A stretch of 64,000 nucleotides of DNA from an uncultured bacterium (lineage in GTDB: Bacteria; Patescibacteriota; JABMPQ01; CAVVCK01): assembly GCA_963746775.1 (NCBI GenBank), contig CAVVCK010000002.1, positions 367,592 through 431,591 of the forward strand, in the 5' to 3' direction. Each line of letters starts with the position of its first letter. Positions within the stretch are counted from its first letter, which is position 1. Under the pieces are notes generated by a model. That model was not told where the DNA came from. It did not search any database and saw nothing but the letters and a program-made list of their open reading frames with translations. The translations under genes were made by a program, and so were the position numbers. Below, in pieces: positions 1-64,000 of the stretch.

Positions 1-1067
1 AAGTTACATCACCTCTTCTAGTTGCTACATACCAAGTACAATATCCATAGGGGAATCCATTGGCAGAATATCTGGCGGTTGTAGATACTTGCCTACTAGT
101 AGGTGTACTATTACCAGCGCTAGAAGTTGAAGCGGCTGGACTACCAGTGTTTGCACTAGCAAGCAGCGTATTTGTAGGTTGAGCTGGTCTTGGTCTTTCT
201 TTTATTTCTCTCTTACCATCAGGGATAACTAATATCTGACCTGCTTCAATATCTGAGGCAAGTAATAAATTATTATATTTTTTAATTGTCTCTTCATCAA
301 CACCTTGTTTCTTAGCAATACTAGATAGCGTTTCACCAGCATCAACACGCTCAGTTGTACCAGATACAGGTAGAATAGATAAACTCATACCTGGCTTTAT
401 AATATCATCTGCGTATAAATCATTTTCTTGTAAAATTGTAGCTGCATCTATGCTAAATTTCTTAGCTATAGAAGATACTGTATCACCATCTTTTACACTA
501 TATTTAGATACTCCTGATTTTGCTTTTCCTGCCACCTTATCACTAGTCTCAGTCATATTTTTTCTAACCAGGGTATCATTACCTAAAGTATTTAGAGATT
601 CTTTTTCAGCGACATCTTCTTCTGAGGCCATAACGCCTTGATTATTAATAGAACCAGACACAAAGGCCGCTGAAGCCATAGAAATCATTGGCAAATAGTT
701 TTTATCCTTTTTTCTACCAGCATCGAAATCGCTTTTTACAACTTCATACTTATCATCTTCAGGAAATAATAAGTCAACTAAAATACTACTATCTTTAGCA
801 GACACTGTTATTTCATCATTAGCAATGATGTTAAAACCACCAATAGCAAGAGCTACGATAATAACACCAGCGTGTAATGAATTTTTATTTTGTCTTGATA
901 GTAGTTTCTCGTAAATACTTCTTAAATTTTCTACCCTTTCTCTCTTTAAAATATAAACAAATCCTTTTTTTGATTTTTGTATAACTTTTCCTAAAAAGTG
1001 CGATACCTTCTTAAAACTTAATAATAAAGCTTTAATAGGCTTTGAAATTGCTTTTAGGCTTAATTTC
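1..1067 (-). CDS. Membrane-anchored cell-wall hydrolase-like protein with two LysM repeats and a CHAP/NlpC-P60-like domain; 3' end runs off the window
   Basis: Minus-strand ATG at 1067 (MKLSLKAISK...), N-terminal TM segment, two LysM-like repeats (DGDTVSSIAKKF..., AGETLSSIAKKQGV...), then NGFPYGYCTWYVATRRG, which resembles the CHAP/amidase Cys motif. No stop before coordinate 1. Not in the ORF track because it is truncated. Confidence 0.55.
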
Positions 1068-1416
1068 ATATAACTATTTGACTGGTGACCAGATCAAGTA
1101 TAAACAGAATTACATCCACTATCCAGTCAAATTACCCCGAATTTATATAGTACTATGACCTATATAAACTCATATTGGGACCGTAACCCTTTTAAATAAG
1201 GGAATTACACGGAAATTAATCGATCTTTCTAAACACTGTTTTGACTTAATTTTGACTTAAATTAAGGCAAAAAGATGTCTATTGACTATTAAAGATCAAT
1301 CACCTTCTCTTAACTATGTTCACCATACTATATGATTGAAGAATGGTGTCAAGGGAATATCAATTTTCTATATTAAACTATTTTTAGACTTAAATTTTGT
1401 CTTATCAACAGCTAAA

Positions 1417-1815
1417 TTACCTATTATCTCCATCCCCATGTAATGTCCCTCTTTCTTTTCTAGAATATAACTTTTTAATATTTTTTTCAGCTATATCATC
1501 TAGTGATAATTTTAATTCTGTTGCCATTTGGGATAAATACCATAGAACATCACCTAATTCTTTTTCCAATTCTACTCTTTTTTCATTAGTTATACTCCCA
1601 TCTCCGTCTCGAAAAACTTTCTTTATCTTTTCCGCTATTTCTCCTGACTCGCCCACTAAACCTAGTGTAGTATAAACAAAATTATTACCTTGATTAGGAT
1701 AGATAGCTGTTTTCCTTGATTTTTCTTGATATTCTTTGAAATCCACTTTTTTAAATATAAGGCTTAAATTCTTACATTTGTATGTTATCAAATTTCCCAA
1801 TTTTTGAAAGTGCAT
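1417..1815 (-). CDS. MazG-like nucleotide pyrophosphohydrolase (small MazG family)
   Basis: 132 aa; conserved MazG-type helices (LGLVGESGEIAEKIKK, ELGDVLWYLSQMATEL). Confidence 0.55.
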   Translation of the reverse strand: MHFQKLGNLITYKCKNLSLIFKKVDFKEYQEKSRKTAIYPNQGNNFVYTTLGLVGESGEIAEKIKKVFRDGDGSITNEKRVELEKELGDVLWYLSQMATELKLSLDDIAEKNIKKLYSRKERGTLHGDGDNR

Positions 1816-3221
1816 AACATTTACAACAAATTGAACGATTACAACATTTAGAGCATTTCACAACACATCCTACTAGAACGCATAAAGTGAGGAGAGAGAT
1901 TTTTAACCCGAAGGGTTAACCCCTGATAGGAGTATTTCCTTATAGGGTTAATATTCTCAATTTATATATAATATAATTACATAAAAAATGAGAATGTCTT
2001 CATGCGTTCTAGTAAAAAGTGTTTTTTTATAAAAGTTATTTACCTGGCTTTAGCCAGATATAATCAGAATGGCTGGCTAAAGCCAGGTAAATAATTATTC
2101 TTATTTTTTTAATGTTTTAATGAGTCATGCCGCCATCCATTGAAAAACAGAGGAATTAAACTTAAAAGCTTTCATTATTACTTTAACTCTTAGTTTCAAC
2201 ATTCATCCTCCGAAATCTTAAATAAAGGAAGATTCTTTTCCGCTTGCGCAGGCAAGCCTCTGCTTATCAATAGATAGTTATATTTTCTCCCCTTTCTAAG
2301 GGGAGGTAGAGGGGTATTCACAATGTTCTTGTGATTCTATTTAATAACGTGATAAAAATCCCTTTATAACTCTCCCTTTTATAGGGGAAACTTATTTTTA
2401 ATGTTCTTGTGTTATCTTGTTATCTTGATTCCACCCATCAGTAGAAGGAAAGAAGCTTAGGACTTATAAAATATATTTAAGGCCCTAGAACTTTTATCTC
2501 TCTCCTTCTGCTGTTAGATAGAATCTTATCCTTCTCCCCTCAATTGAGAAGAAGAAGAATATAGAATATATGTTTTAATGTTATTGTGTTATTTTGTTAT
2601 CTTGATTTTCCCCCAAAGTAATGAAGAGAAGTACCTACGAGGGACATACAATGTTATTAATTCCCTATAGATAACTCTCTCCTCTCCATTACCCTGAAGG
2701 ATTTATTCTCCTAAAGAAAGGGTATTTACAATGTTTTACAATTCTTACCAGAATAATGAAGAGGACAAGCCTTAGGGTATATAATATTACTTTGACCCTA
2801 AAAAGCTTATTTACTCTCTCCCCTTCATTATTCCGATAAATAAAATACGGGTGACTCAATAAGGAAGAGCCACCCGTATTTATATATTACTACAATATTT
2901 AACAAATCTATCAAATATTATATAAATGTATCCACCACAAAAGGTGGACTTAGGTTAAAAACGGTTTACAGCACCGTTTTTTAGCTGACTCTCTCCCCAG
3001 AGAATTTGCTAATATCTATTAATTTGTGAAAGTTCTTTTTGGACAATTTTCATTTTACTTGAATATTATATCATATATTAAAAAATATGTCAATACTATT
3101 TTGACATATTCTATATATTATTATGTAATATTTACTATATTTAGCTTAAAATAGCTATTTTAAGCTAAATTAAAAATATCTATTACCTTGGAAATATTTT
3201 TTATATTAATTTTTGAATTAA

Positions 3222-3515
3222 TTACTGAACTGCCAACTCCCCAGAAAAAGGACTACTTTTCAATAATACCCCTTCTTCTTTTTCAGTAATCGCTTTCTTT
3301 CTTTTTAAAGTTTTAACTATATTATTTACTCTACTATCCACTTTACGAATTACAGGCATATCTTTACTTTTTTGTATTTCAGCGCTTACATGCTTTTTCA
3401 TATTTTCTTCAAGTTCTTTCAATTCATCTTCTAGGTTTTTATGCGTTGCAAACTTTTCCAAATTTTCTTTTTTAACAACATTCCTCTCTATAGAAATAGC
3501 CAAATTTTCTACCAA
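3222..3515 (-). CDS. Hypothetical coiled-coil protein (TTG start)
   Basis: 97-aa ORF, K/E-rich, no recognisable motif; a tandem 21-bp repeat lies immediately upstream. Confidence 0.3.
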   Translation of the reverse strand: MVENLAISIERNVVKKENLEKFATHKNLEDELKELEENMKKHVSAEIQKSKDMPVIRKVDSRVNNIVKTLKRKKAITEKEEGVLLKSSPFSGELAVQ

Positions 3516-3529
3516 ATTACTTAGTTTAT

Positions 3530-3650
3530 CAAATTTTTTTATCTATTTTATCAAATTTAAGATCAAACTTATTATTTACTTTTTTAAACTCGTTATCTAC
3601 TTTCTTAAATTTATTATCTATTTTTTTAAACTCATTTTTTGTTTCTTTAT
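3530..3650. repeat. Tandem ~21-bp repeats (ttatctaYtttNttaaaYt), 5 copies
   Basis: Read by eye. On the minus strand they encode a 40-aa ORF MDKETKNEFKKIDNKFKKVDNEFKKVNNKFDLKFDKIDKK. Confidence 0.5.
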
Positions 3651-3682
3651 CCATATTTTTATTTTAAGATTTTCATTTTATA

Positions 3683-4282
3683 CTATTTTATTTCTTTAGC
3701 CAAATTGAAGACCTTTTTATTCATTTCAAAATATTTCTCATTAATAATATTCTTTATACCACCTAATAGTTTATCTTCTTCTAAAGGAATATAGCCTTTA
3801 TGGAATGCATAACCTAACAAAAATATATTCAAGGGTACATTATTACCCACTGCTTTTCTAACTATACTGTCGCCTTCTACAAAATCTATTTTTTTTGTAA
3901 ATTTTTCAATGTCGCTTCTAATTTCTTCTGTATTAGGATAGGGTTTTTTATCAAAATTAACTGAGATAGGTACAATTTTAGTATTATTTATTACTACCTG
4001 AGTATCCTTGGAAGCATAAATTAATGATCTTAAAGCTTCTACCGGCTCAGTCGATAAAATCAAATCAGCTCCAGCTTGAGGTACTAAAGAGGAGTGGACT
4101 TTTTCACCAAATTTTACATGCGACTGCGTAGCTCCGCCTCTTTGTGCCAATCCATGTACTTCGGACATTTTTACATCCAATCCAGATAACATCGCCGCTT
4201 CAGCAATAATTCTGGAGAGAGTAATGCCGCCTTGACCACCGACAGCAGGAATGACTATGTTGTATGTTTCTTTATTTTGCAT
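3683..4282 (-). CDS. iorB: Indolepyruvate:ferredoxin oxidoreductase subunit beta
   Basis: 199 aa, IPAVGGQGGITLSRIIA; sits immediately downstream of iorA. Confidence 0.75.
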   Translation of the reverse strand: MQNKETYNIVIPAVGGQGGITLSRIIAEAAMLSGLDVKMSEVHGLAQRGGATQSHVKFGEKVHSSLVPQAGADLILSTEPVEALRSLIYASKDTQVVINNTKIVPISVNFDKKPYPNTEEIRSDIEKFTKKIDFVEGDSIVRKAVGNNVPLNIFLLGYAFHKGYIPLEEDKLLGGIKNIINEKYFEMNKKVFNLAKEIK

Positions 4283-4353
4283 AAGATTATTTTTAATTAA
4301 GAAAGTAATTATCTATATAGCTAATTTTTTTTAAAATTTATTGGCATTATTTT

Positions 4354-6240
4354 TTAGAACAGTTTAATAGCTCCAAACGGACAAACCTGCGAACACGCTC
4401 CGCAACCAGAACATAACTCTTTATCAATAAAATATTTATCACCTTCGTGTTGAATTGCTGGACAAGCATATTGATTAGTACAAGTACCACACTTTTTACA
4501 TTCACTCTGATCTATTTCAAAAGGAATAATTTTCTGCCCGCTCTTTCTCATTTCACTCCAGCGAAGAAGAATACAAGGCCCCTTAGCAACTAATACTGAT
4601 GGCCCCTTAACTTCCAATAATTCTTTGACCGCTGCTTGTGTTTCTTTCAAATTATAAACACTGACAACTTTCATATGCTTAATTCCACAAGCGCGTACAA
4701 TTTCTTCTACATTTACTTCACTAACTTTTTCTCTCATACCATTTCGACCCATGCCTGGATTAGGCTGATGACCAGTCATGGCTGTGATCCTATTATCCAT
4801 GATTACTATTAAAGAATTGGAATTATTATAGACAGTATTCAAAAGTCCGGAAATTCCAGCGTGAAAAAATGTTCCATCCCCAATAAATGAAATAGTTTTA
4901 TTTTTCTTAGCAGTTTCTGTACCAAAATAATCAGCCGCTTTTCTAATACCATGAACAATCCCAATATTGGCTCCCATATCATACATAAAATCAGCCATTT
5001 CGTAAGGAGGAAAAGCACCCAACATATAGCAACCAATATCTCCGCCAAAGACTGTACCTTGAGGCGCCATTTTTTTAACAGAGAAAAAGGTAGCACGATG
5101 CGGACAGCCCGGACACATTACAGGATATCTTCTAATAATATCTAAATCCTTAAATCTTTTTAAATGATCATCTAAATTTATTCGCTCAGATTTATTAAGT
5201 AATTTTGATAAAGCTTTTTCAACTATTTCTGGCCTGAGCTCTCCAGATCTTGGAATTAATTCTTTACCAGTTACTTTTAGTCCACAATTAACCTTACCTG
5301 CAATTGCTCTAACATCATTTTCTACCATAGGCTCCAGCTCATCAACAACTAATACTTCCTCTTTATCCTTAATAAAATCGGAAATATTTTTCTCCGGTAC
5401 AGGATAAGTTGCCCCTAATTTTAAAATAGGTAGTTTTATTCCTAAATTATCCAATGCTTCTCGGACATAACACATAGAAACGCCAGAAGTTATAATGCCA
5501 AATTTACTTTTTTCATCATTATTTTCAACATAATTAAAACTTGATTCTTCGAAATCTTTTTGTAATTCTTTTAGTTTCCCTAATATTCTATTGTGATTCT
5601 CTATCATTTTAGGAGCAAAGGTGAAATAACGATCATGGTCTTTCTTAAATTCCGCCTTCTGTCCAGTAGTACCCTTAATTTCTCCAACATTTACTGGACT
5701 TGAAGTATGGCATACTCTAGTAGTTAAACGCAGCATTACCGGAATTTTATACTTAGCTGATATTTCATAAGCCTTTTTAGTATAATCTAGCGCCTCTTGA
5801 GGATCTGATGGTTCAATCAAAGGAGCATTAGCCATACGTGCATAATAACGCGTATCTTGTTCTGATTGTACTGAACTCCAGCATTGTGGATCATCAGTAA
5901 CCACTATCACTATAGGTCCATCTGATTCTACATAGAAAGCAGGCATAAAACTATCTGAAGCAACATTCAAACCAAAGCTTTTAAATGAAACCATGGTCTT
6001 AAGACCAGATAGTGAGGCACCAATTCCGGCTTCTAAGGCTACTTTCTCATTTGTAGAATATTCAAAATACATCCCAGCATCTTTAGCAATTTCAGAAAAA
6101 GTATCCCCTATTTCTGAGGAAGGTGTGCCAGGGTAACAAGATGAAAAAGCAACACCTGATTCAAGCGCACCACGTACCACCGCTTCATTACCAAGCATAA
6201 ATAATTTCTTATCTTTATTTAAAACGTTTGTTTTACCCAT
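4354..6240 (-). CDS. iorA: Indolepyruvate:ferredoxin oxidoreductase subunit alpha (TPP-dependent, 2x[4Fe-4S])
   Basis: 628 aa; TPP-binding region GDGTFFHAG; C-terminal ferredoxin motifs CKKCGTCTNQYACPA and CSGCGACSQVCPFGAI. Confidence 0.85.
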   Translation of the reverse strand: MGKTNVLNKDKKLFMLGNEAVVRGALESGVAFSSCYPGTPSSEIGDTFSEIAKDAGMYFEYSTNEKVALEAGIGASLSGLKTMVSFKSFGLNVASDSFMPAFYVESDGPIVIVVTDDPQCWSSVQSEQDTRYYARMANAPLIEPSDPQEALDYTKKAYEISAKYKIPVMLRLTTRVCHTSSPVNVGEIKGTTGQKAEFKKDHDRYFTFAPKMIENHNRILGKLKELQKDFEESSFNYVENNDEKSKFGIITSGVSMCYVREALDNLGIKLPILKLGATYPVPEKNISDFIKDKEEVLVVDELEPMVENDVRAIAGKVNCGLKVTGKELIPRSGELRPEIVEKALSKLLNKSERINLDDHLKRFKDLDIIRRYPVMCPGCPHRATFFSVKKMAPQGTVFGGDIGCYMLGAFPPYEMADFMYDMGANIGIVHGIRKAADYFGTETAKKNKTISFIGDGTFFHAGISGLLNTVYNNSNSLIVIMDNRITAMTGHQPNPGMGRNGMREKVSEVNVEEIVRACGIKHMKVVSVYNLKETQAAVKELLEVKGPSVLVAKGPCILLRWSEMRKSGQKIIPFEIDQSECKKCGTCTNQYACPAIQHEGDKYFIDKELCSGCGACSQVCPFGAIKLF

Positions 6241-6431
6241 ATATTTTTTATACTTAATTATTTTTAAAATGATAAATACTCCGTAGCCTTTATTAAAATT
6301 ATATTTTACTTATAAATAAAATAAATAATTATGTTACATAAAACATGAAAATTTTAAAGGCGAAGGAGTATAAAAATTATAAATTTATAAACTTGAATTT
6401 ATATTATAGGAAATTATTATAGGAGTGGCAA

Positions 6432-6462
6432 ATAAAAAACTAGGGTTATAAATTCCTAGTTC
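6432..6462 (-). terminator. Rho-independent terminator-like hairpin downstream of 6474..6965
   Basis: aactagg...cctagtt stem followed by a T-run on the minus strand. Confidence 0.45.
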
Positions 6463-6473
6463 TTATTAATTTT

Positions 6474-6965
6474 CTATAAATCCTTAATTCCTTTTTCTTT
6501 TCTTATTTTCTCCCATTCTTTTTCTACTACTTTTAAATGCCTATCGGTATCTGTCCTTAATTTATCTAATAAATCTTTTAAATATTGTATATCTGTACTG
6601 ACAATTTCAAAGCATTTATTTTCCAAAAATGAACTTTCTATTATTCTAGCGATAGATATAGCATCTAATATACCAAAATCTTTTTTATCCACCTTTTTCA
6701 TGCTTTCTTCAATTTGATCACTAAAATAATCAACACTGTTAATAATTTTCTTACTTTGCGTAAAATAAACTTTTCCGTCTAACATTTCACCAGCTATTCT
6801 CCTAATCCAAGCAGCATGCCTTAATTCTTCTCCAGCAATATTTTTCCAGAATTTACTATAATCCTCAAATTTCCTGGCAAATTTTTTATATAACTCACTC
6901 AGTCTCTCTTCATTAGAAGCCATTTTCTTTAATGTTTCTATTTGTTTGTCTTTACTCTTAACCAT
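6474..6965 (-). CDS. Ferritin-like/rubrerythrin-like four-helix-bundle protein (tandem paralog 1)
   Basis: 163 aa; E...EELRH...E...DRH pattern reminiscent of diiron ferritin-like helices; strongly similar to the neighbouring ORF. Confidence 0.4.
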   Translation of the reverse strand: MVKSKDKQIETLKKMASNEERLSELYKKFARKFEDYSKFWKNIAGEELRHAAWIRRIAGEMLDGKVYFTQSKKIINSVDYFSDQIEESMKKVDKKDFGILDAISIARIIESSFLENKCFEIVSTDIQYLKDLLDKLRTDTDRHLKVVEKEWEKIRKEKGIKDL

Positions 6966-6985
6966 AATATTTATTCATTAAACAA

Positions 6986-7471
6986 TTAATTTTCTAAACC
7001 CTCTTCTCTTCTAAGTTTTTTCCATTCCTCCTCTACTTGATGTAAATGATCTTGAGTAGCTTTTTTTAATCTATTTAGTAAATCCTCAAGTTCAGGAGAA
7101 TTTGATTTAACAATCTCAAAACATTTATTTTCCAAAAGTGAGCTTTCCAATATTCTGGAAATAGAAATAGCGTTGATTAGTTTAAAATTTTTATTATCCA
7201 TTTCTTTCATGCTTTCTCTGACTTGATCAGTAAAATATTCAATCCCCGTAACCATTAAACTATCCTGATTATATAATACGCTTCCTTCTCTTATTTTATT
7301 GCTTAAATCCCTTATCCAGTCAGCGTGATCCACTTCTTCATAAGCTAAATGCTGCCAAAATTCTGTATGCGTTTTAAATTTTTTCGCAAAAGATTGGTAA
7401 AGCTCGCTTAAAAGCTCTTCATTAGAAGCCATTTTTTCTAATATTCCCAATTGTTTGTCCTCTTTATTCAT
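6986..7471 (-). CDS. Ferritin-like/rubrerythrin-like protein (tandem paralog 2)
   Basis: 161 aa; MASNEELLSELY...EEVDHADWIR; paralog of 6474..6965. Confidence 0.4.
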   Translation of the reverse strand: MNKEDKQLGILEKMASNEELLSELYQSFAKKFKTHTEFWQHLAYEEVDHADWIRDLSNKIREGSVLYNQDSLMVTGIEYFTDQVRESMKEMDNKNFKLINAISISRILESSLLENKCFEIVKSNSPELEDLLNRLKKATQDHLHQVEEEWKKLRREEGLEN

Positions 7472-7548
7472 AAAATTGTAATAATTATAATCTATTTAAT
7501 TATTTTAGCATAAAATTAAGTTCTAACCAATTTTTGAATAAAAATTTG

Positions 7549-7770
7549 CTATTCTAAAACTTCAAAAACCTTACTCCTACTCTTTCCTCCTCTAATCAAC
7601 CTAAATTTATTTTGCTCTATTCTAAAATAGCTAGCTAAGATTTGTAAAACTTTTTCGTTAGCTCTTCCTTGCTCTGCTTTTTCTTTTACTCTCACTTCAA
7701 AACTATCCTCTCTTTTTTTTATAATTTCATCTTTTTTTGATTTGGGAAATACTTTAACTCTTATCAACAT
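7549..7770 (-). CDS. DUF167/YggU family protein
   Basis: 73 aa; MLIRVKVFPKSKKDEI...RANEKVLQILASYF...RLIRGGKSRSKVFEV, typical of YggU. Confidence 0.65.
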   Translation of the reverse strand: MLIRVKVFPKSKKDEIIKKREDSFEVRVKEKAEQGRANEKVLQILASYFRIEQNKFRLIRGGKSRSKVFEVLE

Positions 7771-7892
7771 ACAATTATATTAAGGAATAACGAATTGAGC
7801 GGAGCGAAATTCGTTATTCTATCTATAACACATTCCCCTTCGGTCAATGTGTCACTCCAAATAACTTTTTGCTTGATTATTTTGTTCCTATA

Positions 7893-8066
7893 TTATCTTG
7901 TTTTTTTTGATCCCCTATTACTCATATAACTATGCACAATCCTCTCCACCAAAATCAAGGCAGCATCATCAAAATATCCTGGGATTAAATCCGGTGCAAT
8001 AAAATAAATTAAAACTAAAATTAGAGACCAATTTTTCTTGAAAAATATTTTTGTCTTGCTTGGCAT
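7893..8066 (-). CDS. Small DUF1232/YkvA-like membrane protein
   Basis: Unlisted ~57-aa minus ORF: MPSKTKIFFKKNWSLILVLIYFIAPDLIPGYFDDAALILVERIVHSYMSNRGSKKTR; the DxIPxxxDD motif is typical of DUF1232. Confidence 0.45.
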   Translation of the reverse strand: MPSKTKIFFKKNWSLILVLIYFIAPDLIPGYFDDAALILVERIVHSYMSNRGSKKTR

Positions 8067-8084
8067 ACTTTTTTAATTATTAAA

Positions 8085-8093
8085 AAATGTTAT
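8085..8093 (+). promoter_or_regulatory. Extended -10 promoter element (TGtTATAAT) upstream of the heliorhodopsin gene
   Basis: tgttataat lies 36 bp upstream of the ATG at 8129. Confidence 0.4.
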
Positions 8094-8128
8094 AATAAAT
8101 AAAATTGCTAAAAAATAATAAAAATAAA

Positions 8129-8899
8129 ATGAAACAGGAGAAAAAATTTAAAAAGCTACGTATTTTTAATGTAGTTATGGGATTCTTTCATGCTCTTCAG
8201 GGAACCTTAATGCTTTATTTGAGTAATGATTTCACTCTGCCTATTAATTCTTCTTTTTTAAAATTTATTCCGGAAAAACAAGCTCTTTCTCCTTTTATTG
8301 AAAAACTATACGATATAAAAGTTGGACCGGCTATTGCTTGTTTTCTATTTCTCTCTGCTTTGGCTCATTTTATTATCAGCCTGCCCGGTATAAATAGCTG
8401 GTATGTTAAGAATTTGAAAAAAGGCGCTAATTTTGCCCGCTGGATAGAATATTCCGCTAGCTCGTCTTTAATGATTGTTATAATCTCTATGTTAGTCGGT
8501 ATTTATGATATTGCCAGCTTAATTTTAATTTTTGCCGTAAATACTTGTATGATTTTATTCGGCTGGATGATGGAGCGGCACAATATGGATACTAATAAAG
8601 TTAATTGGACATCTTTTATTTTTGGCTCCTTTGCCGGATTAATACCTTGGGTTTGTGTTGCTATTTATTTATTCGGTTCCGGTGATGGTGATAATAAAGC
8701 GCCAACCTTTGTTTACTGGATATTTTTCTCAATGTTTATATTCTTTAATTTATTCGCCATTAATATGATTCTGCAATATAAAAAAGTTGGTCCCTGGAGG
8801 GATTATTTATTTGGTGAAAAAATGTATATAATTTTAAGCTTAGTTGCCAAGTCTCTACTCGCCTGGCAAGTTTTTGCTGGAACCCTAAGACCAGTATAA
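8129..8899 (+). CDS. Heliorhodopsin (7TM microbial rhodopsin of the heliorhodopsin family)
   Basis: The track ORF 8105..8899 starts at TTG; the ATG at 8129 is likely the real start. Strong colinear similarity to heliorhodopsin 48C12 as I recall it: FHALQ, NDFTLP, FLFLSALAHFI, RWIEYSASSSLMIVI, MILFGW, LIPW, FVYWIFFSMFIFFNLFA, QYKKVGPWRDYLFGEKMYIILSLVAKSLLAWQVFAGTLRPV. The TM7 retinal lysine sits in SLVAKS. Confidence 0.9.
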   Translation: MKQEKKFKKLRIFNVVMGFFHALQGTLMLYLSNDFTLPINSSFLKFIPEKQALSPFIEKLYDIKVGPAIACFLFLSALAHFIISLPGINSWYVKNLKKGANFARWIEYSASSSLMIVIISMLVGIYDIASLILIFAVNTCMILFGWMMERHNMDTNKVNWTSFIFGSFAGLIPWVCVAIYLFGSGDGDNKAPTFVYWIFFSMFIFFNLFAINMILQYKKVGPWRDYLFGEKMYIILSLVAKSLLAWQVFAGTLRPV

Positions 8900-9448
8900 T
8901 TATTTTCTGCTATACAATCCGATAATTTCCGCTTTATCTATAATATGCCCTACCATTGCATTTTCAAGATCGGGCTTTTTAGTATTTGGAGTTAAATCTA
9001 ATTCAATATCTAAAGCATAAACTTTAAAATAGTAATGATGTGCCCCAGAAGACGGACAAGGAGCACCATAGCCCGTACTTCCAAAACTAGTAATACCCTC
9101 AATTGCTCCTTCCGACACACTATTTTCTTTAATCTCACTCGTTCCGGGATTAATATTCCAAGCCAACCAATGAACAAAATCGCCAGAGGGTGCATCGGGA
9201 TCATCGAAAATTAAAGCTAAGCTTTTGGTGCCTTCTGGAATTTCTGAAATTTGTAAAGGCGGATTTACCCCTTCCCCATCGCAAGTATATTTGGCTGGAA
9301 GAGATTGTCCATTTTCAAAAGATGAACTTTTTATTTGCATAATATTTTTTAAATTATTATTTAAAATAGGTTCCGACTGCATGCCACAACCTACTATTAG
9401 CGTAGCGAAAAACAACAAGGGAATAATTAAAAATATTTTTGTTATCAT
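8900..9448 (-). CDS. YbhB/YbcL (PEBP/RKIP) family lipoprotein
   Basis: 182 aa; lipobox LIVGCG; PEBP signatures DPDAP...FVHWLAWNI...HHYYFKVYALD. Confidence 0.7.
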   Translation of the reverse strand: MITKIFLIIPLLFFATLIVGCGMQSEPILNNNLKNIMQIKSSSFENGQSLPAKYTCDGEGVNPPLQISEIPEGTKSLALIFDDPDAPSGDFVHWLAWNINPGTSEIKENSVSEGAIEGITSFGSTGYGAPCPSSGAHHYYFKVYALDIELDLTPNTKKPDLENAMVGHIIDKAEIIGLYSRK

Positions 9449-9543
9449 TATTTACTTTTTGAAATTAAGAATTTTTTGCCTGCCAGTTCATGTATAGATA
9501 AACTAACAGGCTAGCTTGGAAATGTTTAAGTACAAGAATTTGT

Positions 9544-10047
9544 TCAATCATCTTGAAATCGATCTGTTTGTACCAACTGAGGTATAGGAGAATCTCTTGT
9601 GAGACGAAATTCTCGCACCCGTCTTGGTACAGGCGTAGGCGTGGGAGTGATGCTGGTAAATATAAGTTCTAATAAATCTTCCACGTCTATTTGCCGATCA
9701 ACTTCCATCTCCAAATCATACCTTCTGTCTGTACCTATACTATAAATAGTTATACGTAAAGCTTCTATCTTCTCACCTTCAACCAAGATGATTATTTCTT
9801 GTAGGGGCAATATTTCCATAGAAATATGCTTTAACTTTATCTTCATCGGTGGAAGTAGAGCCGGGATCTGGTCTTTTTGAGCTTCAATTAATGCGATCTC
9901 ATCTTCAAGATTCCCCTCCAAATCACACCTCAAGACATTATCGCCATCATAGAATAAACTAATGGCCCAAATCTTACCATCACTAATAAGCTCAAGAAAT
10001 CCTTGTACTGTTAATTCTTTAAAAGGAACATTCCATAGTATGATCAT
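9544..10047 (-). CDS. Hypothetical protein (locally higher GC)
   Basis: 167-aa ORF, acidic, with a TPTPTPVP linker; no recognisable family; composition differs from the neighbours. Confidence 0.3.
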   Translation of the reverse strand: MIILWNVPFKELTVQGFLELISDGKIWAISLFYDGDNVLRCDLEGNLEDEIALIEAQKDQIPALLPPMKIKLKHISMEILPLQEIIILVEGEKIEALRITIYSIGTDRRYDLEMEVDRQIDVEDLLELIFTSITPTPTPVPRRVREFRLTRDSPIPQLVQTDRFQDD

Positions 10048-10083
10048 CTTATCCCTCCTTGTTTTCTATTGTGTTGTATATTT

Positions 10084-10611
10084 CTATCTAAAATATATTC
10101 TATACTCTAACCAATGATATTTATTACCTCCTTGGACATCTTTATCATATTCTCTAACAATTCTGCCACCCAACAATTCTGGTATCTTTCTACTAGCTAT
10201 ATTTTTATTAGCCACTGGATATAATAAATATTCATATTCTAAATTCTTATCTGCCCATTTCTTCAAAGCTTTCATCGCTTCCTGCCCATATTTATGCCCA
10301 TGAGCTGATTTTTTAAGCCAGATACCTAGCGCTGGATTTTTTTTATCTAAATGGTGCAAACCCATACAGCCTAAGAATTCTTTAGATATTTTGTTTAATA
10401 CTACTAAAATTAGATTGTCACCTTTCTTTAATCCCCTAATTGATTTATCAATAAAATCTTCTGTCTCGCTTACATTTTTAGCAGGTTCAGGATTCATATA
10501 AACAGTAATTTTTTTGGTAAATTCTCTGAAAATATCTTCCTTATATCTCATAGCAATTGGCAAAAGCAAAAGTCGTGAAGTTTTTATTCTGACATTTAAT
10601 AAATTTTTCAT
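10084..10611 (-). CDS. GNAT family N-acetyltransferase (RimJ/RimL-like)
   Basis: 175 aa; RLLLLPIAMRYKEDIF N-terminal motif, followed by an acetyl-CoA-binding-like core. Confidence 0.6.
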   Translation of the reverse strand: MKNLLNVRIKTSRLLLLPIAMRYKEDIFREFTKKITVYMNPEPAKNVSETEDFIDKSIRGLKKGDNLILVVLNKISKEFLGCMGLHHLDKKNPALGIWLKKSAHGHKYGQEAMKALKKWADKNLEYEYLLYPVANKNIASRKIPELLGGRIVREYDKDVQGGNKYHWLEYRIYFR

Positions 10612-10961
10612 TTTTTCCTTTTCTTCTTCTTTAAAATTTTATTGGTAATAAAACTAATAATAGAAATGATTAAAGCTCCCCAAAAGGCTGCCGCAAAAGT
10701 TTCTACTTCTACACCTTCTACGAAATAACTGGCCAAAAGTAGCATCAGAGCATTCACTACTAGAGTAAATAAACCCAGAGTTAAAATTTTAAAAGGCAAA
10801 GTTAAAATTGAGACAATGGGTTTAATAAGTGCATTTATAATACCAAGCACTATAGCCATAACTAAAGCTGTTATAAAATTAGAAACAATGATGCCTGGAA
10901 TTAAATACGCAATTAATAAAATTGCTAGAGCATTGACTAAAAGTCTTAATATAAATTTCAT
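10608..10961 (-). CDS. DUF360 / phage-holin-4_2 family membrane protein
   Basis: 117 aa; LIPGIIVSNFITALVMAIVLGIINALIKPIVSILTLPFKILTLGLFTLVVNALML matches the DUF360 pattern. Overlaps the GNAT gene by 4 bp, suggesting one operon. Confidence 0.6.
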   Translation of the reverse strand: MKFILRLLVNALAILLIAYLIPGIIVSNFITALVMAIVLGIINALIKPIVSILTLPFKILTLGLFTLVVNALMLLLASYFVEGVEVETFAAAFWGALIISIISFITNKILKKKKRKK

Positions 10962-10980
10962 AAATTTTAATGTTTCAGGA

Positions 10981-11008
10981 ACTCAATACTCGGTACCGAG
11001 TATTGAGT
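10981..11008. terminator. Perfect 13-bp-arm palindrome (actcaatactcggtaccgagtattgagt) between two minus-strand genes
   Basis: Perfect inverted repeat centred on ggtacc; terminator or operator. Confidence 0.5.
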
Positions 11009-11016
11009 CCTAATAT

Positions 11017-11379
11017 TTAATTAAATATCGTTATTAAAACCAAAGCCACAATAATAATTCCTAATAAAAATAAAGCAAAATATCCTAGCGTTTGCAATCC
11101 TTCTTTTATTTTATTCTCTTTTAAAATTAAGTAGACTGGATAGCCAAAAACAATTGAGCCCGAAATTGCAGCTGATAAAACAAAAATTACTAACATAAAT
11201 GCTACACCCAAAAATTGTGGAGGATTTGCTTCAACTCTATCTAATATAAGGAAAAATCCCGAAATAAGCAGACAGTAAGCTATAATTCCTAAACTTTCTA
11301 AAAAACCGATTAATAAAGGTGTTTTTTTCATTGTTTTTAAATTATTAATATTGTTTATTTTACCATATATTTTAAACAA
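11017..11379 (-). CDS. Small integral membrane protein (3 TM), hypothetical
   Basis: 120-aa hydrophobic ORF. Confidence 0.35.
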   Translation of the reverse strand: MFKIYGKINNINNLKTMKKTPLLIGFLESLGIIAYCLLISGFFLILDRVEANPPQFLGVAFMLVIFVLSAAISGSIVFGYPVYLILKENKIKEGLQTLGYFALFLLGIIIVALVLITIFN

Positions 11380-11668
11380 AATAAAAAAGCTAATATAATT
11401 TTAACTTTTTTGTTTACCACAAAATACAAAATACCTTTATATTTTTTGGGAGAAAGAAGAAAGGATAGCGATAATAGGATTATAAATTAAGAAATAACGT
11501 CCCTTCCTGTTCAACTCTGGATAAGACCCCAGTTAGTAACTTTTCCTGAGCCTCCTCTAAACTATCAAACTCTTTTATTATTGCATATTGATCTTCTCTT
11601 TTGCGCAATGCACTCACTGAACCAGAGATCAAGCTAAGACAGATGAGAATCCTGGCTAGATGACCTAC

Positions 11669-12442
11669 TCAAGTATTAGGAGGAATAACCTGGTAAGAAT
11701 AATAAAGCAATGCCAGGGGACCACCGACGCTTGCTACTATCCCCCAGCCTCCCGTCCTTTGCTTTATTTCCTTAAATCCTTTCGATGTCAAAGAAAGAGC
11801 TTGCCGCAATACCTCAATATCTTTACCTAACAATCCTAAGCAAGTTAAAGCCTCTTTTACTTTAACAAAATCTGCGCTTCTGATTATGGTAGATATAATT
11901 TTTAATTTGTCTTCACGAGCAATAAAATACTCTTCCTTATCCAAAAGCAAAACCAAAGCTATTTTCATAGCTTGATCGAATTTACCAGTGTCTGTACTTC
12001 CCAACCACTCAAACAAAGTATCCATAATATTATCCGAAACTTCTTCGTCAACTTCACTAAATTGACGGAAAAATTCATCAATATTATATTCTCTCGGAGA
12101 AATCCTCATTCCTCCAGAAGTTGTTGTTTCCATAACAACTCCCTCTTTACTCAATAATCTGATTAGAAAACCTTTGCCTTGCGCAAGATAATCTGTTCCA
12201 GAAAGAGAGGTGCTAGTATCCACTAGAGCTACTTGCCCTTCATGCTGATCATCCCCTTTTTTTGTTTTATAACAGCTTAATACTGTTATTGTTATGGTTT
12301 TTCTACCAAGACAATACGGGCATTTTCGATCTGCGGGATCAATTTCTTTTCCGCAATCTGGACAAACCCCGCAATTCAAACATACCTGGTTAGCGGTCCT
12401 TAGCCACTTATGGCCACACGACCTACAAGTTGTTATCGACAT
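11669..12442 (-). CDS. Hypothetical protein with an N-terminal multi-Cys zinc-ribbon module
   Basis: 257 aa; N-terminus CRSCGHKW...CLNCGVCPDCGKE...CPYC. The zinc-ribbon-coding segment is flanked by a ~35-bp direct repeat (see findings). Confidence 0.4.
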   Translation of the reverse strand: MSITTCRSCGHKWLRTANQVCLNCGVCPDCGKEIDPADRKCPYCLGRKTITITVLSCYKTKKGDDQHEGQVALVDTSTSLSGTDYLAQGKGFLIRLLSKEGVVMETTTSGGMRISPREYNIDEFFRQFSEVDEEVSDNIMDTLFEWLGSTDTGKFDQAMKIALVLLLDKEEYFIAREDKLKIISTIIRSADFVKVKEALTCLGLLGKDIEVLRQALSLTSKGFKEIKQRTGGWGIVASVGGPLALLYYSYQVIPPNT

Positions 12443-12606
12443 TTGTCTCCCTTCTTCTTTGTTTTATAACAGCTTAATACTGTTATCGTTAATGAACTTA
12501 CCTTAACGGAATATTTATTTATATCTTATACTACTTTTAACGTCAAATAAAAAAACAAAGTTATTTATATCTTTGCTCTTTTATTTCAATATAAAATTTT
12601 TAAGTT

Positions 12607-13458
12607 TTATTCCACAATCATAATTTCTTCTTCTAAATCTACTCCAAATTTTTCCTTAACTTTTGTTTTTACTAATGCAATCAACTCCTTTACATCAGAA
12701 GCTTTCGCCTTACCCAAATTCACAATAAAATTACCATGTTTTTCTGATATTTGTGCCTGACCTATTTTATATCCCTTTAAACCTAATTCTTCCACCATTT
12801 TACCAACGCCTATCTCCACAGAATTTTTAAAAACTGATCCGGCGCTAGGCTCCCAAGGATGATTTCCTTTTCTGTAATTTATATTTTTCTCAATTTCTGC
12901 CTTGGCTTCTTCAATATTGCCTTTATTTAATTTAAAATAGCCTGCTAAAATTACATCCTTATTTCTTTTAAATTCTGAATCACGATAGCCAAATTTTATT
13001 TCCTCTTTTGCAAGTTCAATAATTTCGCCATCTCGAATAACTTCAACTTTTTTTAAATAATCACTTATTGATTTTCTAAATGCTCCAGCATTGCCTCTAA
13101 TCGCTCCCCCCACCTCTCCGGGTACTCCAGCTATAAATTCTAAGCCTAATAATTCATTTCTAATTCCAAAATTTATTAAAGCCATTAGTTTCACACCAGA
13201 TTCAGCGTAAACAATGTTATCTTTAATACTTAAGTCTCTTAAATTTAACTTTATAACTAGTCCATCATACCCTTCATCAGAAAATAAGACATTGCTGCCT
13301 CCACATAAAATAAAATATTTTAAATTTTTACTTTCCGCAAATTCTAAGGCTCTCAAAACATCTTGCTTATTTTTAGCTTCTACAAAATATTTGGCTGGGC
13401 CTCCTATTTTGTAAGTTGTGTATGGCGCTAATTTTATATTTTCTTGAATGTTTATCAT
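12607..13458 (-). CDS. murB: UDP-N-acetylenolpyruvoylglucosamine reductase
   Basis: 283 aa; FAD-binding N-terminal pattern (YTTYKIGGPAKYF, LCGGSNVLF) and a MurB C-terminal domain. Confidence 0.85.
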   Translation of the reverse strand: MINIQENIKLAPYTTYKIGGPAKYFVEAKNKQDVLRALEFAESKNLKYFILCGGSNVLFSDEGYDGLVIKLNLRDLSIKDNIVYAESGVKLMALINFGIRNELLGLEFIAGVPGEVGGAIRGNAGAFRKSISDYLKKVEVIRDGEIIELAKEEIKFGYRDSEFKRNKDVILAGYFKLNKGNIEEAKAEIEKNINYRKGNHPWEPSAGSVFKNSVEIGVGKMVEELGLKGYKIGQAQISEKHGNFIVNLGKAKASDVKELIALVKTKVKEKFGVDLEEEIMIVE

Positions 13459-13527
13459 AAATTATATATTAACACTGCTCCTTCAATAATCATAACAATA
13501 ACAATTAATTTCAAAAAGACAATAAAT

Positions 13528-14457
13528 TTAATGATTTTCCCTTTCCAAATACTCTTTTACTTTCGGAATTATTTCCTTGCGCATTAAAATTGAATTAGTT
13601 TTGGCTATATTTTTTTCAAATTTTAAATCTAAAGAATCTTGAACTAATTGTCTGGAATTATTATCAATAACTATTATTATATTATAACCTTTTAAAATAT
13701 CTATAATAGTAAATGCCACAAAATCAAATTTATTATTTTCCTTATATTTTTTTAAAATATTATCAATCTTAATACTGTTTTTATTTAAAAATTCATTAAT
13801 ACCAACAATTTCTAACTGAACAATACAAATTTTTTTATTACCTACTTCAAGTATTTTCCAATCTTCTTTCAGTATTTCACTCAATTGCCTGCCACTTAAA
13901 TCAGACTTTGCCCTAAACATTTCTTCAATATAATTATTATCAATCTTTATAAATTCAGAAAGCCACTCAAACATCTTTTTATCTCTGTTAGTCGTAATAT
14001 TGCCTCGAAAATTAACAGTATTCGAAGCTATAGCAGAATATAATAAAATTGCAGACTCACTACTAATCTTAATTTTTTCTTTATAAAATTTCTCTGCAAT
14101 TAAGGTTGCACATGCTCCTACTAATTCTATTTGTTTTCTTTTTAAATTCTTTAACCTATTAGCATCATACACTTTCCTGTGATCTATTACTTCTATAATT
14201 TTATTATCATCAATGCCAGGTGCATTATCAGTATCAACTAAAATTACTTCGTCATAATCATTAATATTTTTTAACTTGTGAAGTCTATTAATATCAAATT
14301 TATTCAAAACAAATTCAGCCTCTCTGTGTATATTTCCGTCAAAAACACCAACCACATTTTCACCTTTTTTGTTTAAAAATTCACTATAAGCATAAATACA
14401 GGCATATGTATCTAAATCTGGATTCTTATATCCTGTTATTATTGTTTTTATCATCAC
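13528..14457 (-). CDS. DHH-family phosphoesterase (family II inorganic pyrophosphatase-like)
   Basis: 309 aa; GYKNPDLDTYACIYAYSEFL, VLVDTDN, VIDHRK (DHH-type motifs). Confidence 0.55.
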   Translation of the reverse strand: MMIKTIITGYKNPDLDTYACIYAYSEFLNKKGENVVGVFDGNIHREAEFVLNKFDINRLHKLKNINDYDEVILVDTDNAPGIDDNKIIEVIDHRKVYDANRLKNLKRKQIELVGACATLIAEKFYKEKIKISSESAILLYSAIASNTVNFRGNITTNRDKKMFEWLSEFIKIDNNYIEEMFRAKSDLSGRQLSEILKEDWKILEVGNKKICIVQLEIVGINEFLNKNSIKIDNILKKYKENNKFDFVAFTIIDILKGYNIIIVIDNNSRQLVQDSLDLKFEKNIAKTNSILMRKEIIPKVKEYLERENH

Positions 14458-15077
14458 AATACTTTCTTTAATACTTGCTTATTTAAGATAGCTAACCAAG
14501 TTTTTAAATATTTTGAAATGGGGTCGTTATCTTTTATTTTTCCTTTTCTAATGTGGTACATAGAGCCAAAAGATAGCGCTTGAAATCTTATAAAATCATT
14601 TTTCAAAATATCATTTTTGCTTTTAGAAAAATTTTTATCAATATTTTCCATTTGCAACCTATAATTCCTCTGGCATAACCTATAATCTTCATACCTTTTA
14701 TCTAGCAACTTCTCCCAATAATTAATACTTTTCTCTCCTATTTTTAATTTCTCTAACCAATTTTTAAATATTACTGGTATTTTGTCCTTCACTTGCTGCC
14801 AAAAATATATTTCTTCTGCCCTTATTTCTGCCAAATCATCAATCAAAAACATAGTGAAGCATAGAGCTGTAATGGATAATTCATTATATACTTTATCTCT
14901 CTGTACTTTAGTCATTTCTTGAAAATTAAAATTCTTTCTAAATTGACCGTCTCGAAAGACATCAAAAGCAGAATTCAAAACAAACTTTACCAGCTCCTCA
15001 CTAGTTTTTTCCGCATCTTTCTCTGGATTATATTCCCAGAAGTTTTTAAAAATATTTTTGAACATTTTTTTGATCAC
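14454..15077 (-). CDS. Hypothetical protein
   Basis: 207-aa ORF overlapping the DHH gene by 4 bp (operon); no motif recognised. Confidence 0.3.
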   Translation of the reverse strand: MIKKMFKNIFKNFWEYNPEKDAEKTSEELVKFVLNSAFDVFRDGQFRKNFNFQEMTKVQRDKVYNELSITALCFTMFLIDDLAEIRAEEIYFWQQVKDKIPVIFKNWLEKLKIGEKSINYWEKLLDKRYEDYRLCQRNYRLQMENIDKNFSKSKNDILKNDFIRFQALSFGSMYHIRKGKIKDNDPISKYLKTWLAILNKQVLKKVL

Positions 15078-15168
15078 AGGAATCCGAAACCCCCAAAGGT
15101 TTTTGGATTCCTTTACGTACTTTTATTTTAAAATATATTTTATCTATTTCGATCTTTCTGTTATTTTG

Positions 15169-17829
15169 TTATCTTGTTTTTTTTGTTCTTTTGATTATAA
15201 ACCACCACTTCACCGCTTCTATAGACATTATTTCAAATATACCAATAAAAACTAACAATATCCAATCTTTTAAGCCTAGCGGTACAGTATTTAAAATGTT
15301 TTGTAAAAAGGGAAGGTATAGAGAAATTATTATCATAGAGAAACCAAACAAGACAGCTATATTTAGATACATATTAGCGAAAGGATTCATCTGCCAAATA
15401 TTACGTCGCAGACTGCGACAGCTAAAAACATTACAGAGCGAATCAATTCCTACTACCACAAAAACGATTGTCCTGGCATAAGTTAAATCATAATTTTTCA
15501 ATAAATAATAATATAAACCAAACAAAACAATATCTGTCATTATGCTAATACCAAAAATCAATGTTTTCATTTCACGATCTAAAATTGGTTCGGATAATTT
15601 CCTGGGCGGATCAGACATCAAACCTTTTTCTTTCTTTTCAAATGTTAGAGCAAAATCAGGTAAACCATCTTCTACTAAATTAGTCCACAATATTTGAGCA
15701 GCCGTTAGAGGCAGGGGCAAACCCAGTAGTAAACTGCCACCAACTAATAATAATTCTGAAAAACTACCCGATAATAAATACAGGGTAACTTTTTTTATAT
15801 TATCAAAAATAGCTCGGCCTTCTTCTACAGCCCCTTCAATAGTCCTAAAATTAGAATCAAGCAAAATCATGTCAGAAGTATCCTTAGCTGCTTCAGTACC
15901 AGAGCCCATAGCAATGCCAATATCGGCTGATTTAAGGGCTGGGGCATCATTAATACCATCTCCAGTCATAGCTACTACCTCTCCCTGCCTTTGCAAAATA
16001 TCAACTATATTTAATTTGTGTTTTGGTGCCACTCGTGCAAATATTTTTATTCCAGGAATTATTTCTTCTAATTGCTCCGGTGCCAATTGATCAAATTCTT
16101 CCCCGCTAATTATTTCTCTATCCTCAACATCAAAACCAACTTCATGTGCAATAGCTTTGGCTGTTAATTTGTGATCGCCAGTAATCATTTTAATTTTTAT
16201 ACCTGCCTTCTTGCATATTCTTATTGCTTCCTTAACTCCTGGTCTTATAGGATCTCTAATAGCTACCAGACCTGTGAACACTAAGCCCTCTTTAACCTCT
16301 TTATTTAAATCAATACTATTACCTTCAATTTCTTTATAAGCAAAAGCTAAAACTCTATAAGTTTTTTTGCTCAAATTTTCATTGCTTTTAATTATTTTAT
16401 TCCTATCTTGATCATTAATGGCTCTACTAGTACCTTCTTCATAAATATATTTTGAGCGTTCTATGATTCTTTCGGCTGATCCTTTAATGTAGATAATAAT
16501 TTTACCAGAATTCTCGTCCTTATAAGCTACTGCCATATATTTCAAGTAAGAATCAAAAGGAATTTCAGCAATTAATTTTAAATTTTTCTCTAATTCTGAT
16601 TTTTTTAGTCCTGCCATACCTCCTGCTTGTACTAAAGCTACTTCTGTTGGATCACCAAGTATTTTCCAATCCTCTACCCTATCATCATCTATTTCTCCGA
16701 AATAGACATCATTACAAAGTAAGCCGTTTTGTAGTGTTTTTTCTAAATCACATGATTTTATTTTTCCCAAATCAGAATTATTGAATTCTTTGAGAGGCGT
16801 AATGATTTTCTCCACCGTCATTTTACCTGAAGTTATCGTACCTGTTTTATCAGTACAAATAACAGTTGTACTGCCTAGTGTTTCCGTAGCTAGAAGTTCA
16901 CGTACTAATGCTTTTCTTTTTAATATCCGACGCATACCAAGAGCTAAGATTATCGTAACAGCTACAATTAATCCTTCGGGTATAGCAGCTACTGCCACCG
17001 CTATAGCGAAAATAAACATTTCAGCCATTGATCTGCCCATAAATACTCCATAGGCCATAATAATTACCAAGCAAGCAGCAATTAAAATAGTTAGCTGTAA
17101 ACTCAATTTTTGCATTCGAATCTGGAGTGGTGTTTCTTCTTCCTTAGCCTCCACTACTAATTTAGTTATCTTACCTATTTCTGTTTCAATATTTGTCGCA
17201 CAAATTATAGCTTTAGCCTTACCGGTTGTAACTACTGTTCCCATATAAATCATATTTTCCCTATCACCTAGAGAAGTTTTTTCTGGTAAAACTTTTTGTG
17301 CTTCTTTTTTGGCTGGCAGAGATTCTCCGGTTAGGGCCATTTCATTTATTTGGAAATCTTGAGTCTCAATTAGCCTGGCATCAGCCGGCACCTTATCTCC
17401 TGAATCTAGAAAAATAATATCACCAGGAACGACCTCATGAGCATCTATCATCTTCACTTTGCCCTGCCTTAGTATTTTAGCTTTAACTTGAACCATATGT
17501 CTTAGGGCATCAATAGTTTTCTTAGCTTTATTTTCTTGGAAAAATCCAATGGCAATATTTAAAACTACTGAGGCTAAAATAACCCCCATATCTGTATATT
17601 CATGAAGCAAAAATGATATTAGAGCAGCTAATAAAAGTATAATAGTAAAAGTACCCTTGAATTGGCTTAAAAATATTATAAAACTAGAGGGAAATTTAGC
17701 TTCTGGTAGCTTATTTTTACCATATTTCTTTTGTCTTTCTGTAACTTCTTTTTCTGACAAACCTTTATCTGTATTAACATTTAAACTTGAAATAATATCT
17801 TTAATTGTTTTTGTGTAATAATTAGTCAT
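15169..17829 (-). CDS. P-type cation-transporting ATPase (type IIA Ca2+/Mg2+-like)
   Basis: 886 aa; TGES, DKTGTIT, MITGDH, TGDGINDAPAL motifs; 10 TM helices. Confidence 0.9.
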   Translation of the reverse strand: MTNYYTKTIKDIISSLNVNTDKGLSEKEVTERQKKYGKNKLPEAKFPSSFIIFLSQFKGTFTIILLLAALISFLLHEYTDMGVILASVVLNIAIGFFQENKAKKTIDALRHMVQVKAKILRQGKVKMIDAHEVVPGDIIFLDSGDKVPADARLIETQDFQINEMALTGESLPAKKEAQKVLPEKTSLGDRENMIYMGTVVTTGKAKAIICATNIETEIGKITKLVVEAKEEETPLQIRMQKLSLQLTILIAACLVIIMAYGVFMGRSMAEMFIFAIAVAVAAIPEGLIVAVTIILALGMRRILKRKALVRELLATETLGSTTVICTDKTGTITSGKMTVEKIITPLKEFNNSDLGKIKSCDLEKTLQNGLLCNDVYFGEIDDDRVEDWKILGDPTEVALVQAGGMAGLKKSELEKNLKLIAEIPFDSYLKYMAVAYKDENSGKIIIYIKGSAERIIERSKYIYEEGTSRAINDQDRNKIIKSNENLSKKTYRVLAFAYKEIEGNSIDLNKEVKEGLVFTGLVAIRDPIRPGVKEAIRICKKAGIKIKMITGDHKLTAKAIAHEVGFDVEDREIISGEEFDQLAPEQLEEIIPGIKIFARVAPKHKLNIVDILQRQGEVVAMTGDGINDAPALKSADIGIAMGSGTEAAKDTSDMILLDSNFRTIEGAVEEGRAIFDNIKKVTLYLLSGSFSELLLVGGSLLLGLPLPLTAAQILWTNLVEDGLPDFALTFEKKEKGLMSDPPRKLSEPILDREMKTLIFGISIMTDIVLFGLYYYLLKNYDLTYARTIVFVVVGIDSLCNVFSCRSLRRNIWQMNPFANMYLNIAVLFGFSMIIISLYLPFLQNILNTVPLGLKDWILLVFIGIFEIMSIEAVKWWFIIKRTKKTR

Positions 17830-18087
17830 TCTAAACTTTAATTTATAAATTATACATTCTATTATAGCTTATTTAAATCAAAATCCCTATATTTTTTATA
17901 TAAAATAAAATAGCGCTGTCGGATAACAAACGCTAATATAAAAGAACGTTTTTAACATAATTTAATGTAAAATAAAATAATAGAGTCAATAATTAACATT
18001 AAAATAATTTGAAATTTACAAGCACCCTTCTTCTTTAGCGCCTGCATACTTTCCTCCTTTCTTTCGATCCTTATCATCGGAAAAAGA

Positions 18088-18116
18088 AAAAGGATAATTT
18101 TTAAAATTTATCCTTT
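18088..18116 (-). terminator. Palindromic hairpin plus T-run downstream of the DUF2207 gene
   Basis: aaaggataa...ttatccttt arms followed by a T-rich tract on the minus strand. Confidence 0.4.
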
Positions 18117-18158
18117 CCCCTATTTCTAACAATAAAATATTCTAAGTAGAAATATAAT

Positions 18159-19964
18159 TTACCAACTCCCTCCTCCACCACCACCTCCACCGCCACCTGA
18201 TCCCCCGCCAGAAAATCCAGAACCGCCACTAGAAGCAGAAGATGGAGACGATACCATAGTAGTTTGTGAACTAGTAGAAAAACTACTTAAAGAATTAGTT
18301 AGAGCAATAGCTGACCAAGTACCTGTCGTAGAATATCCCTCATACCATTCAGGCGCTTGATTATAAATATCTTTGAAATTCTCCGCCCATTTATTCTCTA
18401 CTCCAAGAGCCATAGCGTAGGGCAAATATTTCTCAAATAATCCTGGTATCATATCAGGTGGATTATGAAATTTCAATCTTTCTTTTTCCGTCACCATCAT
18501 AAATTGTTTAAATCCTTGTATTTTCTCTAAAGTTTCAGCTCCTTTAACGGTCTTTTGGGGCATAAACATAGCAAAAACAAGCATAATTACACCAGATATA
18601 AATACAGAGACTCCTAAATAAAAATTAACTAACATAGATCCTATTATAAAACTTCCAAATATAGCGAACATCGATAGGACGAACAATAATCCGAATCTAG
18701 CTCGGCTAGGATTTTTTGAATAATAGCCTTTAGTAGTTACACTATTATAGATCTTACTTTTAATATCCTGCATATCTTTAAAAAATTTATTCTTCATGTC
18801 CTTCAATTCTTTTTCATTGCCAGAATCAAAAATAGAATCTAATAATTTTTTCTCAAATTCATTCTTTAAATCTACGTTTTCTTTCAATTTTATAAATTTA
18901 TAATCGCTTTTGCTTTTACTGGTTTGTTTTATTTTCAAATAACCATTAATCGCTAATTGAATCAGTGTCGCCGTCACGTCTTTATTATCTGCTCGATTAT
19001 CATAAACAGTACCAATCTCTGCTGGTGTTAGATTATCCGGCGCTTCGTACTCAGCAATAATAGTTCCCCTACCTTTAGGATCCTTGCCTCTTACCCTCCA
19101 GTATAGATAAGAAAGAATTAAAACTAAAAATGGCAAACCTAAATACCAATTATCAGATAATGTCCATAAAATTATTTGTGATAAGGCAGGTTTAGTAGTT
19201 ATGTTTTTAGGCCAACCCAATACGATAGTTAAGCCTTCATATGAATAGAGATCACTATTTGTTTCATAATAAACAGTATTATCATTAATAGCAGAAGCGG
19301 TACAATTGGAAGTTGTACTACCATATGTTCCTGTAAAACATTTAACTTGTATATTATTTTCAGTAATAGATTCTGGTAATATAACTTTGGATTGAGAAAT
19401 CTTAATTGGTACTAACCAATCATTACCAGTTACATTCCAATATAGTTCATCGTGATCTTTGAAATAGTTTAGAGCTCTCTCAACCTTATATGAAATAACA
19501 TAAGTATGAACACCGGTCACATATTGATCAGCATCACCTATTTTAATTTTAATCTTACCGCCCGATTTGGATGTAGTATAAGTATAACCATTGCCTTTTT
19601 CATCTGTCACTTTAATATTAGAAAATCTTAATTTAAAATTACCTCCACGAGCATTATATTTATAAGGAATATCACGATAAATACCATGTTTCTGCAAACT
19701 GCCAAAGTTATACACAATAATTTCTTTTACATCTATAGAACTATCTTTATTAATTTTTATTTCTGAATTAAAATTATTAATTTCTTCGGTATAAGAAGGC
19801 ATATTAGAATCATCAACTGTAATATCTTCTAAAGATGGACTATTATCTATAGCTGTTTGGTCTCCTGATAATGCCCCTTCATCTATTTGAGCTACGGCTT
19901 GAGCAAAATTAAAATTCAAAGCTAGAGCAAAAATAAAAACTAAAAAGGATATTATTTTTTTCAT
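18159..19964 (-). CDS. DUF2207 domain membrane protein (YciQ-like) with poly-Gly C-terminal tail
   Basis: 601 aa; signal peptide, extracellular domain, TM, cytoplasmic segment, TM cluster, and a C-terminal ...SGGGSGGGGGGGGGGSW typical of the DUF2207 family. Confidence 0.65.
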   Translation of the reverse strand: MKKIISFLVFIFALALNFNFAQAVAQIDEGALSGDQTAIDNSPSLEDITVDDSNMPSYTEEINNFNSEIKINKDSSIDVKEIIVYNFGSLQKHGIYRDIPYKYNARGGNFKLRFSNIKVTDEKGNGYTYTTSKSGGKIKIKIGDADQYVTGVHTYVISYKVERALNYFKDHDELYWNVTGNDWLVPIKISQSKVILPESITENNIQVKCFTGTYGSTTSNCTASAINDNTVYYETNSDLYSYEGLTIVLGWPKNITTKPALSQIILWTLSDNWYLGLPFLVLILSYLYWRVRGKDPKGRGTIIAEYEAPDNLTPAEIGTVYDNRADNKDVTATLIQLAINGYLKIKQTSKSKSDYKFIKLKENVDLKNEFEKKLLDSIFDSGNEKELKDMKNKFFKDMQDIKSKIYNSVTTKGYYSKNPSRARFGLLFVLSMFAIFGSFIIGSMLVNFYLGVSVFISGVIMLVFAMFMPQKTVKGAETLEKIQGFKQFMMVTEKERLKFHNPPDMIPGLFEKYLPYAMALGVENKWAENFKDIYNQAPEWYEGYSTTGTWSAIALTNSLSSFSTSSQTTMVSSPSSASSGGSGFSGGGSGGGGGGGGGGSW

Positions 19965-19983
19965 ATTTTATATTATTTTATTT

Positions 19984-20586
19984 TTATAATTTTATATTTT
20001 TAATAAACTCTTTCGCCTTTCTAAAAGCCTGTGCTCGATGACTTATTTTATTTTTCACACTTTTATCCATCTGTGAAAAAGTCTTATTATATCCTTCCGG
20101 TTGAAAAAGAGTATCATAGGGTAAAAATTTATCAGGCACACCTTTCACCTCTCTTGTTATTATACCATTTAATATTCCTTGAAAAAACCATTTTTCTTTT
20201 TTTGGTGAAATAAGCGCTACAGCTGTTTTAAAATATACTTGGCGTTCATCATCGGAAATATTTTTCATTCGCTCTATTACATAATTCATTTTATCTGACT
20301 GATTATCAAATTGCTCCAGCCAACGCTTAGGATAAGCTCCTGGTTTACCTTCTAAGGCTTCAATATAAATCCCTGTATCATCCGCTATTACCCACTCTGA
20401 AGTTTTTTGTGCTACGAAATTTGCTTTCTTTAAAACATTTTCCTCGATAGTTTCTCCATTCTCTTCTGCTTCACCACTAATTCCAGCTTCATCTATACTA
20501 ATTATTTTAATTGTTTTTAAACCGGCAAAAACATCTTTTACTTCTTCTAATTTTCCTTGATTGTGGGTGGCTAGGATTAATTTCAT
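19984..20586 (-). CDS. rdgB: Non-canonical purine NTP pyrophosphatase (RdgB/HAM1)
   Basis: 200 aa; ATHNQGKLEE, DDTGIYIEALEGKPGAY, ISHRAQAF. Confidence 0.8.
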   Translation of the reverse strand: MKLILATHNQGKLEEVKDVFAGLKTIKIISIDEAGISGEAEENGETIEENVLKKANFVAQKTSEWVIADDTGIYIEALEGKPGAYPKRWLEQFDNQSDKMNYVIERMKNISDDERQVYFKTAVALISPKKEKWFFQGILNGIITREVKGVPDKFLPYDTLFQPEGYNKTFSQMDKSVKNKISHRAQAFRKAKEFIKNIKL

Positions 20587-20597
20587 ATAATAAATTT

Positions 20598-20624
20598 GTA
20601 GGGCAGGATCGGATCCTGCCCTAC
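20598..20624 (-). terminator. GC-rich palindromic hairpin (gtagggcaggatc|ggatcctgccctac)
   Basis: Perfect 13-bp-arm palindrome between the inositol monophosphatase and rdgB genes. Confidence 0.5.
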
Positions 20625-20629
20625 CTTAT

Positions 20630-21397
20630 TTAAACTATTTTCAATAATCGCTTATGTATCTTCGTCCCATTACTAACTAAAAACCTATCTCCTTTAAATT
20701 TTTTATTACCCTCAAAATCAGTAATTAATGCTCCTGCCTCCTCAGCTATCAATCTCCCAGCTACCCGATCATAAAACTCGCTGCCATTATGAACAATAGC
20801 TTCTATCTTACCAGCAGCAAATAAACTGAAATCGAGAGCTACCGACCAATTGGTTAAAATTCTTTTTACTTTATATTTATCTAAATTTACTACTAATTTT
20901 TGATAATATTTTCTCGTATTTTTATAACCAGTAATATAAACTACGGAGCATTTCTCTATATCTGATTCCTTATTTACTTTTATTTTTTTATTATTAAAAT
21001 AAGCTCCCTTACTTTTCTCTGCCCAATAAGTCCTCTTTAAAATAGGATCGTGGATTACAGCAAAAACAGGCACTTTTTGATATAATAGAGCAATAGAAAC
21101 AGAAAAATACGGAATACCATAAATAAAATTTAAACTACCGTCTAGTGGATCAATTACAAAGGTATAATCTGAATTTTTATCAATATAATCACATTCCTCT
21201 GACCAAATATTATATTTTGGAAATTCTTTTTTTAAAATTTTTAAAATTGCTTTTTCGGATTCAATATCAGCCATAGTTCTTAAATCTGCTTTGGTGGATT
21301 TTTGTTCTGTTTTTAAATTTTTACCAAAATATTTTGATAATATTTTTCCTCCCATTTTAGCTGATTTTATAATCTTATCTTGTTTTAATTTTTCCAT
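20630..21397 (-). CDS. Inositol monophosphatase family protein (SuhB/CysQ-like)
   Basis: 255 aa; VIDPLDGSLNFIYGIPYFSVSIAL matches the WxIDPLDGT motif region. Confidence 0.75.
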   Translation of the reverse strand: MEKLKQDKIIKSAKMGGKILSKYFGKNLKTEQKSTKADLRTMADIESEKAILKILKKEFPKYNIWSEECDYIDKNSDYTFVIDPLDGSLNFIYGIPYFSVSIALLYQKVPVFAVIHDPILKRTYWAEKSKGAYFNNKKIKVNKESDIEKCSVVYITGYKNTRKYYQKLVVNLDKYKVKRILTNWSVALDFSLFAAGKIEAIVHNGSEFYDRVAGRLIAEEAGALITDFEGNKKFKGDRFLVSNGTKIHKRLLKIV

Positions 21398-21514
21398 ATA
21401 CTATTAGAAAAAATATTTATTTAACAAATAGTTAATCAATTAATCAAAGACCCAGAATCAACTATCATTTTAAGTCGATCCTAAGTTAACTGGTCCTCAA
21501 TTAACTATTTATTC

Positions 21515-22375
21515 CTATGTGTTAGCTTTACTTTTTAAACTCGTTTTTTCTCCCACTCGCACTATTAAACTCCCCACCGGCCAAGCCATCTTTAAAATAT
21601 AGTACTGCCAAGCAGGCTGCCATTTTTTAAAATACTTTAACATTGAGTTTCTGAAATATTTTTGAGTCTTGCCCCGGGGTAGTTGAATAAAACTTTTACC
21701 CTTTAGATCAATGCATTGAACAAATGGATTGTACATCACTTTGAAGCCAGCATTTTTTACTTGCCGGCAATAATCAACCTCCTCAAACCAAATAAAATAT
21801 CTCTCATCTAACCCCCTTATTTTATCAATCACCTCACGCCGAATCATAAAAAAAGAACCGCGAATAGAATCAACTTCGGCCTCTTTGTTATAATCAAAAT
21901 CAACCCGCAAATATTTATTTAAAATATTTTTAAAAATATGAGGTAGTTTTAAAATAATTGCTAGCTGATCGCTTAGTTTTGGATATCTTCTGACGTGCTG
22001 AAAATCACTGCCATCTTCCTTAACCAATCGACATCCACCTACTCCTACCTCTTTGTGCTCATCCATCCATTTGACCATTTTTGCAAAAGAATCTTCAAAG
22101 CATTTCATGTCGGGATTATAGAGTAAAACGTATCTACCTTGAGATTTTTTAATGGCTTGATTATTAGCTTTGGCAAATCCATAATTTTCTGAATTAGCAA
22201 TTAATTTTACTTGAGGAAATTCTTCTCTTATCATTTTAACTGATCCATCACTAGAACAATTATCAACCACAAAAACTTCAAAACTAATATTTTGGCTACT
22301 ATGAAATATTGATTTTAAATTTTCTCTTAAAATATCTTTTACGTTCCAAGAGACAATAATTATAGAGAGGTCCAT
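21515..22375 (-). CDS. Glycosyltransferase family 2
   Basis: 286 aa; LSIIIVSWNVKD...VVDNCSSDGS (GT2 DxD region). Confidence 0.75.
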   Translation of the reverse strand: MDLSIIIVSWNVKDILRENLKSIFHSSQNISFEVFVVDNCSSDGSVKMIREEFPQVKLIANSENYGFAKANNQAIKKSQGRYVLLYNPDMKCFEDSFAKMVKWMDEHKEVGVGGCRLVKEDGSDFQHVRRYPKLSDQLAIILKLPHIFKNILNKYLRVDFDYNKEAEVDSIRGSFFMIRREVIDKIRGLDERYFIWFEEVDYCRQVKNAGFKVMYNPFVQCIDLKGKSFIQLPRGKTQKYFRNSMLKYFKKWQPAWQYYILKMAWPVGSLIVRVGEKTSLKSKANT

Positions 22376-22426
22376 TTGAATTGAAATAAAATATTACTTT
22401 GTTCTTAAGTGACTTGTTATTCTGAC

Positions 22427-24247
22427 TTACCTTTCCATCAACGCTTCAATATGCTTCTGTGTTTTAACTCTACGCTTTATCTGCTCTCGTCTATCTCTAA
22501 TTGGTTTTCTTAATTTTATTAATTTAAACCATTGTTTTATTAGATACGGTTCAAAAAATATTGTATAAGAATTACTCTTTACTTCATACCAAAATGTTTT
22601 AAATTTAACTTCATTAGAATAACTACTATCTACAATTTTTCCCAATATAATGTGATGATTCAGCCAAGACCATTCTTTATATTTTTGATTTCTCTCCCTT
22701 CTCCCTTTTATAGTTGCCACCACTCCTTGCCCTTTGGATTCAATGCTTCTGTCGTGATAAATTTTAGCTTTTGGCGTATAAATACTTTTATAGCCCGCAC
22801 ATTGCAAACGATAAGCTAAATCAACATCTTCTTTATACATAAACATTAATTCATCAAAATATTCTTTAGTACCGTTTTCCCTTATAAAAGCTACATCATC
22901 CAAAGAAGATATTCGATAAATTGCCGCTGCACCTGAAGTGCCAAATATTTCTTCTTCACTGTCATATTGGCCATAATCAATATCACCTTGGCCACGGTCT
23001 ATAAATCTATGCTCTCGTGTAATTCCAATACCCACCGTATCTATAAAATTTGTTTTACCCTGAAAACTTTCATCACGTTTTTCAAAATCCCATCTTTTTA
23101 CCTTACAAGTAGCAGAAGCCACTTGTGGAGTCTTCATAACAGCATAAACTAATTCTTCAACTACATTAGGTTCATAAATCATATCTGGATTAGTAGTTAA
23201 GAAATAATCTGCTTTGATTTTTCTCGCTTCTTCAATTAATAAATTATTAGCTTTGGCAAAACCTAAATTCTCGCCAGTATGTATTATTTTAGCCTCTGGA
23301 CAATATTTTTTAATATAGCCTACATTCTCATTGTCTTTATTAACACTATTATCAACAAATACTAATTCTATGTTTTGATAACTTTGCTCTTTTATACTAG
23401 GCAATAAATATGGTAAATATTTAGAAGTTTTGTAGCTTCCGTCCTCATTATCATATAAAACCATACCTATCACTACTTTGGGGGCATTTTTTTGTTCTAG
23501 TGATAGCGGATCACGAGGCTTATTAGATTGCCTTAATTTATAAGCAGCATCAACTAAGCTTTCATGTGTGCCAGCGTCATACCAAAATCCTTTCAATATC
23601 CCAGCTTTCATTTTGCCTTTTCTAACATATATGTTATTCAAATCAGTAATTTCAAGTTCCCCTCTCTCAGAAGGTTTTAATTTTTTAATATAGTTAAAGG
23701 CATTACTATCATAAATATATAATCCCACAGCCGCCCAATCAGTCTGAGGGTCTTTTGGTTTCTCAACTATTTTAATAACCTTATCACCATCTAGATGTGC
23801 TACACCAAACCTTTCTGGATCAGGAACTTTTTTCAAAAATATTTCCGCGCCCTCTTCGAAATCCTGCACATCCTTAACAATATTATCTTCAATAATATTA
23901 TCACCAAATACAACCGTAAAATTATCCTCTCCTACAAACCCTTCAGCCAACCCTACAGCATAAGCCAAGCCTCCGGCATGATCCTGGACTTTGAAAGAAA
24001 AATTAGCATTAAATTCTTTACCGGATCCTAATAACTTAGCAAAGTCCCCAGCATTATCTTTTCCCGGCATAATTAAAATATCCGTAATCCCTGCTCTCAT
24101 TAGAGTCTGGATCGGATAATAAATCATAGGCTGGTTGTAAACTGGTAGTAAATGCTTATTAGTTACCTTAGTATTGGGAAAAAGTCTACTCCCGGTACCA
24201 CCTGCTAATATTACTCCTTTCATCTTTTTAACCATATTTTTAGTCAA
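22427..24247 (-). CDS. Bifunctional sugar-1-phosphate nucleotidyltransferase (RmlA-like) / family 2 glycosyltransferase fusion
   Basis: 606 aa; N-terminal KGVILAGGTGSRLFP nucleotidyltransferase fold; C-terminal VVIGMVLYDNEDG...VFVDNSV GT2 domain. Confidence 0.65.
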   Translation of the reverse strand: MTKNMVKKMKGVILAGGTGSRLFPNTKVTNKHLLPVYNQPMIYYPIQTLMRAGITDILIMPGKDNAGDFAKLLGSGKEFNANFSFKVQDHAGGLAYAVGLAEGFVGEDNFTVVFGDNIIEDNIVKDVQDFEEGAEIFLKKVPDPERFGVAHLDGDKVIKIVEKPKDPQTDWAAVGLYIYDSNAFNYIKKLKPSERGELEITDLNNIYVRKGKMKAGILKGFWYDAGTHESLVDAAYKLRQSNKPRDPLSLEQKNAPKVVIGMVLYDNEDGSYKTSKYLPYLLPSIKEQSYQNIELVFVDNSVNKDNENVGYIKKYCPEAKIIHTGENLGFAKANNLLIEEARKIKADYFLTTNPDMIYEPNVVEELVYAVMKTPQVASATCKVKRWDFEKRDESFQGKTNFIDTVGIGITREHRFIDRGQGDIDYGQYDSEEEIFGTSGAAAIYRISSLDDVAFIRENGTKEYFDELMFMYKEDVDLAYRLQCAGYKSIYTPKAKIYHDRSIESKGQGVVATIKGRRERNQKYKEWSWLNHHIILGKIVDSSYSNEVKFKTFWYEVKSNSYTIFFEPYLIKQWFKLIKLRKPIRDRREQIKRRVKTQKHIEALMER

Positions 24248-24377
24248 ATTTAATGATTATTACTATTAAATTTAACTAAAATTATGGGTTTTTGTCAAAT
24301 TGTATTCTTCTTTTGTTTATAAATATTATTTTATGTTAAAATATTAGATATAATTCTATTTTTTATTTTATAAAATT

Positions 24378-24797
24378 ATGAATGAAACAACAGAATTTTC
24401 TACAAATCCAGAAGAAGAGATAAGCCCGGAGCAAATAAGAGCTATTATTCAGGATGTTATTGACGGTGCTTATAAACTTTTTGATGTCAAAACTATGGCC
24501 GATTACGATGCTGAATTTTCAGGAGAAGAGCCTTTATTTATAAACATCTGGAATAAAAAAGAAGGCCACAATTTCGGATATATTGTCTTTCATGATTTTT
24601 TAAGAAAAGTCGGACAAGACAATACTTTTCTATCAACCGATCTGACAAGTCCAGGTAAAAAGTTATTTGAAAAAGCAATTCAAGATAGTTTAATAGAGAA
24701 AATGACCGAAAATATAGGACTTCATAGAATGACTCGTTATAAAGTAATAAACGATCCTAATAAAAATTTAGAAAAAATAAAAAATCAAATAATATAA
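24378..24797 (+). CDS. Hypothetical protein
   Basis: 139-aa ORF, one of the few on the plus strand; no motif recognised. Confidence 0.3.
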   Translation: MNETTEFSTNPEEEISPEQIRAIIQDVIDGAYKLFDVKTMADYDAEFSGEEPLFINIWNKKEGHNFGYIVFHDFLRKVGQDNTFLSTDLTSPGKKLFEKAIQDSLIEKMTENIGLHRMTRYKVINDPNKNLEKIKNQII

Positions 24798-24979
24798 AAT
24801 TTATTAATTCCTAATCAAGTTTAATAAGTTTGAAAAAAATAAAAAGCCAATTTAGAAAAACTAAACCAGCTTCTTATAAATAAGTCTATATATAATCTAT
24901 TTAATTTTGAATTTGCCCTTTTGACATGAAGTCCGGCCGGGCTAGCCAAGGAGAAAGGGCTTGTTTTCTAAAATATTGT

Positions 24980-25114
24980 TCATTCCCTCCTAAGAAGAGA
25001 AAAGAGCTCCCTACAAAACCTCATCACCGAACGTCTCTTTCCACCACATTCTTCACATCTCGATGTGGCATAATTGTTATGTCCACAATACCCACACCTC
25101 CATGATAAATCCAT
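24980..25114 (-). CDS. Small zinc-ribbon protein (44 aa)
   Basis: Unlisted minus ORF MDLSWRCGYCGHNNYATSRCEECGGKRRSVMRFCRELFSLLRRE with a GGAGG Shine-Dalgarno 8 nt upstream. CxxC...CxxC. Confidence 0.35.
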   Translation of the reverse strand: MDLSWRCGYCGHNNYATSRCEECGGKRRSVMRFCRELFSLLRRE

Positions 25115-25193
25115 CAACCAACCTCCAATATTATTTTATTCTATTTTTTAAAATAAATCAAAGATCTAATTTCTAATACCTACTCTCTACTCC

Positions 25194-26714
25194 CTAACTC
25201 TGCCTACTCCTATACTGTATCGCCTCAGCCACATGTTCAGATAAAACTTCATCATTTCCATCTAAATCAGCTATAGTTCTAGATAATTTCAATATTCTAT
25301 TAAAACCGCGAGCCGATAGGTGCATATTAGTCACCGCCATTTTGACTAATTCCTGGGATTTACTATCTAAATTACAAAATTCCTTCAGCTCTTTATTCCC
25401 CATTTCAGAATTACAGGTAATATGATAATTTTCATATCGTCTCTCTTGTATTTCCCTTGCCTTTTGTACTCTTTCTTTTATATTAGCTGACTTTTCAGCC
25501 AAATCTTTAGAAATAAGTTTTTCATATTTTACCTTAGGAACATCTATATATAAATCTATACGATCAAGCAGTGGCCCAGAAATCTTTTTTTGGTATCTAA
25601 TTATCTCATTGGGTGTACAGGTGCATTCTTGATCAGAACTTCCATAAAATCCGCAAGGGCAGGGATTCATAGAGGCAAGTAGTGTAAATTTGGCTGGAAA
25701 AATTATAGTTTGCTGAGCACGAGAAATTTGAATAACTGAATCTTCCAGTGGCTGTCTTAAATTTTCTAATACTTGTCTTTCAAATTCCGGTAATTCATCT
25801 AAAAATAATACTCCTCGGTGAGACAAGCTTATCTCACCTGGCCTAGGCCAAGCTCCTCCGCCAACTAGAGATACTCCAGAAGATGTATGATGAGGAGATC
25901 TAAATGGCCTCTCAGAAATAAGAGGCTGATCTTTAGGCAATATACCAGCAATGCTATAAATTTTAGTTACTTCCAGTGATTCATCTAAAGTCATTTTAGG
26001 TAAAATAGAAGGCATAGTTTTAGCTAGGAGTGTTTTACCTGATCCGGGAGGTCCCGACATGAGAATGTTGTGCCCTCCAGCAGCTGCTATTTCAAAAGCA
26101 CGCTTGGCATTTTCTTGGCCTTTTACATAAGCCATATCAAATTTATATTTATTTTCGTAGGATACAAAAAAATCCTCCTTATTTTTTTGATAAGCAGGAA
26201 TTTTTTCTGTTTCTCGCAAATGCATTATTAAATCAGTAAATTTTTTAACTGGAATAATTTCAATACCGTCTATTAAACTTGCCTCTTTAGCATTATCTTC
26301 CGGTAAAAATAATGTTTTAAATCCCAATTTCTGACACATAATAGCTACCGGTAAAACTCCGTTAACTGGCCTTAATTTTCCATCTAGAGCTAATTCACCA
26401 ATAAATATTTTACTTTCTGGATTAAAATTAATTTGAGCCGTTGTCTGCATAATGGCAACCGCAATAGGCAAATCATAAGACGGTCCTGCTTTTCTTAAAT
26501 CTGCCGGCGCTAAATTTACAGTAATTCTTGTTCCAGGAAAAAAGGAATCACTATTTTTAATAGCTGATCTTACTCTCTCTCTTGATTCTGAAACTGCTGC
26601 ATCAGGTAATCCTACCACATTAAACTTTGGCAACCCTCCTAATACATCAGCTTCAACTTCTATTGGTTCAGAATCGAGACCAACTAAAGCGGCTGAATAT
26701 ACTTTTGAAGCCAT
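25194..26714 (-). CDS. comM: YifB/ComM family Mg-chelatase-like AAA+ ATPase
   Basis: 506 aa; ChlI-type Walker A GPPGSGKT; matches the ComM/YifB domain order. Confidence 0.85.
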   Translation of the reverse strand: MASKVYSAALVGLDSEPIEVEADVLGGLPKFNVVGLPDAAVSESRERVRSAIKNSDSFFPGTRITVNLAPADLRKAGPSYDLPIAVAIMQTTAQINFNPESKIFIGELALDGKLRPVNGVLPVAIMCQKLGFKTLFLPEDNAKEASLIDGIEIIPVKKFTDLIMHLRETEKIPAYQKNKEDFFVSYENKYKFDMAYVKGQENAKRAFEIAAAGGHNILMSGPPGSGKTLLAKTMPSILPKMTLDESLEVTKIYSIAGILPKDQPLISERPFRSPHHTSSGVSLVGGGAWPRPGEISLSHRGVLFLDELPEFERQVLENLRQPLEDSVIQISRAQQTIIFPAKFTLLASMNPCPCGFYGSSDQECTCTPNEIIRYQKKISGPLLDRIDLYIDVPKVKYEKLISKDLAEKSANIKERVQKAREIQERRYENYHITCNSEMGNKELKEFCNLDSKSQELVKMAVTNMHLSARGFNRILKLSRTIADLDGNDEVLSEHVAEAIQYRSRQS

Positions 26715-26754
26715 TTTTTATAGAATAATTATATAATTTATCTTATCATCTTTA

Positions 26755-26905
26755 AAATTCACCTAATTCATCTAATTTCTAATTCACCTAATAAAATAAC
26801 TAAATATCAAAGTAATAAATTTTAAAAAGTATATTTAATTTTTATATTTTTATTATTTAACCTTTTATTAGGTGAATTAGATGAATTGGTAATTAGGTGA
26901 ATTTT
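26755..26905. repeat. MITE-like palindromic intergenic element, family A (arms aattcacctaattcatctaa... / ttattaggtgaattagatgaatt...)
   Basis: ~40-bp imperfect inverted-repeat arms around an AT-rich spacer. A second copy lies at 42915..43042 and a half copy at 27324..27364. Confidence 0.55.
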
Positions 26906-26914
26906 AATCTTTCT

Positions 26915-27300
26915 TTTCTAAATTTTTCTTTTTTTCAGTTTCCTTAGCTTTTATAATAATAGACATAAAAATAAGATTTAATTCATGTCCTCCTTTAGCA
27001 TACTCTAAACATGCTTTTGATAACATCCTAATAAAATGTTTTGACTCTTTTGCTTCTTTATTAGCAATAGCCATTTTATGAATAAAATCCTTATTACTCT
27101 CGGCGCAATCTGCTTCACAGTAATTAGCACCAATACTTGTAGCTGAAGCAGCTAACTGCGGTATTAAACGTTTAGTAATATCATTTCTTGGTAATTTTCC
27201 AATCCAATCAATTATATTCTCGCCAAACTTAGCTGTTCTTTCTTCTAAATCATATTTTTTATTAACTTTTTCTTTGTCTTCCTCCTTAAGACATTTTATT
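26915..27300 (-). CDS. Four-helix-bundle protein (23S rRNA intervening-sequence protein family); start codon uncertain
   Basis: Unlisted minus ORF ...FGENIIDWIGKLPRNDITKRLIPQLAASATSIGANYCEADCAESNKDFIHKMAIANKEAKESKHFIRMLSKA... typical of the TIGR02436/PF05635 family. No in-frame ATG/GTG/TTG near the 5' end; possibly ATA/ATT-initiated or frameshifted. Confidence 0.5.
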
Positions 27301-27317
27301 TTTTTATATTTTATCTT

Positions 27318-27806
27318 TTAATTTTTATTAGATGAATTGTAATTTAGGTGAATTTTATTAGATCTTTTATCTATTAACCCCAACTCCTTCAAAATCAACA
27401 ACCCTATCCCTACCACTATTGCCACATCAGCCAAATTAATAGCTGAAATATTGAAAAAAAGCAGATAATCAACTACAAATCCATGCAAAATCCGATCAAT
27501 AATATTGCTTATCGCTCCTACCCCAATTAGTAATAAAGAAGTGATGACTAAATTATCTTTATTTTTTATTTCTTTTTTAAATTTTTCAAAAATAAAATAA
27601 ATTATAACCGCTACTAAAATATAAAATAATTCCTGATTGATTTTAATACCAAAAGCTATCCCCTCATTTTTATACAGTCCAAACTCAAATTTACTCCAAA
27701 TAAAAAAACCTCCTCTTTGTGTAAAATATATAGCATACCATTTTAGTAACTGATCAAGCGTTAATACTATAATACCACATAAATATATCCAAAATCTTTT
27801 ACCCAT
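27318..27806 (-). CDS. lspA: Lipoprotein signal peptidase II
   Basis: 162 aa; NEGIAFG and NIIDRILHGFVVDY catalytic-Asp motifs. Confidence 0.8.
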   Translation of the reverse strand: MGKRFWIYLCGIIVLTLDQLLKWYAIYFTQRGGFFIWSKFEFGLYKNEGIAFGIKINQELFYILVAVIIYFIFEKFKKEIKNKDNLVITSLLLIGVGAISNIIDRILHGFVVDYLLFFNISAINLADVAIVVGIGLLILKELGLIDKRSNKIHLNYNSSNKN

Positions 27807-27970
27807 AAATAGTGTGTAATTCCTAATTACCTATGTCTCTTCGACAGGTCGCCAAAGAGGTAACAATTAATAATTTCTAACAAAAACATAAATATTCAAT
27901 TCTTAACTTAAAAATTAGTCATTTAATATTTTATTAGAAATTGGATAGTAGGAATTAGGAATTAATATGT

Positions 27971-28363
27971 TTATCCACTATAATATTTTCCTCTCTTATC
28001 TCCAGAAGCACATTTAATACACTCACTAGCTGCTGGATCAGCCTTTAATCTATCTTCTGAAATATCTATACCGCATTTTTTACATTTTCCATAATCACCA
28101 CCTTCAATCCTAATAATTGCCTCATTAACTTCTTTTAGACGCATTTCTAAATTTGCTTCAAGAGATAATTTTTTATCGTATTCAGAAACTTCCGTGGCTT
28201 CTGATGTCTGATCAAATACTTCATTGCCATAATCTTCATATCTAGCATCATAATCCCCTTTCAAATTTTTATCCTTACTGGCTATTTTAGCTAAATCTTC
28301 TACTAATTCATTTTTTTCTTTAATTAATAGCTCTTTTAAGTCTTTTTTTAATTCTTCTTGCAT
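27971..28363 (-). CDS. DksA/TraR family C4 zinc-finger transcriptional regulator
   Basis: 130 aa; coiled-coil N-terminus; C-terminal CKKCGIDISEDRL...CIKC. Confidence 0.65.
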   Translation of the reverse strand: MQEELKKDLKELLIKEKNELVEDLAKIASKDKNLKGDYDARYEDYGNEVFDQTSEATEVSEYDKKLSLEANLEMRLKEVNEAIIRIEGGDYGKCKKCGIDISEDRLKADPAASECIKCASGDKRGKYYSG

Positions 28364-28508
28364 GTTTTAAGTTTTATATTTTTAAAATTTATATTCTAAT
28401 TATATATAAATTAATTAAATAAATCTAGCATTATTTGTCCATAAACAAAAAAACCCTCTATTAGGGTATTGTTTTAGGGCGCCTATGCGCCCGTTTTTTT
28501 ATAATATT

Positions 28509-28620
28509 GGCGCTAGGCGCCCTGATGTGCTTCATGCTAACTCGAATACCTCCCGAAGGAAGTAACCAAGATGACCGCATAAAGCAGAAGGTCGCCTGAC
28601 AAGCCTGGAAAGCTTGTCCT
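28509..28620 (+). ncRNA. ffs: Signal recognition particle RNA (4.5S/ffs), approximate boundaries
   Basis: ctcCCGAAGGAAGTAACCAAGATGACCGC aligns with the SRP domain IV consensus uCCGGAAGGAAGCAGCCAAGG...GAUGACGCG. The flanking strands pair (ggcgccctgatgtgcttcatgc / gcataaagcagaaggtcgcc). The segment is GC-richer than its surroundings. A hairpin plus T-tract precedes it, and a gacaagc...gcttgtc hairpin follows. Confidence 0.55.
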
Positions 28621-28814
28621 GCATAATTTTCCCTTACCATTCTTATGGTAAATGTAGACTATTTGGCTCCACATCTACCTACGAATTTTTTATTTTTGTT
28701 TTTGTTCCTGATATAATCAGGAAAAGAAATAAAGAACGTAATTAGGGAAAACCAATTCCCTACTACGAATAGTAAGAGAGATAAAGTTATAATTTTCTAC
28801 AACTTCGTCTCTTT

Positions 28815-29016
28815 TTATCCACATGTTTTAATGTACTGAGTACAGTATAGCATAAAATTTAGTTTTTCTCAACCACCTTGTGCTTATTTTATTTTTGATT
28901 ATAATTCCCTATTTCTAGCCAACATTAAATAATAAATTATATTTTATTAAAAGTTATCAACATATACACTTTTTATCCACAGTTGATTTTAGCTAAAATT
29001 CTAATAGTTATCCACA
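28815..29016 (+). promoter_or_regulatory. Cluster of three perfect DnaA boxes (TTATCCACA) at 28815-28823, 28974-28982 and 29008-29016
   Basis: Exact 9-mers, all in the same orientation, in an AT-rich intergenic region. The last box ends 7 bp before the helicase ATG. Confidence 0.5.
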
Positions 29017-29022
29017 ATTTTT

Positions 29023-30486
29023 ATGTTTAATCTTTTAAAAAATCTAGATTCAGGTCAAAGGGAAGCAGTAATATCTTCTAGTAAACATATTTTATGCCTA
29101 GCTGGTGCTGGATCAGGTAAAACTAGAGTCTTAACTAGTCGTATCTATTATTTAGTCTATAAATTAAATATAAACCCAGAAAATATTTTAGCTATTACTT
29201 TCACTAAAAATGCAAGTATAGAAATGAAAGAACGGCTAAAATCACTTAAAATAGATATTAACAAAATCTGGTGTAAAACATTCCATAGTACTTCCTATTA
29301 TATTTTGAAAGAAATAAACGCAAAAGGTTCTTTAAATATACTAAATGAAGCTAAACAAGATGGAATTTTACAATATATAATTAAAAAACTATCCGAAAAT
29401 AAAGAATTCTCCTATAAAATGGCTAGATTCAAAGAAGAAAATAATTGGCCGGATTATTTATTTCATGAAGAGGTGCTCAAAATAATTCATGAATGTAAAA
29501 ATTACTCTATTTCACCCCAAGAAATAGTAAAAAGGTGTAAAAGAGAAAGGAATCAAGATACTTTAGAATTTTATAGGCTTTTTTATGTAATTTATTTAAA
29601 ATACTGCCAGTTTATGACTCAGAATAAGTTTTATGATTTTTCTGATTTAATCTTAAAATCAATCAAATTACTTAAAAACAATCCTAAATTATTAAAATAT
29701 TATAAACATAAATTTAAATATATTCTTGTTGATGAATTTCAAGATGTAAATTATCCTCAAGTTCAATTAATATCCCTGTTAAAAGGTAAAAATAACAATT
29801 TATTTGCTGTTGGTGATGACTGGCAATCTATTTATGGCTGGAGAGGGTCAGATGTTAGTTTTATCTTAAAATTTAAAAAAATATTTAAAGAAAATAATAA
29901 AGTTATAACTCTCCCCTACAATTACAGATCCGATAGCTATATTGTTAGAGCTGCTTCTAAGTTTATTTATAAAAACAGATATCAATGCAAAAAGAAAATA
30001 AAGTCCCATCATCCAAAATTAAACAAAATAAAAATATTTAGAGGTAAAAACGAAGAAGATAATATATTATTTGTAACAAAAGCTATAAAAAAGATTATTA
30101 AACATGGTATTTCTCCAGATAATATTATGATTTTAGGTAGAAATTGGAAAAATCTTAATATTTATATAAAAAATTTACCAAAACTAAACTTGAAAAATAT
30201 AAAAATAAATACTATTCATGGCTCTAAAGGATTAGAAAGTGATATAATTTTCTTAGTCGGCCTTTATCGCGGCCGAGGCGGATTCCCTTATATTAAAGAA
30301 GACCATGAAATAATGAAAGTAATCAAAAAAACACCTCTCAAACTTCGGCTAGAAGAAGAAAGAAGGTGTTTTTATGTGGGTATGACTCGTGCCCGTAAGC
30401 TTTTGTTTCTAATTACAGAAAAAGATCATGAATCACGGTTTATTGGAGAAATACCGAGAAGATATTGTAAGGAAGTTAGTAAATAA
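29023..30486 (+). CDS. Compact UvrD/Rep/PcrA-family superfamily-1 DNA helicase
   Basis: 487 aa; AGAGSGKT (Walker A), VDEFQDVN (motif II), GDDWQSIYGWRG (III), NYRS (IV), TIHGSKGLESD (V), YVGMTRAR (VI). Confidence 0.8.
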   Translation: MFNLLKNLDSGQREAVISSSKHILCLAGAGSGKTRVLTSRIYYLVYKLNINPENILAITFTKNASIEMKERLKSLKIDINKIWCKTFHSTSYYILKEINAKGSLNILNEAKQDGILQYIIKKLSENKEFSYKMARFKEENNWPDYLFHEEVLKIIHECKNYSISPQEIVKRCKRERNQDTLEFYRLFYVIYLKYCQFMTQNKFYDFSDLILKSIKLLKNNPKLLKYYKHKFKYILVDEFQDVNYPQVQLISLLKGKNNNLFAVGDDWQSIYGWRGSDVSFILKFKKIFKENNKVITLPYNYRSDSYIVRAASKFIYKNRYQCKKKIKSHHPKLNKIKIFRGKNEEDNILFVTKAIKKIIKHGISPDNIMILGRNWKNLNIYIKNLPKLNLKNIKINTIHGSKGLESDIIFLVGLYRGRGGFPYIKEDHEIMKVIKKTPLKLRLEEERRCFYVGMTRARKLLFLITEKDHESRFIGEIPRRYCKEVSK

Positions 30487-30611
30487 CAACGGTTTCAATA
30501 AGACATTTACTAAAAATATCCAATTTCTAATATCTAATAACAAGTAATTTTTTGAAATTTAACATTTGTCATTTGAATTTTTGTTAGAAATTAGAGATTG
30601 GTAATTGGAAA

Positions 30612-31535
30612 TTATTTCAATCCATCTTTATAATAATCCGCTGCACTCTCTGGCGTAATCGGATTAATCACTACTCCTGACCCTATCTCTATCCCCGCCC
30701 AAGTACTGCCTCTGGGAATTACTTTCATATACAAATGTTGGTCTTCATCATGAATTACTTGATGAAAATAATAATTATAAGGAAGTCCTAGCTTTTTTAT
30801 TTTCCTTAAAATATGTTTTAGAATTTTAGCAAAAGAATATTGCTCTTCTTTATTTAGATTAGTTACATTATCAAGATGCCTAATTGGCATAATCCAAATT
30901 TCATAGTTATGCATAGAAGCATAAGGGCAAAAAGCAATCACGTGTTCATCTCTATAAACCATCCTAGGACCTTTTAATTCCGATATGATGGTATCACAAT
31001 AAACACAAGTTCCATATTTTAACTTATATTCCTGCATTTTCTGTGATTTATCCAGTAAATGCGGAGGAAGAAAGCTAGTAGCAAAAATTTGCGAATGAGG
31101 ATGAAGTAGAGATGCTCCGGCTGTTTTACCACTATTTTTAAAAATTAAAATATATTCTATTTTTTCATCTCTCGATATTTCCTTTGTCCTTTTACTATAA
31201 ACTTTTAAAATCTTAGCTATATGTTCTATAGAGTGTTTTTCTAAATCATTAGCATGATCAACTGTCTCTACTACTATTTCCTGATATCCATAAGCCCTAG
31301 AATTATTCTCTGTTACTGCTGGAAATTTATTAGGAATAACTACTACTCGGTCTTTTCCAGAACCGGAAACTAATAACTTTTTAGCTTTTTTCAAATTTTC
31401 CTGGCAAAAAGGACATAATTTTTTGGCTTCTTTTAATTTTGTTTCACCTGTTTGATGTGGCCTCTTAGCTCTTCCTGGAGCTACTATGACATATTTATCT
31501 TGAATATAGTCTTTGCGAATTTCACTGTTTGGCAT
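30612..31535 (-). CDS. galT: Galactose-1-phosphate uridylyltransferase
   Basis: 307 aa; CPFC zinc site and HPHSQ active-site motif. Confidence 0.75.
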   Translation of the reverse strand: MPNSEIRKDYIQDKYVIVAPGRAKRPHQTGETKLKEAKKLCPFCQENLKKAKKLLVSGSGKDRVVVIPNKFPAVTENNSRAYGYQEIVVETVDHANDLEKHSIEHIAKILKVYSKRTKEISRDEKIEYILIFKNSGKTAGASLLHPHSQIFATSFLPPHLLDKSQKMQEYKLKYGTCVYCDTIISELKGPRMVYRDEHVIAFCPYASMHNYEIWIMPIRHLDNVTNLNKEEQYSFAKILKHILRKIKKLGLPYNYYFHQVIHDEDQHLYMKVIPRGSTWAGIEIGSGVVINPITPESAADYYKDGLK

Positions 31536-31931
31536 GTTTTTATTTATTTATTCGATTTATTTTTTATTTCTAGAAGAAACCCAATTTTCTAATTTATCTT
31601 TATCCCAAAGGTTTACTAAATTTTCTGGTTTTATGCCTGCTTTTCTAACCCTATAGATTCTTCTAATATATCTTATTAAAGTTGAAGGTGATAAAGGATA
31701 TTTATCTATTTCCTTGCCATTAGTTGATCTCATTTTTTCCGTTATTAGTAACTCATCATGTATTTCCCTTAATTTTTTACTCCCTTTTAATTCTTCTAAT
31801 TCTCTCCTCTGGAATGAAGATGAATGAAACCTCTGGCATTACTTGTTCGCTACTCTCTATTTTCTTTATTGTCTTCAGCTTCAAAGCTGGCAGTTTCTGA
31901 TTTTAAATACCTACCTTAAGTTTCCATAAAA

Positions 31932-33098
31932 TTACTTAGATTTATTTATTACTGAATTAAAAATCTTTAAATGTTTTCTTGCTACTTTCTCCCAAGTTGT
32001 TTTTCGTCCAAATGCATAGGCTTTTTTTTCTATTTTCTTATGTATGTTTGGATGATCTAAAATATAATTTACCTTTTTTGCTATATCTTTGGAATCATTA
32101 AAATTTACTAGAAACCCGCGTAAATTTTTTCCAATCATTTCTTTGGCATAAATATAAGGAGTTGATACTACGCATCTGCCACAAGCAATTGCATAGGCCA
32201 ATGTTCCCGAAGAAACTTGCGCAGCCCCCTTGTAAGGTGTTAAATAAATATCAGATGCCTGAAAATAATTTATTAGTTCCCTCTCAGTTAAATATTTATT
32301 AACCCGCATAATATATTTATCCACTTTTAGCTCTTTAGCTCTTAACATTGTTTTCTTCAAATATTTATCAACTTCTTTTTTCCTTGATGGATGAATAGCA
32401 CCAATTATTAAGTAAACAATATTTTTATGTTTTTTAACTACATAAGGTAATGCTTCAATTACTAAATCAATACCTTTGTGTGAATTAATTAAGCCAATTG
32501 ATGATAAAACCTTTTTATTGCTTAATTTTAACTTATCTTTTATTCTATTTTGATTAATATATTTAACCTGAGGCGTACCATGATATATAACTTTTAACTT
32601 ATTTTTAGAAATTCCAGTTTCATCTATTAAAGTTTTTTTGGCTAACCCAGTTGTTAAAATAATTTTTCTACAGTATTTTGAAAATTTTTTTAACAGCTCA
32701 ATTCTTGACTTTTTTCTCCTGGCTTCTTTTGTTATTGGTACAGTATGAAGCGACATTACTATGGGTACTTTTAAATTTTTTAATAATTGTATTAATAATC
32801 TGCCATCATGTTTTCCAAAAATCCCAAACTCATGCTGAATATAAACTAAATCAGCCCCAGAATTATTAATATACTTAGCAGCCTCACGATAAGAACTAAT
32901 TTTTTCTTTCTCTATTATTCTTTTTACTTCTTTCGGGTATTTTTTTTTAAATTTATCAATTGCTAATATAGAAATATTTACTTTAGGATTTACTTTACTT
33001 AAAGCTATGAACAAATTTCTGGCATAGGTGGCAATTCCACATTCTTTTGGTGGATAAGTAGAAATCATAATAATATTAAATTTTTGCTTTTCTACCAT
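31932..33098 (-). CDS. Glycosyltransferase family 4 (tandem paralog 1)
   Basis: 388 aa; N-terminal STYPPKECGIATYARNL; C-terminal GT-B (Glycos_transf_1-like) region. Confidence 0.65.
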   Translation of the reverse strand: MVEKQKFNIIMISTYPPKECGIATYARNLFIALSKVNPKVNISILAIDKFKKKYPKEVKRIIEKEKISSYREAAKYINNSGADLVYIQHEFGIFGKHDGRLLIQLLKNLKVPIVMSLHTVPITKEARRKKSRIELLKKFSKYCRKIILTTGLAKKTLIDETGISKNKLKVIYHGTPQVKYINQNRIKDKLKLSNKKVLSSIGLINSHKGIDLVIEALPYVVKKHKNIVYLIIGAIHPSRKKEVDKYLKKTMLRAKELKVDKYIMRVNKYLTERELINYFQASDIYLTPYKGAAQVSSGTLAYAIACGRCVVSTPYIYAKEMIGKNLRGFLVNFNDSKDIAKKVNYILDHPNIHKKIEKKAYAFGRKTTWEKVARKHLKIFNSVINKSK

Positions 33099-33104
33099 AT
33101 TCTT

Positions 33105-34292
33105 TTATTTCCTAACTATTTTTAAGAATAATTTAACATACTTATTTGCCACCTCTTCCCAAATCATTGTTTGTCCATAATGATATGCTTTTTCTTCTAT
33201 TATCTTTTTTTGTTTTGGATGTGAAAATAAATAATCTACTGCTTTATAAATTTGCAGAGAATTTCTAAAATTAATTAATATCCCTCTGCCTTCTGACAAA
33301 ACATCTTTGGCATATAAAAATTTTGTTGAGATAATTGCCTTACCACAACCTAACGCGTAAGAAACAACTCCGCTACTTGTCTGTTCTGGTACAAGATACG
33401 GTGTTATAAATATATCTGACGCTAGTAAGTAACGAATAATTTCTTTATATGTTAAATATTGCTCATAAAAAATAATATTGTTACTTAGCTTTAATTTTTT
33501 TACTTCTTTCTGTAAAAATTTATAATAACCTCTCGGTCTTCCTGGATGAGACTCACCCAATATTAAAAAAATAGTTTCTGGATACTTTTTCAATATTTTT
33601 GGCATAGCATAAATTACATATTCTAAACCCTTTTTTTGTCTAATTAAACCAAACGTTGAGATAAGCTTGTTATTTTTAAAACCTATTTTTTTCTTATATT
33701 TTACGACATTTTGTTTTGCTATATATGGCAACCCATGTGGAATAACTATTACTTTATTACTTGATACTTTATATTTATAAACTAACAAATCTTTTACTGG
33801 CTGAATCATTACTACAATTTTTTTTGAGTATTTGGCAATTTCTTTTGTGATTTTAATAAAATTTTTATCAACAATTTCAAATTTGTGTGGTTTTTTTTGA
33901 AAAGAATAAACCATATGCATTGTTGTCACACATGGTTTTTTTAACCTTTTTAAAAACTCTAATATTAATTCTCCATTATGCCCACCAAAAAGACTAAAAA
34001 CATGTTGTAAGCTGACAATATCAATCTTTGGATCATTATTGATAATTTTTGCAGCATTTATATAATCATTTTTATTATCTTGTCTTACTACCTTTATAAC
34101 TCGTGAAGAATATTTTCGTCTTTTCTTCGGTTCATCAATCGCCACAATATAAAAAGTAACTTTTGGTAAATTTTTTTTTACTGCTTCCTTTAAGGCCGTG
34201 GTAAAAGTTGCCATTCCACATTCTCTTGGTGGATAAGAAGAAAAGAAACAAACTCCAATTCTTTTATTTTTTAACTTTTTGATTAAATTCAT
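33105..34292 (-). CDS. Glycosyltransferase family 4 (tandem paralog 2)
   Basis: 395 aa; SSYPPRECGMATFTTAL; paralog of 31932..33098. Confidence 0.65.
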   Translation of the reverse strand: MNLIKKLKNKRIGVCFFSSYPPRECGMATFTTALKEAVKKNLPKVTFYIVAIDEPKKRRKYSSRVIKVVRQDNKNDYINAAKIINNDPKIDIVSLQHVFSLFGGHNGELILEFLKRLKKPCVTTMHMVYSFQKKPHKFEIVDKNFIKITKEIAKYSKKIVVMIQPVKDLLVYKYKVSSNKVIVIPHGLPYIAKQNVVKYKKKIGFKNNKLISTFGLIRQKKGLEYVIYAMPKILKKYPETIFLILGESHPGRPRGYYKFLQKEVKKLKLSNNIIFYEQYLTYKEIIRYLLASDIFITPYLVPEQTSSGVVSYALGCGKAIISTKFLYAKDVLSEGRGILINFRNSLQIYKAVDYLFSHPKQKKIIEEKAYHYGQTMIWEEVANKYVKLFLKIVRK

Positions 34293-34304
34293 ACTTATAA
34301 ATAT

Positions 34305-35306
34305 TTATATTTTGTCCCCCTTTATTGCTTCTAGAATTTCTGATAATTTGCATGAAGCTACTCCAACAACCGTATCCGCTCCTCCATAATAAACAAGCAA
34401 ATTATCATCTACAACCACCGCACCACAAGTAAAAACAACTTTGGGAATTAATCCTTCTATCTCATATTTTTCTTGGGGTTCTAAAATAAATCCCTTTGAT
34501 CTATAAATAATTTTCTCAGGATTATTCTTATCAATTAAAATAACACCTAATCTATATTTTCTTTCGCAGTCTATTGTTCCATAACCAGTCTTTACTTGGC
34601 GTCCAAGAGAACTCATTTTATCTACTCCATGATATATAAAAAGCCAACCTATGTCAGTTTTTATAGGAGGAGCACCTGCCCCAATTTTAAATCCATCCCA
34701 TTTACCTTTCCTTGTAGAAATTATTTTTTTATGCCCTCTCCATAAAGGTCTCTCTAAACTTTTAGAATAAGCTACGTAAATATTTGGTTCAATCCTATAA
34801 TAACAAACATAATAGCCATTAATTTTTTCAGGAAACAAAACTCCATTTTTATCTGGTGCATCAACTTCCGGAAGAAAAATTCCATGTTTTTCCCAATTCA
34901 AAAAATCTTTAGTTGAAGCCATAGCAATATTAACTCTCTCCTCTTTCATTATAGTTTCCGTTTGTTTTTTTCTTCCAAAGTAAGCTGTATACAATAAATA
35001 GTATTTACCACCTATCTCAGTAATTCTTGGATCTTCACAACCAGCTGGCTCATACCACTCCGTAGGTCCAAACACCGGATTTTCATATCTTTTTTCTAAA
35101 GTTACTCCATCTTTCTTAAAAATAGCATAACCAAGTCTAGAAATTAAAACATCACCAAATTTATCTTCTCCTCTTGCTCTATAAATAACATGAATTTTAT
35201 TGTCTTTATAAATTACCGCTGGATTAAAAACCATCTTTGATTCCCAAGAATGCTTTTTAATTGGCTTTAAAATTGGATTTTTAGAATATCTTTCTAGCTT
35301 AAACAT
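34305..35306 (-). CDS. Glycoside hydrolase family 130-like (beta-mannoside phosphorylase-like)
   Basis: 333 aa; five-bladed beta-propeller GH130/DUF377-type motifs (VFNPAV, YRARGED, GCEDPRI, YYGGAD). Confidence 0.6.
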   Translation of the reverse strand: MFKLERYSKNPILKPIKKHSWESKMVFNPAVIYKDNKIHVIYRARGEDKFGDVLISRLGYAIFKKDGVTLEKRYENPVFGPTEWYEPAGCEDPRITEIGGKYYLLYTAYFGRKKQTETIMKEERVNIAMASTKDFLNWEKHGIFLPEVDAPDKNGVLFPEKINGYYVCYYRIEPNIYVAYSKSLERPLWRGHKKIISTRKGKWDGFKIGAGAPPIKTDIGWLFIYHGVDKMSSLGRQVKTGYGTIDCERKYRLGVILIDKNNPEKIIYRSKGFILEPQEKYEIEGLIPKVVFTCGAVVVDDNLLVYYGGADTVVGVASCKLSEILEAIKGDKI

Positions 35307-35344
35307 TTGTTATTGTTTTTAGTAGCAAAATTAATACATAAAAA

Positions 35345-35375
35345 TTAAAGCTGTCTTTTCAAAAAACAGCTTTAA
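35345..35375 (-). terminator. Hairpin ttaaagctgt...acagctttaa downstream of murF
   Basis: 10-bp-arm inverted repeat with an A/T-rich loop. Confidence 0.4.
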
Positions 35376-35422
35376 TTTAAAGTTCTCGTTATATTTTAGC
35401 ACATTTTAGCTCAATAGTCTAG

Positions 35423-36652
35423 CTAAGATATAGTTTTATCTTCAAATTTATCAATAATTTTTTTCATCTCCATGCCATTAGATCCTTTAACCAAAACTAT
35501 AGTATTTGATTTAATATCCTTCGAAAGATACTCGGCTGCTTTCTCTGAGTTTTCAAACCATTTTAAGTTTCCCACATCAAAATTACTCTTTTTAGCTTCA
35601 TCTATAATATATTTTGAATTTTCTCCTACACAAATAATTTGATTAGCTATTTCTGCTGCTTTTTTGCCAACTTCTCGATGCCCTTCTTCAGTATAATCAC
35701 CTAATTCTAGCATATCACCCAATACTGCTATTTTATATTTATTTTTACCTAACATTTCTAAATTTTCTAAGGCAGCAGTGCATGATACTGGATTAGAATT
35801 ATAAGAATCATTTATTAAAGTAATATCTTTGTTCTTTTTTTTAATAATATTACCTCTATTTTTAATTGAATTTAATTTTCTAACATTAATTATTATTTCT
35901 TTCCATTCTAAATTGAAAACAAATCCACAAGCAATAGCTGCTAAAACTGAATAAATCATTATCATATTGAAAATACCTGGAATTTCAACGAAAGAATAAT
36001 TTTTTTTATAATGTAGAATAAATTGTAATCCATTCTCTGTAACTTTAACTTTTTCCGCCCAAACATCGGCTTTTGGATTTAATCCATAATACAATACTTT
36101 AGCCTTTGTAAAATCTTTCATCTGCCTAATATAATCATCATCATAATTCAATATGGCTGTTCCTTCTTTTGGTAATTCTTCAACTAAAATTTGTTTCTGC
36201 TTGGTTATTTCTTCTATTGAGCCAAAATATTCAATATGAGAAGGAGCTATTTTCGTTACTATGCCAATTTTAGGCCTAGTCATATTGGTAAAATGACGAA
36301 TACCTCCCTTTTTTCTCATTGTGGAGATTTCTAAAATTAATATTTTAGGAAATTTAATGTTTCCAAAAAGTATTTTAAATATATGAGGTATTTGAGAAAT
36401 AAATTTTGTAATTGTATTACAAATATCAATACGTAACACTTCTGCAGGTAGAGATAAGCTGGTGTTGCGTGTTAATCTTGTTTCTAAAACATCATATTTT
36501 GAAGTTAGAATATTTTTTATATATTCTTTTGTTGATGTTTTTCCTACACTCCCTGTAATATTTATTACAAATGGCTTATATTTTATTAAAACCATTCTAA
36601 CTGTTACATATAATAAATATTCTAAAATAATTCTTCTTATGTGTTTAATCAT
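35423..36652 (-). CDS. murF: UDP-N-acetylmuramoyl-tripeptide--D-alanyl-D-alanine ligase
   Basis: 409 aa; Mur ligase P-loop ITGSVGKTSTKE and the MurF-typical NDSYNSNP. Confidence 0.7.
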   Translation of the reverse strand: MIKHIRRIILEYLLYVTVRMVLIKYKPFVINITGSVGKTSTKEYIKNILTSKYDVLETRLTRNTSLSLPAEVLRIDICNTITKFISQIPHIFKILFGNIKFPKILILEISTMRKKGGIRHFTNMTRPKIGIVTKIAPSHIEYFGSIEEITKQKQILVEELPKEGTAILNYDDDYIRQMKDFTKAKVLYYGLNPKADVWAEKVKVTENGLQFILHYKKNYSFVEIPGIFNMIMIYSVLAAIACGFVFNLEWKEIIINVRKLNSIKNRGNIIKKKNKDITLINDSYNSNPVSCTAALENLEMLGKNKYKIAVLGDMLELGDYTEEGHREVGKKAAEIANQIICVGENSKYIIDEAKKSNFDVGNLKWFENSEKAAEYLSKDIKSNTIVLVKGSNGMEMKKIIDKFEDKTIS

Positions 36653-36658
36653 GAACTT

Positions 36659-37552
36659 TTAAATATGAACTTGATATTTATTTTTAGCCTTTTTTATCAA
36701 ATATTCAACCATCCTATCGTTAATATCATATTTTAGATCTTCTATTATAGGAACAAAATTAAGAGGAAAATTAACTTCAAAAATCTTTAAATTACCACTT
36801 TTATCATAAACAAAATCCACTGCTCCTAATTCTATATCTAGGGTTGATACAGCCTTTACTAATATTTTTTCATCTTCTTTTGGTAATTTTATTATTTCTC
36901 TTTTTCTTGTAGTTTGGTCAACATTAGACCTAAAATCATCACTAGAACTGACATTAGTATTTTTATAAGCAATTTCTAATTTATCACCTAAAATCACAGC
37001 CCTATTTGAATAAGAAGGTTTTCCAATATCAATAAATTCTCTTATTACCAGCTCATCAACATTTTCCGATCTCAAATAATCCACTACTGAAAAAAGAGAT
37101 GATAATGAATCTATTTTAAGAACTCCTACACCGCAACTACCGCCTACGACTTTCAAAATAACAGGAAAACCACCTACATAATCAACATATTTTTTTAGTA
37201 AATCCCGATTTTCACTTAAGTCAAATATTGTTTTGGGCACAGGAACATTCTCCTTTTGATGAACAAAAAAAGAAGTAGGATATTTAGAAATTGATCTTTT
37301 ATAATCTTTATAAAATGTAGTTAGTTCTTTGCTTAACAGAAATTTCTCTAGCGTTTGACATCTCTTTGCAATATATGGTCTATATAACATATCGCCCTTT
37401 TCTATTTTAATATTATTAGTATAGTCATAGGTTTCAATATAGAGCTCATGAAAATCTACTTTTAATTTTTCACAGGAAGATCTTAAATATTCAACTATTT
37501 CGGGTTTTGTATTTTTTTTGCATATACAATAAAATTTCATTTTTTTATACAT
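36659..37552 (-). CDS. RimK-like ATP-grasp ligase (tandem paralog 1)
   Basis: 297 aa; GGFPVILKVVGGSCGVGVLKIDS and EVNFP ATP-grasp motifs. The Ddl alternative was considered but the N-terminal Ddl motifs are absent. Confidence 0.55.
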   Translation of the reverse strand: MYKKMKFYCICKKNTKPEIVEYLRSSCEKLKVDFHELYIETYDYTNNIKIEKGDMLYRPYIAKRCQTLEKFLLSKELTTFYKDYKRSISKYPTSFFVHQKENVPVPKTIFDLSENRDLLKKYVDYVGGFPVILKVVGGSCGVGVLKIDSLSSLFSVVDYLRSENVDELVIREFIDIGKPSYSNRAVILGDKLEIAYKNTNVSSSDDFRSNVDQTTRKREIIKLPKEDEKILVKAVSTLDIELGAVDFVYDKSGNLKIFEVNFPLNFVPIIEDLKYDINDRMVEYLIKKAKNKYQVHI

Positions 37553-37616
37553 TATTTTATTTATATAATAATTTTGTTCTCAATTCAAAGATTACAAATA
37601 TTATGCTTTTACATCT

Positions 37617-38510
37617 TTATCTTTTTTGTTTTTTAAAAACACTAATAGCATAATCAAAAAGATGCTCTGTTGGACTTATGCCAGTATACTTTCTAAATCC
37701 ACCAAACCCTGGACAGTTTTCTATTTCTAAAACATATACTCTATTTTTATATTTTAATAAATCAACCCCCAATACATCATTTTTTGTTACTTTAGCTAAT
37801 TTTTCTGCAATATTTTTCATCTCTTTGCTTAATTTTGCCTTTTCGCCTGATCCACCTTGATGTAAATTACCTCTAAAATCATTCTTCGCTGCTATTCTTT
37901 TATAAACTCCTAATACTTTATACCCAACTACTAAAACTCTATAATTACTTCTTACTGGAATGTATTCTTGTATTAGCAATCCTGTTTTTGATTTAAAATA
38001 ATTTTTGAATTTATTAGCATCCTTTTCGCTAGTTAATTTTTCTACTTCTTTACCCATCCAGCCATGAGGATCTTTTATTATCACAGGAAGTTTTACATTT
38101 TCTATTATATTTTTAAAGCAGAAATAGCTATTTACAATATATGTTTTAGGATGATTTAACTTTAATTTTTTTAAGATATTAATAAAGCTCACTTTATCCG
38201 AATTAGTCCTACCATCACAAAAACTCTGGTTGATTACTATTTTTTTATTTTTATCTAAATATTTTGCTAAAAAATATATTTCTTCCACAAAACTTTTCAA
38301 GTCTGGTCTAAAAATAAAAACATCATAGTCTAATAAATTATGTTTACAACAATAGACATTCAGACTACCATTGTCCCATTTACAGACAATATCTTCCATA
38401 AAAAATAGATTTACAGAAATATTTAATTTCCTTCTTTTAATAATATTGTCTATGTCTTTATATAAAGTGGCTTTGGGAAACTGTTTTAAACCAATTGTAG
38501 CAATCTTCAT
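37617..38510 (-). CDS. RimK-like ATP-grasp ligase (tandem paralog 2)
   Basis: 297 aa; LPVIIKDPHGWMGKEV and LEIENCPGFGGFRKYTG resemble the RimK C-terminal LEVNSSPGLEGIEKATG. Confidence 0.55.
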   Translation of the reverse strand: MKIATIGLKQFPKATLYKDIDNIIKRRKLNISVNLFFMEDIVCKWDNGSLNVYCCKHNLLDYDVFIFRPDLKSFVEEIYFLAKYLDKNKKIVINQSFCDGRTNSDKVSFINILKKLKLNHPKTYIVNSYFCFKNIIENVKLPVIIKDPHGWMGKEVEKLTSEKDANKFKNYFKSKTGLLIQEYIPVRSNYRVLVVGYKVLGVYKRIAAKNDFRGNLHQGGSGEKAKLSKEMKNIAEKLAKVTKNDVLGVDLLKYKNRVYVLEIENCPGFGGFRKYTGISPTEHLFDYAISVFKKQKR

Positions 38511-38527
38511 ATTACATTGTTTGTTAT

Positions 38528-39952
38528 TTATTTGGTTGTATCGACTAGAAATCTCTTCAAATCTCTCTTCCCAATAATTACTTTATACCGTAAAAGTTTC
38601 CTGTTAGTCACATTAGTTTTGGAAATAACTTTAATTCCTGATAATATAAAGGTTATTTTAATATAAGGACGTAAACTTAAACCATGTGATGACCTAATCC
38701 AAGCAACATCAACGATTTCACCATTTTCCTTTTGTAAAATATTTCTAACTTTTCTAGCTTCATTAGTAGCCTCTTTATCTGTCAACTCAGGACTTAATTC
38801 TTTTGTCTCTAATAAATTTAATATGTCTTGATAACCTAATTTACTAGCCAGTTCTCTATCTATTGAAGTCGAATCAGCTCCCGTATCTATTTTAGCCATA
38901 ACTTCAAAATTTTTATCGCCTTCTTTACTAAACAATTTCACTTTTTCAATACTTCCAATCACTTCTCTATTAGACACTTCTTCTACTCTTCTCTCAACAT
39001 CCCCTCCAAATAAATCTTTAGCAATCCTAATGCCATGCGCCACTGATTTTACTTTTAAACCTTTAACTCTCTTCAATCTTCCAGCCAAGCCTTCTAAATT
39101 GGCTACTTGAATATCAAGCCCTGGCCTGGCATTTAGTTCTAAAATTTCCGGACCGTATTTTTTATCAATAGCTATATCTACCCCTAAATATCCTAAATTA
39201 GTAGCAACTTGCGCTTCTACGCTCATTTCTAGTATTTTATCCCACTCTGGTATTTGAAAATCTGATAACTTTTGATTAGTGTCAGGGTGGCTATCAATTA
39301 TTTTTCTAGATGGTAATTTAGTCATGGCAGTCGTAGTCATCCCCGAACCAATATCAATTCCAACTGCTACTGCTCCTTGGGCAATATTAGCTCTTCCTTG
39401 AGATCTTTCGGTGGGAAGACGCATCATGGACATTACCGGCACTTTATTAAACACAATTATTCTGATATCCGGAATTCCCCGGCGAGTATAGTTTTTAAAA
39501 ATTGGATGAGTAGTTAATTTTCTTTCAATAAAAGCTGTATCTGGTAAACCTTGCAGGGAAAAACTACCATCTAAAATATCTAATACATGTGATTTTAATT
39601 TTTCAAAATCCCAAAGATTACCGGAACTTGTATACCATTCTCTTCTACGTAATGGCAATTTTAAAAATGCTTCTTTTTTCTTACTACGACGTAATAAGAC
39701 TATCCCCTCTCCACCAAAACCTCTATTAGGTTTTATAACAAAATTCGCCGGTAATTTTTTCCAATCAAAACTTTCAAAATCTTTTATAGTTCTGATAACA
39801 CCATATAATCTAGGCGTAGATATGCCAGTTTTTATTAATATTTCTTTCGAATCCAATTTACTGTCAGCCAATCTGACTGCCTTTTTTTTATTGTAGGGAC
39901 GAATAAAATTTAGGTTTCTTTCATTCATTCCTAAAATTTCATTTTGAGCCAT
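38528..39952 (-). CDS. Alpha-L-glutamate-ligase-like ATP-grasp enzyme fused to a C-terminal retropepsin-like (DTGA) aspartyl protease domain
   Basis: 474 aa; N-terminal ILGMNERNLNFIRPYN...IKPNRGFGGEGIVLL...ELNARPGL (ATP-grasp); C-terminal VMAKIDTGADSTSID (retropepsin / RimK-associated Zn_protease-family motif). Confidence 0.6.
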   Translation of the reverse strand: MAQNEILGMNERNLNFIRPYNKKKAVRLADSKLDSKEILIKTGISTPRLYGVIRTIKDFESFDWKKLPANFVIKPNRGFGGEGIVLLRRSKKKEAFLKLPLRRREWYTSSGNLWDFEKLKSHVLDILDGSFSLQGLPDTAFIERKLTTHPIFKNYTRRGIPDIRIIVFNKVPVMSMMRLPTERSQGRANIAQGAVAVGIDIGSGMTTTAMTKLPSRKIIDSHPDTNQKLSDFQIPEWDKILEMSVEAQVATNLGYLGVDIAIDKKYGPEILELNARPGLDIQVANLEGLAGRLKRVKGLKVKSVAHGIRIAKDLFGGDVERRVEEVSNREVIGSIEKVKLFSKEGDKNFEVMAKIDTGADSTSIDRELASKLGYQDILNLLETKELSPELTDKEATNEARKVRNILQKENGEIVDVAWIRSSHGLSLRPYIKITFILSGIKVISKTNVTNRKLLRYKVIIGKRDLKRFLVDTTK

Positions 39953-41527
39953 TTATTTCTTATTATCTTGGCGAGTAAATCTTTTTATTTCTCTAAATCG
40001 GATATATTCAGAAATACGAAGTCCTACCCATTTGGCCATTAAAATATTTATAACAAAAGTGAGTAATAAGCTTTCTGGATAAGCAAGTATAAAAGTCGTT
40101 AAAACATCCCAGCTAGCTACATAATAACATGCTACAGAAACTAAAATCGTTTCCAGAGATAGCATAATAGCTGTACGTGGCCCTTTTTCCATTTGAATAG
40201 CAATAAATTTTTCTACCATGATAATTAATACCAGTATAGGCAAGATCGAAATACCAATGATACCAGTTCTATTTGTAGCTGCTCCAACTACAAACATAGC
40301 CAAAATAGTAAAAGCAACGATAGATAGTACTATCGCCATTCTAGGTAAATACAAAAATCTGAATTTTCTCAATAATAATCTAACCAAGGTTGCTGCTACT
40401 AATATAACTATAAATATGGTTAATCCGTATTTTAAACCAGTAGCTAAAAATGAAAGTGTAATAATTGATGGTGTATAAATACCAAATGTTTTAATTCCTA
40501 AAAATTGACGAAAAAAGGCAATAATAGTAGCAATAATCGGCAACATAAGCATTAAAATAATATTATCTGTCGATACTCCTTTATTGATTAAATAATTAAT
40601 TGTATAGCTCATAAAATTCGTTATGCCTAAATCTTTTATTCCGCGCTCGCTATAGAAAGTAATTAAATTATGACTAATTCCCGCCTCTCTAATTGACTCT
40701 AATATCTCATCTGCTTTTTTGGCTTCAATTACATAATCAAGAGCAGATTTTTTAGTTAAAAGTATGTATTTTGGATTTAAAACATCAAAAGTGGATTGAG
40801 CATAACGAGCAATAGAAGTGAATCCACCTTCCGTAATATTAATAACAGCTTTATTATTAACATTTAAACTTTCTAAATCTTCACTCTTTTGAGCAAATTT
40901 TGATAAGACATTTAAACCCAAATTCCCCGATGTCCAAACTATAATAGCTGATGAATTCTTTACAACTTCGCTATTTTCTAAAAGCGAATCAGCCAATGTC
41001 CCCTCTACAATATAGTCAGGATCAGCTTTATCATTTCTGATATCAAATAAATATACCCTTTCTCTCGAAGCTGTTTTCCTTATAGGCTGTAAATCTTCTT
41101 CCAGAATAGATTTATCCGTTATTAAAATTATAGAATCTTCATATATTTTTACTATTAATTCATCAGTATCTTCTCCTGCCTCATTTTTGCTTTTTAAAAT
41201 TACACTGTAGTCTCCTGAGTTATTATATAAATGTTCTATTTTCGAACCTGCTCCTGATTCACCATCTCCAAAATCCCATTCATATTGGGTATTGCTATTA
41301 TCATCCTCTTCATTCGTAATTGCCTTAAAAACTACTTTATAACCTAATAATTGTTCTGAATCTGGCCCAGCATTAGCTTTGGGAATTTTTATTTCTGGCT
41401 TATTTTCTTCAATATTTTCTTGATTTACATTATTATCTCCTGTCTTATTTTCGTCTTGAGCAAAAGCATAAGAAAAACCAAAAATAATCAAGCTTATTGT
41501 TAAAAATAATGTTATAAATTTTTTCAT
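39953..41527 (-). CDS. Secreted PKD-domain protein with a C-terminal 7TM domain (7TM receptor-like partner of ATP-grasp/retropepsin systems)
   Basis: 524 aa; signal peptide; PKD-like YEWDFGDGESGAGSKIEHLYNNSGDYSV; ~200-aa extracytoplasmic domain; seven predicted TM helices at the C-terminus. Confidence 0.5.
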   Translation of the reverse strand: MKKFITLFLTISLIIFGFSYAFAQDENKTGDNNVNQENIEENKPEIKIPKANAGPDSEQLLGYKVVFKAITNEEDDNSNTQYEWDFGDGESGAGSKIEHLYNNSGDYSVILKSKNEAGEDTDELIVKIYEDSIILITDKSILEEDLQPIRKTASRERVYLFDIRNDKADPDYIVEGTLADSLLENSEVVKNSSAIIVWTSGNLGLNVLSKFAQKSEDLESLNVNNKAVINITEGGFTSIARYAQSTFDVLNPKYILLTKKSALDYVIEAKKADEILESIREAGISHNLITFYSERGIKDLGITNFMSYTINYLINKGVSTDNIILMLMLPIIATIIAFFRQFLGIKTFGIYTPSIITLSFLATGLKYGLTIFIVILVAATLVRLLLRKFRFLYLPRMAIVLSIVAFTILAMFVVGAATNRTGIIGISILPILVLIIMVEKFIAIQMEKGPRTAIMLSLETILVSVACYYVASWDVLTTFILAYPESLLLTFVINILMAKWVGLRISEYIRFREIKRFTRQDNKK

Positions 41528-41584
41528 ACTATTAAAATAAATTATATAAGCACAATCTCCTAAGTGCTAATATATTTTAGCACC

Positions 41585-42067
41585 TTAATACTTTAACATT
41601 TTCTCTGAATTAGCATGGCAGATAGCTATTGCTAGGGCATCAGCCGCATCGTCTGGTTTAGGAATTACATCTAAATTAAGTAATATTTTCACCATTTTTT
41701 GCATTTGCATTTTTTCAGCCCGGCCATAACCCGTAAGTGCTTGCTTTACTTGAAGCGGCGTATATTCAAATACTAGTATTTTATTCCTACGTCCAGAAAC
41801 CATTAATACCCCCCTAGCTTGTGCCACTGTTATAACGGTTTTTACATTTTTAAAGAAAAAAAGCTCTTCACAAGCCATAACATCCGGTTTAAATTTTTTT
41901 ATAATTTTCTCAGTCTGTTTAAAAATTTCATTTAATCTATCAGGCATGGCTAGATTTGGTTTGGTTTCTATACAACCATAACTAATAGAATATAATTTGT
42001 TTCCTTCTTTTTTTATTAATCCAAAACCTGTCGTTGCTGTTCCTGGATCTATACCTAAAATTATCAT
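41585..42067 (-). CDS. ruvC: Holliday junction resolvase RuvC
   Basis: Likely start MIILGIDPGTATTGFG; RuvC catalytic D/E pattern. The track ORF extends 9 codons upstream to 42094. Confidence 0.85.
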   Translation of the reverse strand: MIILGIDPGTATTGFGLIKKEGNKLYSISYGCIETKPNLAMPDRLNEIFKQTEKIIKKFKPDVMACEELFFFKNVKTVITVAQARGVLMVSGRRNKILVFEYTPLQVKQALTGYGRAEKMQMQKMVKILLNLDVIPKPDDAADALAIAICHANSEKMLKY

Positions 42068-42144
42068 CATTAAAACATTAAAATATAAAAACATAGAAAC
42101 AAGAAATTAAAAATGTTTTTTTAATGTTCTCGTGTTCTAGCGTT

Positions 42145-42870
42145 TTAATTAATATTTGAATAAATCTCATTAACATCATCATGCTCTCCAAGTTCTTCCA
42201 TTAATTTCTCAACCTTTTCTAATATATTTTTATCATCAATTTTTACTGGATTTTTAGTAATTAATTCTACTTCTGAAGAATCAATCTTTATTCCTTCTTT
42301 TTCTAATATTTCTTTTAACTTTGATAATTTTTCAGGAACAATATAGATAACTATACTTGTATCTTCTTCTTTAATATCAGAAGCTTCATTATCAATAGCC
42401 AAAAGTTCAATTTCTTCTTTTTTATCATTAGAAACTTTGGAAATCCTAATAACTCCTTTTCGATCAAACATCCAGGAAACGCTTCCACTACCCCCTAATT
42501 TACCTTCATGATCAGATAAAATCTTTTTAATTTCTGATACTGTTCTATTCTTATTATCCGTAATAGCTTCAATAATCACTGCTATCCCGCCAGGACCATA
42601 AGCTTCGTAGACAACATCTTCTATTTGAGTACCACCATCGAGTTCACCTGTACCCTTCTTTATAGCTCTATCAATATTATCAATAGGCATATTAACTGCC
42701 CTAGCTTTATCAATAGCCAATCTCAACTTGTAATTAGCCTCAGGATCTCCTCCGCCATCTCGGGCGGCAATAGATACTATTTTAGATATTTTAGCAAAAA
42801 CATTGCTTTTTTTAGCATCAGCAATACCCTTTTTTCTTTTAATTGTAGACCATTTGGAATGACCTGACAT
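42145..42870 (-). CDS. yebC: YebC/PmpR family DNA-binding regulator
   Basis: 241 aa; MSGHSKWSTIKRKKG... is the canonical YebC N-terminus. Confidence 0.85.
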   Translation of the reverse strand: MSGHSKWSTIKRKKGIADAKKSNVFAKISKIVSIAARDGGGDPEANYKLRLAIDKARAVNMPIDNIDRAIKKGTGELDGGTQIEDVVYEAYGPGGIAVIIEAITDNKNRTVSEIKKILSDHEGKLGGSGSVSWMFDRKGVIRISKVSNDKKEEIELLAIDNEASDIKEEDTSIVIYIVPEKLSKLKEILEKEGIKIDSSEVELITKNPVKIDDKNILEKVEKLMEELGEHDDVNEIYSNIN

Positions 42871-42914
42871 AAGGATTAGATTAATAACATAAAAATTAAT
42901 ATACTTTTAAATAT

Positions 42915-43042
42915 TAATTCATCATTTCGTAATTCACCTAATAAAATTCTAAAATATTAAAATTAAAAAAATATTTTTTAAAATTTGATATTTAAGAATT
43001 TTATTAGGTGAATTAGATGAATTATAATTTAGGTGAATTTTA
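42915..43042. repeat. MITE-like palindromic intergenic element, family A, second copy
   Basis: taattcatcatttcgtaattcacctaataaaatt ... ttttattaggtgaattagatgaattataatttaggtgaatttt. Confidence 0.55.
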
Positions 43043-43061
43043 ATCAATAACTAATACCATT

Positions 43062-44261
43062 TTACTTAACAATTTTAATAAATTTCCTCTTCCCCACCTG
43101 TACCACCATCCCATCTTTTACTTCAACTTCACTATCCCACTTTTTTTCAACCTGTCCCTCGATTTTCACCGCTCCTTGCTCTACTAATCTTCTAGCTTCT
43201 CCTTTACTAGAACTCATACCTGATTCAAAAACTAAATCTATTAATTTTCTTTTTTTATCCGAAACTTTATATTCTTTTATATCTTCTGGATTTTCTTTTT
43301 TTTGAAATACATTTATAAAGTTTTCTTGAGCTTCCTCAGCTTCTTTCTCGGAATAGAATATTTTAATAATTTCTTTAGCTAAATCAATCTTTACATCACG
43401 CGGATTAACTTCGTTTAAACGTACTTTTTCTTTATTTTTAGATATTTCTTCTTCTGAAACATCAGTTAGCAATTTAAAATATTTCCAAAGTAGATTATCT
43501 GGTAAAGACATTGTTTTACCAAACATATCAGAAGCACTATCATTAAAAGAAATATAATTACCATAACTTTTACTCATCTTTTTAACACCATCTAATCCTT
43601 CTAATAATGGTACTGTCATAATATCTTGCTCTGGCTGATTATATCTTCTTTGAACTTTTCTTCCTGTTAAAAGATTAAATTTTTGATCTCTACCACCTAA
43701 TTCTACATCCGCCTTAAGCTCAACAGAATCATAACCCTGTAAAAGAGGATAAAGAAGTTCCACCATACTAACATCTATATCTTCCTTAATTCTTTTTTTA
43801 AAATCATCTCTTTCAATCATTCTCGCAAAAGTAAACTTTGAAGTTAATTCCATCATAAAAACTGGCCCCTTTTTGTCATACCATTCACTATTATATCTTA
43901 TCTCTACTTCATCCATTTTTAAGACTTTACTTGCCTGATCTATATAGTCTTTCATATTCTTTTTAATATCTTCATCTGTCAGCATTTTTCTTGTTTCTGA
44001 TCTGCCAGTAGGATCTCCGATTTTCGCCGTATAATTACCAATCAAAAAAATTACCTGATGTCCCAAATCTTGAAATTGTTTTAATTTTCGGAAAGGGACT
44101 AAATGACCCAAATGCAATTCTGAGCCAGTCGGATCAATACCAAATTTTACTCTTAATTTATCACCCCTAAGCAGTCGTTTTTCTAAATGTTCCTTTTCTA
44201 TAACCTCATCTACCCCTCTCTCTAATAATTCTTTAATTTTTTTTTCTTTTACATTAGCCAT
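43062..44261 (-). CDS. tyrS: Tyrosine--tRNA ligase
   Basis: 399 aa; HIGH-type (ELHLGHL) and KMSKS motifs; C-terminal S4 domain. Confidence 0.9.
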   Translation of the reverse strand: MANVKEKKIKELLERGVDEVIEKEHLEKRLLRGDKLRVKFGIDPTGSELHLGHLVPFRKLKQFQDLGHQVIFLIGNYTAKIGDPTGRSETRKMLTDEDIKKNMKDYIDQASKVLKMDEVEIRYNSEWYDKKGPVFMMELTSKFTFARMIERDDFKKRIKEDIDVSMVELLYPLLQGYDSVELKADVELGGRDQKFNLLTGRKVQRRYNQPEQDIMTVPLLEGLDGVKKMSKSYGNYISFNDSASDMFGKTMSLPDNLLWKYFKLLTDVSEEEISKNKEKVRLNEVNPRDVKIDLAKEIIKIFYSEKEAEEAQENFINVFQKKENPEDIKEYKVSDKKRKLIDLVFESGMSSSKGEARRLVEQGAVKIEGQVEKKWDSEVEVKDGMVVQVGKRKFIKIVK

Positions 44262-44270
44262 ATTTTAACT

Positions 44271-45161
44271 TTATTTAATCTCCCCAGCTATTAAACTTGC
44301 CACCGATAATACCTTAATCTTCCCAAAATTCTTCTCTTTTGGCAAGTAAATACTGTCAGTTATTATAATTTCATCTATTTTACTCTTTTGTAATTTCAAA
44401 GCAGCCTTCCCTGATAAAACTCCATGAGTACAAGCAAAAATAATGGATTTAGCTCCTTTTTGTTTCAGAATAGTTGCTGCTTTCATTAAAGTTCCACCTG
44501 TATTTATTTCGTCATCTAGAATTATTACATTTTTATCCTTAATTTCACCAGTTAATTCCATTTTAGCTACTCTATCATGTTTTCTCTCTCTTGATTTTTT
44601 TATATAGCAAGCATCAAAACCTAGTTTCTTAGCTAATTTATTATTTATTCCAAATGCACCCTCATCGGGAGCAACTACTATCGTATCTTTTAATTTTTTA
44701 TTTTTAAAATAATCCACAAACAAATCAAAAGCAGTTATATGTTTAAATGGTATTTTGAAAAATTTTTCAACTTTTTCAGTATGTAGATCTAATACTATTA
44801 ATTTATTAACTCCACTAGCTTTTAATAACTTGGCGCATAATTCAGAAGTAATTGCCTCTCCACTCTCAACTTTTCTTTCCTGCCTTCTATAAGGATAAAA
44901 AGGTAAAATAACTGTGATTTTCTTTGGTTTAAGTCTTTGTAGCGCATCTACAATTATTAAAAGTTCCATTAGATTCTCATTAGCAGAATTTGAGCCTGAT
45001 TGTAGGATATAGCAATCATCCCCTTTGACATTTTCCTTAACATTCACATAAGTCTCCCCGTCAGAAAACTTCTTAATATTAATTTTAGCTAGTTTAATTT
45101 TTAGTTCCCTAGCTATTTTTTGCGCTAAAGGTTTATTTGATGTTCCAGAAAATAACTTCAT
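44271..45161 (-). CDS. prs: Ribose-phosphate pyrophosphokinase
   Basis: 296 aa; PRPP synthetase pattern (MKLFSGTSNKPLAQKIA..., PRPP-binding loop DDEINTGGT). Confidence 0.85.
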   Translation of the reverse strand: MKLFSGTSNKPLAQKIARELKIKLAKINIKKFSDGETYVNVKENVKGDDCYILQSGSNSANENLMELLIIVDALQRLKPKKITVILPFYPYRRQERKVESGEAITSELCAKLLKASGVNKLIVLDLHTEKVEKFFKIPFKHITAFDLFVDYFKNKKLKDTIVVAPDEGAFGINNKLAKKLGFDACYIKKSRERKHDRVAKMELTGEIKDKNVIILDDEINTGGTLMKAATILKQKGAKSIIFACTHGVLSGKAALKLQKSKIDEIIITDSIYLPKEKNFGKIKVLSVASLIAGEIK

Positions 45162-45197
45162 TTTTATATTATAAATTATACATTATAAATTCTACAT

Positions 45198-46112
45198 TCA
45201 CTTTCCCAATTTATAAGTTTTATACGCCCAATCTATTAAACTTTTTGTTTCCTGAAATTGCTCTCCGTTTAAATCTTCCCCCAGAACAACTGTAATAATC
45301 TGATTACCTTGCCCATCATCTGATAATCCCAGAAAACAAAACCCAGCATTATCGGTAAAACCAGTTTTACCTGCCTTTATATGAGGATAATCAGCTAATA
45401 AAAGTTTATTTGTGCTTCTGATATGACGGCTAATTCCGTCTTCGGGTACAATATCATACTCTTTGGTAGTATCTGCTTCAATAAATTTATTATTATTAAA
45501 AGCATAATCCGCTAATTTAGCTAAATCTTCAGCTGTTGAATAATGTCCTTCGGCATCCAAGCCTGATGGATTAACAAAATGCGTATTTTTCATACCAAGT
45601 TCATCCGCTTTTTTGTTCATTCTAGAAATAAATACATTTAAATCACCTCCGGCGTATAAAGCTAAGGCTGAAGCGGCATCATTGCCAGAGGCAATTAAAG
45701 TCCCATAAAGGAGATCTCTCACTTTTAGTTTTTCCCCCTGTGCAAGATTAATATCTGCTCCTTCTAATTCAACAAAATCATTTGTAATAATTACCGAATC
45801 ATCTAAATTTATTTTATTATCTAGAGCTACAATAGATGTCATTATTTTAGTAATACTAGCCATTGCTAATTTTTGCCGAGCATTTTTTGCAAATAATATT
45901 TCGCCTGATTTTCTATCTAATACTATAGCTGATTTTGCTTCTAATTTTACTCCCAAACTATCGCTTATTTTTTGGGGTGCTTTAATATTTCTTGTTTCTG
46001 CATTTTCCGAAATATTACTATTATTGGCAACATATGATTCATTGCCAACACCACTATTAAAATTAAATATTTGTGAAGCACCTAATAAAATTGTAAATAA
46101 TATATTACTCAT
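45198..46112 (-). CDS. dacA: Serine-type D-Ala-D-Ala carboxypeptidase (PBP5/6-like, S11)
   Basis: 304 aa; SITK (SxxK), SGN, KTG motifs. Confidence 0.75.
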   Translation of the reverse strand: MSNILFTILLGASQIFNFNSGVGNESYVANNSNISENAETRNIKAPQKISDSLGVKLEAKSAIVLDRKSGEILFAKNARQKLAMASITKIMTSIVALDNKINLDDSVIITNDFVELEGADINLAQGEKLKVRDLLYGTLIASGNDAASALALYAGGDLNVFISRMNKKADELGMKNTHFVNPSGLDAEGHYSTAEDLAKLADYAFNNNKFIEADTTKEYDIVPEDGISRHIRSTNKLLLADYPHIKAGKTGFTDNAGFCFLGLSDDGQGNQIITVVLGEDLNGEQFQETKSLIDWAYKTYKLGK

Positions 46113-46128
46113 ATTTAAATGTTAGACA

Positions 46129-47721
46129 CTATTTAATACCTGATTTTAAATATTCAAATGCCATTTTGTCTGTTAAGTATTCTAGTGGAGCTCTATCGTC
46201 AGTTAAAATTAATTCATCCGGATCAAAAGATACTTTTTGCACAGAACTTTCCATAGATGATGACAAATTACGCAAATCATTATTGCCAATGCTGGGTGTA
46301 ATTTTCGAAAAATCAATACTATCAGAAGATGCCAAAACAAAATAGTTATAAGAATATTCTGAAGAAGCTACATAAACATTTTCAAATTCTGATGCCAGTG
46401 TATTAGTAATTGCTTTTAGTAGTTTAGAATCTGGAGAGAGGGCTACAATATTAATAGCTAAAACTCCTTTATTTGATAAATGCGAGGGTACTGTTTGAAA
46501 AAATTCACGAGTTACTAAATGAGCAGGAATATATAATTGCTTAGCAAAAGCATCAATTATAATTATATCATATTTTTTACTATTTTGGCGAAGAAAAATC
46601 CTGCCATCAGAATTATAAATATCTAAATTATCATATTTTAAATTAAATTTATCTTGGACAATATCAGTCAGTTTTTTATCTATTTCTACCCCATCTATTT
46701 TAAAATCAAAATCATTTTTTAACAAATTACTATACTGATGCACCATTGTTCCTCCAGCCAAGCCTAAAATTAAAATATCTTTCTGCTTGTCTTGATAATT
46801 GACATAAGGAGCAATGCTAAAATAATCATAATACCCCTCTGTTATACCTAGATTTTCTTTATACATAGAGCTATAGGCATTATCAGCCCCTAATTTTAAA
46901 TAATATATATCATCATTTTTTACAATATTTATATTTTGATAGATGGATTCATCTTTAAAAACAGTTTTTCCATATACTTTGTTTTTATCAAAGAATGACC
47001 AAACGAAAATTAATCCTATCAATAAAATAACAAGTATAATTGTCCATTTCTTTTTTAAAACTCTAGGTAATGTGAATATAATCAATATAGCCGCCGCAAT
47101 AAAAATAGTATTATTAGTTCCTAAGATTGGTATAAAAACCAAAGAAGGCAAAAAAGTGCCAAATATACTGCCAACTGTAGAATAAGCAAACACCAAACCA
47201 CTCTTTGTTCCTTCGTCTTTTTTTTCTCTATCTATTAATATTTTAATCATAAATGGACTCACAGCACCAAGAAGTGTTATTGGAACAATAAATAATAGTA
47301 GAGTAGTTATAAAAGAGCCTAATATAATAACTAGTGAAGCATAATTCTCTATTAAGAAATTTAGAGAAACAATTTTAGTAATAGGCTCGGTTAAAAATGG
47401 AATGATTAATATAAATAAAGAAGCTATAGAAATAATTTTCAAAATTAAATATTCATTTGGATTTTTATCAGCTAACTTGCCACCAAGATAATATCCTATA
47501 GATAAAAAAACCATAATTAAGCCAATAACATTTGTCCAAACAAATAATGAACTGCCAAAATATGGTGTTAACAACCTGGAAGCAGCAATCTCTATCGCCA
47601 TAATAGTAAAGCCAGACAAAAAAGCAACAAATAATAAATATTTGCTGCTAATTGTTATTTTGTCCGCCTCTGACGGCGAATCTGCCGATAGAGGCAGATT
47701 TTTTTGTTCTTGTGTTTTCAT
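46129..47721 (-). CDS. Fused polytopic membrane domain / spermidine-synthase-like aminopropyltransferase
   Basis: 530 aa; ~7 N-terminal TM helices; C-terminal ILILGLAGGTMV...GVEIDKKL...DIIIIDAF (class I SAM-MTase-like fold of the spermidine synthase family). Confidence 0.6.
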   Translation of the reverse strand: MKTQEQKNLPLSADSPSEADKITISSKYLLFVAFLSGFTIMAIEIAASRLLTPYFGSSLFVWTNVIGLIMVFLSIGYYLGGKLADKNPNEYLILKIISIASLFILIIPFLTEPITKIVSLNFLIENYASLVIILGSFITTLLLFIVPITLLGAVSPFMIKILIDREKKDEGTKSGLVFAYSTVGSIFGTFLPSLVFIPILGTNNTIFIAAAILIIFTLPRVLKKKWTIILVILLIGLIFVWSFFDKNKVYGKTVFKDESIYQNINIVKNDDIYYLKLGADNAYSSMYKENLGITEGYYDYFSIAPYVNYQDKQKDILILGLAGGTMVHQYSNLLKNDFDFKIDGVEIDKKLTDIVQDKFNLKYDNLDIYNSDGRIFLRQNSKKYDIIIIDAFAKQLYIPAHLVTREFFQTVPSHLSNKGVLAINIVALSPDSKLLKAITNTLASEFENVYVASSEYSYNYFVLASSDSIDFSKITPSIGNNDLRNLSSSMESSVQKVSFDPDELILTDDRAPLEYLTDKMAFEYLKSGIK

Positions 47722-47723
47722 GA

Positions 47724-48869
47724 TTACCCAATCATATCTTTAAAAATTTGTAAACTCTCTAAGTATCCATCATATAACCCATTTTTAGTTAAGCTAAATA
47801 ATCTAAATACTTTTTTATTAGTGTATTCATGTGTTATAGTTCCATATTCAAAAATAGATGATTTCTCTAATAGATATTTAATACTGTTTTCAAATCCTTT
47901 TCTATATTTCCCTTTAATAAAATCTAGAGACAAATGTTCATCATAAAAATATTTATTTTTTTCTTTTCTAATAAATTTTGATAAATTTGTCCAAAAAATC
48001 ATATACATTAAATATTTTTTAAATATTCCTTTTCTGAATTTTTTATATTGGGGAAAATGGCATCTATTATAATGTAAATGCATATGGGCTATTTCTTTTC
48101 CTAGAATATCTACAAATTCTTTTATGTGCTTAAAATCTAAACAATCCTCGCTTTCTTTATAATATTTATTTCTAAATTCTGGATTCATTAAATTACTATT
48201 CAAATGCCCCCAGTCAAAAGTTACTTTTAAATTAGGATGTTTTAATTGATCTATAATATATTTTAAATCTTCCGCATCATTGCAAAAGGGCATAATCCCT
48301 GAACCCCATCCCCAAGCCATATTTTCTATGCAAACCACCACATTTTTTTCTTTGGCGTAATTTAAATTTTCTTTTAAATTATTTATTACATTTTTAAAAG
48401 CTTTTTCTCTACTATTTCCTTTCGTAATAATTCCAGGATGAAAAACTAAGGTAGATTGTTCTTTTTGTAATAATGAAACCGCTTCTATGTGTGCATGAAC
48501 AGCTTTCTTTGTTTTAGCCGTCGATTCATCAGCTAAATTTAAATATATATTTTTATATCTCTTAGGAAAGTTTTCATAACAACCATGAAAACTGTAATAG
48601 GGTATCTCCGATTTTTCGTAACTTTTGATTTTATCATCTCTAATATCCCAATCATTATCAAAAATTCCTATCATCATAAATTCAGCTCCATCAAATTTAC
48701 CCCTGCCAAATAAACTTTTATTTAAATTTATAGTATTACCATTTCTTTCAACAAACTTTCTAATTTTTGGCCATTCTGAAAAAATCATTTCTGACACCAA
48801 AAAAAAGGGGTTGGATGTAGCTGCCAACCCGCACAATAAATGTTTAACTTTTCTATTATTTTGATTCAT
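47724..48869 (-). CDS. Sugar phosphate isomerase/epimerase (xylose-isomerase-like TIM barrel) family protein
   Basis: 381 aa; VFHPG, CIENM, DWGH metal-binding-like motifs. Confidence 0.5.
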   Translation of the reverse strand: MNQNNRKVKHLLCGLAATSNPFFLVSEMIFSEWPKIRKFVERNGNTINLNKSLFGRGKFDGAEFMMIGIFDNDWDIRDDKIKSYEKSEIPYYSFHGCYENFPKRYKNIYLNLADESTAKTKKAVHAHIEAVSLLQKEQSTLVFHPGIITKGNSREKAFKNVINNLKENLNYAKEKNVVVCIENMAWGWGSGIMPFCNDAEDLKYIIDQLKHPNLKVTFDWGHLNSNLMNPEFRNKYYKESEDCLDFKHIKEFVDILGKEIAHMHLHYNRCHFPQYKKFRKGIFKKYLMYMIFWTNLSKFIRKEKNKYFYDEHLSLDFIKGKYRKGFENSIKYLLEKSSIFEYGTITHEYTNKKVFRLFSLTKNGLYDGYLESLQIFKDMIG

Positions 48870-48887
48870 CTTTAAACAATATTCTCT

Positions 48888-49475
48888 TTATTCTACTTTA
48901 CCATCGGTATTTTCAACAGCAGATGGCGTCTCTTCTTTTACTTCTTTTAAATCTTCTACCTTTACATTAATTTTATCAAATAAAAATTTGTCTGTTAAAA
49001 AAACATAATCTTGGTCTGTAATTTTAGTATAGATATTAGTTTCATCTATAGAATTATCTCCAAAATTTATCTCTTTCTCTGAATCATCATTAAATTGAAA
49101 TTTTACAATACCTTTTGGCTTATCAAGTCCAAATTCTTTTAAATCCGAGGCGTCTATTTTCTCTTCTTTACCTTCAATGACCTTATATTCATCTAAAATA
49201 GAATTTATTTTATCTAAATCTGCATTTGCTTCTTTTGGTTTAGTAATTTTCCAGGTATTATCTTCTTGTTTATTTATTTCTATCTCTACCTCATCATGTT
49301 TAATGTTAATTAACTTCACATCATCACTATTTACATCTAAAACATTAAATGTTTTTGCTGCTAGAGTATCATCTGTTTCACTTTTATCTTCTTTCTTGAC
49401 TTCATAAAGATAAAAAAACGCTAACAAACCAACAAATAAACCTACTAAAATTATAGTTGTAGTATATTTTTTCAT
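48888..49475 (-). CDS. Hypothetical membrane-anchored acidic protein
   Basis: 195 aa; N-terminal TM, D/E/K-rich. Confidence 0.3.
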   Translation of the reverse strand: MKKYTTTIILVGLFVGLLAFFYLYEVKKEDKSETDDTLAAKTFNVLDVNSDDVKLINIKHDEVEIEINKQEDNTWKITKPKEANADLDKINSILDEYKVIEGKEEKIDASDLKEFGLDKPKGIVKFQFNDDSEKEINFGDNSIDETNIYTKITDQDYVFLTDKFLFDKINVKVEDLKEVKEETPSAVENTDGKVE

Positions 49476-49490
49476 TTTTATTTCAATAAA

Positions 49491-51005
49491 TTATTTTTTC
49501 TTTCTTCGTCTAATCCAAACTAATATACCAGCAATAATTACCACTACCGGCATACCAAATACTGTTCCATAAAATATTGCTTTTGATTGTCCGCCAGTTA
49601 GTGCCACTGTTCGCTCTTCTTCATCTTTGGGTCTGATTGAAATTAAATCTTCTTCAGAAGCAAGATAATCTACAGAATTTAGGAAGAAATCCTGATTACC
49701 TAGAGCATCAGCATAAGCATCAACAGCAAAATCTGAATCTCCAACCACGATTAACCTTGGATTTTTTTGGTTTGGCTCGGTATTGCCATCCTCTGAAGTA
49801 CTCGGAGCTTTTTCAGCAGCTACTGCTATTGATATTGGTCCTTGTTTATCTTTATCTTTGTCAAAGGCAACTTGTTGATTATCAACATCCATTTCTAACC
49901 AAGAATCTGCTGAAGTACTGGCTAGGCTTGTTATAGTATAATCAGCGGAAGCATCACTGGCTGCAGAAATTTCACCTACTCCAGGGAAAAAGGCAGCTGA
50001 TAATTTCTCTGTAATTTGATGAGATGCCCAATCATTAATAACAGGAGCAGAAGGATCAGTCCAAAAATACAATTTGGGATCAATTACAACATGATTATCA
50101 GAATTTATTCCCCATTTTGATACCAATGATGAGAACCCTGTATCAACTTTAACTTCACTTAGTGGATCAGTAAGTAAAAATAATTTACCACCATCATCAA
50201 CATATTTTTCTATAACTTCTTTTTCTTTATCTAATAATTTTTTTTGCGGACCAGCGATAACTAAAACTGCTAAATCTTGTGGAATTTCTGGCTTTGTCAA
50301 AAGCGATAATTTAGCTACTTCATATCCTTCTTTCTCTAAGGAAGCTTTCACAATACTGTAGCTAGATTGATCCATGCCTTCGATATCCTTCTCACCATGA
50401 CCATCTAAAAAATATATTTTTTTAACTTCATTGCGAGTTAATTTCAAAATACTAGAAGTAAAATCACTCTCTGAAGCTGTAGTTGTTTGCTCAGATTTAT
50501 CTCCCATTTTAAATATAATTGTACCATATCGATCTATACCGTATTGCCTAGCTGCTGCTGGATTTGTATCAGGATCTATAAATTCTGTTTGAATATGGCT
50601 GGATAATTCTTTATATTCTTTAAGTAAATTATCTGCATTTGTTTTCTCAGCATCACTTGCTTGATAAAACAAAGTAACTTTTATATCTTGATCTACATTT
50701 TCTAAAACTCTTTTTGTCTGATCTGATAAAGAATATTTTTTAGATTTTGTTAAATCCCATCTAATATTTTCTTTCTTAGCAATAAAATTAGCAATAACTA
50801 AAACACCTAATAGGGCTAGGATTGCTACCACCGTATTAGTTCCATATTTTGTCTGCCTCATACCAAAAACATGTTTGATACCCTCACCAATTTTTTTTAC
50901 AAAGTCATTTGTATTCTTGTCTGTATTTTCTTTTTTCTCAGTATTTTTAGTGGTTTCTTGTTTTTTATTATCTTGATTATCCATATTTTTATCTGAATTA
51001 TCCAT
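49491..51005 (-). CDS. GldG-like ABC transporter auxiliary protein
   Basis: 504 aa; N-terminal TM, large extracytoplasmic domain, C-terminal TM; follows the ABC-2 permease and ATPase genes. Confidence 0.55.
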   Translation of the reverse strand: MDNSDKNMDNQDNKKQETTKNTEKKENTDKNTNDFVKKIGEGIKHVFGMRQTKYGTNTVVAILALLGVLVIANFIAKKENIRWDLTKSKKYSLSDQTKRVLENVDQDIKVTLFYQASDAEKTNADNLLKEYKELSSHIQTEFIDPDTNPAAARQYGIDRYGTIIFKMGDKSEQTTTASESDFTSSILKLTRNEVKKIYFLDGHGEKDIEGMDQSSYSIVKASLEKEGYEVAKLSLLTKPEIPQDLAVLVIAGPQKKLLDKEKEVIEKYVDDGGKLFLLTDPLSEVKVDTGFSSLVSKWGINSDNHVVIDPKLYFWTDPSAPVINDWASHQITEKLSAAFFPGVGEISAASDASADYTITSLASTSADSWLEMDVDNQQVAFDKDKDKQGPISIAVAAEKAPSTSEDGNTEPNQKNPRLIVVGDSDFAVDAYADALGNQDFFLNSVDYLASEEDLISIRPKDEEERTVALTGGQSKAIFYGTVFGMPVVVIIAGILVWIRRRKKK

Positions 51006-51078
51006 TTTAAATTAATTAATTTTATTTTAAATTATCTTAAATTCTTGATTCTTTATTCATAATTCATAATTCTGAATT

Positions 51079-51795
51079 CTATCTCCACTTTCTAACTCCA
51101 ATAGATTTAGTAGTTACAAATAGCCAAAAACCAATAAAACTTAAATAAAATACTATATTTTTAATATCTATAATTCCTTTTACAAAGTCATCAAAATGAC
51201 CCGCTAGAGATAAATAATTAAGAAGTTCATTTAATTTATCACTTAATTCTAAATTTCCAGATATCCAATTTATTATCCATAATAAAAGCATTAGAGCAAA
51301 GCTTAAAACTGCCGCTATAATTTGATTTTCACTCAGAGTAGAAGCAAAAATACCAATAGAAGCAAAACAAGCTCCAAGTAATATTAAACCTAAATAGCCA
51401 GATAAAATTGGACCCATATCAGGATTACCATATTTAAATAAAATCAAAACATAAACCAGCGTAGAAGAAAACATAATAACTAAAAATGTAAGAGAACCAA
51501 TAAATTTTCCCAAGACAACTTCAAAATCTCGAACTGGTTTAGTCATTAAAATTTCCAAGGTACCCAATTTTCTTTCTTCCGCAAATAATTTCATCGTAAT
51601 TAAGGGTATTAAAAACAATAAAGTAATAGTCGTGTTATATAGAGCTCCTTCTAATGAAGCTTGCTTAGACACTAACAAGATTACTGAGAAAAAATAACCA
51701 GATAAAATTAAAAACATAGCAAAAACTACATAAGCTACAGCTGAAGCAAAATATGATTTTAGTTCTTTTTTGGCGATAATGAAGATGTTGTACAT
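51079..51795 (-). CDS. ABC-2 type transporter permease (GldF-like)
   Basis: 238 aa; 6 TM. Confidence 0.6.
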   Translation of the reverse strand: MYNIFIIAKKELKSYFASAVAYVVFAMFLILSGYFFSVILLVSKQASLEGALYNTTITLLFLIPLITMKLFAEERKLGTLEILMTKPVRDFEVVLGKFIGSLTFLVIMFSSTLVYVLILFKYGNPDMGPILSGYLGLILLGACFASIGIFASTLSENQIIAAVLSFALMLLLWIINWISGNLELSDKLNELLNYLSLAGHFDDFVKGIIDIKNIVFYLSFIGFWLFVTTKSIGVRKWR

Positions 51796-51854
51796 AACTT
51801 CGTATAAAAATTATTAAGTTTAAAAAATTTATTCTTTTATTTTAAGACATCATA

Positions 51855-51977
51855 ATTCCCAATATCTAATATCTAATTTCCAGTAAAATTTATAATGCCT
51901 AATAATAAATTATTTTTAAATTTAGTATTTGACATTTAGATTTTTATTAGAAATTGAAAATTGGTAATTAGAAATTT
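51855..51977. repeat. Palindromic intergenic element, family B (ccaatatctaat... / ttattagaaattg...ggtaattagaaattt)
   Basis: Related copies at 30520..30613 and 27815..27966. Shares the ttattagaaatt and ggtaattag(g)aa submotifs. Confidence 0.5.
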
Positions 51978-51983
51978 ATATAA

Positions 51984-52913
51984 TTACTTCGTCAATTTCA
52001 AGAAAACATCTTCAAGCTCCATCGCTTCTTTCTTTAGCTCTAATAAATCCCATCCTTTTCCAATAACTTCACGAGCTATAATTTTATTTAAATCTGTACC
52101 TTTATCAGATTCTATTGTATAAGTTGCTATATCATCTTCTAATCTATCTTTTTCTGAGGCTTTATTGACATCATTGATACTCTGTAAATGAGATAAAACT
52201 TCCCCTACTGGTCCTTTTATCTTCACAATCACTTTCTCGATACTACCAGTACCTGAAGTTAAATTCTCTGGAGTATCTGAGGCTACTATTTTACCCTTTG
52301 AAATTATTATTACTCGATCACAAATAGCCGAAACTTCTGATAATATATGAGTTGATAATATTATAGTTCGGCTTTTTCCTAATTCTTTAATTAATTTTCT
52401 TATTTCTGTTACTTGTTTAGGATCTAGGGTAATGGTTGGCTCGTCTAATATTAAAAATTCAGGATCCCCTACTAGAGCCTGAGCTAACGATACTCTTTGT
52501 CTAAATCCTTTAGATAAAGTTTTTATAATTCTATTTTTAACTTCTTGCAACCCTGTTTCATTAACAATTCTCTCAATCTGTTTAATTCTTTCTTCTTTTT
52601 TTATCCCTTTAAGCTCAGAACAATATTTAAGTAAATCAGTTACGGTCATATCTAAATACAAAGGTGCATTTTCTGGTAAATAACCAATCATTTTACGCGC
52701 TTCAATTGAATCTTCTAAAACATCATGACCAAAAATTTCTACTTTTCCCTCACTAGGAGGTAGGAATCCAGTTAAAATTCTCATAGTAGTTGATTTGCCT
52801 GCTCCATTGGGACCAAGAAAACCAACAATCTCGCCTTTTTCTATTTCAAAATTAAGATTTGAAATAGCCTCTACCTTACCATAACGTTTGGTTAAATTTT
52901 CTACTTTAATCAT
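51984..52913 (-). CDS. ABC transporter ATP-binding protein (GldA-like)
   Basis: 309 aa; Walker A GPNGAGKST, signature LSKGFRQR, Walker B ILDEPT. Confidence 0.85.
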   Translation of the reverse strand: MIKVENLTKRYGKVEAISNLNFEIEKGEIVGFLGPNGAGKSTTMRILTGFLPPSEGKVEIFGHDVLEDSIEARKMIGYLPENAPLYLDMTVTDLLKYCSELKGIKKEERIKQIERIVNETGLQEVKNRIIKTLSKGFRQRVSLAQALVGDPEFLILDEPTITLDPKQVTEIRKLIKELGKSRTIILSTHILSEVSAICDRVIIISKGKIVASDTPENLTSGTGSIEKVIVKIKGPVGEVLSHLQSINDVNKASEKDRLEDDIATYTIESDKGTDLNKIIAREVIGKGWDLLELKKEAMELEDVFLKLTK

Positions 52914-53097
52914 TTTATTAATAACTTTTTAATTTGTTTTATATATATACGCGGAAGTTTTTATATTTTATTCAATTTTTAAAATATAAAACACCTATTG
53001 AATTGAGTTTCATTATCTTTAAAGATAGTTCATATAAATATTGGTGTCAATATTGACAATATTAAAATATATTTTATAAATACATTTCAAATATTTT

Positions 53098-53956
53098 TTA
53101 TTTTATAAACATAGACAATAAATATCCTAAAATACACCCAAAAGCAATTGGCGGCAGAGCAGCCACTGGTTTCCTTGTCTTAGTTATGTAGAAATAAAGA
53201 TAAATTAAGTTAACTCCTAAAAAAGCTCCAAATATTACAAAGAATGAAGAGACTACATTATCTTTTATTAATGAAACAGAAAAAATAAGTGGAAAAGCTA
53301 GGTCTCCTGTTCCTAAATAAAAATTATTACCTTTAGTATCAATACTTTGATCTTTTATTTTAGCACTTAAATTTTTAAAACTTGAAGGAATAATTAGAGA
53401 AAATATAGCCCCACCGCGAGCCATATTTTTAAACATAGAAACCATATGACCACTAAAATGCACCGCAATCACATCATAAATTGACAATATTATTAATAAT
53501 ATTAAAACTTGTGTACTGGATAATCCTAAACCTAAATAAACACTAGCCCCAATAATAGAAATTATAATAGCTAAATTTTGAGTTAAAATATTTGGGTAAA
53601 AATATCTTAATAGTGGCAGAGTAATAGATAAAATAAGCGTTAAATAAATAGGCAAAAAAGTATCAAAAAAAACTAAACTACCGAAGAATATCATAATATA
53701 AAAAAACACTCCGAAGATGCCTTTTCTTTTTTATAATTTTAGTTAAAATAAACAAAACAGCCGTACCAATAAAAAAGGCTACTAAAAAATTTACCAGCGA
53801 TATATCCTGCTCTACTATCGTTTCTTTCATTTCAGGAATACTATATAAAACCCAAGCAGTATATAGTCCTAAAAATTGAGTTGTTAAAAATATAATTGAT
53901 TCAATGATAAAAAAAGATGATGATAGGTTTGATTTTTTTGTGTTTTTATTTTTCAT
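53098..53956 (-). pseudogene. Presenilin/signal-peptide-peptidase-like intramembrane aspartyl protease (A22/DUF1119-like), split by a frameshift in a T7 homopolymer near 53695-53706
   Basis: ORFs 53678..53956 (2 TM) and 53098..53709 (7 TM) overlap in different frames. The downstream part carries SIYDVIAV (YD), YLGTGDLAFP (GxGD) and AALPPIAFG (PAL-like). A single base change within gttttttta merges them into a ~295-aa, 9-TM protein. Confidence 0.45.
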
Positions 53957-53968
53957 AAAAATTTGTAT

Positions 53969-54457
53969 CTACTCCCCCGTCCTAAACCTAAATACATATC
54001 TAATCTCATCACTCTCGCCCTTCTTTTCAGAATGCGCTAATTCTTTCCCTTCTTTAGTCTTTATATTTGAACTTAATTTAACTTCAATAAGCTGGTTGGG
54101 TAGAAGTTCTGAAGCTGGCTTAATAGTTAGAGTTTTATTTTCATATTTGTATTCACTGCCTAAAAATGGATTCACGTTAAATTTCAAATCAGTATTCAAA
54201 TAATCAATTGTTATATTCTTGCTATTGAGCGAACTTTCATCAACTTCTTTATTAAAAGTAATTTTTATGGCTGAATTTAGAGCAACATTTTCTAGATTAT
54301 CTTTTGGTTCTGTCTTGGTAACCCTAGGATTGCCAATAATAAAATCAATAGATTGCTCTGCTTGATTAGTAGGCATACATCCAGAAAAAATAGTGGTTGT
54401 TATAATTGCTAATAAAAAAATAATTGTTTTTCTCATACGAGACTTGTAAAGTTTCAT
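53969..54457 (-). CDS. Hypothetical lipoprotein
   Basis: 162 aa; lipobox IFSGC; beta-rich. Confidence 0.35.
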   Translation of the reverse strand: MKLYKSRMRKTIIFLLAIITTTIFSGCMPTNQAEQSIDFIIGNPRVTKTEPKDNLENVALNSAIKITFNKEVDESSLNSKNITIDYLNTDLKFNVNPFLGSEYKYENKTLTIKPASELLPNQLIEVKLSSNIKTKEGKELAHSEKKGESDEIRYVFRFRTGE

Positions 54458-54505
54458 TTTACTTTTAATTTATATATTTTTATTATAATACATTGCCAAC
54501 TTAAA

Positions 54506-54916
54506 TCAAAACACGTCTTCACTAATTTTCCGTTTCTCTTTTTTTATTGACCTTTCTTTTTTTTCTTTCAACCTTCTCTTAACTGATCCTCTAGTCGGTT
54601 TTGTCGGCACTCTTTTCTTTACAGATTTAATTGCCATATTAATCAAACTATTAAATTTATCAATTACCTCTACCCTATTTTGCCATTGCTGCCTCTCACT
54701 CTGAGAATAAAGAATTAAATTTCCCTGCTTATCAATTTTATTTTTCAAATTTATAAATACTCTTCTCTTCTGTTCTTCGTTTAAAAAAGTGGAATTAATA
54801 ATATTCCACTTCAGAGTTACTTTTGTTGAAACCTTATTAACATTCTGCCCACCTTTGCTAGAAGATCTGGAAAAAGTTAATGCATATTCATTTTCTGGAA
54901 TAGTAATTTTATTCAT
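54506..54916 (-). CDS. arfB: Peptidyl-tRNA hydrolase ArfB (alternative ribosome-rescue factor B, GGQ domain)
   Basis: SRSSSKGGQNVNKVSTKV GGQ motif plus a basic C-terminal tail. Likely start MNKITIPE (54916); the track ORF extends to 54982 through a repeat element. Confidence 0.7.
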   Translation of the reverse strand: MNKITIPENEYALTFSRSSSKGGQNVNKVSTKVTLKWNIINSTFLNEEQKRRVFINLKNKIDKQGNLILYSQSERQQWQNRVEVIDKFNSLINMAIKSVKKRVPTKPTRGSVKRRLKEKKERSIKKEKRKISEDVF

Positions 54917-54956
54917 ATTAGTATAATTCGTATGTATTAGTATATTAGCATCGCAT

Positions 54957-56039
54957 CTAGTATCGAAGTAATGCTCCAACATTGCCTAATTTTTCTAACT
55001 CTTCACTCTCTTGTACAAACTCCACTTTCCCACCCTGCGCTATTACTTGCTGCACTAATTCATCAATTACATCCTCCACTTCTTCTTTATTATTCTCACA
55101 TTGCTTACAATCATCTTTTTTATAAATCAACTTATCACAATTTGTACAAATATAGCCCGGTTTCTGCAAGCCTTCTTTTACAATTAATTTCATAATTTTC
55201 TTCTCAAAAGAAACTTGCAGCACTTCGTCTAAACCCGAGACTGCCTTATTCCCATCACCTAAATTTTCTTTTAATAATTGGACTTGTTCTTTTTCTTTTT
55301 CTCTTTCAACTTTTTCTTCAATTTTCAATGATTGTTCTAAAAAATGTTGATCATTTTCAAACATTTCTGTGTAGAAATCACCAACTAATTTATCTTTTAA
55401 ATCATTGTGTAATAATTTTTCAAATTCTACCATTGCTTCTTTTGTCCCTCCAATAATTAATCGATCAAAATCTTTTTCTCTAAAATAGTTATAAGCTCTA
55501 TCAGCTACTTCTTTTAAATTTTTATGTTCGATAGCATTAATGTGCCCCTGAAATCTTTTTTGAGATGATCCGCCTTTTTTATGCTTACCTGGAAATTCAT
55601 TAAAAACATTAGTTATATCTTCAATCTCACCCAAATAAACTGAAAATATTTTTGCTTTTTCTTTATCTACCACAATTGTGCAATATCTTTCGTATTCATC
55701 AAACATAGCAAATAATGGTTTTAAGTGTAGGTTATTTTCTATATGAATTTGATTAGAAAATGGCTTATTCAGCTTATAACTATAAGCAATATCTTCTCTG
55801 GGATTTAGGAAAAATACTACCCCTTTGGATTTTTTGTCGGGAACTAATCTAGCTTGATCTAAGACTAATTTATAATTTTCTTCTCCAATTATTTCTTTGG
55901 ATTTTTTAAGTAAATTTTTTAAATTTATTAAAATTTTCTCCGGAGTATTATATTTTTGATCGGCATTTAAATAAAGACTGATAGTCGGGGTATTTGTTTT
56001 AATTTTATTAAGTTCTTTTAGTTCTTCTTGGGTAATCAT
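54957..56039 (-). CDS. eRF1/Pelota(Dom34)-like three-domain protein (bacterial eRF1-like, baeRF1) with inserted C4 zinc ribbon
   Basis: 360 aa; central-domain loop FPGKHKKGGSSQKRFQ aligns with eRF1 KHGRGGQSALRF but has S in place of the catalytic Q; C-terminus GNVGALLRY matches the eRF1/Pelota end motif; CTNCDKLIYKKDDCKQC zinc ribbon. Confidence 0.55.
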   Translation of the reverse strand: MITQEELKELNKIKTNTPTISLYLNADQKYNTPEKILINLKNLLKKSKEIIGEENYKLVLDQARLVPDKKSKGVVFFLNPREDIAYSYKLNKPFSNQIHIENNLHLKPLFAMFDEYERYCTIVVDKEKAKIFSVYLGEIEDITNVFNEFPGKHKKGGSSQKRFQGHINAIEHKNLKEVADRAYNYFREKDFDRLIIGGTKEAMVEFEKLLHNDLKDKLVGDFYTEMFENDQHFLEQSLKIEEKVEREKEKEQVQLLKENLGDGNKAVSGLDEVLQVSFEKKIMKLIVKEGLQKPGYICTNCDKLIYKKDDCKQCENNKEEVEDVIDELVQQVIAQGGKVEFVQESEELEKLGNVGALLRY

Positions 56040-56143
56040 TTAGAGTTAATTTATTTAATAATATATACATCTTACCATATTTTAAGGTTTTTTTCAATCG
56101 CATCTTTACACTTTTATTTTTAAACTTTAAACTTATATAATAA

Positions 56144-56214
56144 GCGGGATTGGTATAGTGGCAGAATGCAACCTTCCCAAGGTTGAGACACGAGTTCGAT
56201 TCTCGTATCCCGCT
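56144..56214 (+). tRNA. tRNA-Gly (anticodon CCC)
   Basis: Acceptor stem GCGGGAT/ATCCCGC, T-arm GTTCGATTC, anticodon stem CAACC/GGTTG with loop TTCCCAA. Confidence 0.8.
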
Positions 56215-56333
56215 TATTATAAAAAATAAATGAGTTCGCCAGGTTATTCAACCTGGCGCCAGGTCGGATGACCAGGCGATTCTCGTATCCCGCTTTTATT
56301 TTAATTATTTATTTTTTTATATTTTTAATCATT

Positions 56334-56406
56334 GCCACCTTAGCTCATCTGGTAGAGCGATGGTATCGTAAACCATAGGTAGCCAGTTCGACTCTGGCAG
56401 GTGGCT
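56334..56406 (+). tRNA. tRNA-Thr (anticodon CGT)
   Basis: Acceptor stem GCCACCT/AGGTGGC, D-loop AGCTCATCTGGTAGAGC, anticodon loop ATCGTAA, T-arm GTTCGACTC. Confidence 0.8.
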
Positions 56407-56413
56407 ATTGAAA

Positions 56414-56440
56414 AAACCGTCTTAAACGGTTTTTGATTTT
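56414..56440 (+). terminator. Rho-independent terminator after the tRNA pair (aaaccgt-ctta-aacggttttt)
   Basis: 7-bp stem followed by a T-run. Confidence 0.6.
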
Positions 56441-56539
56441 GAAAATAAATTATAGAACAGCTAATTAGCCAATATCCGCCTTATCTCGCCTCTGTCGGCG
56501 AGTTACCGTAAGAGACAACCGCTCAATCCGCAACATCCG

Positions 56540-56959
56540 CTATTTAAGAGCGAAAAAATAATTCCACCACCTTTTACCATTAGATATTTCTTGAGCATTT
56601 TCATCCGATTTAAAAGTTGAACCCTGATCTTCATCATCCGCAGCTAATCCTGGCTCAACTGCTACTGCTACCTCTCCATCTTTCTGTAAACCTAAATTCT
56701 GTCTGGCTTGAATCTCTTTAAATGAATCTGTGTTTAAATAATCAACCAGAGCTTGCATTTCATGGTTTTTCCTCTCTAGTTCTTCAATTTGTTGCTTAAC
56801 CGTATCTATTTCTTGATTTATTTGATATCTTCTATAAATTTCCTTGCCCAAAGCAATAGATACAAATATTAAAACTACCATTCCCACTAATGTTATAAGT
56901 TTATACAATGTCCTTCTTCTTTGTGTTTTAATTTTTCGAGCTAATGGTCTTTCACTCAT
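56540..56959 (-). CDS. FtsB/DivIC-like septum formation initiator
   Basis: 139 aa; single TM followed by a coiled coil (QINQEIDTVKQQIEELERKNHEMQALVDYLNT). Confidence 0.5.
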   Translation of the reverse strand: MSERPLARKIKTQRRRTLYKLITLVGMVVLIFVSIALGKEIYRRYQINQEIDTVKQQIEELERKNHEMQALVDYLNTDSFKEIQARQNLGLQKDGEVAVAVEPGLAADDEDQGSTFKSDENAQEISNGKRWWNYFFALK

Positions 56960-57575
56960 CTGATTTTATTTCTTTTATGTTAAAATCGTTTTTTATTTCT
57001 TCTTTATTTTCCTCTAATTTATTCTTAATAATTTCATCTTTATTTTGCTCTAAAAAGTCAATTAACTCCTGAGCTGATATATCTTTTTTAGTTTTACTAT
57101 GTAAATCCATAATTATTTCTTGCACTTCTTTCGGCTTTTCAATAGCAGCCATTTCCAACAAATTATTATTAGAGGCAGTCATTACTTTTACTGTACCATA
57201 ATTAAATAAAGATGCCAGTAACCCATTAATCTCATAAGTAACATCTTGGATGCTAGAAATACCGCTCTCTGATACTGTTCTGGCAAATAATGTTTTTTGG
57301 TCTATATTAACAATACGTAAATTGGTAATAATAAAATGATCAAAATACCAACATACCCATTGGTATAGACCATAGCCAAGCCCAATAGATACCCAAACAA
57401 AAAAAATAATTATTCCTATATAATTTGCAAATAGAAAAGCACTTAATAAGAATGGAAATAAAAGTATTAAAAATGTTTTGCATAATGGCCAAACAAAACT
57501 CGCCCAATGCTTTCTGACAACTCTTATTACTTCTTCCCCTTCTTTTAAATCTTGTGAAAAATAATCTTTAAACAT
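56952..57575 (-). CDS. Membrane protein with bacterial PH (YdbS/YdbT-like) domain
   Basis: 207 aa; two TM helices then a bPH-like domain. Confidence 0.45.
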   Translation of the reverse strand: MFKDYFSQDLKEGEEVIRVVRKHWASFVWPLCKTFLILLFPFLLSAFLFANYIGIIIFFVWVSIGLGYGLYQWVCWYFDHFIITNLRIVNIDQKTLFARTVSESGISSIQDVTYEINGLLASLFNYGTVKVMTASNNNLLEMAAIEKPKEVQEIIMDLHSKTKKDISAQELIDFLEQNKDEIIKNKLEENKEEIKNDFNIKEIKSDE

Positions 57576-57852
57576 ATAATATTAATAAGTCGATATCAAT
57601 ATACGAATTGATACTAATAATACTAATAAAATATATTCGTATAATTCGTATATATTAATATATTAGCATCAAAACAATGAAACAAAAAACTGTTAAAAAA
57701 ATTACAACAATCGGTTTGGTAATAATTACCTGTCTTTGTATGATTATTTGGTTAATCTTTCCTTTATTCAAATAAATTGATACCAATATGCTAATTAATA
57801 CAAATGAATCATTCGTATAATTCGTATGCATTAGTATATTAGCATTGCACAG

Positions 57853-59646
57853 TTATTTCTTCAACACTTCAATAAAGGCACTAGATGGAATATTAACTCT
57901 ACCCATAGCTTCCATTCTCTTTTTACCTTTCTTTTGTTTTTTAAGTAATTTATCTTTACGAGTTCTATCCCCTCCATATAATTTGGCTGTAACATCTTTC
58001 CTAACAGCTGAGATATTTTCACGAGCAATAACTTTCCCATTAATAGATGCTTGTAGAGATACTTGGAAGTTTTGTCTTGGCAAAACTTCTTTTAATTTTT
58101 TAAGCATACTTCTCGATTCTTGCATTGCCTTCTCTCTAATAAGAATTCTAGAAAAGGCTTCTACTTCATCTCCAGCAATTAAAATATCTACTTTTACTAA
58201 ATCAGCTGGTCTATAATCTTTTATTTCATAAGATAGCGAAGCATAACCAGAAGAAACTGATTTTAATTTATCATAAAAATCTCCCGTCATAGAAGCAAGC
58301 GGCATTTCATAATGTAGGATTGTCCTAGTTTCTTCCTTGCCCGAAACTAAATATTCACTTGATAAATATGTTCCTCTGGATTTTTTTACTAATTCTGTAA
58401 TAGAACTTAAATATTCAACTGGAGTGATAACATCTATGGCTGCCCAAGGTTCAGATATCTCCAGAATTTCGGTTGGATCAGGTAGTTCCTGGGGTGTGTG
58501 GATTACATAAGTTTCTTTATTTTTTTTGGTAATTTTAAATTTTACTTGAGGAGATGTTACTACTAAATCCAAACCAAATTCACGCTTAAGTCTTTCCTGG
58601 ATTATTTCTAAATGCAAAAGTCCTAAAAATCCACACTTGAAACCTCGCCCCAGTGTTGCTGAACTTTCCGGTTCATAGGTCAAGGAGGCATCATTCAAAC
58701 TTAATTTAGCTAGACCATCTTTTAAATCATCAAATTGATCAGCATCCTCAGGATAAAAAGTAGTAAATATGATCGGCTCCATTTTTTTATAGCCTGGTAA
58801 AGGTTTTTCGCATTTAATTGATGCCAGGGTATCCCCCACATGACAATCTTTCATGTCTTTAAGGCCGGTTACCACATAGCCTACTTCCCCTGCTTTAATT
58901 TCCGGCTTTGATTGCATTTTTGGTTTAAAGAAGCCAACATCAAGTACATCAAATTCTTTACTTGTAGCCATTAATCTAACTTTGTCACTTTTTTTTACAC
59001 TTCCCTCAAATACTCTGACATAAGTAATTACACCCTTAAAATCATCGTAGACAGAATCAAATATTAACGACTTTAATTCGTTCCCTTCTACTGCTTTAGG
59101 CGATGGAACTTTATCAATTACTACTTTCAAAAGTTCCTTTACTCCTGTTCCATCCTTAGCACTTACTTCATATATTTCATTTTCTTTACATCCCAGGACT
59201 CCAATAATTTCATTTTTAACTTTTTCTGGATTAGCATTAGGTAAATCAATTTTATTTATAACTGGAATTATTTCCAAATTATGTTCTACGGCTTGATATA
59301 AGTTAGCTAAAGTTTGCGCTTGAATCCCTTTGGTCGCATCAACAACTAATAAAGCTCCCTCACAACAAGCAAGACTGCGTGATACTTCATAACCAAAATC
59401 AACATGTCCAGGAGTATCAATTAAATTTAGGACATATCCTTCGTAATCCATTCGAACAGGTTGTAATTTTATAGTTATTCCTCTTTCCCTCTCCAAATCC
59501 ATCGAATCTAAATACTGTTCTTTCATATCACGGCTTGCCACAGTATTGGTCAATTCCAAAAAGCGATCAGATAGCGTTGATTTGCCATGATCAATATGGG
59601 CAATGATGCAGAAATTGCGGATTTTTTTTAAATAATCTTTATTCAT
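57853..59646 (-). CDS. lepA: Elongation factor 4
   Basis: 597 aa; AHIDHGKSTL, DTPGHVDF, NKIDL G-domain motifs and the LepA-specific C-terminal domain. Confidence 0.9.
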   Translation of the reverse strand: MNKDYLKKIRNFCIIAHIDHGKSTLSDRFLELTNTVASRDMKEQYLDSMDLERERGITIKLQPVRMDYEGYVLNLIDTPGHVDFGYEVSRSLACCEGALLVVDATKGIQAQTLANLYQAVEHNLEIIPVINKIDLPNANPEKVKNEIIGVLGCKENEIYEVSAKDGTGVKELLKVVIDKVPSPKAVEGNELKSLIFDSVYDDFKGVITYVRVFEGSVKKSDKVRLMATSKEFDVLDVGFFKPKMQSKPEIKAGEVGYVVTGLKDMKDCHVGDTLASIKCEKPLPGYKKMEPIIFTTFYPEDADQFDDLKDGLAKLSLNDASLTYEPESSATLGRGFKCGFLGLLHLEIIQERLKREFGLDLVVTSPQVKFKITKKNKETYVIHTPQELPDPTEILEISEPWAAIDVITPVEYLSSITELVKKSRGTYLSSEYLVSGKEETRTILHYEMPLASMTGDFYDKLKSVSSGYASLSYEIKDYRPADLVKVDILIAGDEVEAFSRILIREKAMQESRSMLKKLKEVLPRQNFQVSLQASINGKVIARENISAVRKDVTAKLYGGDRTRKDKLLKKQKKGKKRMEAMGRVNIPSSAFIEVLKK

Positions 59647-60033
59647 TATGAAAAATTATTTACCCTACTTTAGTAGGTTTATAATTTCCGACTAGAATTG
59701 ATAAAATAACTTTTTAATAATCAAATTCTATCAGGAGAATTAGCAGTAGTAAAGTAAGTATTTTTTGGAGTGACAAATTGGGCCTTGCGAAATTTGTTAT
59801 TTATCGCGTACTAATAACTAATTTCGCTTCACTTAATTCGTTAACCCTAATATTTTTTTAACTAAAGCAAAAAGAAACCTATAAATTTAGATTTCTTATT
59901 ATTTCTCAATAATATTTTTTAAAAAAACAATATGAAAATTTTCTTACTTATAGATTAAGTAATATTTTAAGTTATTTGTCAATAATAAAGCATACTACTC
60001 CACGTTTTCCCCTAAAATAAGCTAATAATACAT

Positions 60034-60062
60034 TTGACACATGCTATTAATCAGAGTATAGT
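60034..60062 (+). promoter_or_regulatory. Consensus sigma70-type promoter: TTGACA, 17-bp spacer, TATAGT, upstream of typA
   Basis: ttgacacatgctattaatcagagtatagt, 30 bp upstream of the ATG at 60093. Confidence 0.55.
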
Positions 60063-60092
60063 AATGTTTATTACTTTTTAACCTAAATCTTA

Positions 60093-61878
60093 ATGAAAAC
60101 TAGAAATATAGCCATTATCGCTCATGTAGATCACGGCAAAACCACCCTCACAGACGCCCTAATGCAGCAAACTGGTGTAGCCAGCGCAGATATCACTATG
60201 GATACCGATATTATGGAAAAGGAGAGAGGAATTACAATTTATTCCAAAAATACCAGTATTTTCTATAAAGATACTAAAATAAACATAGTTGATACTCCGG
60301 GACACGCTGATTTCGGCTCGGAAGTAGAACGTGTTTTACGCTCTATTGATTCTGTTTTACTCCTAGTAGATGCCCAAGAGGGACCAATGCCTCAGACTAA
60401 ATTTGTTTTGAAAAAATCTCTGGAATTAGGATTAAAACCAATTGTAGTTATTAATAAAATAGACAAGCCAGCCGCCAGACCCAATGAGGTGAATGATATG
60501 GTCCTAGAATTATTCATGGATTTAAAAGCCTCAGATGAACAACTTGATTTTAAAACCATTTATACTATTGCCAAACAAGGGATAGCTAAACATAAGCTAG
60601 AAGATGAATCAAAAGACCTAACTCCCCTGCTTGATTTGATTATGGAAAATGTGAAGCCAGCCTCAAGCGAAGAGTTATCAAATAAGAAACTTTTATTCCA
60701 ACCTTTTAACCTAGCTTATGATAATTTTTTGGGCCGTTTGGCAATTGGTAGAATATATGAAGGTAAAATAAAAGATACTCAAAGTGTTATTATAAAAAAC
60801 AAAGACAAGGTAAGATCTGGGCGACTAACAAAATTATTTACTTTCTACGGATTAGAAAGACGCGAGGCAAAAATTGCGGAAGCTGGAGATATAGTTATGA
60901 TTGCTGGTCTTCCAGAAATTTTTATTGGCGAAACAGTTTGTGAAGATGAAAATCAAGAAACTCTACCCAGTATTGATATTGATGAGCCAACCATCTCACT
61001 AAATTTCCTAGTAAATGATTCCCCTTTTGCAGGACAGGAAGGTGACAAAGTAACTACCCGACAAATTAGAGAAAGATTAGAAAAAGAATTAGAAGTAAAT
61101 GTGGGTTTAAAAATAGATTTTTCCAATAATGATTATTATAAAGTATATGGCCGTGGTGAATTGCATATCACTATTCTACTTGAAAACATGAGAAAAAAGG
61201 GCTATGAAGTTCAGGTCTCTGAACCACAAGTTATTATAAAAGAAAAAGATGGCCGTAAATTAGAGCCTTTTGAAGAGGTAACTATCGACGTCCCCAATAA
61301 TATGTTCTGGCACCATTATTGAAAAAATGGCTAAAAGAAAAGGTGAAATGATTGATATGCAGCAAGAAGAAAATCAAACTAGAATGATTTTCCATATTCC
61401 AACCAGAGGACTCCTAGGATATCGAGGAGAATTTATTATGGATACTAGAGGAGAAGGAATATTATGTTCCAGAGTGTTAGGATTTAAACCACACGTTGGA
61501 GAGATAAAGAAACACAAAGTAGGTTCTATGATTTCTATGGAAAATGGCAAAGCTCTAGCATATTCTTTATTTAATTTACAAGATAGAGGCAAATTATATA
61601 TTAATGCTAACACTGAAGTATATGAAGGCATGGTTATCGGTAATACCTCTAAAGGAGTAGATATTCCAGTTAATCCAATTAAAGGAAAACACTTAACTAA
61701 TATGCGAGCCGCCAGCGCTGATGATGCTATGATTTTAAAAGCTTCTCAAGAAATAAACATTGAAAGAGGTTTAGAAATAATGAAAGATGATGAATATTTA
61801 GAAATTACACCGAAAAACGTCAGGTTAAGAAAAAAGTATTTGAGTGAATTAGATAGAAAAAGACATAATAGAAAATAA
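60093..61878 (+). pseudogene. typA: Translational GTPase TypA/BipA interrupted by a +1 frameshift near 61300-61306 (ORFs 60093..61322 and 61327..61878)
   Basis: [22 protein letters not shown] motifs. The reading frame switches between ...IDVPNNMF and GTIIEKMAKRKGEMIDMQ. Removing one T from gttctgg restores a colinear ~595-aa TypA. Confidence 0.8.
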
Positions 61879-61895
61879 AATTTTTTAAAATATAA

Positions 61896-61970
61896 AGGCT
61901 CAATCTTGAATCTCCAGAAAGGTTGAGCTTTGATTATTTGCAAAGAGACTCGGTTCCCATTTTAGAACCG
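61896..61970. terminator. Bidirectional terminator region between convergent typA and mscS (two hairpins, the second a perfect 15-bp stem)
   Basis: aaagagactcggttc-ccattttag-gaaccgagtctcttt followed by T/A runs on both strands. Confidence 0.6.
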
Positions 61971-61981
61971 AGTCTCTTTTA

Positions 61982-62806
61982 TTATACTATTTTAACTCCC
62001 TCAACTTTTTTCTCACTTAGTAACCAATATACATCCTCAATAACTTTACTCCTATTTAATTTAATTTTATCCCTCTCTGGCTTAGTCCAAAAAGATAATT
62101 TTAGCCTTATTTTTTCATCTTCAATTCCATCAAAAAATAACTCTATATCATCACCAGCTTCTACCCCTTTTATCTTTCTAACTGTATTTCTTATTTTCTT
62201 TATTATTTCCCCCAATTCATTCTCGTTATTTAGTCCTTTAAAACTAATCTCTAAATCAATTCTTCTCTTAGAATAGCCAGTAGTAATTACTACCGCTTTT
62301 TTTAAAACATCCGAATTAGAAATCAAAACTTTTCTATTGTCATAAGTTTTAATCACTATAAATCTCATTTCAATTCCTTTCACTACACCTTCATAATCAC
62401 CTATTTTTATTTCATCAGATATAACAAAGGGTCTTTGAGTTAATATTATAAGTCCCGCTAGAAAATCCATTATATAGTCGCGCAAAACAAAACTTAAGGC
62501 AAAACCAATTAACCCTAAGCTCGCTATCAGAGCTGATAATTGTATACCATAAACACTCATAGCAATAATTAAGCCTACAACTAGTACAGCCGCTCTAAAA
62601 ATACGGCCTATTACAATAGTAATCTCTATTCTTCCCTTGTCTTTTAATCGTTCAACTATTTCTAAAGAAATTCTTCTGCCAATATAAGAAACAACAAGGA
62701 AAATAATTAGAACAATTATCGCCAACATTAAAAGGGGCAGCTTATCTACAAAGTACTGCCAGTAGTTTTTTAGAGTTTGGATCAATATTGGCATAAAACT
62801 GCTCAT
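61982..62806 (-). CDS. mscS: Small-conductance mechanosensitive channel (MscS family)
   Basis: 274 aa; 3 N-terminal TM helices then the MscS beta-domain (GDYEGVVKGIEMRFIVIKTYDNRKVLISNS). Confidence 0.8.
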   Translation of the reverse strand: MSSFMPILIQTLKNYWQYFVDKLPLLMLAIIVLIIFLVVSYIGRRISLEIVERLKDKGRIEITIVIGRIFRAAVLVVGLIIAMSVYGIQLSALIASLGLIGFALSFVLRDYIMDFLAGLIILTQRPFVISDEIKIGDYEGVVKGIEMRFIVIKTYDNRKVLISNSDVLKKAVVITTGYSKRRIDLEISFKGLNNENELGEIIKKIRNTVRKIKGVEAGDDIELFFDGIEDEKIRLKLSFWTKPERDKIKLNRSKVIEDVYWLLSEKKVEGVKIV

Positions 62807-62861
62807 AAAATATAGAATAATAAATTATGAATTAAGAATTATAGAAAATATATTATAATTT

Positions 62862-64000
62862 TTAATTTTTGATTTTTGATGCACATTTATTAGAAAAAAA
62901 GTTTTTAAAATTACCTATGAAATCTTTTGCATTTTCCTGCTTTAAAATAAGCCCCATAATAATATAAACCACCAATCCCCCCAGAGCTGCTCCTAAAGCC
63001 TGTAAGAGTACACCTAAATAGGTCTGCATGTCAACATATTCTGCTAATAGATATAACATTAGATAGGTAACTACAATCATAACTATACAAGCAGCCAATA
63101 TTTTGAAGCCATTTTTAAAAATTCCCCCTTCATCTAAAGTTCCAACTTTTATCTTTAAAACTATAATAAGTAAAATCATATTTATAAAAGAGGTAGCAGA
63201 AAAAGCAAGAGCCAAGCCCAAGACGCCCATATAATTTACCAAAACAAGGCTGGCTATAATATTAAAAATCATGGAAATAATACTAATTATGACTGGCGTC
63301 TTAGTATCCGATAAAGAATAAAATGATCGCGCCAAAAGAGGTATCAGGCTCTGAGCAAAAATTGATAAAGCAAAAAGTCCCAAAGATTGAGCGGTTAAGT
63401 AGGTATCATTCCAATCAAAATGCCCCGCTCCTAAAATCAATCTTACAATTTGCGCTCGCTCTAATAACATCAAGGCACTAATAGGTACTACGAAAAATAA
63501 TATTTTCAGAAAAGTCTTAGAAAATTGTTCTCTAAATAATTTTTCATCATTGCGAGCAGCTGCTTCCGCTAAACAAGGAAAGGCAGCGATAGAAAATGAT
63601 ACACCAAATATTCCAATAGGAAAAGTTTGTAGGTTATTGGCTAAATTATAAATAGCAATACTACCTGAAGCAATGGTTGAAGCAATAACTGTCACCATCC
63701 ACAAATTAATTTGATTAAAAGCCAGAGCTAGGCTCCTGGGAATCATCAATTTAGTAATTTCTCTTACTCCTTGATGATTAATATTAAATCTTGGCTTCCA
63801 TCTAAATCCTAATTTAATAACCTGAGGCAATTGCACTAATCCATGTAAAAATGCACCGATAACAACTCCAAAAGCTATCCCCGCAACTCCATATTTTGGT
63901 ACGATGAATAGTACACCAAAAATAATACCCAGATTGTACAAAATTGGTGCCAGAGAATAAGTTAAAAAACTTTTGAATGAATTAAGAATGCAAGAGAAGA
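62862..64000 (-). CDS. murJ: Lipid II flippase MurJ (C-terminal ~380 aa; gene continues beyond the window end)
   Basis: Polytopic MviN/MurJ-like helices. The listed start at 63941 is a TTG, and the frame stays open upstream to coordinate 64000. Confidence 0.65.
   Translation of the reverse strand, partial: FSCILNSFKSFLTYSLAPILYNLGIIFGVLFIVPKYGVAGIAFGVVIGAFLHGLVQLPQVIKLGFRWKPRFNINHQGVREITKLMIPRSLALAFNQINLWMVTVIASTIASGSIAIYNLANNLQTFPIGIFGVSFSIAAFPCLAEAAARNDEKLFREQFSKTFLKILFFVVPISALMLLERAQIVRLILGAGHFDWNDTYLTAQSLGLFALSIFAQSLIPLLARSFYSLSDTKTPVIISIISMIFNIIASLVLVNYMGVLGLALAFSATSFINMILLIIVLKIKVGTLDEGGIFKNGFKILAACIVMIVVTYLMLYLLAEYVDMQTYLGVLLQALGAALGGLVVYIIMGLILKQENAKDFIGNFKNFFSNKCASKIKN

What the first reader, a model, noticed from the sequence alone, without database searches (positions are those of the whole stretch)
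54506..56039. Adjacent ribosome-rescue pair: GGQ hydrolase ArfB and an eRF1/Pelota-like protein lacking the catalytic glutamine
54957..56039 has the eRF1/Pelota three-domain architecture: a central-domain loop KHKKGGSSQKRFQ aligned to the eRF1 GGQ loop, and a C-terminal GNVGALLRY. The catalytic Q is replaced and a C4 zinc ribbon is inserted. It is immediately followed by arfB (GGQ present). This suggests a split recognition and hydrolysis rescue module, or a Pelota-like splitting factor co-regulated with ArfB. Bacterial eRF1-like proteins are rare and functionally uncharacterised.
Basis: partly seen in the sequence, partly recalled or inferred. Interest (0 to 1): 0.7.

Follow-up and report, generated by a model that had tools for sequence, protein, structure and literature searches.

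The report
Balon-like ribosome factor beside ArfB
A tiny-genome (Patescibacteria-type) bacterium carries a bacterial copy of the archaeal/eukaryotic release-factor fold that has lost its catalytic glutamine and most resembles the ribosome hibernation factor Balon; the rescue enzyme ArfB next to it is a recent neighbour in this lineage, not a conserved partner.

Summary
Both genes are real. 54957..56039(-) encodes a 360-aa three-domain aeRF1-like protein. It scores 99.5 bits on Pfam baeRF_family10 (cutoff 27.1) and gives a confident AF2 model (pLDDT 86.5). Its best structural matches are ribosome-bound Balon hibernation factors (TM 0.72-0.84), ahead of aRF1/eRF1 (~0.58) and Pelota (<0.45). Ser158 sits exactly on eRF1's catalytic Gln. 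Family-wide that position is Trp (95 of 151 representatives) and almost never Gln, while Gly-Gly is retained. The stop-codon motifs NIKS, YxCxxxF and GTS are absent, and the N-domain is Balon-type. The C4 zinc ribbon is not an insertion: it is the ancestral aRF1 ribbon, kept in 141 of 151 relatives.

ArfB is ordinary, with a true start probably at 54916 (136 aa). The pairing occurs only in close, fully syntenic relatives (>=64% identity). None of about 16 more distant loci has it. Many of those have an uncharacterised phosphoribosyltransferase directly downstream instead, and some sit beside HtrA, DnaJ or Clp stress genes.

Best reading: a stop-codon-independent A-site-binding hibernation/protection factor, possibly co-transcribed with ArfB. 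The "split rescue module" and "Pelota-like splitter" ideas are not supported. Bacterial aeRF1-like proteins are neither rare nor wholly uncharacterised. This is a new member of a known kind.

The parts
54957..56039 (-). Gene for a 360-aa three-domain bacterial aeRF1-like protein (baeRF-1 family 10; Balon-like)
   Evidence: ORF. Pfam PF18854 99.5 bits, eRF1_2 41.8, eRF1_3 31.8. AF2 pLDDT 86.5, pTM 0.82. Foldseek top hits are Balon 8v9j/8v9l/8rdw/8v9k.
55689..56039 (-). N-terminal domain (about residues 1-117), Balon-type. It carries the conserved SLYLN.D motif (residues 21-27) and LHLKPL (104-109), and has no NIKS, GTS or YxCxxxF.
   Evidence: The N-domain profile hits Msmeg1130 at E=3.3e-12 and P. 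urativorans Balon at 4e-4, but eRF1/aRF1 only at E~1. Motif alignment; conservation.
55545..55592 (-). PTC-facing loop FPGKHKKGGSSQKRFQ (residues 150-165). Gly-Gly is retained and Ser158 stands in place of the catalytic Gln.
   Evidence: Ungapped alignment to the aRF1/eRF1 GGQ loop. Across the family this position is Trp in 95/151 and Gln in 4/151. The codon is TCA. Model pLDDT is below 50 for residues 152-158.
55098..55148 (-). C4 zinc ribbon (C298-x2-C301 ... C311-x2-C314) inside the C-terminal (eRF1_3/Pelota-type) domain
   Evidence: Read directly from the sequence. CCCC in 141/151 representatives. Aligns to the Cys-rich segment of archaeal aRF1 4af1 and to the Cys-less beta-hairpin site of Msmeg1130 Balon.
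54506..54916 (-). arfB: 136-aa alternative ribosome-rescue peptidyl-tRNA hydrolase. GGQ is at 54845..54853 and there is a basic C-terminal tail. The mechanical ORF extends upstream to 54982.
   Evidence: NF006718 130.8 bits against cutoff 100, aligned from residue 22. Full-length matches to ArfB 4v95 and to ICT1. Orthologues are 134-137 aa.
56069..56097 (-). Promoter-like site (TTGAAA-17-TAAGAT with a TG extension) upstream of the baeRF gene. This is a consensus match only.
   Evidence: Such matches are not enriched over shuffles in this AT-rich region (14 found against 11.1+/-3.4 expected). tRNA genes on the opposite strand at 56143-56406 separate the gene from the upstream divIC-like gene, so a new transcription unit must start here.

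Best explanation
The 360-aa protein is a member of the bacterial aeRF1-like clade (baeRF-1 family 10). I infer that it binds the ribosomal A site independently of stop codon and mRNA, as the Balon hibernation factors do.

The proposed arrangement on the ribosome is:
- The Balon-type N-domain contacts the decoding centre.
- The middle-domain Gly-Gly loop points at the peptidyl-transferase centre but lacks the hydrolytic Gln (Ser here, Trp in most relatives).
- The C-domain, with its intact zinc ribbon, faces the translational GTPase (EF-Tu in Balon complexes).

The most likely role is to occupy and protect idle or paused ribosomes during stress or dormancy.

The downstream gene is a normal ArfB that releases peptides from ribosomes stalled on truncated mRNA. 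The two genes are probably co-transcribed in this lineage. However, ArfB is a recent neighbour: it joined an older baeRF-phosphoribosyltransferase pair, and the transferase was later lost. It is not an obligate partner.

*Shown:* family membership, fold, motif status, and the phyletic pattern of the gene neighbourhood. *Inferred:* ribosome binding, the hibernation role, and co-transcription.
For: **Family and fold**
- PF18854 scores 99.5 bits against a cutoff of 27.1.
- The AF2 model is confident.
- Foldseek ranks ribosome-bound Balon structures first: 8v9l TM 0.84, 8v9j 0.82, 8v9k 0.79, 8rdw 0.73. aRF1/eRF1 score about 0.58.
- The family profile's best PDB hit is Msmeg1130 Balon at 8.8e-27.
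- The N-domain profile hits only Balons.

**No stop-codon reading and no catalytic Gln**
- The NIKS site is a gap, YxCxxxF is replaced by E.NLHLKPL, and GTS is absent.
- The Gln position is Ser here and Trp/other in 147 of 151 relatives.
- In the window's subclade the loop plus the following helix (residues 151-195) is the least conserved part of the protein, at 0.61-0.78 identity against a mean of 0.82. That is unlike a catalytic loop.

**Stress-type context elsewhere**
- HtrA + DnaJ + BON, HtrA + Clp ATPase, PCMT. This is the kind of neighbourhood reported for Balon (PMC10901736).

**ArfB**
- Above the curated cutoff, with full-length matches to solved ArfB/ICT1.

**Pairing**
- Present in L011-L016 only.
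- Absent in L001-L010 and L017-L024.
- The order baeRF-PRTase-ArfB in L015/16 shows the intermediate state.
Against: - Scores against the three curated Balon-family models are far below cutoff: 80.8/330, 70.5/480 and 44.5/320.
- Several Balon hallmarks are missing or different. There is no His-Pro at either candidate position. The loop has eRF1-like length, not an extended lasso. A true C4 ribbon stands where Balon has a Cys-less beta-hairpin that is said to disfavour EF-Tu-GTP.
- The Gly-Gly pair, which is the part of GGQ most critical for catalysis in release factors (my recollection of the literature), is retained. The surrounding PGKH..GG.SQ.RF is strikingly aRF1-like. Residual or altered hydrolase activity therefore cannot be excluded.
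- No HPF/RaiA neighbour was seen in any locus examined.
- No experimental data exist for any family-10 member that I could find.
Confidence: 0.55

Rival explanations
1. It is a catalytically competent, stop-codon-independent peptidyl-tRNA hydrolase. The retained Gly-Gly backbone positions water in the PTC despite the Gln-to-Ser/Trp change, so the protein is a second rescue or release activity alongside ArfB.
For: GG is retained in 108/151 relatives, and the flanking PGKH..GG.SQ.RF is nearly identical to aRF1. Loop length is eRF1-like. Burroughs & Aravind singled out family 10 as possibly active (PMC6514570). From memory, Gln substitutions in bacterial RFs and eRF1 reduce hydrolysis less than Gly substitutions do.
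Against: Gln is essentially never present at the canonical position (4/151). A bulky Trp is the consensus. In the window's subclade the position drifts through S/F/L/W, and the following R-F is lost in several close relatives, which is inconsistent with a conserved active site. An ordinary ArfB is already present.
Confidence: 0.15
2. One reading: baeRF and ArfB form a two-part rescue module. The Gln-less aeRF1-like protein recognises the stalled ribosome and ArfB supplies hydrolysis.
For: Same strand, 40-nt gap, no terminator-like site predicted between them. The pair is retained in five sampled relatives. In L015/16 ArfB overlaps the end of the preceding gene, consistent with one operon.
Against: All pair-bearing loci are close relatives that share the whole neighbourhood (LepA-bPH-DivIC-...-Big_5-SPP-ABC), so retention is explained by synteny. 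The pair is absent in ~16 more distant loci. In L015/16 a PRTase lies between the two genes. ArfB is a self-sufficient single-component rescue factor (PMC6514570; PMC7427801 abstract). Both proteins would need the same A site.
Confidence: 0.05
3. It is a Pelota/Dom34-like factor that promotes subunit splitting of stalled ribosomes.
For: It lacks the catalytic Gln, as Pelota does. There is weak profile similarity to Pelota over the middle domain (3j15 E=1.6e-6).
Against: The N-domain is an alpha/beta aRF1/Balon-type fold, not an Sm-like barrel. Pelota TM is 0.28-0.44 against 0.72-0.84 for Balon. The baeRF-1 clade branches with aeRF-1, not Dom34 (PMC6514570). The ABCE1 partner needed for splitting is, to my knowledge, not a bacterial protein.
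Confidence: 0.05
4. Its primary function is tied to the TT1426-like phosphoribosyltransferase that is its commonest immediate neighbour in Patescibacteria. It might be a nucleotide/PRPP-responsive or ribosyl-modifying translation control pair. The window lineage would then carry a degenerate remnant after losing the transferase.
For: The PRTase lies 2-134 nt downstream in L002, L004 (two copies), L006, L009, L015/16, L017, L018 and L019. The window subclade has lost it, and it also shows relaxed conservation of the PTC-facing loop.
Against: The PRTase family is far more widespread than this pairing (>7,700 homologues) and is functionally uncharacterised (PDB 1wd5 'hypothetical protein'). The pair is absent in L001, L003, L005 and in all non-Patescibacteria loci examined. 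The window protein is still full-length with highly conserved N- and C-domains.
Confidence: 0.1

Closest known systems
Balon ribosome hibernation factors (P. urativorans AOC03_06830; M. smegmatis Msmeg1130; M. tuberculosis Rv2629; PDB 8rd8, 8v9j, 8v9k)
   Same: Three-domain aeRF1-derived bacterial protein. It is the best global structural match (TM 0.72-0.84). The N-domain is Balon-type, including the shared SLY.N.D strand-loop with Msmeg1130. NIKS and the catalytic Gln are absent. The C-terminal G..GA.LR[YFW] motif is shared.
   Different: Only 14-17% identity, and far below all three NCBIfam Balon cutoffs. It keeps Gly-Gly and an eRF1-length loop instead of a lasso loop. It keeps a C4 zinc ribbon where Balon has a Cys-less beta-hairpin. 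No HP dipeptide at the aligned positions. No RaiA/HPF neighbour was seen.
Archaeal aRF1 / eukaryotic eRF1 class-I release factors (for example 4af1, 1dt9)
   Same: The middle-domain loop is nearly identical around GG (PGK..KGG.S..RF). The C-domain has the zinc ribbon at the same site as archaeal aRF1. The C-terminal ..GG/A.LRY motif is shared.
   Different: Gln is replaced (Ser here, Trp across the family). NIKS, YxCxxxF and GTS are absent. The N-domain is not detectably aRF1-like by profile (E~1). TIGR03676 scores 96 bits against a cutoff of 234.7.
baeRF-1 family 10 (Pfam PF18854; Burroughs & Aravind 2019)
   Same: It scores well above the gathering threshold and has the full three-domain architecture described for the clade.
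   Different: The 2019 paper describes family 10 as retaining a well-conserved Gln typical of active families. In my alignments the canonical Gln position is Trp/other. The conserved Gln (Q160 here) lies two residues downstream.
ArfB/YaeJ and mitochondrial ICT1 (the downstream gene)
   Same: GGQ hydrolase domain plus a basic C-terminal tail. Above the curated NCBIfam cutoff, with full-length alignment to solved ArfB/ICT1.
   Different: Nothing notable, except that the mechanical ORF has a 22-codon upstream extension that is probably not translated.

Membership tests
baeRF-1 family 10 (PF18854) | Profile score above the Pfam gathering threshold | tested here: met
   99.5 bits against 27.1, E=2.7e-28, profile positions 2-137 of 143.
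baeRF-1 family 10 (PF18854) | Three-domain aeRF1 architecture (N-domain, RNase-H-fold middle domain, Pelota-type C-domain) | tested here: met
   eRF1_2 and eRF1_3 are above cutoff. The AF2 model has three confident domains. Full-length alignments to aRF1/eRF1/Balon.
baeRF-1 family 10 (PF18854) | Well-conserved catalytic-type Gln in the loop, as described in PMC6514570 | tested here: not met
   The canonical position is Ser158 here, and Trp in 95/151 and Gln in 4/151 relatives. A conserved Gln (Q160) lies at +2.
Balon-type ribosome hibernation factors (NCBIfam NF052287 / NF052288 / NF052289) | Score above the curated family cutoffs | tested here: not met
   80.8/330, 70.5/480 and 44.5/320 bits.
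Balon-type ribosome hibernation factors | Overall fold matching ribosome-bound Balon | tested here: met
   Foldseek ranks 1-5 and 17 are Balon chains: TM 0.72-0.84, E as low as 2.9e-26.
Balon-type ribosome hibernation factors | Absence of the NIKS and GGQ motifs | tested here: met
   NIKS aligns to a gap. Gln is replaced by Ser. Gly-Gly is retained, unlike in the solved Balons.
Balon-type ribosome hibernation factors | HP motif contacting the decoding centre | tested here: inconclusive
   The paper gives no residue numbers. Candidate HP dipeptides are 'EHP' in P. urativorans Balon and 'IHPL' in Msmeg1130. They align to N25-A-D-Q28 and to K107-P108-L109 in the window protein. Neither is His-Pro.
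Balon-type ribosome hibernation factors | Lasso loop / bL27 trap in the middle domain | tested here: not met
   The loop has the same length as the eRF1 GGQ loop, with no insertion. Some other family-10 members do have long Gly/Arg-rich loops.
Balon-type ribosome hibernation factors | Cys-less beta-hairpin insertion in the C-domain that contacts EF-Tu | tested here: not met
   The same insertion site carries a C4 zinc ribbon (C298/C301/C311/C314), aligned to the Msmeg1130 hairpin segment.
Balon-type ribosome hibernation factors | Binds the ribosomal A site of idle or translating ribosomes with EF-Tu | not testable with these tools
   Requires biochemistry or cryo-EM.
aRF1/eRF1 class-I release factor (TIGR03676) | Score above cutoff, GGQ, and NIKS/YxCxxxF/GTS stop-codon recognition motifs | tested here: not met
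   96.1 bits against 234.7. Gln is replaced and all three N-domain motifs are absent. The N-domain profile does not hit aRF1/eRF1.
Pelota/Dom34 | Sm-like beta-barrel N-domain (eRF1_1-type) with loop A entering the mRNA channel | tested here: not met
   No eRF1_1 hit. The model's N-domain is mixed alpha/beta with long helices H33-45 and H48-64. Pelota TM is 0.28-0.44.
ArfB (NF006718), downstream gene | Score above cutoff, GGQ motif, and a basic C-terminal helix/tail | tested here: met
   130.8 bits against 100. GGQ at 54845..54853. Tail KKRVPTKPTRGSVKRRLKEKKERSIKKEKRK. Full-length alignment to 4v95 ArfB.

The most novel reading that the evidence does not exclude
The 'GGW + zinc-ribbon' branch of bacterial aeRF1-like proteins may be mechanistically distinct from Balon. 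It would be a release-factor mimic that is delivered like aRF1 through its intact ribbon-bearing C-domain. It would fully insert an eRF1-length Gly-Gly loop into the peptidyl-transferase centre. There the Trp would cap or stack on the P-site tRNA CCA end or on A2602, either to block hydrolysis or to give altered, stop-independent hydrolysis. In Patescibacteria it would act together with a TT1426-like phosphoribosyltransferase. The window's lineage, which has lost the Trp and the transferase and gained ArfB next door, would then record a hand-over of the peptide-release step to ArfB.
Probability: 0.15. Interest if true: 0.65.

Novelty: new member of a known kind. Interest (0 to 1): 0.35.

Why it matters
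Patescibacteria (CPR) have minimal genomes and reduced ribosomes, and how they silence and protect ribosomes is little studied. This locus shows they carry a Balon-related factor of an archaic type that still looks like archaeal aRF1 in its Gly-Gly loop and zinc ribbon. No member of this branch has been characterised.

That is a useful pointer for work on ribosome hibernation and on how release factors were repurposed. The consensus Trp at the catalytic-Gln position and the recurrent phosphoribosyltransferase neighbour are concrete, testable leads.

As a finding about a 'rescue pair', however, it is largely explained by known families and by local synteny.

Tried and rejected
1. **Family-wide locus search.** Searching reference genomes with the 60-sequence alignment failed because no stretch was conserved enough. 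A narrower 24-sequence alignment worked but returned only 10 loci.
2. **ArfB in related loci.** I looked for ArfB-like ORFs within +/-5 kb of every related locus by phmmer. There were none outside the window's subclade.
3. **Defence-system role.** PADLOC gave no hit for the baeRF protein or ArfB. It gave only weak generic PRTase hits.
4. **HP motif.** I tried to locate Balon's HP motif from the paper text, but no residue numbers are given. This membership row therefore stays inconclusive.
5. **AFDB fold search.** The library was unavailable.
6. **Model coordinates.** They are not exposed to scripts. I could not measure Cys-Cys geometry or superpose the loop on eRF1. The loop equivalence rests on ungapped sequence/profile alignment.
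7. **Literature.** Searches for a baeRF-PRTase link, or for Balon in Patescibacteria, found nothing relevant.
8. **S158 as a sequencing error.** Rejected. The codon is TCA, two changes away from TGG, and close relatives also vary at this position.
9. **PRTase homologue search**. It only showed that the family is very large and generically named, and added little.
Full report
**1. The observation**

The larger protein scores 99.5 bits on Pfam baeRF_family10 (gathering score 27.1). It is also above threshold on eRF1_2 (41.8) and eRF1_3 (31.8), with no eRF1_1 hit.

The smaller protein is ArfB: NCBIfam NF006718 scores 130.8 bits against a cutoff of 100. It aligns full-length to solved ArfB and ICT1. 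The ArfB match begins at residue 22, and orthologues are called at 134-137 aa. The true start is therefore most likely the ATG at 54916, 40 nt after the baeRF stop codon.

The window has about 30% G+C. The protein's close homologues are annotated as coming from Parcubacteria/Patescibacteria metagenome-assembled genomes.

**2. Anatomy of the aeRF1-like protein**

*Model.* With a 60-sequence alignment, AlphaFold2 gives a confident three-domain model (pLDDT 86.5, pTM 0.82). Only residues 152-158, the Gly-Gly loop, are disordered.

*Structural neighbours.* Foldseek against the PDB ranks ribosome-bound Balon hibernation factors first:

| Structure | TM-score |
|---|---|
| Msmeg1130 Balon (8v9l / 8v9j) | 0.84 / 0.82 |
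| Rv2629 Balon (8v9k) | 0.79 |
| P. urativorans Balon (8rdw / 8rd8) | ~0.73 |
| aRF1 / eRF1 | ~0.58 |
| Pelota | 0.28-0.44 |

*By sequence the picture is mosaic.* The single sequence hits Halobacterium aRF1 best (4af1, 2.8e-11), then Msmeg1130 (3e-8). The family profile reverses that order, at 8.8e-27 and 4.3e-21.

*Catalytic loop.* The profile alignment puts 'efpgkhkqGGwSqkRF' on eRF1 'dlpkkhgrGGQSalRF' without gaps. The window's Ser158, and the family's consensus Trp, therefore occupy the catalytic-Gln position.

*Stop-codon elements.* None of the eRF1 elements is matched. NIKS falls in a 4-residue gap, YxCxxxF corresponds to E.NLHLKPL, and GTS is absent.

*N-domain.* A profile of the N-domain alone finds Msmeg1130 (3.3e-12) and P. 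urativorans Balon (4e-4). aRF1/eRF1 appear only at E~1. The N-domain is therefore Balon-type, including the nearly invariant SLYLN.D strand-loop shared with Msmeg1130's VSLYFNADP.

*Zinc ribbon.* C298/C301/C311/C314 align to the Cys-rich segment of archaeal aRF1. They also align to the Cys-less hairpin segment of Msmeg1130. This fits Burroughs & Aravind's statement that the ribbon is ancestral in aeRF-1, and that many bacterial families carry a two-strand remnant at the same site (PMC6514570). It is retained rather than inserted.

**3. The family**

The word-indexed search found 379 homologues:
- a Patescibacteria clade at 41-88% identity (P0002-P0042);
- a wider set at 30-35% identity in Nitrospirota, Anaerolineales and others.

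The exhaustive profile search found 9,446 50%-identity cluster representatives at E<=1e-3, and 1,694 at E<=1e-30. Bacterial aeRF1-like proteins are therefore not rare.

Among the 151 most similar representatives:

| Feature | Count (of 151) |
|---|---|
| Gln position = Trp | 95 |
| Gln position = Arg | 9 |
| Gln position = Phe | 8 |
| Gln position = Leu | 6 |
| Gln position = Gly | 5 |
| Gln position = Ser / Met / Gln | 4 each |
| Gly-Gly kept | 108 |
| All four Cys kept | 141 |

A Gln two residues downstream (GGW-S-Q) is conserved in the Patescibacteria clade. This may be what the 2019 paper meant by a 'well-conserved glutamine' in family 10. By alignment it is not the catalytic one.

Within the window's closest relatives (P0001-P0008), position 158 drifts through S, F, W and L. 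The loop plus the following helix is the least conserved part of the protein, while the N- and C-domains are the most conserved. The Ser codon is TCA, two substitutions from TGG, so it is not a simple sequencing error.

**4. Is the ArfB adjacency meaningful?**

*Local layout.* tRNA-Gly and tRNA-Thr genes lie on the opposite strand upstream of the baeRF gene. A new transcription unit must therefore start there, and a promoter-like site is present. No terminator-like site lies between baeRF and arfB. Co-transcription is plausible but untested.

*Across relatives.*
- Loci at 74-77% identity (L011-L014) have the same pair. They also share the whole neighbourhood: BipA, LepA, bPH, DivIC, baeRF, ArfB, Big_5, SPP, ABC.
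- At 64% identity (L015/16) the order is baeRF, a 214-aa phosphoribosyltransferase, then ArfB.
- At <=53% identity there is no ArfB within +/-5-6 kb in any of L001-L010 and L017-L024.
- Instead, the PRTase lies directly downstream in L002, L004 (two copies), L006, L009, L017, L018 and L019.

*Most economical history.* An older baeRF-PRTase pair acquired ArfB downstream in one lineage and then lost the PRTase. The pair is thus explained by shared ancestry of a small clade, not by repeated selection for adjacency. ArfB is described as a single-component factor without conserved partners, apart from a pseudouridine synthase in proteobacteria (PMC6514570).

**5. Context outside Patescibacteria**

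- One unclassified bacterium has DnaJ and an HtrA-type protease upstream and a BON-domain protein downstream.
- An Anaerolineales member has HtrA upstream and a Clp ATPase downstream.
- Another locus has protein-isoaspartate methyltransferase 10 nt upstream.
- A Nitrospirota locus is uninformative.

These resemble the stress-response settings reported for Balon genes, which include chaperones, OsmY and RaiA (PMC10901736). I saw no RaiA/HPF neighbour.

**6. Interpretation**

The best-supported reading is a stop-codon-independent, non-hydrolytic A-site ligand of the Balon kind, that is, a ribosome hibernation or protection factor. ArfB is an ordinary rescue hydrolase that happens to share a transcription unit with it in this lineage.

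A loose functional logic is possible: ArfB clears non-stop complexes and the factor then occupies the vacated A sites. This is speculation.

The protein is not a curated Balon-family member. All three NCBIfam models are far below cutoff, and it differs in three hallmark elements: loop, hairpin and HP motif. I therefore file it under baeRF-1 family 10 and say it most likely works like Balon.

Gly-Gly and the aRF1-like loop context are retained. From memory, the glycines matter more than the Gln side chain for release-factor catalysis. I therefore keep a hydrolase rival at about 0.15.

The Pelota-like and split-module ideas each get about 0.05, for the reasons given in the rival explanations.

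**7. Novelty and score**

The fold, the family (Pfam, 2019) and a function for its relatives (Balon, 2024) are all known. What is new here is modest:
- a Patescibacteria member of an uncharacterised, aRF1-like 'GGW + ribbon' branch;
- an unusual Ser at the Gln/Trp position;
- a lineage-specific ArfB neighbour;
- a previously unremarked recurrent PRTase neighbour.

Interest is 0.35, as a new member of a known kind.

Noticed in passing
L015:2132-2776, L017:7082-7717, L018:5675-6313, L019:1979-2626; also L002, L004 (two tandem copies), L006, L009: A ~212-aa TT1426-like phosphoribosyltransferase lies immediately downstream of the baeRF gene (2-134 nt away) in many Patescibacteria relatives. It is PF00156, with PDB 1wd5 'hypothetical protein' at E=1.6e-41 and no NCBIfam above cutoff. 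It is missing from the window's subclade, and the only PRTase-fold gene in the window is PRPP synthetase at 44271..45161(-). The association is not mentioned in the main text of the 2019 baeRF paper.
   Followed up: partly
window 60093..61878 (+): The BipA/TypA GTPase gene is split into two ORFs (409 + 183 aa). tblastn with the intact 593-aa orthologue from L011 switches frame at about 61294-61304. This is either a real frameshift or an assembly error.
   Followed up: partly
window 53098..53956 (-): The presenilin/signal-peptide-peptidase-like membrane protease gene is also split (92 + 203 aa). The frame switch is at about 53723-53727, close to a run of T. Orthologues are single ORFs of 285-294 aa.
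   Followed up: partly
window 56143..56215 and 56334..56406 (+): tRNA-Gly(CCC) and tRNA-Thr(CGU) genes lie on the opposite strand, between the divIC-like gene and the baeRF gene. They are the only tRNAs in the 64-kb window, and no tmRNA gene is present in it.
   Followed up: no
window 56540..59646 (-) and L011, L012, L014, L017, L018: The block LepA (EF4), a bacterial-PH-domain membrane protein and a DivIC/FtsB-like protein lies upstream of the baeRF gene. It is conserved well beyond the ArfB-bearing subclade, often with a SurA-like PPIase inserted. With BipA divergently adjacent, the neighbourhood is rich in ribosome-associated GTPases.
   Followed up: partly
L022:2690-4198 and L023:137-1189 (also L024): In two unrelated non-Patescibacteria lineages an HtrA/DegP-type protease (Trypsin_2 + PDZ) sits directly upstream of the family-10 gene. 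DnaJ and a BON-domain protein, or a Clp ATPase, are nearby.
   Followed up: no
P0072, P0086, P0090, P0091 and similar (Anaerolineales-type relatives); P0130, P0135, P0247, P0265: Some family-10 members replace the short GGW loop with long Gly/Arg-rich loops, for example 'RMKHGRGSAAGRRGGVTGRTGRR'. These are reminiscent of an extended Balon-like lasso. The PTC-facing loop is therefore length-variable within one Pfam family.
   Followed up: no
window 6474..6965 and 6986..7471 (-): Two tandem paralogous ~160-aa proteins with weak rubrerythrin/ferritin-like matches that sit right at the Pfam cutoff.
   Followed up: no
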